44,554 nt of DNA from Spirochaetaceae bacterium (GTDB taxonomy: Bacteria; Actinomycetota; Actinomycetes; JACCUZ01): contig JAJAYQ010000051.1 of the NCBI GenBank assembly GCA_026786145.1, positions 1 to 44,554 of the forward strand, read 5' to 3'. Position 1 is the stretch's first letter; every line of letters begins with the position of its first letter. The notes beneath the pieces were generated by a model, which ran no database searches, was not told the DNA's origin, and saw nothing but the letters and a program-made list of their open reading frames with translations. Positions 1-44,554 of the stretch are shown here, piece after piece. A program made the position numbers and the translations under genes.

Positions 1-7
1 CGGGCGT

Positions 8-98
8 GCGGGGTGCGGGGGGGGGGGGCGGGGGGCGTGCCACCTGTTTTCGGCGCGCCGGTCGGGGGCCGGGGCTCCGGGGTGGGGGTGGGGGGGGC
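8..98. repeat. G-tract-rich region (G12 at 17-28, G6 at 30-35, G5 at 64-68, G4 at 71-74 and 79-82, G5 at 84-88, G8 at 90-97) downstream of rplI
   Basis: Direct reading of homopolymer G runs on the + strand. The rplI transcript strand is correspondingly C-rich and G-poor. Confidence 0.6.
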
Positions 99-119
99 CG
101 AGGTACGGCAGCAGACTGC

Positions 120-569
120 TCAGGCCTCGGGGACGACCTCTACCGACACGGTCGCGGCAACCTCAGGATGCAGCCGGACGCTGACCTGGTGGGCACCGAC
201 GGACTTGATGGGCTGGCCCATCTCGAGACGGCGCTTGTCGACCTGCGGGCCGCCGGCCTTGCTGACGGCCGCGACGATGTCGGCCACGGTGACGGCGCCG
301 AAGAGCCGCCCACCGGACCCGGCCCGCACGGGAAGCGTGACGGTGAGGCCCTCGAGCTGGCCCTTGATCTCCTTGGCATGGCTGAGGTCGCGGACCTCGC
401 GGACCTCGCGGCCCCGCTTGATCGAGGAGATCTGCTTCTCGCCGCCGCGCGTCCAGCGCATCGCGACGCCGCGCGGGACGAGGAAGTTACGGCCGTAGCC
501 GTCCTTGACCTCGACGACGTCGCCGGGTGCGCCGAGGCCGACGACCTCCTGGGTGAGGATGAGCTTCAT
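120..569 (-). CDS. rplI: 50S ribosomal protein L9
   Basis: 149-aa [37 protein letters not shown], a canonical L9 N-terminus. It is the last gene of the rpsF-ssb-rpsR-rplI cluster. Confidence 0.95.
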
Positions 570-583
570 GGTGTCGTCCCCCC

Positions 584-820
584 TCAGCGCGCGGTGCTGG
601 TATAGGGCAGCAGCGCCATCTCACGGCTGTTCTTCACGGCCATGGCGACGTCGCGCTGGTGCTGGGTGCAGTTGCCGCTGACGCGACGGGCCCGGATCTT
701 GCCGCGGTCGGAGATGAACTTCCGCAGGAGTCCGGTGTCCTTGTAGTCGACGTGGGTGATCTTGTCCTTGCAGAAGACACAGACCTTCTTCTTGATCTTG
801 CGGGGGGGAGGCTTGGCCAT
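584..820 (-). CDS. rpsR: 30S ribosomal protein S18
   Basis: 78-aa ORF with S18 signature [11 protein letters not shown]...[29 protein letters not shown]. Confidence 0.95.
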
Positions 821-911
821 CGTGGTGCTCCAGATCCTGGATGCCCGGCTCGGTGGCCGGGATGGTCAACGGATGTGTCGGGCTCTTGGTCTTGTCAGGG
901 AATCGAGTAGG

Positions 912-1451
912 TCAGAACGGCGGCTCGTCGGAGGAGGCGCCGGGGTTGTTCCAGCCACCGCCGCCACCACCGCCGCCACCGCTGGCCGCCGGTGCAGAAG
1001 CCGGTGCAGAAGCCGGCGAGGCCGGCGAGGCCGAGGCCCACGGGTCGTTGTCGGCAGCAGGCGCGCCACCGAAGCCACCGCCACCGCGCTGGGTCTTGGC
1101 AACCTTGGCCGTCGCGAACTTCAGGCTCGGCCCGACCTCGTCGACGTCGATCTCGTAGGACGTCCGCTTCTCGCCCTCCTTGGTCTCCCACTCGCGTTGC
1201 TTGAGGCGGCCTTGCACGATCACGCGCATTCCGCGCTGCAGGGACTCCGCGACGTTCTCAGCGGCTTGGCGCCAGACGCTGCAGCGCAGGAAGAGACTCT
1301 CGCCGTCCTCCCACTTCGAGGTGTCCTTGTTGAACCGCGACGGCGTGGAAGCAATACGGAACGCGGCCACGGCGGCCCCGCTCGGCGTGAAGCGCAGCTC
1401 GGGGTCCTCGACCAGGTTGCCGACGATGGTGATGACGGTTTCGCCTGCCAT
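912..1451 (-). CDS. ssb: single-stranded DNA-binding protein
   Basis: Internal ATG at 1451 of the 912..1817 ORF gives [33 protein letters not shown] (OB fold). It has a Gly-rich tail and an acidic C-terminal DEPPF tip. The upstream 122 codons are an Arg/Pro-rich artefact overlapping rpsF. Confidence 0.93.
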
Positions 1452-1513
1452 GGAATCAGTCCTTATCGCTGGTCGGGCTCTCGATCGGGTGGTCGGACTG
1501 GTCGAACGGTGCG

Positions 1514-1804
1514 TCAGCGCAGTTCCGGGCGCATGACCTTGGTGCGCAGGACGGCCTCGTTCAGGTTGAGCTGGCGGTCGAGCTCCTTGACCGTCGCGGG
1601 CTCGGCCTGCAGGTCCACGACGGCGTAGATGCCCTCGCTCTTCTTGTCGATCTCGAAGGCCATCCGGCGGCGTCCCCAGATGTCGATCTTCTCGACGCTG
1701 CCGCCGTCGGTCTTCACCACGGTCAGGAACTGGTCGAGGGACGGAGCGACGGTGCGCTCCTCGATGTCGGGGTCGAGGATGACCATCAGTTCGTAGTGAC
1801 GCAT
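1514..1804 (-). CDS. rpsF: 30S ribosomal protein S6
   Basis: [16 protein letters not shown]... is the canonical S6 start (ATG 1804). The track ORF begins 3 codons earlier at GTG 1813, which sits too close to the GAGGAGG SD. Confidence 0.93.
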
Positions 1805-1862
1805 GCGGAGCACCCACCTCCTCTGGACTCGGCGGCCACGGTCGTTCCGTGACAGGAGGGCT
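1805..1862 (-). promoter_or_regulatory. candidate rpsF 5' leader structure (anti-SD stem, possible S6:S18 autoregulatory leader)
   Basis: The mRNA-sense sequence is CCCUCCUGUCACGGAACGACCGUGGCCGCCGAGUCCAGAGGAGGUGGG. CCUCCUG can pair with CAG(AG)GAGG, which contains the SD, and there is an inner CACGG/CCGUG hairpin. Confidence 0.3.
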
Positions 1863-1989
1863 ACTGCATCGACTACGTCGTAGGCAGTCCGGTCAGGGTA
1901 CCTGCGCCCGGCGTACGCGGGAAATCGTCGTCCACAGGGGAGTCGGGCGAGTCCCGTCCCTGTCGGGGTGCAGTCGTATCTTCACTGAC

Positions 1990-2811
1990 ATGACCACTGC
2001 ACCTCGGATGCGCATCGGGGCCCATGTCGACCAGGTCGACCCGCTGGCCGAGGCACTGGCCCGCGGGGCGGACCTGGCGCAGTTCTTCCTCGGCGACCCA
2101 CAGGGGTGGAAGGCGCCCGTGGTGGCGTACGCCGGGGGTGCGGCGGCGCTGCGGGCCGACGCCGAGGCGGCCGGCGTCGACCTCTACGTGCACTCGCCCT
2201 ACGTCATCAACGTCGCCACCTCCAACAACCGCATTCGCATCCCGAGCCGCAAGCTGCTTGCCCAGCACGCGACGCTCGCCGCCGAGATCGGGGCCAAGGG
2301 CCTGGTGGTGCACGGTGGGCACGTCCTCAAGGACGACGACCCCGAGGGCGGGTTCGACAACTGGGCCAAGACTCTCGAGCGGTTCGAGCCGCCGCTGCCG
2401 ATCCTGATCGAGAACACCGCCGGCGGCGGCAACGCGATGGCCCGACACCTCGACCGCATCGCGCGGCTGTGGGAGGTGCTCGACGGCCGGTGCTCCGTCT
2501 CGACGATGGGCTCGGTGGGCTTCTGTCTCGACACCTGCCACGCCCACGCGGGGGGCGAGGACCTCGCGGGGATCGTCGACCGGGTCAAGGCCGTCACCGG
2601 CCGGGTCGACCTGGTGCACGCCAACGACTCGCGCGACACCTTCGACTCCGGCGCGGACCGGCACGCCAACCTCGGGAGCGGGTCGATCGACGGCGACGAC
2701 ATCGTCGCGGTCGTGGCCGCCGCGGGGGCGCCTGTCGTGTGCGAGACACCGGGAGGTGCAGCCGGCCAGGGTGCCGACATCACGTTCCTGCGCGACCGGC
2801 TGCCCACCTGA
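1990..2811 (+). CDS. nfo: deoxyribonuclease IV (AP endonuclease family 2, TIM barrel)
   Basis: MTTAPRMRIGAHV...HSPYVINVAT...VVHGG...ENTAGGG...CLDTCHAHA...VHANDS matches the EndoIV metal-ligand pattern. ATG 1990 was chosen inside the 1849..2811 ORF. Confidence 0.85.
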   Translation: MTTAPRMRIGAHVDQVDPLAEALARGADLAQFFLGDPQGWKAPVVAYAGGAAALRADAEAAGVDLYVHSPYVINVATSNNRIRIPSRKLLAQHATLAAEIGAKGLVVHGGHVLKDDDPEGGFDNWAKTLERFEPPLPILIENTAGGGNAMARHLDRIARLWEVLDGRCSVSTMGSVGFCLDTCHAHAGGEDLAGIVDRVKAVTGRVDLVHANDSRDTFDSGADRHANLGSGSIDGDDIVAVVAAAGAPVVCETPGGAAGQGADITFLRDRLPT

Positions 2812-2814
2812 CCC

Positions 2815-3387
2815 TCAGGGAGAGGGGTAGGGCGGTGGCAGCGGACCGGCGCTGCCGGCCGCCGCGCAGGGCACCAGCTCGTCCCGCAGCCGACGCAACG
2901 AGGCGACGAAGGGAGCGAGGCCGGCGCCCTCGGCGTCCACCGGGCCGCGCAGCGGGCCCACCAACCAGGTCTCGATGAGGTCCAGGTGGCCCGGCAGGGC
3001 CGCGGCGAGGCGGTCCCGGCCGGCGTCGCTGATCACGGCGTACGTCGTGCGGCGGTCGGTCGAGCAGGCCTGGCGGGCGACCAGCCCCCGGTCCACGAGT
3101 CGGTCCACCACCCGGGTCACCCCGCTGGTGGTGAGCGAGGTCTGGCCGGAGAGGTCGGTCATCCGCAGCAGCCCCATCGGCGAGCGGGCGAGGCGGATCA
3201 TCACCTCGAACTCCACCGGCGAGAGCCCGTGCTCGGCCAGCTGCGTCGCGCTCCGGGCGGAGAGGCCCGACCAGGTCTCGGCCAGCAGCCCCATCACCGT
3301 CAGCCGGTCGTCGGAGACCGCCTCGGCTGCCTCGGGGACGCCCGTGCCGAGGAGTCCGGGGGCGGGGGAGGTGGGGGGCGTGTTCAC
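2815..3387 (-). CDS. MarR-family transcriptional regulator
   Basis: The C-terminal third of the 2815..4449 ORF carries a winged HTH: LSPVEFEVMIRLARSP.GLLRMTDLSGQTSLTTSGVTRVVDRLVDRGLVARQ.CSTDRRTTYAVI. GTG 3387 is in frame just before the AT-rich intergenic region. The start is uncertain (alternative ATG at MGLLAETW). Confidence 0.8.
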   Translation of the reverse strand: MNTPPTSPAPGLLGTGVPEAAEAVSDDRLTVMGLLAETWSGLSARSATQLAEHGLSPVEFEVMIRLARSPMGLLRMTDLSGQTSLTTSGVTRVVDRLVDRGLVARQACSTDRRTTYAVISDAGRDRLAAALPGHLDLIETWLVGPLRGPVDAEGAGLAPFVASLRRLRDELVPCAAAGSAGPLPPPYPSP

Positions 3388-3516
3388 GGGAAAAGAATAG
3401 CAGTATTTGACAACGGGAATGTTGAAGATGCAATGTTTGCTTTGGCAGACAAGTAGCCATCCGACCGCACCGGCCAGGCCCGACCGGTGCCCCCGCCTTC
3501 CGGAGAGGACGCCATC
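3388..3516. promoter_or_regulatory. AT-rich divergent promoter/operator region between marR-like gene and yceI-like gene
   Basis: aaaagaatagcagtatttgacaacgggaatgttgaagatgcaatgtttgctttggcagacaag is strikingly AT-rich for this DNA. It has a perfect TTGACA hexamer at 3407-3412 and AATGTT direct repeats. Confidence 0.45.
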
Positions 3517-4140
3517 ATGACCACCACCCCAGAGACCGCCGCCGAGGTCGCCGTCGAGCAGGCCGAGCAGGCCGCCGCCACCTCGCGTGTCGTGGACGGT
3601 GTGACCTTCCCGGCGCCCGGCACCTACGTGCTGGACCCCACCCACACCCGCATCGGCTTCGTCGCCCGCCACCTGATGGTCACCAAGGTGCGCGGCAACT
3701 TCGGCGAGTTCAGCGGCTCGATCACGGTCGCCGAGGACCCCAAGGACTCGACCGCCGAGGCCACGCTGAAGACCGTGACCATCGAGACCGGCACCCCCGA
3801 CCGTGACACGCACCTGCGCTCCGGTGACTTCCTCGAGGCCGAGAAGTACCCCGAGATCACCTTCCGCAACGCCCGCATCCAGTCGCAGAAGGACGCCCAG
3901 TTCACGGTCGTCGGTGACCTCACCGTCAAGGACACCACCCGCCCGGTCACCCTCGACGTCGAGATCGACGGCGTCGCCACGGACCCGTGGGGCAACGAGA
4001 AGCTCGCCATCACGGCCAGCACCGAGATCGACCGCGAGGAGTTCGGGATGACGTGGAACGTCGCGCTCGAGACCGGCGGCGTCCTCGTCTCCAAGAAGGT
4101 CAAGATCGAGATCGAGGCCCAGGCGGCCCGCCAGGCCTGA
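3517..4140 (+). CDS. YceI-family (polyisoprenoid-binding-like) protein
   Basis: YVLDPTHTRIGFVARHLMVTKVRGNF..F.G.I...RD.HLRS.DFL....YPEITF is the YceI domain signature. ATG 3517 is preceded by GGAGAGGA. Confidence 0.85.
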   Translation: MTTTPETAAEVAVEQAEQAAATSRVVDGVTFPAPGTYVLDPTHTRIGFVARHLMVTKVRGNFGEFSGSITVAEDPKDSTAEATLKTVTIETGTPDRDTHLRSGDFLEAEKYPEITFRNARIQSQKDAQFTVVGDLTVKDTTRPVTLDVEIDGVATDPWGNEKLAITASTEIDREEFGMTWNVALETGGVLVSKKVKIEIEAQAARQA

Positions 4141-4154
4141 TCCACGATCCGCAG

Positions 4155-4215
4155 CACCCGAAGTGGACCGGCTGGCCACGGCATGTGCCGCCGGGTAACC
4201 GGTCCACTTCGGGTG
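4155..4215 (+). terminator. 17-bp perfect-stem hairpin downstream of yceI-like gene
   Basis: cacccgaagtggaccgg (4155-4171) pairs with ccggtccacttcgggtg (4199-4215) across a 27-nt loop. There is no U-tract. It is related to the hairpin at 13296-13346. Confidence 0.4.
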
Positions 4216-4246
4216 TGGTGACCCCACGTCGGTAGCCTTCTCGCCT

Positions 4247-5374
4247 ATGGCCATGACGGTGCGCGAGATCGACCGCGACGAGCACCTCTCCTTCGTGACC
4301 GAGCGCGCCGCGACAGCATCCGTGAGCTTCCTGCAGTGCCCGTCGTGGGCCCAGGTGAAGAGCGAGTGGGGCGCCCAGAGCCTGGGCTGGCACGACGGGG
4401 GCGGCTCCCTCGTGGGCGTCGGCCTGGTGCTGCTGCGCCAGGTGCCCAAGGTGAAGCGCTTCCTCGCCTACCTCCCCGAGGGCCCCGTGATCGACTGGTC
4501 GGCCGCGGACCTGGAGGAGTGGTTGCGCCCGATGGTCGGCCACCTGCGGGAGGCCGGTGCCTTCGGCGTCCGCATGGGTCCGCCGGTCGTGAGCCGGCGA
4601 TGGACGGCTGCCACCATCAAGGCGGCGATCGCGGGCGGCGCGGGCGGGCGGCTCGGCGACGTGCCGCCGGACGAGACGGACCCGGTGGCCGACTCGGTGT
4701 CGGCGACGCTGACCCGGCTGGGCTGGCGGGCACCGGCGGGGGACGAGGGCTTCTCGACCGGGCAGCCACGGTACGTCTTCCAGGTGCCCGTCCACGGGCG
4801 TACCGGCGACGAGGTGCTCGCGGGGTTCAACCAGCTCTGGCGCCGCAACGTCAAGAAGGCGGCGAAAGCCGGCGTCGAGGTGACCCAGGGGACCGAGGCG
4901 GACCTGCCTGCATTCCACCAGCTCTACCTGGAGACCGCGGCCCGGGACCACTTCACCGGCCGGCCACTGGCGTACTTCCAGCGGATGTGGTCCGCGATGC
5001 GCGCCGAGGACCCCGACCGGATCCGGCTCTACCTGGCGCACCACGAGGGCGACCTGGTCGCCGCGACCACGATGGTCCGGGTCGGCCGGCACGCCTGGTA
5101 CTCCTACGGGGCGTCCTCGACGGCCAAGCGCGACGTACGCGGATCCAACGCGGTCCAGTGGCAGATGCTGCGCGAGGCGGCCGAGTCGGGCGCCGCGGTC
5201 TACGACCTGCGCGGCATCACCGACACCCTCGCCGAGGACGACCCGCACTTCGGGTTGATCCAGTTCAAGCTGGGCACCGGCGGTGAGGCGGTGGAGTACC
5301 TGGGGGAGTGGGACCTGCCGCTGAACCGCCTGCTGTTCAAGGCTTTCGAGGTCTACATGGACCGGCGCGGATAA
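4247..5374 (+). CDS. FemAB/FemX-family peptidoglycan interpeptide-bridge aminoacyltransferase
   Basis: The 375-aa ORF has the family hallmarks SFLQ...WAQVK..WG, NQLWRRNVKKA.K.GVEV, YLETA.RD.F, WYSYGASS...R...SNAVQW.M. and YDLRGI. Confidence 0.85.
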   Translation: MAMTVREIDRDEHLSFVTERAATASVSFLQCPSWAQVKSEWGAQSLGWHDGGGSLVGVGLVLLRQVPKVKRFLAYLPEGPVIDWSAADLEEWLRPMVGHLREAGAFGVRMGPPVVSRRWTAATIKAAIAGGAGGRLGDVPPDETDPVADSVSATLTRLGWRAPAGDEGFSTGQPRYVFQVPVHGRTGDEVLAGFNQLWRRNVKKAAKAGVEVTQGTEADLPAFHQLYLETAARDHFTGRPLAYFQRMWSAMRAEDPDRIRLYLAHHEGDLVAATTMVRVGRHAWYSYGASSTAKRDVRGSNAVQWQMLREAAESGAAVYDLRGITDTLAEDDPHFGLIQFKLGTGGEAVEYLGEWDLPLNRLLFKAFEVYMDRRG

Positions 5375-5381
5375 TGACCCC

Positions 5382-6437
5382 ATGACGTTCACGCTGTACG
5401 TCGACGAAGACCGCTGGCGCGCTCACCTGCGTTCGGTGGTCGAGACGATGCCGGGCATCGTGCCCGTCATCAAGGGCAACGGGTACGGCCTCGGGCTGGC
5501 CCGGCTCGCGCAGGAGGCCGCCGCCCTCGGTGTCGAGGCCGTGACCGTCGGCACCACCGAAGAGCTGCCGGTCGTGCGCGACGCGTTCGGTGGTGACGTC
5601 CTCGTGCTGACCCCGGCCTACCCGCGGCCCGACGAGGACCCGACCGGTCGCGTGGTGCAGACCGTCGCCCACCTCGAGACCCTGCGGGCCGCCACCGGTT
5701 CGCGGGTGGTGCTCGAGTCGATGACAACGATGCGACGTCACGGCCTGACCGTGGACTCGGTTCCGCAGCTGGCCGGGCTGCTCCCCGGCGTACGGCTGGA
5801 GGGCCTCGCGTTCCACCTCCCGATCGACCGGCACGGCGGCTACGACCCCGCCGCCGAGGTCACCGAATGGCTGCGGCGGCTGGGTGCGGCCGGGGTGCCG
5901 ACGGAGACGGCCTGGGTGAGCCACCTGCAGGCCGCGGAGCTGACGGGGCTGCGGGCGCAGTTCCCTGGGACGACGTTCCGGCCGCGCGTCGGCACATCGC
6001 TCTGGCTCGGTGACCGGGGGGCGCTGACCGCGCGGGGCACCGTGCTCGACGTGCACCCGCTGGCGCGGGGTGAGCACTACGGCTACCGCCGCCACCGGAC
6101 GTTGCGCAAGAGCCATCTCGTCGTCGTCTCCGGTGGCACCGCGCACGGCGTCGCCCTCGAGGCGCCGCGGTCGGTGCGCGGACCGGTCGGGCGGGCGAAG
6201 GCCGTGGCGGTCGGGACGCTGGCCGCGGCCAACCGGTCGCTGAGCCCGTTCACCTGGGCCGGCCGCCAGCGCTGGTTCGCCGAGCCGCCGCACATGCACG
6301 TGTCGCTGCTGCTCCTGCCGGCATCTGTCACCCCGCCGAGGATCGGCGACGAGCTGGACTGCGAGGTCCGCCTCACCACCATCCACCCCGACACCCTCAC
6401 CCCCACCCGCAATCGACCACGTACAGCAGGTGGGTGA
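5382..6437 (+). CDS. alanine-racemase-fold (PLP-dependent) protein
   Basis: PVIKGNGYGLG resembles the Alr PLP-lysine motif (V.KANAYGHG). Also present are GLAFHLP, GEHYGYRR and VVSGGTAHGV, resembling Alr C-terminal motifs. The gene lies 8 bp after the FemX-like gene. The last ~9 codons lie inside the left inverted repeat. Confidence 0.7.
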   Translation: MTFTLYVDEDRWRAHLRSVVETMPGIVPVIKGNGYGLGLARLAQEAAALGVEAVTVGTTEELPVVRDAFGGDVLVLTPAYPRPDEDPTGRVVQTVAHLETLRAATGSRVVLESMTTMRRHGLTVDSVPQLAGLLPGVRLEGLAFHLPIDRHGGYDPAAEVTEWLRRLGAAGVPTETAWVSHLQAAELTGLRAQFPGTTFRPRVGTSLWLGDRGALTARGTVLDVHPLARGEHYGYRRHRTLRKSHLVVVSGGTAHGVALEAPRSVRGPVGRAKAVAVGTLAAANRSLSPFTWAGRQRWFAEPPHMHVSLLLLPASVTPPRIGDELDCEVRLTTIHPDTLTPTRNRPRTAGG

Positions 6438-6453
6438 TCGCCGCGGCAGGTGT
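6409..6453. repeat. left arm of 45-bp imperfect inverted repeat (40/45 with 7621-7665)
   Basis: gcaatcgaccacgtacagcaggtgggtgatcgccgcggcaggtgt. It contains the stop codon (6435-6437) of the Alr-like gene. Confidence 0.9.
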
Positions 6454-6542
6454 GTGCGCCTGCTGACGCGAGCACACGCCTCGTGTGGTCGGCCTGTGGA
6501 TGGCGCCAGGCCCTGCGGTCGTCGTGCTGGCAGGCTCGTCCC

Positions 6543-7523
6543 GTGCCCTACGCACCGTTCCTCGCCCCGGAGCTGCTGGCCCTCGCAGCCACCCAGCGTG
6601 GCGTCTTCACCGCCGCACAGGCCCGCGCGGTCGGCCACACACAGAACGACCTGCAGCGGCTGCGGCGGCACAAGTACATCGTGTCGGTGCGACGTGGCGT
6701 CTATGCCCTACGCAAGACGTACGTGGTGGTGGACGCGGCCAAACGGCACGGCATGCAGGTGGCCGCCCTTGGCCTGGTGCTGACGCCGCCCGCCACCCTG
6801 AGCCACGAGTCCGCCGCCGGAGAGCTCGGGCTCGAGCTGCTGGAACCCGACCTGTCGCTGCTACACGTCACGCGCGCGGATGACGCCGGTACTCGGGTGG
6901 AGGCCGGTGTCAAACACCATTGCGCCGAGGTCCCCGAGAGTCATCTCGTACGCCGGGAGGGCGAACTCGACCTGACCACCCTGGCCCGTGCCGCTATCGA
7001 CATCGCTCGCGAGGCGGTCCGGCTCGAGTGTGCTGTCGCCGCGATCGACTCCGCTCTTCGCCTCGGTGTCACGAGAGACGAGCTAGCCGCGGTCATGCTG
7101 CGCTGCCGCAGTTGGCGTGGGGCGCGGATCGCGAGCCGAGCGCTCTCGCTCGCGGACGGTCGCGCGGCGAACCCGGGTGAGTCGTGGTCACGCGTCGTGC
7201 TGATCCAGCAGGGGCTCCCGCCGACCGGCCTGCAGGTGCCGGTGTACGACGACGACGGGTTGATCGGCTACGCGGACTTCGGCTGGGACGGCGTACTCGG
7301 CGAGCTGGACGGCAAGGGCAAGTACGGCATCGGCGTCGACACCGACCCCGAGGAGGCCGCGCGGATCGTGTGGCGCGAGAAGCGGAGGGAGGACCGTCTG
7401 CGCGCCCTGGGGAACGAGGTCGTCCGCTGGACCTACGCCGAGCATCACCGGCCGCAGGTCATCGCGGCGCGAGTGATCGCCGCCCAGGCCCGGGCCGCCG
7501 AGCGGCGACAGTGGTCCGGCTGA
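6543..7523 (+). CDS. AbiEi_4-like wHTH N-domain fused to DUF559/PD-(D/E)xK-like C-domain protein (orphan, no AbiEii partner)
   Basis: The N-terminus PFLAPELLALAATQRGVFTAAQARAVGHTQNDLQRLRRHKYIVSVRRGVYA is typical of AbiEi-type antitoxin domains. The C-terminus has YADFGWDGVLGELDGKGKY, a D...E.D.K nuclease-like motif. The start is uncertain (GTG 6543 chosen; the track ORF starts at 6450 inside the repeat). Confidence 0.7.
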   Translation: MPYAPFLAPELLALAATQRGVFTAAQARAVGHTQNDLQRLRRHKYIVSVRRGVYALRKTYVVVDAAKRHGMQVAALGLVLTPPATLSHESAAGELGLELLEPDLSLLHVTRADDAGTRVEAGVKHHCAEVPESHLVRREGELDLTTLARAAIDIAREAVRLECAVAAIDSALRLGVTRDELAAVMLRCRSWRGARIASRALSLADGRAANPGESWSRVVLIQQGLPPTGLQVPVYDDDGLIGYADFGWDGVLGELDGKGKYGIGVDTDPEEAARIVWREKRREDRLRALGNEVVRWTYAEHHRPQVIAARVIAAQARAAERRQWSG

Positions 7524-7620
7524 GACTCGCAGCAGGCGATCGCGAGAGACTCGACCGCGCATGAACTTGCCGTCGACCAACCGCGCGTCGCGGGGCCTGT
7601 GATCGCCTCACCAGGTGTGT

Positions 7621-7665
7621 ACGCCTGCCGCAGCGATCACCCGCCTCCCGTACGTGGTCGATTGC
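7621..7665. repeat. right arm of 45-bp imperfect inverted repeat
   Basis: The reverse complement reads gcaatcgaccacgtacgggaggcgggtgatcgctgcggcaggcgt. It contains the stop codon (7637-7639) of the GT87 gene. Confidence 0.9.
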
Positions 7666-9127
7666 GCAAAGGGAGGGGGTGGGCGTCGGGGGCGTGGTCG
7701 AGGACGCCGCCGGCGGGGTCGTCGACGGGGTAGGGGGTCAAGGTGCGGGCGGGCTCCTGGACGGTGGCGATCCAGGGGGATGCACCGTCGGGTGCGGCGC
7801 GGACAGGGTCCTGCTCCGGACGCAGGACGTCGCGGACGACCACTGCGCACAGCCAGAGCGTCCCGGCAACGTGGGCGAGGACCGTCGCGCCGTAGCCGTC
7901 CTCGCCCAGCGCCCGGTCCGGGTTCCCCGGCGGGTAACCGGCGATCAGCATCCAGGTCCCGACGAAGTGCACGACCTCCGCGGCCTGCCAGATCAGGAAG
8001 TCCCGCCACCGGGGCCTGGCCAGCGCCGCGAGCGGCAGCAGCCACAGCGCGTACTGCGGGGAGTAGACCTTGTTGGTCAGCACGAATGCGGCCACGACGA
8101 GGAACACGAGCTGGGGCAGCCGCGGCCTGCGCTCGGCGCGCAGCCCCAGCACCGCCACCCCGACGCAGGCCAGGGCGAACAGCCCGCCGGACACGACGTT
8201 GAGCGCCCCCTCCGGCACCGAGTAGCCCTGCTGGCTCAGGACGAACCACACCGAGCCGAAGCCCGCGCCGCGATCCTCGGAGAGCCGGTAGAAGCGGGCC
8301 CAGCCGTCGACGTCGACGAGCATCACCGGGACGTTCACCACCGTCCAGGCGCCGACGGCAGCAACCAGCGCCGCCCAGAACTCCCGCATCCGCCCGGCCC
8401 GCCAGCAGAGCACCAGCAGCGGTCCCAGGACGAAGAGCGGGTAGAACTTCGTCGCGGCCGCCAGCCCGATCAGGACCCCGGCCGCCACCGGTCTCGCGCG
8501 GGCCCAGGCCAGCATGCCCAGGGCGAGCAACGCCACGGCATACAGGTCCCAGTTGATCGTCCCTGACAGGGCGAGGACCGGCGCGAGCGCGAACAAGGCG
8601 GCGTCCCACGGCCGGCGACCCGCTGTCCGTGCCGTCGCGGCGACCGCGATCGCGGCGCAGAGGGCCAGCGCCAGGGCGTTGATGTCGAAGTAGCGGAGGG
8701 TGCGAGCGCTGGCGTCCCCCGGGTCCGCGGAGCTGCCAACGGCTTGAGCGGTCAGCCACATGGCGGCACCGGTGAGGACGGGGTACTCCACCCGCCGGTC
8801 GCCCACCTGGTCGATGTAGGGCACCTCGCCGTCGGCGAGCCCGCGGCCGAAGTACAGCGGGGGGATGTCGCTGTAGCAGGAGTGCACGTAGACACCCGGT
8901 GCCCCCCACCCCGTGTCGCGGCAAAACTCCTTCTGCACCAACCCGATCCCGCAGGTCAGGAAGGTCAGCGCGAGCAGCACCCGCAACGGGGTCCACCAGC
9001 TGGTGCCGGTGCGGGCGTGGCGGCCCAGTGGCCCGCCGAGTGCCTCACTCCCGAGGTGTACGACGGGGTCGTCCCTCGACGGTGCCACGACACCACCCGG
9101 TTCGCGCCCCCGCTCGACGGAGGTCAC
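7637..9127 (-). CDS. polytopic membrane glycosyltransferase, GT87/DUF2029 family (Mtb Rv0051-like by synteny with ponA)
   Basis: The protein has many TM helices (LRVLLALTFLTCGIGLV, AATKFYPLFVLGPLLVLCW, LVFLVVAAFVLTNKVYSPQY.LWLLPL). In-frame GTG 9127 lies 4 nt after the PBP stop. The upstream Arg/Pro-rich 98 codons overlap ponA and were rejected. Confidence 0.75.
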   Translation of the reverse strand: MTSVERGREPGGVVAPSRDDPVVHLGSEALGGPLGRHARTGTSWWTPLRVLLALTFLTCGIGLVQKEFCRDTGWGAPGVYVHSCYSDIPPLYFGRGLADGEVPYIDQVGDRRVEYPVLTGAAMWLTAQAVGSSADPGDASARTLRYFDINALALALCAAIAVAATARTAGRRPWDAALFALAPVLALSGTINWDLYAVALLALGMLAWARARPVAAGVLIGLAAATKFYPLFVLGPLLVLCWRAGRMREFWAALVAAVGAWTVVNVPVMLVDVDGWARFYRLSEDRGAGFGSVWFVLSQQGYSVPEGALNVVSGGLFALACVGVAVLGLRAERRPRLPQLVFLVVAAFVLTNKVYSPQYALWLLPLAALARPRWRDFLIWQAAEVVHFVGTWMLIAGYPPGNPDRALGEDGYGATVLAHVAGTLWLCAVVVRDVLRPEQDPVRAAPDGASPWIATVQEPARTLTPYPVDDPAGGVLDHAPDAHPLPLRNRPRTGGG

Positions 9128-9131
9128 CGGG

Positions 9132-11321
9132 TCAGCCGACGCCTGGCGAGATGGTGACGTCCTGCGGCGGCGGGGTCGACTCGGTCGGTGCCGGGACCGG
9201 GGTCTCCGTCGGAGTGACCGACGGGGTCGGCACGACCACGGTCTCGGTGGGCGTCGGCGACTCGGACTCGCTCGGTGACGGCTCGGGTGCCGGGTTGATG
9301 GTGTCGCCGACGTCGGCCCGCGGCGGGAAGTCCTGGACCTCTTTGCCCTCCATGGCTCCCAGCATGAATGCCGTCCAGATCCGGGCGGGGTACTCGCCGC
9401 CGAAGAACGTCGAGAGGCCACCCACCCCGTCGAGGTCGGCCCTGCCGGTTCCCTTGTAGAAGCTGACCGCCGCCGAGAGCTGTGGGGTGTAGCCGACGAA
9501 CCAGGCCGACGTCACTGTATCGGGGCGCAGCGCCGCGGTCCCCGTCTTCCCGGCGGCGGGCCGGCCCAGCGCACGTGCCTCGGTGCCCGTCCCGCTCTGC
9601 ACGACCTGCTGGAGCGCATAGCTCAGGTCGGCCATCACGTCCTCGTCGAAGGCCTGTTCGGTGCCGGTGTCGGCCTTGTACCGGGTGCCGCCGTTGGCGC
9701 CCTTGACCTCCGCGACGACGTGCCATTTCGCCCGCTCGCCCTGTGCGGCGAACGTCGCGTAGGCATTGGCCATGTCGATGTTGCGCACCGACGCGGTGCC
9801 CAGCGGGATGACCGCGTTGGCCTCCAGTCCTGGCGTGTCCTCCGGGATGCCGGCCGCGATCGCTGACTCGCGCACCCGCTCCGGCCCCATCTCGAGAGTG
9901 AGGTCGACGTACGCCGTGTTGATGGACTCTCGCGTCGCCTGGATGAGGTCCACCGACGAGCCGTAGTCGTTGTCGAACTCGTTGCCGACAGTCGTGTCGG
10001 TGCCCGGCAGCTCCAGCGGCGAGTTGCCCTGGAACGTGCTGCGCAGACCGATCCCGTCCTCCAGCGCACCGGCCAGGGCGAACGGCTTGAACGAGGAGCC
10101 CGGCTGGATCGCGGCCTGGGTCGCCTCGTTGAGCTGGCCGGCCTCCGGCCCGCCGTACATCGCGATGACGGCGCCGGTGCCGGGCTCGACCGCCGAGAGC
10201 CCGATGTGCACGTTGCGGGCGTTCTCGGTCGGACGCTCCTCCCGCACCGCCCGGACGGCCGCGCGCTGGGACCTGCGGTCGAAGGTGCTGGTGACGCGCA
10301 GGCCGCCGAGGTCGATGTCGCGGTCGGTGAACCCCTGCGCCCTGAGCTCGCGGCGCACCGTGTCCATCAGGTAGTAGCTGGGCCCGCCGCGCGGCTTGCC
10401 GGGCTCGGCGGTCTGCGGGACGGTCATCCCCGCGCGCTCGCCCGCCGCCAGCCAGTCGTTGGTGACCATGCCGTCCAGGACGTAGTCGAAGCGGCCCTGC
10501 AGCCGGTCGGCGTCCTCGTCGGGGTCATAGTTGGCCGGCGAGCGGATCACCGAGGCGAGCACCGCGCCCTCCTCGACAGTGAGCTCCGACGCGGGCTTGT
10601 CGAAGTAGGTCGAAGCGGCGGTCTCGATCCCGTAGGCGCCGCGACCGAAGTAGATGGTGTTCAGGTAGTCGGCCAGGATCGTGTCCTTGTCATCGCGGCG
10701 GGCGAGCTTCACCGAGATGAGGAACTCCTTGAACTTGCGGGTGTACGTCCGCTCCTGGGAGAGGTAGGCGTTCTTCGCGTACTGCTGGGTGATCGTCGAG
10801 CCGCCCTGGATCGAGCCGCCGCGCAGGTTGCTCCAGAAGGCGCGGGCGATGCCGGTCGGCGAGATGCCGCGGTTCTCGTAGAACGACCGGTCCTCGGCGG
10901 CGAGCACGGCCTTCTGCACGTGCTCCGGGACCTGGTCGAGCGGGACGATGATGCGGTTCTGCTCACCGAACCGGCCGATCTCGGCCTTGCCGTTGTCGAA
11001 GTAGACGATCGTCGTCTGCGCGCTGACGAGCTCGTTCGGCGTCGGGATGGGCGTCGCGGCGTACGCCACTCCGACCAGCAGGACCACGGCCACGAACCCC
11101 CCGAGCGCCAGTGCCAGGAGCTGGCGGAACGACGGCAGGTAGCGGCGGACGCCGTCGTAGTTCTCGCGCGGGTAGTCGACTCTCAACGTCAGCGTCCGTA
11201 GGTCGGGGGCGGGATGGTGAGGCGACAGCCTAACGACCAGCCCCGGACCGCGGTGCCGCCACGGCCGGGGCATCACCGGGTCGCTGGACTTGCACACATC
11301 GAAAGCGGCGCCTATCGTCAC
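9132..11321 (-). CDS. ponA: class A penicillin-binding protein (glycosyltransferase GT51 + transpeptidase)
   Basis: GT51 motifs AAEDRSFYENRGISP and GGSTITQQYAKN are present, followed by the transpeptidase SxxK (PGSSFKP), then KTGT and a Pro/Thr-rich tail. The start is uncertain (GTG 11321 or ATG 11273). Confidence 0.9.
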   Translation of the reverse strand: MTIGAAFDVCKSSDPVMPRPWRHRGPGLVVRLSPHHPAPDLRTLTLRVDYPRENYDGVRRYLPSFRQLLALALGGFVAVVLLVGVAYAATPIPTPNELVSAQTTIVYFDNGKAEIGRFGEQNRIIVPLDQVPEHVQKAVLAAEDRSFYENRGISPTGIARAFWSNLRGGSIQGGSTITQQYAKNAYLSQERTYTRKFKEFLISVKLARRDDKDTILADYLNTIYFGRGAYGIETAASTYFDKPASELTVEEGAVLASVIRSPANYDPDEDADRLQGRFDYVLDGMVTNDWLAAGERAGMTVPQTAEPGKPRGGPSYYLMDTVRRELRAQGFTDRDIDLGGLRVTSTFDRRSQRAAVRAVREERPTENARNVHIGLSAVEPGTGAVIAMYGGPEAGQLNEATQAAIQPGSSFKPFALAGALEDGIGLRSTFQGNSPLELPGTDTTVGNEFDNDYGSSVDLIQATRESINTAYVDLTLEMGPERVRESAIAAGIPEDTPGLEANAVIPLGTASVRNIDMANAYATFAAQGERAKWHVVAEVKGANGGTRYKADTGTEQAFDEDVMADLSYALQQVVQSGTGTEARALGRPAAGKTGTAALRPDTVTSAWFVGYTPQLSAAVSFYKGTGRADLDGVGGLSTFFGGEYPARIWTAFMLGAMEGKEVQDFPPRADVGDTINPAPEPSPSESESPTPTETVVVPTPSVTPTETPVPAPTESTPPPQDVTISPGVG

Positions 11322-11342
11322 GATGTATCCACCCGATACATC
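11322..11342. promoter_or_regulatory. palindrome GATGTATC-N5-GATACATC in ponA/padR divergent intergenic, candidate PadR operator
   Basis: 8-bp perfect inverted arms contain ATGT...ACAT half-sites, 24 bp upstream of the PadR-family start. Confidence 0.4.
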
Positions 11343-11365
11343 TAGGCGATAGCACGGGAGGTTCG

Positions 11366-12001
11366 GTGGCCAAGCGCGCCGGTGTCCTCGAGCTGGCCGT
11401 CCTGGGCCTGCTGCAGGAGAGCCCGCGCCACGGGTACGAGCTGCGCAAGCAGCTCAACTCGCTGCTCGGCTCCTTCCGGGCCTTCTCCTACGGCTCGCTC
11501 TACCCCTGCCTCAAGGCGATGCTGCGCGACGGCATCGTCGCCGAGGACACTGCTGACGCAGGGTCCTCCCGGCCCGCCACCAGCGGCGCCGGCAAGCGGT
11601 CCCGCATCGTCTACAAGCTCACCGCCGAGGGCAAGGAGCACTTGGCCGCGCTGCTCGCCGAGGGCGGCCCCTCGGCCTGGGACGACGAGGGCTTCGGCGT
11701 GCACTTCGCCTTCTTCGGGCGTACGGACGCCGCCACCCGGCTGCGCATCCTGGAGGGTCGTCGCTCACGGCTAGAGGAGCGCGTCGAGGGCTTCCGCACC
11801 TCGCTGTCCCGGACGCGCGCGCGGCTGGACACCTACACCCTCGAGCTGCAGCGACACGGCCTCGAGTCCGTGGAGCGCGAGGTCCGTTGGCTCTCCGAGC
11901 TGATCGACGACGAGCGGCGCCGAGAAGCGCCCCGTCCGTCGCCGGACCGTCCACAGTCGGCCGCACCAAGGATTTCTGCACAAAGCCCGAGAAAGTCATG
12001 A
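11366..12001 (+). CDS. PadR-family transcriptional regulator
   Basis: [23 protein letters not shown]......[15 protein letters not shown] is the PadR wHTH signature. GTG 11366 is preceded by GGGAGG. Confidence 0.9.
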
Positions 12002-13098
12002 CGATGAAGGAGCACCCCATGGGTTCGGTTCGCGTGGCCATCGTCGGCGTCGGCAACTGTGCCGCGTCGCTGGTCCAGGGCGTCGAGTACTACAAGGACG
12101 CCGACCCCGCAGGCCGGGTCCCCGGTCTCATGCACGTCCAGTTCGGTCCGTACCACGTCCGTGACGTGCAGTTCGTGGCCGCTTTCGACGTCGACGCGAA
12201 GAAGGTAGGACAGGACCTCTCAGATGCGATCGTCGCGAGCGAGAACAACACGATCAAGATCTGCGACGTGCCCCCGACCGGAATCACGGTCGCTCGGGGT
12301 CACACCCTCGACGGTCTCGGCAAGTACTACCGCGAGACCATCACCGAGTCCGACGAGGAGCCCGTCGACGTCGTCGCCCGGCTGCGCGAGACCGAGGCCG
12401 ACGTTCTCGTCTGCTACCTGCCCGTCGGCTCCGAGGACGCAGCCCGCTTCTACGCCCAGTGCGCCATCGACGCAGGTGTCGCCTTCGTCAACGCGCTCCC
12501 GGTGTTCATCGCCGGCACCCCTGAGTGGGCCGAGAAGTTCCGGGTTGCCGGTGTGCCGATTGTCGGCGACGACATCAAGTCGCAGGTCGGTGCGACCATC
12601 ACCCACCGCGTGCTCGCCAAGCTGTTCGAGGACCGCGGCGTCGTGCTCGACCGCACCTACCAGCTCAACGTCGGCGGCAACATGGACTTCAAGAACATGC
12701 TGGAACGCGACCGTCTCGAGTCGAAGAAGATCTCGAAGACCCAGGCCGTCACCAGCAACTTCGAGCACCACCTCGACAAGCGCAACGTGCACATCGGGCC
12801 GTCGGACTACATCCAGTGGCTGGACGACCGCAAGTGGGCGTATGTCCGGCTGGAGGGTCGCAACTTCGGCGACGTGCCGCTGAACATGGAGTACAAGCTC
12901 GAGGTCTGGGACTCGCCGAACTCGGCCGGAGTCATCATCGACGCGATCCGTGCGGCGAAGATCGCCAAGGACCGCGGCATCGGTGGCCCGCTGCTTTCCG
13001 CCTCCTCCTACTTCATGAAGTCCCCGCCCGAGCAGTTCGACGACGAGACCGCGAAGAACAACGTCGAAGCCTTCATCCGCGGCGACGTCGAGCGCTGA
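11998..13098 (+). CDS. ino1: myo-inositol-1-phosphate synthase
   Basis: [30 protein letters not shown]...[19 protein letters not shown] and [11 protein letters not shown] are present. ATG 11998 overlaps the padR stop (ATGA). The product is 366 aa. Confidence 0.93.
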
Positions 13099-13278
13099 GC
13101 CTCGCGGAGTGGTCGGCGAGGAACGAGCCGCCCGCGCAGCGAGCGAAGCCCGACGGCGCCCAACGGTATAGCGACGTCGAGCGCTGAGCCTCGCGGAGTG
13201 GTCGGCGAGGAACGAGCCGCCCGCGCAGCGAGCGAAGCCCGACGGCGCCCAACGGTATAGCGACGTCGAGCGCTGAGC
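13082..13278. repeat. perfect 89-bp tandem repeat, 2.2 copies (13082-13170, 13171-13259, 13260-13278), first copy includes ino1 stop codon
   Basis: The unit is gcgacgtcgagcgctgagc + 70 nt (ctcgcggagtggtcggcgagg...caacggtata). Copies 1 and 2 are identical base for base. The third copy keeps only the 19-nt head. Confidence 0.95.
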
Positions 13279-13295
13279 GGTCTGAACGTCCGACC

Positions 13296-13346
13296 GAAGC
13301 GGACCGGCTCCCTGCCTCGAAAGAGGTTGGCCGGCCGGTCCGCTTC
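13296..13346 (+). terminator. 12-bp stem hairpin after ino1/tandem repeat
   Basis: gaagcggaccgg (13296-13307) pairs with ccggtccgcttc (13335-13346) and is followed by gtttcc. There is an inner cctc-gaaa-gagg hairpin. The arms resemble the 4155-4215 hairpin. Confidence 0.45.
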
Positions 13347-13391
13347 GTTTCCGGGGCGGCCGGGCCGGCTCACGTACCGCCGTACGCTTGC

Positions 13392-14786
13392 GTGATGTCG
13401 TACGCCGGGGACCTGCGAGCGGTCCTGCGGCACCGCAACTTCCGGCGGCTCTTCGCGACCCGGCTGACCTCGCAGGCCGCCGACGGCGCGTTCCAGGCGG
13501 CGCTCGCGAGCCTGTTCTTCTTCTCTCCCGAACGTCAGACCTCAGCCGGTAGCGTCGCCACGGCCTTCGCCGTGCTGCTGCTGCCGTACTCGGTGGTCGG
13601 CCCGTTCGCCGGCGTCCTGCTCGACCGCTGGCGCCGGCGGCAGATCCTCGTCATCGCCAACCTCCTGCGGACGGCGATGGTGCTGGGCGTCGCGGGCATG
13701 ACCTTCGCGGACGTCGTGGGAGTCCCCCTCTACACGGCGGTGCTGGCCTGCCTGTCGGTCAACCGCTTCTTCCTCGCCGGCCTCTCGGCGGCACTGCCGC
13801 ACGTTGTGACCCGCGACGAGCTGGTGATGGCCAACTCGGTGTCGACGACGACCGGCACGATCGTCGCGATCACTGGTGGAGGTGTCGGCTTCCTGCTCAA
13901 GGGGCTCTTCGGCGGGGGGTCGGGCGCCGACGGAGGGGTGATCGTGGTGGCCGCGGCGGCGTACGCCCTCGCCGCGGCGCTGGCCGCGCGCATGGACCGC
14001 GACCTGCTCGGCCCCGACCTCGACGAGGAGGGTCCGGAGACCCGCGAAGCCGTACGCCGGGTGGCGTACGGACTGGTCGACGGTGCCCGACACGTGTGGT
14101 CCCACCGACCCGCCGCGTACGCCCTCACGGCCATCGGCGCGCACCGGTTCTTCTACGGCGTCTCGACCATCTCGGCGATCCTGCTGTTCCGCAGCTACTT
14201 CAACGATCCCGACGACGTAGACGCCGGCCTCGCCGGGCTTGCCAGCGCGTTCGCGGCCTCGGGCGCCGGCTTCCTGCTGGCCGCCGTGATCACGCCTTGG
14301 GTGACGCACCGCATCTCCAAGCAGCGCTGGATCGCCGCCTGCTTCGCCTTCGCCGCTGCGGCCGAGGCGGTGTACATCTTCTGGCTCTCCGAGTGGCTGC
14401 TGCTGGCCGGTGCGTTCGTCGTGGGGGTGGCCGCGCAGGGCTCCAAGATCTGCGTCGACACCATCGTGCAGGAGTCGGTCGACGATGCCTACCGCGGCCG
14501 TGTCTTCTCGTTCTACGACGTCATCTTCAACATCGCGTTCGTCTCGGCCGCGGCGTTCGGTGCACTGGCGCTGCCGGCCGACGGCAACTCACCGGCCGTG
14601 TACGCCGTGATCGCCGTCGGCTACGGCCTGACCGCCGCGACGTACGCCTTCGCCACCTCCCGCCTCACCCCGTACGGGAATCGGAGCAGGGGGGTCAGCT
14701 CGGGGTCCGGGTGGACCACCAGCGGCGCAGCTCGGCCTCCGCATCCTCGGCCGACAGAGGGCCCTGCTCCATCCGGACCTCCTTGA
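13392..14786 (+). CDS. MFS transporter
   Basis: The 464-aa protein has about 12 hydrophobic segments, with an N-terminal RNFRRLF....TSQ..DG and the loop motif LLDRWRRRQILV. Its 3' end overlaps the convergent cca by 92 nt. Confidence 0.8.
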   Translation: MMSYAGDLRAVLRHRNFRRLFATRLTSQAADGAFQAALASLFFFSPERQTSAGSVATAFAVLLLPYSVVGPFAGVLLDRWRRRQILVIANLLRTAMVLGVAGMTFADVVGVPLYTAVLACLSVNRFFLAGLSAALPHVVTRDELVMANSVSTTTGTIVAITGGGVGFLLKGLFGGGSGADGGVIVVAAAAYALAAALAARMDRDLLGPDLDEEGPETREAVRRVAYGLVDGARHVWSHRPAAYALTAIGAHRFFYGVSTISAILLFRSYFNDPDDVDAGLAGLASAFAASGAGFLLAAVITPWVTHRISKQRWIAACFAFAAAAEAVYIFWLSEWLLLAGAFVVGVAAQGSKICVDTIVQESVDDAYRGRVFSFYDVIFNIAFVSAAAFGALALPADGNSPAVYAVIAVGYGLTAATYAFATSRLTPYGNRSRGVSSGSGWTTSGAARPPHPRPTEGPAPSGPP

Positions 14787-16173
14787 GGTGCCGCCACGCC
14801 TTGCCCACCACCGGACCGGGCGGCACGCCGAGGATCTCCATGATCGCCGTGCCGTCCAGGTCCGGGCGGATCGAGTCGAGCTCCTCCTGCTCCCGGAGCC
14901 GGGCGATCCACTCCTCCAGCGAGTCGTAGGTCTTGCGCAGCAGCTCGGCCTTGCGCCGGTTGCGGGTGGTCGAGTCCGACCTCGTCAGCTTGTGCAGCCG
15001 GTCGAGCAGCGGCCCGGCGTCGGAGACGTACCTGCGGACGGCCGCATCGGTCCAGACCCCGCTGCCGTAGCCGTGGAAGCGCAGGTGCAGCTCCACCAGG
15101 CGGGCTACGTCCTCCGTGACGTCCTTGGGGAACCGCAGCGCCTGCAGCCGCGCCCGTGTCATCTTCGCCCCGACCACCTCATGGTGGTGGAAGGAGACCC
15201 CGCCGCCCTTCTCGAAGCGGCGCGTGCGGGGCTTTCCGACGTCGTGCATCAGGGCTGCCAGGCGCAGCACGAGATCGGGTTCGCCCAGGCCATCCGTGGA
15301 CTCCTTCGACTCCAGCGCGATCGCCTGCTCGAGGACGGTGAGCGTGTGCTCGTAGACGTCCTTGTGCCGGTGGTGCTCGTCGATCTCCAACGCCAGCTTC
15401 GGCAGCTCGGGCAGGACGATGTCGGCGAGGCCGGTCTCGACCAGCAGGGTCAGCCCGGCCCGCGGCCCGGACCCACACACGATCTTGACGAGCTCGTCGC
15501 GGACCCGCTCCGCGGACACGATCGCGATCCGGCCCGCCATCTCCGTCATCGCGGCGACGACGGCAGGATCGACGGCGAACCCGAGCTGCGCGGCGAACCG
15601 CGCCACCCGCATCATCCGCAACGGGTCGTCGTCGAAGGAGTCCTCCGGGCGGCCCGGGGTGCGCAACACCTGGGCGGCGAGGTCGTCCAGGCCACCGAAG
15701 GGGTCGACGAACACCTTGTCCGGAAGGGTGACGGCCATCGCGTTGACCGTGAGATCGCGCCGCAGCAGGTCCCCCTCCAACGTGTCGCCGAAGGTCACCT
15801 CCGGCTTGCGCGAGGCGGCTCGGTAGACCTCGTCGCGGTACGTCGTGACCTCGAGGATCCAGTCCCCCTTGCGCGCACCCACGGTGCCGAAGGCGATGCC
15901 GACCTCCCACCACGCGTCGGCCCACCCCTGCAGCAGGACCAGGATCTGCTCGGGCCGGGCGTCGGTCGCGAAGTCGAGGTCCTGCCCGAGCCGGCCCAGC
16001 AGCGCGTCACGGACCGACCCGCCCACCAGGGCGAGCGAGTGCCCCGCCGACGCGAACAGCCCGCCCAGGTCGTCGACGACCGGCGCGGCCCGCAGCAGCT
16101 CGGAGATCAGCCGTCGCTGCGCCACGCTCAGCGCAGCGCGACGGTCGAGCGCCCCCGGCGCGGGCTGGGGCAT
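14695..16173 (-). CDS. cca: CCA-adding tRNA nucleotidyltransferase / poly(A) polymerase family with HD domain
   Basis: [13 protein letters not shown]...[16 protein letters not shown] and the HD region [11 protein letters not shown]...[11 protein letters not shown] are present. ATG 16173 gives 492 aa. The alternative GTG 16224 would add the (PDQ)3 repeat. The remainder of the 838-aa track ORF is an artefact. Confidence 0.88.
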
Positions 16174-16190
16174 CGACTGGTCAGACTTGT

Positions 16191-16217
16191 CCGGCTGGTC
16201 CGGCTGGTCCGGCTGGT
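16191..16217. repeat. 3 x 9-bp perfect tandem repeat ccggctggt
   Basis: Direct reading. On the cca strand it encodes PDQPDQPDQ if translated from GTG 16224; otherwise it is 5' UTR. Confidence 0.9.
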
Positions 16218-16295
16218 CGGGCACGGCCGAAGGGTACGACCCCGCGCCATTTCGCTGGCCCACGAGGCGAGGGCACCGCTGGCTACCATCGACGG

Positions 16296-16784
16296 ATGGC
16301 CCGCCCACCCTCCCCTCGACGGCCCCGCGCCCGGTCCGGGCAGCCGGGCCTGCGCAAGGTGGAGGAGACCTCGGCCGGCGGACTGGTCGTGGACCGGTCA
16401 GGTTCCCAGCCGCGGGTGGCGCTGATCGGCCGGCTCGACCGCCGGGGTCGCCTCCTGTGGTCGCTGCCGAAGGGCCACCTCGAGGCGGGGGAGTCCACCC
16501 AGGACGCCGCCATCCGCGAGGTCGAGGAGGAGACCGGCATCCGCGGGCGGGTCCTGGCGCCGCTCGGCACCATCGACTACTGGTTCGTCGCGGACGACCG
16601 ACGGATCCACAAGACCGTGCACCACTACCTGCTCGAGGCCGCCGGCGGGGAGCTGAGCGACACCGACGTGGAGGTCGACGTGGTGGCCTGGGTCCCGTTC
16701 GGCGAGCTGGGCGCCCGGTTGGCCTACGCGGGTGAGCGCCGGCTGGCGGAGACGGCGGCGGGCCTCCTCGCGGACTCCGCGTGA
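16296..16784 (+). CDS. NUDIX hydrolase (MutT4-like by synteny)
   Basis: Nudix box [22 protein letters not shown]. The gene is divergent from cca. Confidence 0.9.
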
Positions 16785-18916
16785 CTGGGCCCAGAACCAG
16801 CGGAGGTACGGCGGGACGGCCCGCCCGAGCCGGGCTGCTCGGCCTCCTCGTCCTCGCGGTCCTCGCGGTCACAGTGCCTGCGTGGGCGGTCCGGGGTGCG
16901 GTGGCGCCGGACGAGCCGGTGGTCATCACCCTGGAGACGCTGCTCCCCGGCCTGGCGCGACCGGGCACCGACCTGCAGCTCACCGGCGCGCTGGACAACA
17001 CCGGGACGCAGGACCTGCGCAACGTCGAGGTCAGGCTGCGGCTGTCCCAGACCCACCTCAACAGCCGCTCCGAGCTCGCTGCGGTGGCAGCGAACAGGAC
17101 ATCGAGCCGTGACGGCGAGGTCATCGCGTCCCGTGCCCTGCCCGACCTCGGCGCCGGCCAGAGCCAGCCCTTCGACCTGTCCCGTCCGGTCGACGACCTC
17201 CCGGCGCTCACCGGCTTCGGCGTCTATGTCGTGGGGGTCGAGGTGCTGGCCAGCCGCAGCTCCGGCTTCGGCCGGGTCGCGATTCTGCGCACCCTGCTGC
17301 CGTGGGTGCCCGCGGAACCCGACTTCGAGGCGACGGGCTTCACCTGGCTGTGGCCCCTGGTGGCCCGCCCGGTCCGCCTCGCCGACGGGACCTTCGCCGA
17401 CGACTCGCTGGCAGCGGAGCTGCAGCCGGGCGGACGGCTGTCGCGGCTGCTGGAGGCCGGCGTGCGCCTGGAGCAGGGCGCCGGGCTCACCTGGGCCGTC
17501 GACCCCGAGCTGCTCGACGCCGTTGCGGAGATGGCCGACGAGAACGGCTACGAGGTCCTCGCACCGGACCGGTCGCTGGTCCCGGGGGAGGGCTCCGCCG
17601 TCGCCGCCGGATGGATCGATCGGCTGCGGGCCGCGACCGCCGGCCGCGAAGTGCTGGTGCTGCCCTACGGCGACCCCGACGTCACGGCCATGACCCGGGC
17701 CGGGCTGGGCACGGACCTCGTGCGCGCCCTGGTCCAAGGTCAGGAGGTCGTGGCGGCGGCGCTGCCCGCGGCCGACGCCCTGCTGGACACGGCCTGGCCG
17801 GTGGACGGCTTCACCAACCGCGACACGCTGGCCGCCCTGGGCGCCGCCGGGTCCGCGGCCGTCGTCCTCGACGGCCGGGCCGTGCCGACCGTCATCGACC
17901 TCAGCTACACCCCCGCCGGGCGGGCTCACGTGGCGAGCAGATCCCACCGCCTCTCCGGCCTGCTGGCCGAGCCGGGGCTCGCCGAGCTGCTCCTCCGCCG
18001 GGGCTCTGACCCGCTCCTGGGTGCGCAGCGGCTGCTGGCGGAGACCGCGATGATCACCTCCGAGCTGCCGGGAGCGGGCCCCGGACGCACGATCCTGGTG
18101 ATGCCGCCGCGGCGGTGGGACCCGTCCCAGGAGTACCTCGACCGGTTGGCCGAGGTCGGCGCCCAGGCCCCGTGGATGGCACCGGTCAGCCTGGCCGAGG
18201 CGGGCGCGCTGGACCCGCCCGAGGTCGACCGCGGACCGCTGCGCTACCCGGCCGCCCAGCGCGCGCAGGAGCTGCCCGCCCCCTACCTGAGCGCTCTCGA
18301 CAGCATGCGGTCGAGCATCGCGGTGTTCTCCACGATCCTCACCGACCCCGACCAGCTCATCCCCTCCCTCGACCGGGCGGTGCTGCTGCTGGAGTCGAGC
18401 TGGTGGCGGGAGCGCGACTCGCGAGCCATCCGGCTGAACAGGGAGAGGGGCTACCTCGCCGACCTGCGCGGCGAGGTGCGGGTGCAACCCGGCAGCTTCA
18501 CCTTCAGCAGCCGGCGCGGCACCATCCCGCTCACGGTGGCCAACGGCCTGGACCAGGACGTCCGCGTGGTGCTGCGGCTGCAGCCGCAGACCATCCAGCT
18601 GCAGCTCGAGCAGCCACGCCAGCCGATCCGCATCGGACCCCGGCAGAAGACACAGCGAGAGGTGGACGCTGTCGCCGTGGCGGGCGGGGACGTCCTTGTC
18701 GACGTGACGCTGGAGACCCGCGAGGGCGCGCCGTACGGCCAGCCGGTGCAGGTACGGATATCGATCACCGACTACGGCACGGTCGCCCTCTACATCACCG
18801 TCGCCGCCGCTGCGGTGCTCTTCCTGACCGCGGGTGTCCGGATCCTGCAGCGCGTGCGCGCCGCCCGCCGAGCCAGCGAGCGCGAGGGGCCTCCGCTCCC
18901 GGACCGAACGCCATGA
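16781..18916 (+). CDS. DUF6049-family secreted/membrane-anchored protein (Mtb Rv3909-like, conserved upstream of murJ)
   Basis: The 711-aa protein has an N-terminal signal/TM ([18 protein letters not shown]) and a C-terminal TM ([19 protein letters not shown]). GTGA overlaps the Nudix stop and ATGA overlaps the murJ start. Confidence 0.75.
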
Positions 18917-20550
18917 CCGACCCCGTCGAGGGGGTGGCGTTGGTGCGCAACAGCACCGTCATGGCCGCCGGCACCGTCGTGTCGCGCATGCTGGGCTTCG
19001 TCCGCAGCACTGTCCTCGCGGCCGCACTCGGCACTGCCCTCACCGGCACGGCGTTCACGGTCGCCAACACCGTGCCCAACATCATCTACATCCTGCTGGC
19101 GGGCGGGGTGCTCAACGCGGTCCTCGTCCCGCAGCTGGTCCGGGCGATGAAGCACGGCGCCGCGAGCTCCCGGGCCTACACCGACGGTCTCCTCACCGTC
19201 GCCGCGCTGCTCCTGGTGGCGGTGACCGTCGTCGCGACGCTCGCCGCCCCGCTGGTCATCTCGCTGTACAACTTCGGGTCGCTGCGCTCGTCGGACTCAG
19301 CCGTGGCGACCATGTTCGCCTACTGGTGTCTGCCGCAGATCCTCTTCTACGGGCTCTACACCGTGCTCGGCCAGGTGCTGACCGCCCGCGGCAGCTTCGG
19401 ACCGATGATGTGGGCGCCGATCGTCAACAACCTGGTCGCCATCGTCACCGGCCTGTCGTTCATCGCCCTCTTCACGGTGCAGCCCGACGACCCGACCTCG
19501 CTCACCGACGGGGCGGTGGCCTTCCTCGGCGCCGGCACCACGCTGGGGGTCGCGCTGCAGGCGCTCGTGCTGCTGCCGGTCCTGCGTCGCACGGGCTTCG
19601 GGTGGCGGCCGCGCCTCGACGTCCGCGGGCTGGGGCTGCGGCGCACCGGTGACCTCGCCCGCTGGACCTTCCTGTTCGTCCTGGTCAACCAGCTCGCCTA
19701 CGTCGTGATCGTCAACCTCGGTGTCCGGGCGGACGTCGCGGCCGAGGAGCAGGGGGTCGGCTACGGCGTCGGCTACGTCGCCTATGCCTACGCCTACCTG
19801 GTGTTCCTGCTGCCGCACTCGATCGTCACGGTCTCGGTGGTGACCGGCATGTTGCCGCGGCTGAGCAGCGATGCCGCAGACGGCAGGCTCACCGACGTCC
19901 GGCACCAGCTCTCCGAGGCGTGGCGCCTCACCGCGGTGCCGGTCGTCCTGGCCGCCGCCGGCTACGTCGCGCTCGGGCCGGACCTCGCCGGTGTCCTGTA
20001 CTCCGGCACGTCGGTCGAGGGCGCCCGGTACATCGGCCTGATCGTCGCTGCTCTCGCGGTCGGCCTCCCCGCCTTCTCGGCGCAGTACATCGCGCTGCGG
20101 GGCTTCTACGCGTTCGAGGACACCCGCACCCCGTTCCTTCTCCAGTGCGCCATCGCCGCGACCAATGTCGCCCTCGCGCTGGCCGCCTACGCCTTCCTCC
20201 CGCTGCGGGGGAAGATGATCGGCGTCGCCGCGGCGTACGCCCTGACCTATGTCCTCGGGCTGGCCCTGTCCACGGCCGTGCTGCGGCGGCGGGTCGGCGG
20301 CCTGGACGGCCCGCGCGTGCTCCGGACGTACGCCCGGCTGGTCACCGCCGCCGTCCCCTCGGCGCTCGCGGGCTGGGGCGTGTCGTGGCTGGTGGCGCGC
20401 CGGCTCGGGGACGGGCTCAGCGGCTCGGTCGCCTCGCTCGCCGCCGGGGGCGCGGTCCTGCTGGTGCTGTACCTGCTGCTCGGGCGGGCCCTGCGGGTCC
20501 GGGAGCTGGCCGCCCTGGCGACCTTCGTGCGAGCACGCGCCGGGCGCTGA
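18913..20550 (+). CDS. murJ: lipid II flippase MurJ/MviN (flippase domain only, 545 aa)
   Basis: The product starts [38 protein letters not shown] and contains FTVANTVPN..Y.LLAGGVLNAVLVPQLV. ATG 18913 was chosen inside the 18115..20550 ORF. Confidence 0.9.
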   Translation: MTDPVEGVALVRNSTVMAAGTVVSRMLGFVRSTVLAAALGTALTGTAFTVANTVPNIIYILLAGGVLNAVLVPQLVRAMKHGAASSRAYTDGLLTVAALLLVAVTVVATLAAPLVISLYNFGSLRSSDSAVATMFAYWCLPQILFYGLYTVLGQVLTARGSFGPMMWAPIVNNLVAIVTGLSFIALFTVQPDDPTSLTDGAVAFLGAGTTLGVALQALVLLPVLRRTGFGWRPRLDVRGLGLRRTGDLARWTFLFVLVNQLAYVVIVNLGVRADVAAEEQGVGYGVGYVAYAYAYLVFLLPHSIVTVSVVTGMLPRLSSDAADGRLTDVRHQLSEAWRLTAVPVVLAAAGYVALGPDLAGVLYSGTSVEGARYIGLIVAALAVGLPAFSAQYIALRGFYAFEDTRTPFLLQCAIAATNVALALAAYAFLPLRGKMIGVAAAYALTYVLGLALSTAVLRRRVGGLDGPRVLRTYARLVTAAVPSALAGWGVSWLVARRLGDGLSGSVASLAAGGAVLLVLYLLLGRALRVRELAALATFVRARAGR

Positions 20551-20588
20551 TCCTCAAGCCCGCGTCCCCGGCCGCCGACTGTTAGGGC

Positions 20589-21023
20589 ATGCAGTTCTCC
20601 GCTCACCTGGCAGCCCAGGCAGCCCAGCGCTGCGCCCACCCCGACCGGGGCGACATCGTGCTGAGCTGGCTCACCAGGCTCGTTGTCATCTTCGGCCTCG
20701 CCGGGGTCGTCTTCTTCGACGCCATCTCGGTCGGCGTCACAGCTACGACACTCAGCGACCAGGGCAACTACGCCGCCCGCGACGCGTCCGAGGAGTGGCA
20801 GACGACCAAGAGCGTCCAGAAGGCGTACGACACGGCGGTCAAGACGGCCGTCGAGGCCAACCCGCTGAACACGGTCGACCCGGTGTCCTTCCGGGTCGAC
20901 GACGACAACACCGTGCACCTGACCATCTCCCGCGAGGCCACCACCCTGGTGCTCTACCGCTGGAGCCGCACCGCGGGCTGGGCGCAACTCGACCGCGAGG
21001 CCAAGGGCAAGAGCGTCGCCTGA
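20589..21023 (+). CDS. small hypothetical membrane protein (one N-terminal TM)
   Basis: The 144-aa ORF has the TM LTRLVVIFGLAGVVFFDAISVGV followed by a soluble domain. I do not recognise the family. The start is uncertain (ATG 20589 or GTG 20658). Confidence 0.5.
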   Translation: MQFSAHLAAQAAQRCAHPDRGDIVLSWLTRLVVIFGLAGVVFFDAISVGVTATTLSDQGNYAARDASEEWQTTKSVQKAYDTAVKTAVEANPLNTVDPVSFRVDDDNTVHLTISREATTLVLYRWSRTAGWAQLDREAKGKSVA

Positions 21024-21129
21024 GTCGCCGGGTGGATGAGCGCCCGGCGTCCTGAGGACTGAGGTCCGGGGCTCGCGGGTAGAGCGGCCTACGATGGTCG
21101 CGCCCGCCTCCGAGCTGGCATGCAGCAAC

Positions 21130-21178
21130 CTGCACCGACCTTCGTCAACTGCATCGACCTGCATCGACCTGCGCCGCC
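21130..21178 (+). repeat. phased 10-bp repeats CTGCAYCGAC upstream of pseudokinase gene
   Basis: ctgcaccgac is at 21130-21139 and ctgcatcgac at 21149-21158 and 21159-21168, with a degenerate ctgcgccgcc at 21169-21178. A CCTACGAT -10-like element lies at 21091-21098. Confidence 0.6.
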
Positions 21179-21188
21179 GAGGAGAACA

Positions 21189-22781
21189 GTGCCGGACGTC
21201 GTCGAGCCGGGAACCCGGCTCGTGGAGCGCTACCGCCTGGACGAACGTCTCGGCGGACCCGACCACGCCGACCACCCCGACCACGCAGCAGCGCCGGACC
21301 ATAGTGCCGCGCCGGACCATAGTGCTGCGCCGGGCCATAGTGCTGCGCCGGGCGAGACGATGACGTACTGGCGGGCCCACGACGAGCTGTTGGAGCGTCC
21401 GGTCGGCATCTGTCTCCTGCGGGCCGGGGACGTTCATGCAGGTCAGGTCCTGCGCGCCGCCCGCAAGGCCGCGGTCCTCACCGACTCCCGCTTCCTGCGG
21501 GTTCTCGATGCGAGCGAGGTCGACGGCGTGGTCTACGTCGTCAGCGAGTGGGTCAGCGCCACCCACCTGGTCGACCTCCTGTCCGACGGGCCCCTCCCCC
21601 CGGAGGATGCCCGCGCACTGACCATCGAGGTCGCCGGGGCGCTCGCCGCTGCCCACGAGGCGGGTCTGGCCCATCTCTGCCTCGCTCCCGAGCACGTCCT
21701 GCGGACCGCGCACGGGCAGGTCAAGCTGGCGGGACTGGGCGTGGACGCCGCCGCCAGGGGCATCGCGGCCGCGGTCCCGGCCGAGGCCGCCGCGCGCGAC
21801 ACCCAGGCCGCCGCCGGCCTGCTCTACGCGTGCCTCACCGCCCGCTGGCCCGGCAGCTCGGCCTCCACGCTTCCCGCGGCACCCCACGACGGGGTCGATC
21901 TCGTTCGCCCGCGCCAGGTCCGGGCAGGAGTCCCGGACGACCTCGACAACGTGGTCTGCCGGGCACTCGGCGTTCCTGGGCGCCACGGCGGTGGACCGCT
22001 GCGGACGCCCGGCGAGCTCGTCGCCGCGCTCGGCGAGACCTCCTCCGGGCGGACGGTCACCGCGCGGCTGCCCGCCGCCGCACCGGCCGCCCGGGACGAT
22101 CGTCGCGCCGTCACCAGCCCGGCGTACGTCTCGGTGTACGACGACCAGGGGCCCCCACGTCGTCGCTTCCGACCGGTCACCGCCCTCTGGTTGCTGGTCG
22201 CCGTCATGCTGCTCGCCGGCCTCGTGCTCGCGGTCGCCCAGCTGCTCGGCAACGGTGGCGGCGGCACCGACGCGGCCCAGGGGCCGGACGGCACGAAGGA
22301 GTCGCCCTCCGCCGCCGCGGACGGACAACCGGTCACGGTGACCGCCACCACCACCTTCGACCCACTGCCCGACGGCACCGGCGAGGAGAACTCCGACCGG
22401 GCCGCCCTCGCCGTGGACGGCGACGCCGACACGGCCTGGCCCACGAAGACCTACGACGACCCGTTCGGGCCGGCAGGCATCAAGGACGGGGTCGGGCTGG
22501 TCCTCGACCTGGGTGAGGCGCGCGACGTGGCCGGGGTCACCGTCACCGTCGAGGGCGGTGCGACCGATCTCGAGGTCCGGGTGGCGCAGAACGAAGGCTC
22601 GGCCCTGCGCGACTACGCGCCGTTCGGGGCGGCGGCCACCGCCGACCCCCGGGTCGAGGTGCGGTCCGACAAACCGGTCCGGGGGCGGTACGTCCTGGTC
22701 TGGCTGACCTCGTTGCCTGCCGCGGACGGGGGCTACCGCGGTGAGGTCTCCGAGGTGACGGTCAGCTCGCCGCCCCGGTGA
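21189..22781 (+). CDS. MviN-type pseudokinase with TM segment and extracytoplasmic discoidin/carbohydrate-binding-like domain
   Basis: The fold is kinase-like (YRLDERLG...YVVSEWV...LAAAHEAGLAHLCLAPEHVL...VKLAGLG...LLYACLTARWP) but the catalytic K, HRD-Asp and DFG are all substituted. A TM (ALWLLVAVMLLAGLVLAVAQLL) follows, then a C-terminal domain with AVDGD.DTAW and GRYVLVWLT. GTG 21189 is preceded by GAGGAGA. Confidence 0.8.
   Translation: MPDVVEPGTRLVERYRLDERLGGPDHADHPDHAAAPDHSAAPDHSAAPGHSAAPGETMTYWRAHDELLERPVGICLLRAGDVHAGQVLRAARKAAVLTDSRFLRVLDASEVDGVVYVVSEWVSATHLVDLLSDGPLPPEDARALTIEVAGALAAAHEAGLAHLCLAPEHVLRTAHGQVKLAGLGVDAAARGIAAAVPAEAAARDTQAAAGLLYACLTARWPGSSASTLPAAPHDGVDLVRPRQVRAGVPDDLDNVVCRALGVPGRHGGGPLRTPGELVAALGETSSGRTVTARLPAAAPAARDDRRAVTSPAYVSVYDDQGPPRRRFRPVTALWLLVAVMLLAGLVLAVAQLLGNGGGGTDAAQGPDGTKESPSAAADGQPVTVTATTTFDPLPDGTGEENSDRAALAVDGDADTAWPTKTYDDPFGPAGIKDGVGLVLDLGEARDVAGVTVTVEGGATDLEVRVAQNEGSALRDYAPFGAAATADPRVEVRSDKPVRGRYVLVWLTSLPAADGGYRGEVSEVTVSSPPR
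21261..21352 (+). repeat. in-frame coding tandem repeats: 3 x 9 bp (gaccacgcc-like, DH[A/P]) then ~3.4 x 18 bp (gcgccggaccatagtgcc, AAPDHS)
   Basis: Direct reading. The region encodes PDHADHPDHAAAPDHSAAPDHSAAPGHSAAPGE at the position where a kinase glycine-rich loop would be. It uses cat/agt codons that are unusual for this DNA. Confidence 0.9.
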
Positions 22782-22842
22782 CCGGCGTGCTTGAGGTGCA
22801 CCGACGTCCTGCCGACCTAGTCTCGGACGGGTAGCGGCCGAG

Positions 22843-22885
22843 CAGTCGGGCAGTCGAGCAGCCGGGCAGTCGGGCAGTCGAGCAG
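22843..22885 (+). repeat. 19-nt exact direct repeat cagtcgggcagtcgagcag at 24-nt period immediately upstream of the ECF sigma gene
   Basis: The copies are at 22843-22861 and 22867-22885. The sub-motif gggcagtcg occurs 3 times. Confidence 0.85.
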
Positions 22886-22897
22886 GTGGAGGGCGAC

Positions 22898-23560
22898 GTG
22901 ACGGAAGGGCCGGGAGACGCCCGTTCCGACACCGAGCTGATCGGCGCGCACGCCGCGGGTGACCCGGACGCGTTCGGCGAGCTGGTCCGGCGGCACCGGG
23001 ACCGAATGTGGGCAGTCGCACTACGCACCACCGGTGACCGCGAGGAGGCGGCTGACGCCCTGCAGGACGCGCTGGTCAAGGCGTTCCGCGCCGGAGCCTC
23101 CAGTGCCTTTCGTGGAGAGGCGGCCGTCACCACCTGGCTGCACCGGATCGTGGTCAACGCCTGCCTGGACCGGGCCCGGCGGCGGGCGGTCCGCCCCGCG
23201 GTCCCGCTGCCCGAGCACGACCTGCCGTCTACCGGCGCCGACGCGATCTCCGGCCGCGAGACCGCGCTCGACGTCGCGGCGGCGCTGGCCACGCTGCCCG
23301 TGGAGCAGCGCGCGGCTCTCGTGCTCGTCGACATGTACGGGTGGTCGGTCGAGGACGCCGCCGCCGTCCTGGAGTGCCCCACCGGAACCGTCAAGAGCCG
23401 CTGTGCGCGCGGCCGCGCCCGCCTGCTCCCCCTGCTGCGCCAGGACGACGGGAACCGCCGGCCCGCCGCCGACGTCCCACCGCAGACGTCCACGGCCGAG
23501 CCGGGCCAACCGACACAGGACGCGCCCGACCATTCCCCGCTAGGAGGTGAGCAGCCGTGA
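22898..23560 (+). CDS. ECF (group 4) RNA polymerase sigma factor (position equivalent to Mtb SigM / S. coelicolor SigT)
   Basis: Region 2 (FGELVRRHRDRMWAVALRTTGDREEAADALQDALVKAF, TWLHRIVVNACLDRAR) and region 4 (LPVEQRAALVLVDMYGWSVEDAAAVLECPTGTVKSRCARGRARL) are present. GTG 22898 follows GGAGGG; GTG 22886 is the alternative. Confidence 0.9.
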   Translation: MTEGPGDARSDTELIGAHAAGDPDAFGELVRRHRDRMWAVALRTTGDREEAADALQDALVKAFRAGASSAFRGEAAVTTWLHRIVVNACLDRARRRAVRPAVPLPEHDLPSTGADAISGRETALDVAAALATLPVEQRAALVLVDMYGWSVEDAAAVLECPTGTVKSRCARGRARLLPLLRQDDGNRRPAADVPPQTSTAEPGQPTQDAPDHSPLGGEQP

Positions 23561-24495
23561 CCGATGACACTGATCGCACCGAAGGCGTTGACAGCACCGG
23601 ACCGGCGGAGCACCTCAGCACCGAGACGATCGCTGACCTGCAGGAGGGCCTGCTCGAGCACGAACCGGCCCAACGGGCCCAGGGCCACCTGTTGAGCTGC
23701 CCGGTGTGCGCCGCGGAGGACCGCGCGCTGAAGGACGTCCCCCGGCTGCTGGTCGCGGCCGGCGATGCCGGGCCGACGCCGGCGGACGTCGTTGACCGAG
23801 TCGACGCGGCACTCGCTGCCGAGCCGTCCGTGCGCCCGGCCGGAGCGGCCACGGTGACGGCGCTGGCCGACCACAGCAGTCGGCCTGGTGGGCCGCGACC
23901 GCCCCTGGGCATGCGCGTGCTGCAGGCGGCCGCAGTGCTTGTCGTCCTGCTGGCCGGTGCAGCGCTCGCCGTCTCCGCCTGGAGCGGCGGGTCCGACACC
24001 AACACCAACGCCGACTCCTCGGCCGGCGCCACCGCCCAGGGCGCGCCCGAGGCCGCGAGCGCCTATTCGGTCACCGCCAGCGGACGGAACTGGGACGAGA
24101 AGTCCGTCACCGCTGCGGTGCCCGAGCTGGTGGCCGGCGCCTTCGGCTCGCTGGCGCCCTCCGCCGCAGCGTCGGGACCCGATGGCGGATCGGCCGGCGG
24201 CGGCTCGGGCGGCGGCGGCTCGGGCGGCGATGACTCGGACGGCAGGGCACGGGACCTGGCTGCCGCTCCGGCCGCCCGGCTCGCCGACGGGCCCGCGCTT
24301 GCCGAGTGCGTCGGCCGGCTCAACCTTGGCCCCGTGACCCCCCTGGCCGTCGACATCGCCCGGTGGAAGGGCTCGCCGGCCGGGGTGATCGTGCTGCCGA
24401 CCCCGGACGACCCCGCGACCGTGGACGTCTTCGTCGTCGAGCCGTCCTGCCCGGACGGGACCTTCCTCTTCTTCACCAGGGCGCCGCGTCCCTGA
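23557..24495 (+). CDS. membrane anti-sigma factor with zinc-binding ZAS motif
   Basis: GTGA overlaps the sigma stop. The H-x3-C-x2-C motif HLLSCPVCA is present, followed by a single TM (VLQAAAVLVVLLAGAALAV) and an extracytoplasmic C-domain. Confidence 0.8.
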   Translation: MTDDTDRTEGVDSTGPAEHLSTETIADLQEGLLEHEPAQRAQGHLLSCPVCAAEDRALKDVPRLLVAAGDAGPTPADVVDRVDAALAAEPSVRPAGAATVTALADHSSRPGGPRPPLGMRVLQAAAVLVVLLAGAALAVSAWSGGSDTNTNADSSAGATAQGAPEAASAYSVTASGRNWDEKSVTAAVPELVAGAFGSLAPSAAASGPDGGSAGGGSGGGGSGGDDSDGRARDLAAAPAARLADGPALAECVGRLNLGPVTPLAVDIARWKGSPAGVIVLPTPDDPATVDVFVVEPSCPDGTFLFFTRAPRP

Positions 24496-24503
24496 CCGGT
24501 CGG

Positions 24504-24529
24504 GGAATGCCGGCCACCTACGATCGGTT
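24504..24529 (+). promoter_or_regulatory. SigR/SigH-type promoter GGAAT-N18-GTT upstream of trxB
   Basis: GGAAT is at 24504-24508, followed by an 18-nt spacer and GTT at 24527-24529, about 57 nt upstream of the trxB start. A TACGAT hexamer at 24519-24524 overlaps it and could be a housekeeping -10. Confidence 0.55.
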
Positions 24530-24585
24530 CCACCGACCGGAGACACATTCCGGTGCCGCCGACCAGGAAAGGTCGCAGGACGCTC

Positions 24586-25569
24586 GTGGACGACGTACGC
24601 AACGTGATCGTGATCGGCTCAGGACCGGCCGGTTACACCGCAGCCATCTATGCCGCGCGCGCCGACCTCGCGCCGCTGGTCTTCGAGGGATCGGTGACCG
24701 CCGGTGGGGCGCTGATGAACACCACCGACGTCGAGAACTTCCCCGGCTTTCCCGACGGTGTCATGGGCCCCGACCTGATGGACCACCTGCGCAAGCAGGC
24801 CGAGCGGTTCGGCGCCGAGCTCGTCACCGACGACGTGACCGCGGTGGACCTCACCGGCGAGGTGAAGGTCGTCACCGACGGTGCGGGGGTCGAGCACCGC
24901 GCGTTCTCGGTCATCATCGCCACCGGCTCCGGCTATCGCGAGCTGGGCCTGCCCAAGGAGAAGAAGCTCTCCGGCCGCGGTGTCTCCTGGTGCGCGACCT
25001 GCGACGGCTTCTTCTTCCGCGACCAGGACATCGCCGTCGTCGGGGGAGGTGACACCGCGATGGAGGAGGCGACGTTCCTCACTCGCTTCGCGCGCTCGGT
25101 GACGATCGTGCACCGCCGCGGCTCGCTGCGGGCATCGAAGATCATGCAGGAGCGGGCGTTCACCAACGAGAAGATCCGCTTCCTCTGGAACACCGAGGTC
25201 ACCGACATCGAGGGCGAGGACAAGGTCGCCGGCCTGACGCTGCGCGACACCGTCACCGGTGTGGGGTCTCGGCTCGACGTGACCGGGCTGTTCGTCGCGA
25301 TCGGCCACGACCCCCGGAGTGAGCTGTTCGAGCACCAGGTCCGCCGCGACGACGAGGGATACGTCCTCGTCGACGCGCCGTCAACGCGCACCAACCTGGT
25401 CGGTGTCTTCGCCTGCGGCGACGTCGTCGACCACGTCTACCGGCAGGCCGTCACAGCAGCCGGCACCGGGTGCGCGGCCGCCTTGGACGCGGAGCGCTAC
25501 CTCGCCGGTCTCGAGGACGCCCTCATCACCGGCAACCCCGCCCAGGCCGTCCAGTCGAGCGTCGGCTGA
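24586..25569 (+). CDS. trxB: thioredoxin-disulfide reductase
   Basis: [20 protein letters not shown] (FAD GxGxxG), the redox CATCDG, the NADPH-site [15 protein letters not shown] and GVFACGDV are present. GTG 24586 was chosen (the track start 24553 is possible). Confidence 0.93.
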
Positions 25570-25641
25570 GGGCCACCGACCATCCGTACCTGCACCACCA
25601 CCGAAATCCCCAGTCCCGCAGCAATGACGAAAGGAGCTCCC

Positions 25642-25965
25642 GTGGGAGCCACCAAGGCAGTGACCGACGACAGCTTCACCACCGATGTGCTCGAGAACGA
25701 GAAGGTCGTGCTCGTGGACTTCTGGGCCGAGTGGTGCGGGCCGTGCCGCCAGGTCGCGCCGATCCTCGAGGAGATCGCCGGCGAGCACGCCGAGAAGATC
25801 ACCGTCGTCAAGCTCAACGTGGACGAGAACCCGCGCACGGCGGCCGACTACGGCGTCACCTCGATCCCGACCATGAACGTCTACCAGGGCGGCCAGGTCG
25901 TGAAGACGATCGTCGGCGCCAAGCCCAAGGCGATGCTGCTCAAGGACCTCGAGGCCTACATCTAG
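25642..25965 (+). CDS. trxA: thioredoxin
   Basis: VLVDFWAEWCGPCR...KLNVDENP.....YGV.SIPT is the thioredoxin signature. GTG 25642 lies 5 nt after the AAAGGAG SD (107 aa). The track start ATG 25624 is the alternative. Confidence 0.93.
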   Translation: MGATKAVTDDSFTTDVLENEKVVLVDFWAEWCGPCRQVAPILEEIAGEHAEKITVVKLNVDENPRTAADYGVTSIPTMNVYQGGQVVKTIVGAKPKAMLLKDLEAYI

Positions 25966-26059
25966 GGACCGTGGGTACGCTCGACGCTACGTTTCCGGTG
26001 CACCCGGCGTACCCCCCGCGGATCCCGTGCCCGCGCCCGACCCCCCGAGGAGCGCCCGA

Positions 26060-27214
26060 ATGTCCTCCGAGCGCACCTTCCGTCGGGGCGACCAGGGTCC
26101 GGCCGTCGCCGAGATCCGGTCCAAGCTGGCTGTGCTCGGGCTGGTCCCGGACGAGGAGCGCCCCCAGGGGCCGCTTTCCGCGGTCTTCGACGACCTGACC
26201 GACCGCGCGGTCCGAGCCTTCCAGCAGGAGCGCGGCATCCGGGTCGACGGCATCGTCGGGCCCACGACCTACCACGCGCTGGACGAGGCGCGGTGGCGGC
26301 TGGGTGACCGCATCCTGTTCTACGTCCCGGCCCGCCTCATGGCCGGCGACGACGTCGCCGCGCTGCAGCAGCGCCTGCTCGACATGGGTTTCGACTGCGG
26401 GCGCGTCGACGGTCTCTTCGGGGTCGAGACCGAGCAGTCGCTGCGCGAGTTCCAGCGCAACGTCGGCGTCGTCGCGGACGGCACCTGCGGGCCGGCGACC
26501 TTCAAGGCCCTCAACCAGCTCACCCGCACGGTCGTCGGCGGAGCGCCCCACGCGATGCGCGAGAGCGAGGCCATCAACCGCGCCGGTCCCACCCTGGCCG
26601 GGAAGCTGGTCATCGTCGACCCGGGACACGGCGGCAGCGACCACGGCGTCGCGGGAGGACCGCTTCACGAGGACGACCTGATGTACGACCTGGCCTCGCG
26701 GGTCGAGGGCCGGCTCACCGCCACCGGGAGCTCCGCCTTCCTCACCCGCGGGCCGGACCGGCAGGAGGGGAGCGGACCCAGCGATGCCGACCGCGCCGGG
26801 TTCGCCAACGCGGCCGGTGCCGACCTGTTGATCTCGCTGCACGTCGAGGGCCATCCCAACCCGGCGGCGTCGGGCGCGACGACGTACTTCTACGGCAACG
26901 ACAGGTACGGGCACCACTCCGCGATGGGTCTGCGATTTGCGAGCCTCGTGCAGCGAGAGATCTGTGCCCGCACCGACCTCGTGGACTGCCGGAGCCACCC
27001 GATGAACTGGGACCTGCTGCGCCGGACCCGGATGCCGGCCGTGCGGATCGAGACGGGCTACCTGACCAACCCCGGCGACGCCGCCCGGCTGGGCGACCCG
27101 GCCTTCCGGGACGTGCTCGCGGAGGCCATCGTCGCCGCGGTGCAGCGGCTGTACCTGCCGCCGGACCAGGACGCCGAGACGGGCTTCCTGCGAATCCCGG
27201 AGCTGCGCGCCTGA
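26060..27214 (+). CDS. cwlM: CwlM-type N-acetylmuramoyl-L-alanine amidase homologue with two PG-binding repeats
   Basis: There are two PG_binding_1 repeats (GDQGPAVAEIRSKLAVLG... and GDDVAALQQRLLDMGF..G.VDG.FG..T..SLREFQR) and an Amidase_3 core (VIVDPGHGGSD.G........EDDL.YDLA, ADLLISLHV, PAVRIETGYLTNP). ATG 26060 follows GAGGAG. Confidence 0.85.
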   Translation: MSSERTFRRGDQGPAVAEIRSKLAVLGLVPDEERPQGPLSAVFDDLTDRAVRAFQQERGIRVDGIVGPTTYHALDEARWRLGDRILFYVPARLMAGDDVAALQQRLLDMGFDCGRVDGLFGVETEQSLREFQRNVGVVADGTCGPATFKALNQLTRTVVGGAPHAMRESEAINRAGPTLAGKLVIVDPGHGGSDHGVAGGPLHEDDLMYDLASRVEGRLTATGSSAFLTRGPDRQEGSGPSDADRAGFANAAGADLLISLHVEGHPNPAASGATTYFYGNDRYGHHSAMGLRFASLVQREICARTDLVDCRSHPMNWDLLRRTRMPAVRIETGYLTNPGDAARLGDPAFRDVLAEAIVAAVQRLYLPPDQDAETGFLRIPELRA

Positions 27215-27874
27215 TCAGACCGGTCGGAAGACCGGCTCGGGGCTCATCGACCCCAGCAGCCGTTCGAGCGCGACCTCGACGTCGGCCCGCCAGGAGACGG
27301 CGGTACGCAGGTCGAGGCGCAACCGAGGGAACCGGTGGTGCGGGCGGACGGTCTTGAACCCTACGGCGAGCAGGAAGTCGGCCGGCACGACGCACGACGG
27401 TGACCGGCCCGCCCGCCAACCCTCGTGCTCGTCCGGCGCGTCGGGCTCGATGCCGGTCCGGCCGAACGCCTCGAGCGCGCGGACGCCGCGGCACGTGAGG
27501 TCCTTCGCGACGGTCTGCACCAGCATCCGGGCCAGCCCTCCCTCGGCGAACTCCGGGAGCACCCGCGCCGTCATGAGCAGCACGGCGTCGCCCGACACCG
27601 GCGACGTCGGGAACGCCAGGCTGCGCGGCACATGGGCGGGCGGGGCGTACGTGAGGTAGCCGGCCGCCAGCGAGTCGACGTAGACGATCTTGCCGCAGGA
27701 GCCCCAGTCGAGCAGCGTCGCAGAGAGCCAGGCCTCCTTCTCCAGGTCGACGCCGCCTACCTCGGCCGCTGTCTGTCCTGCGACGGGGTCCAGCTCCCAG
27801 AAGACGCAGCGGCGGCAGCGCGGCGGGAGGTCACCGAGGTTGTCGAGGGTGAGGTTGACCACCCGACGCGACAT
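27215..27874 (-). CDS. conserved GNAT-like/acetyltransferase-fold protein (Mtb Rv3916c-like by synteny)
   Basis: The 219-aa ORF carries the Cys motif PPRCRRCVFWE near its N-terminus. It is conserved between cwlM and parB in actinobacteria. AAGGGAG SD. Confidence 0.65.
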   Translation of the reverse strand: MSRRVVNLTLDNLGDLPPRCRRCVFWELDPVAGQTAAEVGGVDLEKEAWLSATLLDWGSCGKIVYVDSLAAGYLTYAPPAHVPRSLAFPTSPVSGDAVLLMTARVLPEFAEGGLARMLVQTVAKDLTCRGVRALEAFGRTGIEPDAPDEHEGWRAGRSPSCVVPADFLLAVGFKTVRPHHRFPRLRLDLRTAVSWRADVEVALERLLGSMSPEPVFRPV

Positions 27875-27950
27875 CGGCGTCTCCCTTCGACATCAGCCCT
27901 CACGGTAACCGTTGCAGGCGGGCGAGGGCCAGAGCTAATTCCAACCGGGC

Positions 27951-27977
27951 ATGTCGACATCTCGACCTGTCGACATG
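27951..27977. promoter_or_regulatory. two TGTCGACAT palindromic sites 16 bp apart (TCGAC every 8 bp x3), candidate operator upstream of GNAT-like gene
   Basis: ATGTCGACAT at 27951-27960 is a perfect 10-bp palindrome and TGTCGACATG is at 27968-27977. The sites lie 77-103 bp upstream of ATG 27874. Confidence 0.35.
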
Positions 27978-28028
27978 TGCAGAAGACGACTCGTCGATGC
28001 CTTCCATGGCGTCGATGCCATCGCCGGG

Positions 28029-29024
28029 TCAGACCTCGGTGTCGGGAGCCATCAGCGCGACGATCCGCTCGAGGTCGTCGATCGACGCGAACTCCACGAC
28101 GATGCGGCCCTTGGACCGGCCCAGGTCGACCCGCACCCGCGTCTCGAACCGGTCGGCCAGCCGGTCGGCGAGGACGGCCAGCTTGGGGGCCACGGGCCGG
28201 CGAGCCCGCGGACCGGTGCCCGTCGCGGCCGCAGCAGGGTCGTCCCCGCCCAGGGCGACGATCTCCTCCACGCTGCGGACCGAGAGCCCCTCCGCGACGA
28301 TGCGCTGGGCCAACCGCTCCTGCGCCGACGCGTCCTCGAGACCGAGCACGGCCCGCGCGTGGCCCGCCGAGAGGACACCGGCCGCCACCCGCCGCTGCAC
28401 CGACGGCGGGAGCTTGAGCAGGCGCAAGGTGTTGGAGATCTGCGGACGCGAGCGTCCGAGCCGGCCGGCAAGTTGGTCGTGGGTGCAGCCGAAGTCCTGG
28501 AGGAGCTGGTCGTAGGCGGCCGCCTCCTCCAGCGGGTTGAGCTGGGAACGGTGCAGGTTCTCCAGCAGTGCGTCGCGCAGCAGGGCGTCGTCGCCGGTCT
28601 CCCGGACGATGGCGGGGATGGTCTGGAAGCCTGCTTCGCGGGCCGCGCGCCACCGGCGCTCCCCCATGATCAGCTCATACCGGTCCTGCCCCAGAGGCCG
28701 GACAACAACCGGTTGCAGCAGGCCCACCTCGCGCAGCGAGTGGACGAGCTCGCCGAGCGCCTCCTCGTCGAAGACGGTCCGGGGCTGGCGGGGGTTGGGG
28801 GTGATCGAGTCCAGGGGGACCTCGGCGAACCACGCGCCATCCACCGGGACGACGGTCGCCACGCTGTCCCCCGTGGCGGCCACCACGGCACCGGCCGGCT
28901 CCGCCGACCGCCCCGGGATGAGGACGTCGACGGGCGACGGGCCGCTCGGGATCTGGGACTTGCCGGGCCCCGCCGGGATCAGGGCCCCGAGCCCCCGCCC
29001 CAGCCCCCGCCGCTTGTCCGTCAC
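28029..29024 (-). CDS. parB: chromosome partitioning protein ParB
   Basis: The product starts [17 protein letters not shown] and has the ParB box ([29 protein letters not shown]) and an HTH ([20 protein letters not shown]). Its GTG start overlaps the parA stop (GTGA). Confidence 0.95.
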
Positions 29025-30259
29025 GCGGGGACCCCCGCCGTGTCGGGTCCGGCTCCGCGCAGCGCCATCTCCCGGGCGGCCTCGAGGTAGGACAGCGCCC
29101 CGGTCGAGCCCGGGTCGTAGGTCATCACGGTCTGACCGTAGCTGGGTGCCTCCGAGATGCGGACGGACCTGGGGATCGTGGTGCGCAGGACCGTTTCGCT
29201 GAAGTGCGCCCGGACCTCGTCCACGACCTGCGCGGCCAACCGCGTCCGTCCGTCGTACATCGTGAGGAGCACCGTCGAGACCTGCAGGTCAGGGTTGAGG
29301 TGAGCCCGCACCAGCTCGATGTTGCGCAGCAGCTGACCGACCCCCTCCAGCGCGTAGTACTCGCACTGGATCGGGATGAGGACCTCCGGCGCCGCCACGA
29401 GGGCGTTGACCGTCAGCAGTCCCAGGCTGGGCGGGCAGTCGATCAACACGTAGTCCAGGCGGACCGACCGGTGCGTCGCACACCACTCGTCGTACTCGGC
29501 CAGCGCCCTCTGTAGCCGTGACTCCCGGGCCACCAGGCTGACCAGCTCGATCTCCGCGCCGGCCAGGTCGATGGTGGCGGGCGCGCACCACAGGCCTTCG
29601 ATGCCCTCCACCGGTGCCACCACCTCGGCCAGCGGGCGGCCCTCCAACAGGACGTCGTAGACGGAGGGGACCTCCGAGTGGTGCTCGACACCGAGCGCGG
29701 TGGACGCATTGCCTTGCGGGTCCAGGTCGACGACGAGGACCTCGGCACCCTGCAGAGCGAGTGCCGCGGCCAGGTTGACGGTGGTCGTCGTCTTGCCGAC
29801 GCCCCCCTTCTGGTTGGCAACCGTCAGGACACGAGTGGCGCCCGGGCGCGGCAACGGGTCCCCCACCCGGCCCGCCAACACCCGCAGGGCCGTCTCGGCG
29901 GCGCGCGCGATAGGGGTGTCGTCGGGCTCCCCCGCGTTGCTTCCGCTGAGCTGCGCCGCGCCGTCGCTCACTGCGATCTCCTCCGCCGTCGAGGCACCAC
30001 CCAGGTGCCCCAGCTGTTCACCCACTGCCCAGGATGCGTTCTCTGTTTCACGTGAAACATCCGGCTCCACAGTCTCCGTGGCTCCATGGGCCACGAGGGA
30101 AGCGGTGGTTTCACGTGAAACAGTCGTACCACCCCTACCTCGTTCCGGCGCCGAAGTTCCGGGCCAGCCGAGACCGCCGCCAGCACCATGAGCGCCCCGA
30201 TCGGACGGCCAGCCGAGACCCCTGCTGAGGGAGGTGCCCACCGTTGCGGGAGACGTCAT
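29021..30259 (-). CDS. parA: chromosome partitioning ATPase ParA (Soj) with N-terminal extension
   Basis: The deviant Walker A is [22 protein letters not shown], with [12 protein letters not shown] downstream. ATG 30259 follows GAGG. Shorter GTG starts at 30094 or 30070 are possible. The extension contains two parS sites translated as VSRET, as in the mycobacterial ParA annotation. Confidence 0.88.
30044..30059. other. parS centromere site TGTTTCACGTGAAACA (perfect consensus)
   Basis: Exact 16-bp palindrome. Confidence 0.9.
30107..30122. other. parS site GGTTTCACGTGAAACA
   Basis: 15/16 match to the consensus; the 14-bp core is perfect. Confidence 0.88.
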
Positions 30260-30380
30260 CTCGACCTCGATGACATACCCGGGAGATGGCGGGGGAGATA
30301 CCTGGGGCCAGACAGGCGATGTGTCGTTGCGACCATTGCGCCGAACCTCGCGATCGGGAGCAGGCGGCACGGGGGCGACC

Positions 30381-31094
30381 CTATGGGGCGGCGTGGTCGA
30401 CACGCCAGTCGATCTCGGACCGGACGATGCGGACCACCCGCACCGGGGGGTCCACCAGGCCCTGACCCAGAACCTCGACGCTCCAGAACTCGGCTCCCAG
30501 CCGGGGCAAGGCCGGCTCCGCGGCCGCCAGCTCGTCCTGAGCCCGGTCCCCCTTGAGGGCCAGCAGGACGCCTCCGGGGCGGAGCAGCGGCAGGCTCCAC
30601 CCGGCGAGGCGCTCGAGCGGGGCGACGGCCCGGGCGGTGACGACATCGACCAACAGCCTTCCGTGCAGGGCCTCGGCTCGGGCCCGCCGCACCTCGACGA
30701 CCCCGGACAGCCCGAGCCGTTGCACGACCTCGGTCAGAAAGGTGGCCCGACGCAGCAACGGCTCGACCAGGCAGATCGCGAGGTCGGGACGGCTGATGGC
30801 CAGCACGAGGCCCGGCAGTCCGGCGCCGCTGCCCACATCCACCACGGTCGACCCGATCGGGACCGCAGGACCGAGAGCGGCGCAGTTGAGAAGATGGCGT
30901 TCCCACATCCGACCGGACTCGCGGGGCCCGACCAGCCCGCGTTCGACGCCGTCGTTCCGGAGGATCTCCTCGTACTCAACCGCCAGCTCGTACCGCTCCC
31001 CGAACAGTTGGCGTCCCACTGTTTCACGTGAAACCAACGACTCCGAATACTTCGCCGGCACCAACGAATGGGGAGGATCCCCAGCGCCGATCAC
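30381..31094 (-). CDS. rsmG: 16S rRNA (guanine527-N7)-methyltransferase
   Basis: The SAM motif is VVDVGSGAGLPGLVLAI, with WERHLLN upstream. The GTG start lies 1 nt after the jag stop. Confidence 0.92.
   Translation of the reverse strand: MIGAGDPPHSLVPAKYSESLVSRETVGRQLFGERYELAVEYEEILRNDGVERGLVGPRESGRMWERHLLNCAALGPAVPIGSTVVDVGSGAGLPGLVLAISRPDLAICLVEPLLRRATFLTEVVQRLGLSGVVEVRRARAEALHGRLLVDVVTARAVAPLERLAGWSLPLLRPGGVLLALKGDRAQDELAAAEPALPRLGAEFWSVEVLGQGLVDPPVRVVRIVRSEIDWRVDHAAP
31020..31035. other. parS site TGTTTCACGTGAAACC inside rsmG 5' end
   Basis: 15/16 match to the consensus. It is translated as VSRET in RsmG. Confidence 0.88.
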
Positions 31095-31095
31095 G

Positions 31096-31761
31096 TCAGG
31101 CGGGCAGGACGACCACGGACCGATGGGGCTCTTCGCCCTCGGACTCGCTGCGCAGACCGGCCGCCGCGACCGCGTCGTGCACGATCTTGCGCTCGAACGG
31201 CGTCATGGCCGCCAGCCGGGCCTTCTCCCCCGACTCGCGGACCGTCTCGGCCGTGGTGCGCCCGAGCTCGCTCAGGACGGCGCGGCGGCCGGCGCGGTAG
31301 CCCCCGACGTCGAGCATCAGGCGGCTCCGATGGCCCGTTGCGGTCAGGACCGCCAGCCTGGTCAGCTCCTGCAGAGCCTCTAGGACCGACCCCTCCCGAC
31401 CGACCAGGTCGTCGAGGTCATCCCCGACAACGGACACCAGGGCGCGGTCGCGCTCCACGTCCATGTCGATGTCCCCGTCCAGGTCGGCGATGTCGAGCAG
31501 CTCCTCCAGGTAGTCCGCCGCGATCTCACCCTCGCGCTCGAGGTCCACCGAGGCACTGCCACTGCTCGCGCGGGCCGGCTCGTCGGGGGACCCAGCGGAG
31601 ACGGCGGGCTCGGACGACTCGCCCGGCTGAGCCGCATCTGTGGATGCCGCCGGGAGGGTGTCCGTGGCGACGCCGGACGGTGCGGCGTCGCCATCGATCG
31701 CGTCGGCCCGGTCGACCGTGTCGCCCGTGTCGTTGGGGGGCTCGGGCTGGTTCTGGGTCAT
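31096..31761 (-). CDS. jag: Jag/SpoIIIJ-associated RNA-binding protein (KH + R3H domains)
   Basis: The product has an acidic N-region, then EGEIAADYLEELLDIADLDG (Jag_N/KH) and a C-terminal R3H region PFERKIVHDAV....L.SES.GEEP.R.VV. ATG 31761 was chosen inside the 286-aa ORF. Confidence 0.85.
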   Translation of the reverse strand: MTQNQPEPPNDTGDTVDRADAIDGDAAPSGVATDTLPAASTDAAQPGESSEPAVSAGSPDEPARASSGSASVDLEREGEIAADYLEELLDIADLDGDIDMDVERDRALVSVVGDDLDDLVGREGSVLEALQELTRLAVLTATGHRSRLMLDVGGYRAGRRAVLSELGRTTAETVRESGEKARLAAMTPFERKIVHDAVAAAGLRSESEGEEPHRSVVVLPA

Positions 31762-31822
31762 CGTGGGTCCTTTGTCTCCGTCAGGCACTAGCGGGCATTT
31801 CCAGGGGCCGGGTCGTCGGGGC

Positions 31823-32821
31823 TCAGCGCTTCTTCTTCTTCTTCGGTTGCTGTCGCTGCCGGCCGGGCCGCGGACCGTCGTCAGGAGCGGGATCGGTAGC
31901 GAGAGCCGTACCGGTACCGGTGCCGGTGCCGGAGCCGGGAGCGGCCGTCGCCGCACCGGGCTCCCCCGGGGTGCCGTGTCGATCCTCCTTGGCGGCCTTG
32001 CGCCGTTCCAGCGCCTCGGCGGCCGGGGATCCGGGGGAGGGGTTGCGTCGGATGACGTAGAACTGCTGGCCCATCGACCAGATGTTGGTGGTCAGCCAGT
32101 ACAGAAGGACGCCGATGGGGAAGTTGACCCCGCTGACCGCGAAGATCAGCGGGAAGACGTAGAGCAAGATCTTCTGCTGCTGGGCGAAGGGGTTGTTCAG
32201 CGCCTCGGCAGACATGTTCTTGGTCATGAGCTGCTTCTGGGTGAGGAACGTCGTCGCCGACATCAGGACGATCATCACCGCGGTGACGACCTGGACCGTG
32301 ACGTTCTCGGCGCCGAGGAACTTCTCCGAGATGTTGGCCCCGAAGATCGACGCGTCCGCGGCCTGTTCTGCCAGGCCATCGGTCAGCGAGCCCTTGCCGT
32401 CCGGCGGGTTCTTCCCGATGCCGTTGAGGACCTGGAAGAGCGTGAAGAAGATGGGGGCCTGGAGCAGGATCGGCAGGCAGCTGGCCAACGGGTTGGTGCC
32501 GTTGTCCTTGTACAGCGCCATCATCTCTTTCTGCTGCTTCTGCCGGCTCTCCGGGTCGGTCTTGCCCTTGTACTTGGCCTGCAGCTTCTTGATCTCCGGC
32601 TGCAGGATCTGCAGTCCGCGCTGGGCGTTGATCTGCTTGACGAACAGGGGGATCAGCAGGATGCGGATCACGATGACCAACCCGACGATCGACCCGCCCC
32701 AGGCCAGGCCGCTGCCCGCGTTGACGCCAAGCGACTTGAACAAGGTATGGAACGCCACCATGATGAACGTCACCACGGCGTAGAGCGGTTCGAGCAGCTG
32801 GACCACTGCGGCGGTGTTCAC
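31823..32821 (-). CDS. yidC: membrane protein insertase YidC (short actinobacterial/Gram-positive type)
   Basis: [55 protein letters not shown] and LLYW.T.N.WSM.QQ are present, with a Lys-rich tail. The GTG start (codon 59 of the track ORF) overlaps the yidD stop (GTGA). Confidence 0.9.
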
Positions 32822-33120
32822 GTACCGGCTCCCTGGGGCGCACGTCGGTGGGGGGGCTGTGGTGTGCCGGCGGACGGCACCGGGTCGAGACCGCCCGCGT
32901 TCCACGGATGGCACCGGAGCAACCGACGGCCGGCCAGCCAGGTTCCCCGCAGCGGGCCGTGCGCGCGGATCGCCTCGAGGGCGTAGCTCGAGCACGACGG
33001 GTAGAAGCGGCAGCGCGGACCCAGTAGCGGGGACACCAGCAGCTGGTACGCCCGGATGGGCAGCGTGAGGGCGAGCACCAGGATGCCCCCCATGACGCTA
33101 GCGACCCGCGCCCGGTTCAC
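32818..33120 (-). CDS. yidD: membrane protein insertion efficiency factor YidD
   Basis: [29 protein letters not shown]...G.WL...R.LRCHPW..GG.DPVP is the YidD signature. GTG 33120 overlaps the rnpA stop (the ATG 33093 alternative is possible). Confidence 0.88.
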
Positions 33121-33512
33121 CGAACCGCCGTCGGCCGCGTCGGGGGCCGGGTCTTCGGCGGGACCTCGAGGGCGCGAGCGAGGGCGACGTCGAGCTGGGA
33201 GAAGGTGGCCGTGGCGCTCGCGGGCAGTGCCCGGACGACGACCCGGACACCGGCGGGGAGCCCGCCCAGCCGACCTGCCGCGAGGTGGCGCAGCCTTCGG
33301 CGGACACGATTGCGGGTCACCGCCGGCCCGACCGCGCGGGACACGACGAAGCCGACCTGCGGGTGCCGGGACGCTGCGGGCTCGCTCGGATCCGCAGGAT
33401 CGGCGGCAGCCACGTGGACGACGAGGAGGCCACCGGCCCGCACACCTCGGGATCGGCGCAGTGTCGAGGTGAAGTCCGCGCGACGGCGCAGCCTGGAGCC
33501 GGCCGGGAGCAC
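33117..33512 (-). CDS. rnpA: ribonuclease P protein component
   Basis: [21 protein letters not shown]......VVH is the canonical RnpA N-terminus, and [21 protein letters not shown] is also present. The gene starts 5 nt after rpmH. Confidence 0.9.
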
Positions 33513-33517
33513 GTCGG

Positions 33518-33655
33518 TCAGGCCGACAGCTTGGAGCGCCCCTTGGAGCGCCGGGCCGCGAGGATGGCACGACCCGCTCGGGTGCGCATGCGCAGGCGGA
33601 AGCCGTGGGTCTTGGCCCGCCGGCGGTTGTTGGGCTGGAACGTGCGCTTGCTCAC
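33518..33655 (-). CDS. rpmH: 50S ribosomal protein L34 (not in ORF track, 45 aa)
   Basis: Manual translation gives [45 protein letters not shown]-stop. A GGGAG SD lies upstream of the GTG. Confidence 0.95.
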
Positions 33656-33990
33656 TCGTGGGCTCCCGGACCTGAAGGCATCGGTGGTGCGGATCTGTCG
33701 GCATCTGGTGAAACTGGTGGATCTCGCACGAGCGACGGGCGCGGGCTCCCGGAACGGAGGTGGATGCGGGATGCGGGGACGCCGCAGCAGCCATCGTCGT
33801 CGAGACCGGGCAACGGTACGGTCGGCCCCTGCCCCCGGTCAAACGAGGCCGCCGGGCACCGCTTCAGCCGAAATCGGCGGTGGGGTCGACGAAAGCGCGC
33901 ATCGTCGCAGGTCAGAGGACATCGGCCGGCTCGACACGCCGCGCCGCGACGAACCCGTCGTCCCAACGGGAGAGAAAATTCCCGGCGGGT

Positions 33991-33999
33991 TGTGGACAA
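33991..33999 (-). promoter_or_regulatory. perfect DnaA box (TTGTCCACA on minus strand) in rpmH-dnaA intergenic region
   Basis: The + strand reads tgtggacaa within ggttgtggacaacc. Confidence 0.7.
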
Positions 34000-34174
34000 C
34001 CGCTTGCTGCCGCTCCGCCACGTTGTTAGCGTCTCGCCGGTCGCACAGCCTCACCACCCTCGCTCGACTTCCCCCGTAGCGCCGGCCGTGCGCCAGACCG
34101 GACCCGCTCTCCCCGGACGCACTCTTCGCGGTCCGGGGGCACCGGACACAACGGGGCAACCTATGTACACAGGC

Positions 34175-34195
34175 TGTGGACGACCATGTGGACGG
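34175..34195 (-). promoter_or_regulatory. two adjacent DnaA-box-like sites upstream of dnaA start
   Basis: tgtggacga at 34175-34183 has reverse complement TCGTCCACA (8/9). tgtggacgg at 34187-34195 has reverse complement CCGTCCACA (7/9). Confidence 0.55.
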
Positions 34196-34253
34196 CACAC
34201 CACGGGACGTGTCCGGTCATCTCGCGCAGGCCGAACACGAGAGGGATGACCGG

Positions 34254-35750
34254 GTGACCGACAAGATCATCGACGAACTGGGCGACCTGAGCGAGCTCAC
34301 CGAGGGCCCGGACCTCGCCGACGCCTGGGCGCGGACCCTCACGGAGCTCCAGGACACGCTCACGCCCCAGCAGCGGGCCTTCATCGGTCTCAGCCGGCTG
34401 GACGGCATCGTGGGCGAGACGGCGCTGCTCTCCGTGCCGCACCAGTTCGCCAAGGACGTCATCGAGCAGCGCCTCCGTGAGGTCATCACCTCGGTCCTGA
34501 CCGAGCAGATCGGTCGTGAGGTCAGGGTCGCCGTCGTCGTGGACCCCAGCCTCGACGGTGCCGACGGTGCCGACGGTGTCGCCGGTTCCGGCCACCTGCA
34601 GGACGTACGGCTGGAGCACGGCACGCAGCCCGCCGCGGACGAGCCGGAGCCGCAGACCCCGTCCGAGAGCCTCGGCACCGGCCGGGAGCCCGGCGCCCGA
34701 CGAGAGGCGGAGCCCACCCGCCTGAACCCGCGCTACCTCTTCGAGACGTTCGTCATCGGGTCGAGCAACCGGTTCGCCCATGCAGCTGCGGTGGCCGTCG
34801 CGGAGGCGCCGGCGAAGGCCTACAACCCGCTCTTCATCTACGGCGACTCCGGCTTGGGCAAGACCCACCTGCTGCACGCCATCGGCCACTACGGCATGAG
34901 CCTCTACTCCGGCGTGCGGGTGCGCTACGTGAGCTCCGAGGAGTTCACCAACGACTTCATCAACTCCATCCGCGACGGTCGCGGCGAGGGCTTCCGTCGG
35001 CGCTACCGCGACGTCGACATCCTGCTCGTCGACGACATCCAGTTCCTGGAGAACAAGGAGCAGACGCAGGAGGAGTTCTTCCACACGTTCAACACCCTGC
35101 ACAACGCGAACAAGCAGATCGTGATCTCCAGCGACCGCCCTCCCCAACAACTGGTCACCCTGGAGGACCGCCTGCGCAACAGGTTCCACTGGGGCCTGAT
35201 CACCGACGTCCAGCCGCCGGAGCTCGAGACGCGCATCGCCATCCTGCGCAAGAAGGCCGCTCAGGACAGGCTGGCCGCCCCGCCCGAGGTGCTGGAGTTC
35301 ATCGCGAGCAAGATCTCGACGAACATCCGCGAGCTCGAGGGTGCGCTGATCCGGGTCACCGCGTTCGCCAGCCTCAACCGCCAGGGTGTCGACCTCGCGC
35401 TCGCCGAGATCGTCCTCAAGGACCTCATCCCCGACAACAGCCAGCCCGAGATCACCTCGGCCACGATCATGGCCCAGACCTCGGCGTACTTCGGCCAGTC
35501 GATGGAGGAGCTCTGTGGCTCCTCGCGGTCCCGGGTCCTCGTCAACGCCCGGCAGATCGCCATGTACCTCTGCCGCGAGCTCACCGACCTCTCCCTGCCC
35601 AAGATCGGCCAGCAGTTCGGCGGCCGGGACCACACCACGGTGATGCACGCGGACAAGAAGATCCGCCAGCTGATGGCGGAGCGCCGCAGCGTCTACAACC
35701 AGGTCACCGAGCTCACCAACCGCATCAAGTCCCAGGCACGGGCCGGTTGA
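34254..35750 (+). CDS. dnaA: chromosomal replication initiator protein DnaA
   Basis: Present are the AAA+ Walker A ([21 protein letters not shown]), Walker B (LLVDDIQFL), sensor motifs, and the domain IV DnaA signature (IA.Y..R.LT..S...[15 protein letters not shown]). GTG 34254 lies 7 nt after GAGAGGGA. The track start 34176 lies on DnaA boxes. Confidence 0.93.
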
Positions 35751-36123
35751 CTCCCGGGATCGGCCCAGTGCGCCTCGGTTCACACCGTGGGGACAACGCT
35801 GTGGACAGCACCCGCGTCAGCGGGGGACGACGTGTGGACAGCCACCGTGACGACCCGCGAGTGGAGGCACCGTCCACAGGGTCGCCCCGTTCCCGCTCGG
35901 GCCGTTCACCCTTCTGTCCCCAGGCCCGACTAGCCTCTGGCCTGCACAGACGTCGGTCGTCCCCAGGATGCACCACCCCTGATATGACTCCTACACCTAG
36001 GAATGGAGTTGGATCGACCGAGCACACCGGAGACCCGGCGACCTGTGGACCGGATGGAGCCGTGGGGCACCCGGTTCGATGGTTCATGGGATCGATAGGC
36101 CAGACACGAGGAGGCGGTTACCG
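35751..36123. other. chromosomal replication origin oriC (dnaA-dnaN intergenic DnaA-box cluster)
   Basis: At least 7 DnaA-box-like 9-mers are present: 35788-35796 (rc TTGTCCCCA), 35800-35808 and 35833-35841 (rc CTGTCCACA), 35870-35878 (CCGTCCACA), 35914-35922 (CTGTCCCCA), 35957-35965 (TCGTCCCCA) and 36044-36052 (rc CGGTCCACA). A comparatively AT-rich stretch lies at 35978-36016. Confidence 0.8.
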
Positions 36124-37278
36124 GTGAAGTTCCGGGTGGAGCGTGACGTCCTCGCGGACGCGGTGGCCTGGGCGGCCCGGAGCCTGCCGGCGCGGCCACC
36201 GGTCCCGGTGCTCGCCGGACTCATGATCGACGCCAGCGGGAAGTCCGGTGGCAGCCTCGTCCTCTCGAGCTTCGACTACGAGGTGTCGGCACGGGTCGAG
36301 ACGGCCGCTGATATCAGCGAACCCGGCGTGGCCCTGGTCAGCGGCCGGCTGCTGGCCGACATCGCCCGCAGCCTGCCGGCGCGGCCGGTCGAGATCGCCA
36401 CCGACGGCGCCAAGGTCGTGGTGACGTGCGGCTCGTCGCGATTCACGCTGCTCACCCTTCCCGTCGAGGACTACCCCACGCTGCCGGAGATGCCCGGTGC
36501 GTCGGGGTCGTTGCGGGGCGACGCCTTCGCGGCCGCCGTGGCCCAGGTCGCCGTGGCGGCCGGTCGCGACGACACGCTGCCCGTGCTCACCGGCGTCCGG
36601 CTCGAGATCGAGGCCGAGAAGATCACCATGGCCGCCACCGACCGCTATCGCCTCGCGGTGCGTGACCTGGCCTGGACGCCCGAGCAGGCCGGCCTGTCGG
36701 CCATCGCCCTGGTGCCCGCTCGCACGCTGTCCGACACGGCGAAAGCGCTGGCCTCGGCGGACAAGGTCACGGTGGCGCTGGCTTCGGGCACGACGGGCAT
36801 CGGCGGCACCGGCGAGGGTCTGGTGGGGTTCGAGGGCGCCGGCCGCCGCACGACCTCACGGTTGCTCGACGGCGAGTTCCCCAAGTACCGCTCGCTGCTG
36901 CCGGCGGAGTCGGCCAGTGTCGCGACAGTCGAGACCGCGGGCCTGGTCGAGTCGGTGCGCCGGGTGGCGCTGGTTGCCGAGCGCAACACCCCGATCCGCC
37001 TCAGCTTCTCGGGGGGCGAGGTCACCCTCGAGGCGGGCACCGGCGACGAGGCCCAGGCATCCGAGTCCCTGGACTCGACGCTGACCGGTGACGACATCTC
37101 GATCGCGTTCAACCCGACGTACCTCCTCGACGGGCTCGGCGCGCTCGACACGGCGTACGCCGAGCTGCGCTTCACCGCCTCGACCCGCCCGGCCGTTCTC
37201 GCCGGCAAGGACGCCGCGGACGCGAAGGCAGGCGACGACTACCGCTACCTGCTGATGCCGGTGCGGTTGTCCGGCTGA
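36124..37278 (+). CDS. dnaN: DNA polymerase III beta sliding clamp
   Basis: The product starts VKFRVERDVLADAVAWAARSLP.RP..PVL.G and contains TLP.EDYP.LP, ATDRYRLA, DG.FP.YR.L.P and LLMPVRL. GTG 36124 follows GAGGAGG. Confidence 0.93.
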   Translation: MKFRVERDVLADAVAWAARSLPARPPVPVLAGLMIDASGKSGGSLVLSSFDYEVSARVETAADISEPGVALVSGRLLADIARSLPARPVEIATDGAKVVVTCGSSRFTLLTLPVEDYPTLPEMPGASGSLRGDAFAAAVAQVAVAAGRDDTLPVLTGVRLEIEAEKITMAATDRYRLAVRDLAWTPEQAGLSAIALVPARTLSDTAKALASADKVTVALASGTTGIGGTGEGLVGFEGAGRRTTSRLLDGEFPKYRSLLPAESASVATVETAGLVESVRRVALVAERNTPIRLSFSGGEVTLEAGTGDEAQASESLDSTLTGDDISIAFNPTYLLDGLGALDTAYAELRFTASTRPAVLAGKDAADAKAGDDYRYLLMPVRLSG

Positions 37279-37295
37279 ACGGAGAGGCGACAGGC

Positions 37296-38198
37296 ATGGA
37301 GATCGGTCTCGTAGGGCTGGGCCGCATGGGCGGCAACATGAGGGAGCGGCTGCGCCGCGGCGGCCACACCGTGATCGGCTACGACCGCAACCAGGAGATC
37401 AGCGACTCGACCTCGCTCGAGGACATGGTGGGCCGGCTTCCCTCGCCGCGCGTGGTGTGGGTCATGGTCCCCTCCGGTGACATCACGAGGGACACGATCG
37501 CCGCGCTCGGCGAGCTGCTCGGGAAGGGTGACGTCGTCATCGACGGCGGAAACTCCCGCTGGACCGACGACAAGGTGCATGCCGCCCAGCTCGGCGAGAC
37601 GGGGATCGGTTTCGTCGACGCCGGCGTCTCCGGTGGTGTCTGGGGGCTCGACAACGGCTACGCGCTGATGGTCGGCGGCGACAAGGAGCACGTCGCCGTC
37701 GTGCAGCCGGTGTTCGACGCTCTCAAGCCCGAGGGCGAGTCAGGCTTCGTCCATGCGGGCCCGGTCGGCGCCGGGCACTTCGCCAAGATGGTGCACAACG
37801 GCATCGAGTACGGCCTGATGCAGGCCTACGCGGAGGGCTTCGAGCTGCTCGAGGCGGCCCAGGTCGTCGAGGACGTCCCGGGGGTCATCAAGTCCTGGAC
37901 GCAGGGGACGGTGATCCGGTCCTGGTTGCTCGACCTGCTGGTGCTCGCCCTCGAGGCCGACCCGAAGCTGGAGCAGATCCAGGGCTATGTCGAGGACTCC
38001 GGCGAGGGGCGCTGGACGATCGAGGAGGCGATCAACAACGCGGTGCCGGCGCCGGTGATGACCGCAGCCCTGTACGCGCGGTTCGCCTCCCGACAGGACG
38101 ACTCACCGGCCATGAAGGCCGTGGCGGCGCTGCGCAACCAGTTCGGCGGGCACGCGGTGACCAAGGTGGCGCGCCAAGAGGTCGAGGAGCCGGCCTGA
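37296..38198 (+). CDS. gnd: 6-phosphogluconate dehydrogenase (decarboxylating), short Gnd-like form
   Basis: MEIGLVGLGRMGGNM (Rossmann fold), DGGNS, GVSGGVWG...GY.LM.GG and GAGHF.KMVHNGIEYG.MQAYAEG are present. The gene occupies the usual dnaN-recF slot of actinomycetes. Confidence 0.88.
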   Translation: MEIGLVGLGRMGGNMRERLRRGGHTVIGYDRNQEISDSTSLEDMVGRLPSPRVVWVMVPSGDITRDTIAALGELLGKGDVVIDGGNSRWTDDKVHAAQLGETGIGFVDAGVSGGVWGLDNGYALMVGGDKEHVAVVQPVFDALKPEGESGFVHAGPVGAGHFAKMVHNGIEYGLMQAYAEGFELLEAAQVVEDVPGVIKSWTQGTVIRSWLLDLLVLALEADPKLEQIQGYVEDSGEGRWTIEEAINNAVPAPVMTAALYARFASRQDDSPAMKAVAALRNQFGGHAVTKVARQEVEEPA

Positions 38199-38222
38199 CG
38201 TGCGGGACCACGTGCACGTCCT

Positions 38223-39380
38223 ATGCGCCTGAGCCACCTGTCGCTGCGCGACTTCCGGTCCTACGCCGAGGTGGAGCTGCCGCTGTCTGCGGGCGTCACC
38301 GCCCTGGTCGGTCCCAACGGACAGGGCAAGACCAACCTCGTGGAGGCGGTGGGCTACCTCGCGACCCTGGGCTCGCACCGGGTCGCGCAGGATGCCCCGC
38401 TGGTGCGCCTCGGTGCCGAACGCGCCGTCGTGCGCGGCCAGGTCGTGCGGGACGACCGCTCGCTGCTCGTCGAGGTCGAGATCACTCCGGGCAAGGCCAA
38501 CCGCGCGCGAGTGAACCGCTCCCCCGTCCCGCGGGCCCGGGAGGTCCTCGGCATCCTGCGAACGGTGCTCTTCGCCCCCGAGGACCTCGCAATGGTCAAG
38601 GGGGACCCCTCCGAGCGGCGCCGGTTCCTCGACGACCTGCTCGTCTCGCGGGCGCCCCGCTACGCCGGGGTCCGCGCCGACTACGACCGGGCGCTGCGCC
38701 AGCGCAACGCCCTGCTCAAGAGCGCCGGCGGCGGTCGTCGGGCGGGGCTTGTCGACATGGGCACCCTCGACGTGTGGGACACCCATCTCGCCGCGGCCGG
38801 CGCGGAGCTGCTGGCCGGACGCATCGACCTGGTCGAGGTGATGCGGCCGCTCGTCGACAAGGCCTACGCCTCGATCGCCACCAGCACCTCTGCCGAGCAC
38901 TCGGTCGCCGGACCGGCGGTCATCACCTACCGCTCGTCGCTCGGGGAGGACGTCCCGCTGGTCGCCGACCGTGACCTGCTCTCCGCGGCGATGCTCAACC
39001 GGCTCTCCGCCATGCGCAAGGCCGAGCTCGAGCGGGGCGTCTCCCTCGTGGGTCCGCACCGCGACGACCTGGTCCTCGGGCTGGGACCCTTGCCGGCCAA
39101 GGGTTATGCGAGCCACGGTGAGTCATGGTCCTTCGCGCTGGCGCTGCGCCTGGCGTCCTACGACCTGCTGCGCACCGAGTCCGACGGCGGAGGTGAGCCG
39201 GTGCTGGTCCTCGACGACGTGTTCGCCGAGCTCGACGACTCCCGCCGCGAGCGCCTGGCCACTCTGGTCGGCGGTGCCGAGCAGGTTCTCGTCACCGCGG
39301 CGGTCCCTGGCGACGTCCCGGAGGCGCTCGCCGGGGCCAGGGTGGACGTGATGGGTGCCGAGGTGCGCCGTGTCCGGTGA
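38223..39380 (+). CDS. recF: DNA replication/repair protein RecF
   Basis: LSLRDFRSY, the Walker A ([13 protein letters not shown]), the signature GPHRDDL and Walker B ([14 protein letters not shown]) are present. Confidence 0.93.
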
Positions 39381-39398
39381 GCGACAGGTGACCGGCTG

Positions 39399-39971
39399 AT
39401 GGCCGACGACGACGCGCCACGCAGGTCGGGGCTGGAGGTCGCCCGCCAGGCCCTTGCTGCCGCCCGCGTGGAGGCGCGCCGGCTGGGCCACCTGCCCGGC
39501 AGTTCCGGCGGAGGCTCGCCACGCGCCGGCGTCCTCGGGTCGGCCGGCGCGGCCGGCGAACGGGCCCGGCGGTGGCGGATCACCCCCGAGCAGCGCAGCG
39601 GCGCGCACCCTGATGATCGGGACCCCCAGCTGCTCGGTCCGACCCTGGACCGGCTGGTGGCCGAGCGGGGGTGGCAGACCGACGCCGCGGTCGGGGGTGT
39701 CATGGGGCGGTGGGACTCGATCGTGGGTCCCGAGGTGGCCGCACACGCCACCCCGGTCTCCTACGACGACGGTGAGCTGGTGGTGCAGGCCGACTCGACC
39801 GCGTGGGCCACCCAGATCCGGCTGCTCGCCCCTGCCCTGCTGGCCCGGCTGGCCGACGAACTGGGCTCGGGAACCGTGTCGTCGGTGACCGTGCGCGGGC
39901 CGTCGGGACCCTCCTGGAAGAAGGGCCGGCTCAGCGTGCGGGGCCGCGGGCCGCGCGACACGTACGGCTGA
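39399..39971 (+). CDS. dciA: DUF721/DciA-family protein (Mtb Rv0004 position)
   Basis: W..IVGPEVAAH..PVSYDDGELVV.ADS.AWATQ.R.L...LL.RL....G...V..V.V.GP is the DUF721 core. The gene lies in the conserved recF-gyrB slot. Confidence 0.75.
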   Translation: MADDDAPRRSGLEVARQALAAARVEARRLGHLPGSSGGGSPRAGVLGSAGAAGERARRWRITPEQRSGAHPDDRDPQLLGPTLDRLVAERGWQTDAAVGGVMGRWDSIVGPEVAAHATPVSYDDGELVVQADSTAWATQIRLLAPALLARLADELGSGTVSSVTVRGPSGPSWKKGRLSVRGRGPRDTYG

Positions 39972-40169
39972 ATTGCCCCCCAGGGGCGTGGGGGGACCCA
40001 TCCCCACCCGCAATCGGGGCGCTGCGTCGTCCCCAGGCCCCGCTGGTGGCCGTTTCTGCACCCGCTGACCGGTAGGATGAGACGGTCAGCACCTCCTGGG
40101 TGCGACCGTCGACCACCTGGGCCTCCTTCCTGCCGGTCGACCCCCGCTGCACGCGACGAAAGGTGCTCC

Positions 40170-42230
<2,061 letters not shown>

Positions 42231-42284
42231 TGGTGACCACGTGGCCCGTCCCGACCGACGTACATCGTTGAGGAGAACTCTTCC

Positions 42285-44554
<2,270 letters not shown>

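What the first reader, a model, noticed from the sequence alone, without database searches (positions are those of the whole stretch)
6409..7665. AbiEi-wHTH / PD-(D/E)xK-like gene bracketed by a 45-bp inverted repeat that also writes the C-termini of both convergent neighbours
Seen: the left arm at 6409-6453 is gcaatcgaccacgtacagcaggtgggtgatcgccgcggcaggtgt. The reverse complement of 7621-7665 is gcaatcgaccacgtacgggaggcgggtgatcgctgcggcaggcgt. They are 40/45 identical. The stop codons of the Alr-like gene (6435-6437, + strand) and of the GT87 gene (7637-7639, - strand) sit at the equivalent position of the two arms. Both unrelated proteins therefore end with the same peptide, ...RNRPRT(A/G)GG. 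The 1.17 kb between the arms carries a single ORF with an AbiEi-type N-terminal wHTH and a C-terminal D...E.D.K nuclease-like motif (YADFGWDGVLGELDGKGKY). No AbiEii toxin, transposase or recombinase is present. Inference: there are three possible explanations. The cassette may have inserted into the centre of a pre-existing long palindrome, such as a bidirectional terminator between convergent genes. The segment may be a non-autonomous mobile or invertible unit mobilised in trans. Or the nuclease-like cargo may itself be a homing-type selfish gene. This is one of the few clearly non-backbone insertions in an otherwise deeply conserved region.
Basis: partly seen in the sequence, partly recalled or inferred. 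Interest (0 to 1): 0.65.

Follow-up and report, generated by a model that had tools for sequence, protein, structure and literature searches.

The report
Nuclease gene cassette with hairpin ends
A single gene for a DNA-binding nuclease sits between two mirror-image hairpin repeats. The same layout surrounds distant relatives of this gene in other Actinomycetota, and the repeat also occurs alone elsewhere, so this is probably an undescribed kind of small mobile DNA element rather than an orphan antitoxin gene.

Summary
The inverted repeat is 76 nt long (6408-6483 / 7591-7666, 82%). Each arm is itself an ~85-nt hairpin with a conserved outer motif, GCAA-TCGACCACGTA.

The gene between the arms (6543-7523) encodes an AbiEi-type winged-helix domain plus a Vsr/DUF559-type nuclease (AlphaFold pLDDT 95.6).

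Close relatives either carry this arm-gene-arm cassette at the same Alr/GT87 site, in either orientation, or have the two genes directly convergent. Some empty sites hold an 18-24-bp mini-palindrome made of the two outer half-motifs.

Cassette phylogeny disagrees with that of the flanking genes. Arm type follows the nuclease lineage, not the host.

Complete ~84-nt copies of the arm occur alone at other loci in related genomes, and these solo copies show presence/absence differences between genomes.

Five of five distant family members (35-38% identity), each at an unrelated locus, are also bracketed by 48-89-nt hairpin inverted repeats.

The shared RNRPRTxGG tails are a lineage-specific by-product of both host genes reading into the arms.

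Best reading: a selfish nuclease cassette with REPIN/MITE-like derivatives. The mechanism is inferred, not shown.

The parts
5382..6437 (+). Alr-like host gene (Ala_racemase_N domain). Its last 25-29 nt, including the stop at 6435-6437, lie inside the left arm, which supplies the tail RNRPRTAGG.
   Evidence: ORF and translation. Pfam PF01168. Orthologues at empty sites end before this tail.
6408..6493 (.). Left arm: an ~85-nt imperfect hairpin element. The inverted-repeat arm is 6408-6483. The inner end, 6476-6493, is a decayed reverse copy of the outer motif.
   Evidence: the repeat finder I1. Fold -52.7 kcal/mol, z = -2.6. Covariance model R1 scores 77.2 bits on + and 42.3 bits on -.
6409..6430 (+). 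Outer terminal motif GCAATCGACCACGTACAGCAGG. The core TCGACCACGT(A/T) is invariant in the canonical arms and solo elements (variants in L129: GTGACCATGT / ATGACCATGT). The next 7 nt form the base of the hairpin stem.
   Evidence: Alignments. Exactly two copies, facing inward, in every locus that holds both arms; L006 holds one. Six short-read assemblies begin exactly at 6413.
6493..6542 (+). Cargo upstream region with a conserved CCTGTGGA box (6493-6500) about 45 nt before the start codon. It is a candidate promoter or operator element (inferred).
   Evidence: Alignment of 7 loci. No sigma-70 consensus match.
6543..7523 (+). Cargo gene, 326 aa. Residues ~10-190 are AbiEi-like (winged helix-turn-helix plus the AbiEi core domain). 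Residues ~210-300 are a Vsr/DUF559-type PD-(D/E)xK nuclease with family-conserved residues: invariant E213, E254, G257, R282; in at least 90% of members D245, D256, K260, Y261, E279, K280, E283.
   Evidence: Pfam AbiEi_4. PADLOC AbiEi, E = 6.5e-21. AlphaFold pLDDT 95.6. Foldseek hits 6y8q, 1zel, 3r3p, 1vsr. Conserved columns. DUF559 or MTES_1575 hits in 10 of 99 family members.
7575..7666 (.). Right arm: an inverted copy of the hairpin element. The inverted-repeat arm is 7591-7666.
   Evidence: Fold -48.3 kcal/mol, z = -2.5. R1 scores 76.8 bits on - and 39 bits on +.
7644..7665 (-). Outer terminal motif of the right arm: GCAATCGACCACGTACGGGAGG on the - strand.
7637..9421 (-). GT87 glycosyltransferase host gene. 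Its last 29 nt, including the stop at 7637-7639, lie inside the right arm, which supplies the tail RNRPRTGGG.

Best explanation
Window 6408-7666 is a discrete, horizontally mobile gene cassette. It consists of one gene for a site-specific nuclease and two inverted copies of an ~85-nt hairpin-forming terminal element. The nuclease combines an AbiEi-type winged-helix DNA binder with a Vsr/DUF559-type PD-(D/E)xK catalytic domain.

The cassette belongs to a large family of such cassettes in Actinomycetota that I could not find described. Their genes are currently annotated as orphan AbiEi antitoxins, DUF559 proteins or hypothetical proteins.

Shown:
- The cassette is present or absent at one and the same intergenic site among close relatives, and it occurs in both orientations.
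- Its phylogeny conflicts with that of the flanking genes.
- Arm sequence type tracks the nuclease lineage.
- Complete palindromic ~84-nt versions of the arm occur alone at other loci and are themselves gained or lost between related genomes.
- Distant paralogues at unrelated loci have the same bracket.

Inferred:
- The winged-helix part recognises the conserved terminal motif (core GAC/TCACGT).
- The Vsr-like domain cuts there or at the palindromic junction of two half-motifs. That junction is the mini-palindrome seen in some empty alleles.
- Break repair then copies the cassette into empty alleles, as in homing. Occasionally the cassette or its gene-less derivatives seed new sites.
- The arms end up against, or across, the stop codons of neighbouring genes. 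This is why both convergent host proteins here acquire the same 9-residue tail.
For: Anatomy:
- The inverted repeat is 76 nt at 82%, and each arm is a hairpin.
- The 18-nt motif occurs exactly twice, facing inward, in every locus that holds both arms; L006 holds one.

Protein:
- The AlphaFold model has pLDDT 95.6.
- Foldseek finds AbiEi 6y8q (E = 3.8e-6) and Rv2827c 1zel (E = 6.5e-5) for the N-terminal two thirds.
- For the C-terminal domain it finds the I-Bth0305I homing-endonuclease catalytic domain 3r3p (probability 0.95, TM-score 0.60) and Vsr 1vsr (probability 0.92).
- DUF559 or MTES_1575 Pfam hits occur in 10 of 99 family members.
- Acidic and lysine residues are invariant.

Mobility at this locus:
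- Empty sites occur in close relatives.
- Filled and empty sites interleave on the Alr tree; the window is sister to the empty L133.
- L004 versus L129/L131: flanks 83-92% identical (Alr, GT87, PBP; FemAB 75-90%), cargo only 50-55%.
- L151 versus L141: Alr 94%, cargo 67%, with different arm types.
- L151 versus L146: Alr 78%, cargo 89%, with the same arm type.
- Empty sites L142 and L135/138/139 carry the solo mini-palindromes GTTGACCACGTA|TACGTGGTCAAC and GATCACGTA|TACGTGATC.

Solo copies:
- About 20 complete or half elements were found in 9 uncultured Actinomycetota genomes. They score at least 60 bits against at most 34 bits for chance motif hits.
- None is next to a family gene.
- In MAG JBOGDX the cassette arms and two solo elements share genome-specific interior sequence.
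- Solo elements are present or absent at orthologous sites: L014 versus window 14667-14713, L145 versus window 2814-2854, and L077 versus L125 (flanks 95% identical).

Generality:
- Five of five distant members tested are bracketed by 48-89-nt inverted repeats. They are P0260, P0279, P0336 and P0272, at 35-38% identity, on loci L213, L214, L215, L218 and L219.
- The L218 arm begins GGAATGACCACGTCCAGCAGG.
- Control: 12 of 13 such inverted-repeat pairs in 1.43 Mb bracket a family gene.

Precedent:
- I-Bth0305I is a homodimeric Vsr-fold homing enzyme. Its specificity centres on a 14-bp pseudopalindrome (PMC3239194).
- AbiEi and Rv2827c bind 23-bp inverted repeats (PMC7319586).
Against: - No nuclease activity, DNA binding, excision or insertion has been observed. 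The mechanism rests entirely on comparative anatomy.
- A PD-(D/E)xK nuclease alone cannot perform strand transfer, so spread to new loci needs host repair or another factor.
- No target-site duplication is visible.
- In the L131, L129 and L213 cassette types, both ends carry an intact mini-palindrome rather than half of one. This does not fit a simple model in which insertion splits the target.
- Several empty sites (L126, L133, L140, L175) have no palindrome at all.
- Co-occurrence of cassette and solo elements within one genome is documented for only one MAG (JBOGDX), plus one contig (L145).
- The window itself (44.5 kb) contains no solo copy.
- Cargo GC content and GC3 match the host, so any transfer is among relatives.
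- Neither the cassette nor true elements were found on viral contigs, and plasmid hits were few, so no vector is known.
Confidence: 0.6

Rival explanations
1. A domesticated REPIN/RAYT-like system. The gene is a resident, single-copy, essentially vertically inherited host gene. Its product acts in trans on the dispersed ~84-nt palindromic elements, either replicating or excising them or using them for a host function such as transcript-end formation between convergent genes. The two flanking arms are simply the copies it keeps next to itself, and the cassette as such does not move.
For: The layout matches the published description of RAYTs: typically flanked by REPINs, each associated with its own repeat type, single copy, and with excision leaving long symmetric palindromes (PMC3337134). 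The same locus is occupied across cargo divergence down to 58% identity. One solo element is conserved at orthologous sites in two genomes, L072 and L099. Cargo composition is host-like.
Against: The enzyme is not an HUH/Y1 transposase. Cassette phylogeny conflicts with the flanks, and different cassette lineages sit in near-identical hosts. Clean empty sites occur in the closest relatives. Distant paralogues occupy unrelated loci, including the inside of the gap-pgk-tpi-secG cluster, which implies that the gene itself relocates.
Confidence: 0.22
2. An ordinary autoregulated DNA-binding protein, or a stand-alone defence nuclease such as a winged-helix-nuclease type IV restriction enzyme. The flanking hairpins would be its operator on the upstream side and transcription terminators or RNA stabilisers for the convergent neighbours. 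Patchy distribution would reflect gene loss.
For: AbiEi-family proteins repress their own promoters through inverted repeats (PMC7319586). The hairpins lie directly after stop codons, and the interior stems show compensatory changes (11 of 19 pairs). A conserved box lies between the arm and the start codon. Winged-helix-nuclease fusions acting as restriction enzymes are known (PMC11037411, listed).
Against: This does not explain an equally conserved arm downstream of the gene. It does not explain solo copies at unrelated loci with no family gene nearby. It does not explain lineage-specific co-variation of arm type with the protein across different host backgrounds, nor the same bracket at five unrelated loci. 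No U-tract terminators were found.
Confidence: 0.1
3. A programmed invertible segment. Recombination between the two arms flips the gene, so that it is read from either the Alr operon or the PBP-GT87 operon.
For: Both orientations exist among relatives. The cargo is co-oriented with Alr in the window, L148 and L004/5. It is co-oriented with GT87 in L001, L003, L129, L131, L137, L141, L143, L146 and L151. DUF559 proteins are 14-fold enriched among predicted programmed-inversion targets (PMC9881135).
Against: No recombinase lies in or beside the cassette. Orientation is constant within the three cassette lineages represented by more than one locus and differs only between deep lineages. The arms are only 73-93% alike. 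Insertion into a symmetric target would give both orientations without any inversion.
Confidence: 0.05
4. The gene inserted into the centre of a pre-existing long palindrome (a bidirectional terminator) between Alr and GT87, and the arms are the two halves of that palindrome.
For: The site lies between convergent genes. Some empty alleles have a short palindrome there.
Against: Each arm holds a complete stem-loop plus a decayed inner motif, not half a hairpin. No empty allele has a long palindrome. The same arms occur at unrelated loci.
Confidence: 0.03

Closest known systems
REPIN-RAYT systems (REP-associated tyrosine transposases with REP doublets)
   Same: A single gene is flanked by inverted copies of a hairpin-forming palindromic repeat. 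The same repeat is dispersed as short gene-less elements just downstream of genes. Repeat type co-varies with the enzyme lineage. Symmetric short palindromes occur where the interior is missing (PMC3337134).
   Different: The enzyme here is an AbiEi-type winged helix plus a Vsr-like PD-(D/E)xK nuclease, not an HUH/Y1 transposase. There is no GTAG/CGTC REP head. The cassette itself is patchy and phylogenetically incongruent with its host. The copy number of solo elements appears low, though it was not measured genome-wide.
Free-standing and intron-borne homing endonuclease genes of the Vsr-like EDxHD family (I-Bth0305I)
   Same: The catalytic fold is the same (Foldseek 3r3p, probability 0.95). 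The architecture is multidomain, with a separate DNA-binding part. The precedent enzyme targets a pseudopalindrome centred on the cut (PMC3239194). Presence/absence at one conserved site between conserved genes, with empty alleles, matches homing.
   Different: Here the gene is in bacterial chromosomes rather than in phage introns or inteins. It carries long hairpin terminal repeats, which homing genes lack. It has gene-less derivatives at other loci. The histidine of the DUF559 E-x-D-G-x-x-H motif is replaced by lysine/tyrosine (GE-x-DGK-x-KY).
AbiEi antitoxin of type IV AbiE toxin-antitoxin systems (S. agalactiae AbiEi, M. tuberculosis Rv2827c)
   Same: The N-terminal wHTH and the following core domain match by sequence (Pfam AbiEi_4, PADLOC AbiEi) and by fold (6y8q, 1zel). 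The known members bind inverted repeats.
   Different: There is no AbiEii/DUF1814 toxin partner here or in any of the relatives' loci with gene calls. An extra C-terminal nuclease domain is present. The repeats flank the whole gene instead of sitting only in its promoter.
MITEs and their parent insertion sequences (for example Correia, Nezha)
   Same: The solo elements are ~84 nt with near-perfect 18-22-nt terminal inverted repeats and a hairpin interior. They differ in presence between related genomes, and a longer version carries a gene.
   Different: No target-site duplication was seen. No DDE, serine or tyrosine transposase is present. The parent element appears to occur once per locus lineage rather than as multiple identical copies.
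pdif modules of Acinetobacter plasmids (genes bracketed by inverted Xer sites)
   Same: Small single-gene modules are bracketed by inverted recombination-type sites and are found in either orientation.
   Different: The motif here bears no resemblance to the 11-6-11 layout of dif sites. The cassette encodes its own nuclease. This comparison rests on my own knowledge of pdif modules and was not tested.

Membership tests
AbiE type IV toxin-antitoxin system (AbiEi antitoxin) | N-terminal AbiEi-type winged helix-turn-helix plus the AbiEi core domain | tested here: met
   Pfam AbiEi_4, E = 6e-8. PADLOC AbiEi, E = 6.5e-21 over residues 10-182. Foldseek 6y8q E = 3.8e-6 and 1zel E = 6.5e-5.
AbiE type IV toxin-antitoxin system (AbiEi antitoxin) | Adjacent AbiEii (DUF1814 nucleotidyltransferase) toxin gene in a bicistronic operon | tested here: not met
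   The neighbours are the Alr-like and GT87 genes. No DUF1814 gene is called in any related locus or in the distant members' loci with gene calls.
Vsr / DUF559 PD-(D/E)xK endonucleases | Vsr-like alpha/beta nuclease fold | tested here: met
   Foldseek 3r3p (probability 0.95, target TM-score 0.60), 1vsr (probability 0.92) and 3hrl listed. Pfam DUF559 in 7 and MTES_1575 in 3 of 99 family members.
Vsr / DUF559 PD-(D/E)xK endonucleases | Conserved catalytic acidic residues and Lys/His (D...E-x-D-G-x-x-H/K) | tested here: inconclusive
   D245, E254, D256, K260, E279, K280 and E283 are invariant or nearly so across 99 diverse members. They fall on the predicted beta-strands and helix. The mapping onto Vsr active-site positions was not checked in 3D.
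Vsr / DUF559 PD-(D/E)xK endonucleases | DNA cleavage activity | not testable with these tools
   Needs purified protein.
Homing endonuclease gene (free-standing) | Presence/absence polymorphism at one conserved site, with phylogeny incongruent to the host | tested here: met
Homing endonuclease gene (free-standing) | Recognition site intact in the empty allele and disrupted by the insertion | tested here: inconclusive
   L142 and L135/138/139 have a mini-palindrome equal to the two outer half-motifs joined. Other empty sites lack it, and the L131, L129 and L213 cassettes keep intact mini-palindromes at both ends.
Homing endonuclease gene (free-standing) | Enzyme cuts the empty allele and the gene is copied in by repair | not testable with these tools
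   Needs an experiment.
REPIN-RAYT system | HUH/Y1 (IS200-like) transposase | tested here: not met
   No such domain by Pfam, NCBIfam or fold search.
REPIN-RAYT system | Gene flanked by inverted palindromic repeats that are also dispersed in the same genome | tested here: met
   Arms. Solo elements in MAG JBOGDX share the arms' genome-specific interior. There is an extra element on the cassette contig L145. Genome-wide counts were not obtainable.
REPIN-RAYT system | Single-copy, vertically inherited gene | tested here: inconclusive
   There is one copy in the window and the locus is conserved. However, the phylogeny is incongruent and empty sites exist. Copy number per genome was not measurable.
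TIR transposon / MITE | Terminal inverted repeats | tested here: met
TIR transposon / MITE | Target-site duplication and a known transposase class | tested here: not met
   No direct duplication was seen at the cassette or solo-element borders (sequences). There is no DDE, serine, tyrosine or HUH domain.
Programmed invertible element | Site-specific recombinase in or next to the segment | tested here: not met
   Only Alr, GT87, PBP and FemAB are nearby.
Intrinsic (rho-independent) terminator | GC-rich hairpin followed by a U-tract | tested here: not met
   0 terminator-like sites in 6300-7800. The hairpins lack a T-run.
Any Rfam RNA family | Match to a curated covariance model | tested here: not met
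   Nothing at the arms at E <= 5; the only match (toga_FSE, E 0.78) lies at 9432-9455.

The most novel reading that the evidence does not exclude
AbiEi-wHTH/Vsr-nuclease genes with hairpin terminal repeats are a previously unrecognised class of autonomous mobile element in Actinomycetota. The family has thousands of 50%-identity clusters. In this reading the nuclease is the mobility enzyme, acting on a palindromic or hairpin target. The ~84-nt palindromic solo elements are its non-autonomous derivatives. Many genes annotated as orphan antitoxins or DUF559 proteins are therefore selfish elements.
Probability: 0.4. Interest if true: 0.88.

Novelty: new variant of a known kind. Interest (0 to 1): 0.78.

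Why it matters
If correct, a protein family with more than 7,000 sequence clusters would be reinterpreted. It is now labelled AbiEi antitoxin domain-containing, DUF559 or hypothetical. It would instead be the enzyme of a small mobile cassette.

Actinomycetota would gain a REPIN/MITE-like repeat system driven by a restriction-fold nuclease rather than an HUH or DDE transposase.

It would also explain why DUF559 genes were found enriched among predicted programmed-inversion targets (PMC9881135).

It shows how such elements rewrite the C-termini of neighbouring essential cell-wall genes.

The predicted long, palindromic, lineage-specific recognition sites make the enzymes directly testable, and they may be useful as rare cutters.

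Tried and rejected
- Rfam scan of 5300-9500 at E <= 5: nothing at the arms.
- Sigma-70 promoter and U-tract terminator scan: none.
- NCBIfam on the cargo: no hit.
- Direct sequence search of the PDB: only noise.
- Single-sequence AlphaFold: unusable, pLDDT 39. It was redone with a 99-sequence alignment.
- Search of the window for further copies of the arm with a covariance model, filters off: only the two arms. The next hit scores 14.7 bits at 25423-25465 and is treated as noise.
- tblastn and a family HMM on all solo-element loci and on the 1-3 kb gaps between Alr and GT87 in distant relatives: no family gene there.
- Viral contigs: no cargo relative, and all 15 motif hits score at most 31 bits, so they are chance.
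- Plasmids: five weak partial hits.
- Literature searches for DUF559+AbiEi, DUF559 and AbiEi_4 found no description of this arrangement.
- Most genome-scan motif hits (Streptomyces and others) are chance matches inside coding sequence.
- Target-site duplications were looked for at cassette and solo-element borders and not seen.
- Window versus L148 (99.1% nt identity) has too few differences (4 synonymous, 5 non-synonymous) to measure selection.
- Linking the other eight solo-bearing MAGs to a cassette was not possible.

Full report
**1. The observation**

The sequence features are as described.
- Arms 6409-6453 and 7621-7665 (reverse complement) are 40/45 identical.
- Both flanking ORFs stop at the equivalent arm position, and both end in RNRPRT(A/G)GG.
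- The 33-nt core occurs twice at 3 or fewer mismatches, against none in 100 shuffles.

The repeat is in fact longer: 76 nt, 6408-6483 / 7591-7666, 82% complementary. Each arm also matches the other in direct orientation over 49 nt. This is because each arm is itself an imperfect ~85-nt hairpin (6408-6493 and 7575-7666; -52.7 and -48.3 kcal/mol; z about -2.5).

**2. The cargo protein**

The cargo ORF most likely starts at GTG 6543. That gives 326 aa, identical to database protein P0001.
- Pfam sees only AbiEi_4 at the N-terminus.
- PADLOC AbiEi models cover residues 10-190 (E = 6.5e-21).
- A single-sequence AlphaFold model was useless. With a 99-sequence alignment the model reached pLDDT 95.6 and pTM 0.91.
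- Foldseek against the PDB returned AbiEi (6y8q, E = 3.8e-6) and M. tuberculosis Rv2827c (1zel, E = 6.5e-5) for the N-terminal two thirds.
- For the C-terminal ~100 residues it returned the catalytic domain of the homing endonuclease I-Bth0305I (3r3p, probability 0.95, target TM-score 0.60) and E. coli Vsr (1vsr, probability 0.92). A DUF559 protein (3hrl) was also listed.
- Among 99 diverse relatives, 82 hit AbiEi_4, 7 hit DUF559 and 3 hit REase_MTES_1575.
- E213, E254, G257 and R282 are invariant. D245, D256, K260, Y261, E279, K280 and E283 are nearly so.

No AbiEii toxin gene lies in or beside the cassette in the window or in any related locus with gene calls.

**3. The locus in relatives**

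Close homologues of the cargo (55-87% identity) are numerous. All those looked up lie between the Alr-like and GT87 genes.

All are bracketed by inverted repeats: 80 nt at 83%, 118 nt at 73%, 67 nt at 81%, 84 nt at 76%, 62 nt at 84% and 78 nt at 86%.

Orientation varies.
- The cargo is co-oriented with Alr in the window, L148 and L004/5.
- It is co-oriented with GT87 in L001, L003, L129, L131/2, L137, L141, L143, L146 and L151.

A scan of metagenome contigs with an Alr alignment gave 80 anchored loci. Among relatives with Alr at least 70% identical:
- Eight carry the cassette or an arm at the contig end.
- Eight of these loci, plus L126 from an earlier look-up, have Alr and GT87 directly convergent, 4-68 nt apart where the gap could be measured. 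These include L133, whose Alr is 86% identical to the window's. The L144 gap was not measured reliably.
- All relatives with Alr at or below 62% identity lack the cassette.

The arm covariance model hits only filled loci.

On an Alr tree, filled and empty sites interleave, and the window is sister to the empty L133.

Alr orthologues at empty sites end ...HPDRVAPLPA and similar. In L004 the arms are entirely intergenic. The shared RNRPRTxGG tail is therefore a lineage-specific by-product of both genes reading into the arms in the same frame.

**4. The cassette moves as a unit**

Pairwise identities show conflict between cargo and flanks.

| Pair | Flanks | Cargo |
|---|---|---|
| L004 vs L129/L131 | Alr 86%, GT87 83-85%, PBP 90-92% | 50-55% |
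| L151 vs L141 | Alr 94% | 67% |
| L151 vs L146 | Alr 78% | 89% |

Arm type follows the cargo, not the host.
- L151 and L146 share arms of the form TCGACCACGTA-AAGCACG.
- L141 has the TGGCAGG type.
- L129 and L131 have a third type. There the outer end is a mini-palindrome (GTCGACCACGTttACGTGGTCGAC) followed by a different hairpin.

The core TCGACCACGT(A/T) is invariant in the canonical arms and solo elements; L129 carries the variants GTGACCATGT and ATGACCATGT. The next 7 nt co-vary with the closing stem.

Orientation is constant within the three cassette lineages represented by more than one locus, so a frequent switch is not indicated.

**5. Footprints or targets at empty sites**

Two kinds of empty site carry a short palindrome directly after the Alr stop.
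- L142 has a perfect 24-bp palindrome, GTTGACCACGTA|TACGTGGTCAAC.
- L135/138/139 have GATCACGTA|TACGTGATC.

These equal the two outer half-motifs of a cassette joined with everything between them removed. They may be excision footprints; REPIN excision is reported to leave such symmetric palindromes (PMC3337134). Alternatively they may be uncut targets.

Other empty sites (L126, L133, L140, L175) have nothing comparable.

**6. The arms are a dispersed repeat**

- About 20 of these are true elements. They score 60-86 bits with model R1, against at most 34 bits for chance hits in coding sequence.
- All true elements are in uncultured Actinomycetota or Actinomycetes MAGs.
- Fifteen are complete ~84-nt palindromes, of the form motif / ~48-nt hairpin / reverse motif.
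- Four are half elements, like the cassette arms.
- Eleven of 19 consensus stem pairs show compensatory changes.
- They lie in intergenic DNA, usually within 10-30 nt of a stop codon or overlapping it (using a crude gene caller).
- None is next to a family gene.
- Several genomes have more than one. MAG CAVSKC has at least six.
- In MAG JBOGDX, the cassette arms and two solo elements share genome-specific flank and interior sequence.

Solo elements are gained or lost between related genomes.
- The L014 element corresponds to an empty site in the window at 14667-14713.
- The L145 element corresponds to window ~2814-2854.
- L077 carries a second unit, of the AAGCACG type, that is absent from L125 although their flanks are 95% identical.
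- By contrast, L072 and L099 keep an element at orthologous positions.

The window itself has no solo copy.

**7. The bracket is a family hallmark**

An exhaustive search found 7,247 50%-identity clusters related to the cargo at E <= 1e-3.

Four members at 35-38% identity were looked up, yielding five loci (two for P0272). Each lies at a different, unrelated locus:
- between a peptidase and opp genes (P0260, locus L213);
- between tpi and secG inside the gap-pgk-tpi-secG cluster (P0279, L214);
- next to an oxidoreductase in NCBI genome assembly GCA_000720335.1 (P0336, L215);
- next to the ATP synthase operon (P0272, L218 and L219).

All five loci are bracketed by inverted repeats of 48-89 nt at 80-93%.

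In L214 each arm is a near-perfect 89-nt hairpin. In L218 the arm begins GGAATGACCACGTCCAGCAGG, close to the window's GCAATCGACCACGTACAGCAGG.

In all four of these locus types an arm abuts or overlaps a neighbour's stop codon, as in the window.

There are 13, and 12 of them bracket a family gene.

**8. Other checks**

- No Rfam family matches the arms.
- No sigma-70 promoter or U-tract terminator was found.
- There is no cargo relative or true element in viral contigs.
- Plasmid hits are few and weak.
- Cargo GC and GC3 match the host.
- A conserved CCTGTGGA box (6493-6500) lies ~45 nt upstream of the start codon in seven loci.
- Six independent short-read assemblies that encode the identical protein all begin exactly at window 6413, the first base of the motif. 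In a de Bruijn assembly this means the outer ~30 nt of the arm have more than one left-hand context in those samples. It hints at further copies or alternative junctions, and it places the element boundary at T6413. It is not proof.

**9. Interpretation**

The most economical reading is a selfish cassette.
- Its nuclease recognises the conserved terminal motif through its AbiEi-type winged helix. AbiEi and Rv2827c bind 23-bp inverted repeats (PMC7319586).
- Its Vsr-like domain then cuts. I-Bth0305I is a homodimeric Vsr-fold homing enzyme whose specificity centres on a 14-bp pseudopalindrome (PMC3239194).
- The cassette would spread into empty alleles by repair. It would leave or seed gene-less ~84-nt derivatives, as REPINs do with RAYTs.

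Presence/absence, incongruence, co-variation of arm and protein, solo copies and the family-wide bracket are shown. Binding, cleavage and the mode of movement are inferred.

Points that do not fit neatly:
- There is no target-site duplication.
- Some cassette types keep intact mini-palindromes at both ends.
- Some empty sites have no palindrome.
- Cassette and solo elements are documented together in only one genome.

The main rival is a domesticated REPIN/RAYT-like arrangement in which only the solo elements move. A plain regulator with operator and terminator hairpins, a programmed inversion switch, and insertion into a pre-existing palindrome are each contradicted by specific observations.

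**10. Novelty**

I found no description of this arrangement in the searchable literature. The only trace is a table entry showing DUF559 proteins 14-fold enriched among predicted programmed-inversion targets (PMC9881135), which this bracket would explain.

The logic resembles REPIN-RAYT and homing systems, but the enzyme class and the hairpin-ended cassette are new to both. I rate it a new variant of a known kind. There is a substantial chance that it is a distinct class of mobile element.

Noticed in passing
window 14667-14713: This short intergenic spacer between convergent genes is the orthologous position of a complete 84-nt solo element in MAG JBOGDX (L014 780-862). The window has no element there, only a 10-bp palindrome, CCCGTACGGG.
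   Followed up: partly
window 2814-2854: This is the orthologous position of a solo element in metagenome contig L145 (729-804). It is empty in the window.
   Followed up: partly
L145 about 690-735: Three tandem copies of a ~14-nt unit (GACCCGCCGCAGTT) lie immediately before the solo element's terminal motif (GCAGTTGACCACGT). The element's 5' edge appears to have been reiterated.
   Followed up: no
L077 5436-5603 versus L125 873-966: Two adjacent elements of different lineage types (TGGCAGG type and AAGCACG type) lie in one genome. The second, ~70 nt long, is absent from a genome whose flanks are 95% identical. Two element lineages therefore coexist in one MAG.
   Followed up: partly
L235-L240 (Logan assemblies SRR352566xx), equivalent to window 6413: Six independent short-read contigs that encode the identical cargo protein all begin at exactly the first base of the terminal motif, yet read through the right arm into GT87. 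This suggests the left arm's outer ~30 nt have more than one left-hand context in those samples.
   Followed up: partly
L214 2860-2914: Between the left arm and the family gene lie a G-run/C-run mini-hairpin (CCGCGGCGGGGGGGGG / CCCCCCCCCCCCGGGG), a masked N-run, and a third partial copy of the terminal motif (CCCGGGGTGATCATTCGGGAG).
   Followed up: no
window 6493-6500 and the equivalent position in L001, L003, L004, L129, L131, L148: A conserved CCTGTGGA(C/T) box lies just inside the upstream arm, about 45 nt before the cargo start codon. It could be a promoter or operator element.
   Followed up: partly
L009, L033, L037, L040 and about 30 other Streptomyces loci: The 18-nt motif also occurs, by coincidence, inside one conserved Streptomyces coding sequence (AGTGCAGCGACTGGCGGGCGTCGACCACGTACAGCAGGG...). 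These account for most non-element hits in the genome scan.
   Followed up: partly
L168, L170, L178 (2.5-3 kb) and L154, L171-L173, L208 (~1 kb) between Alr and GT87: More distant relatives have other, unrelated insertions at the same Alr/GT87 junction. None encodes a family member. The junction seems to be a general insertion hot spot.
   Followed up: partly
window 6434-6441 and 7633-7640; L213 and L214 terminal motifs: GATC sites are embedded in the arm stems (GTGATCGC) of the window lineage and in the terminal motifs of some distant cassettes (CGATCACG, TGATCACG). Any link to methylation sensing was not examined.
   Followed up: no
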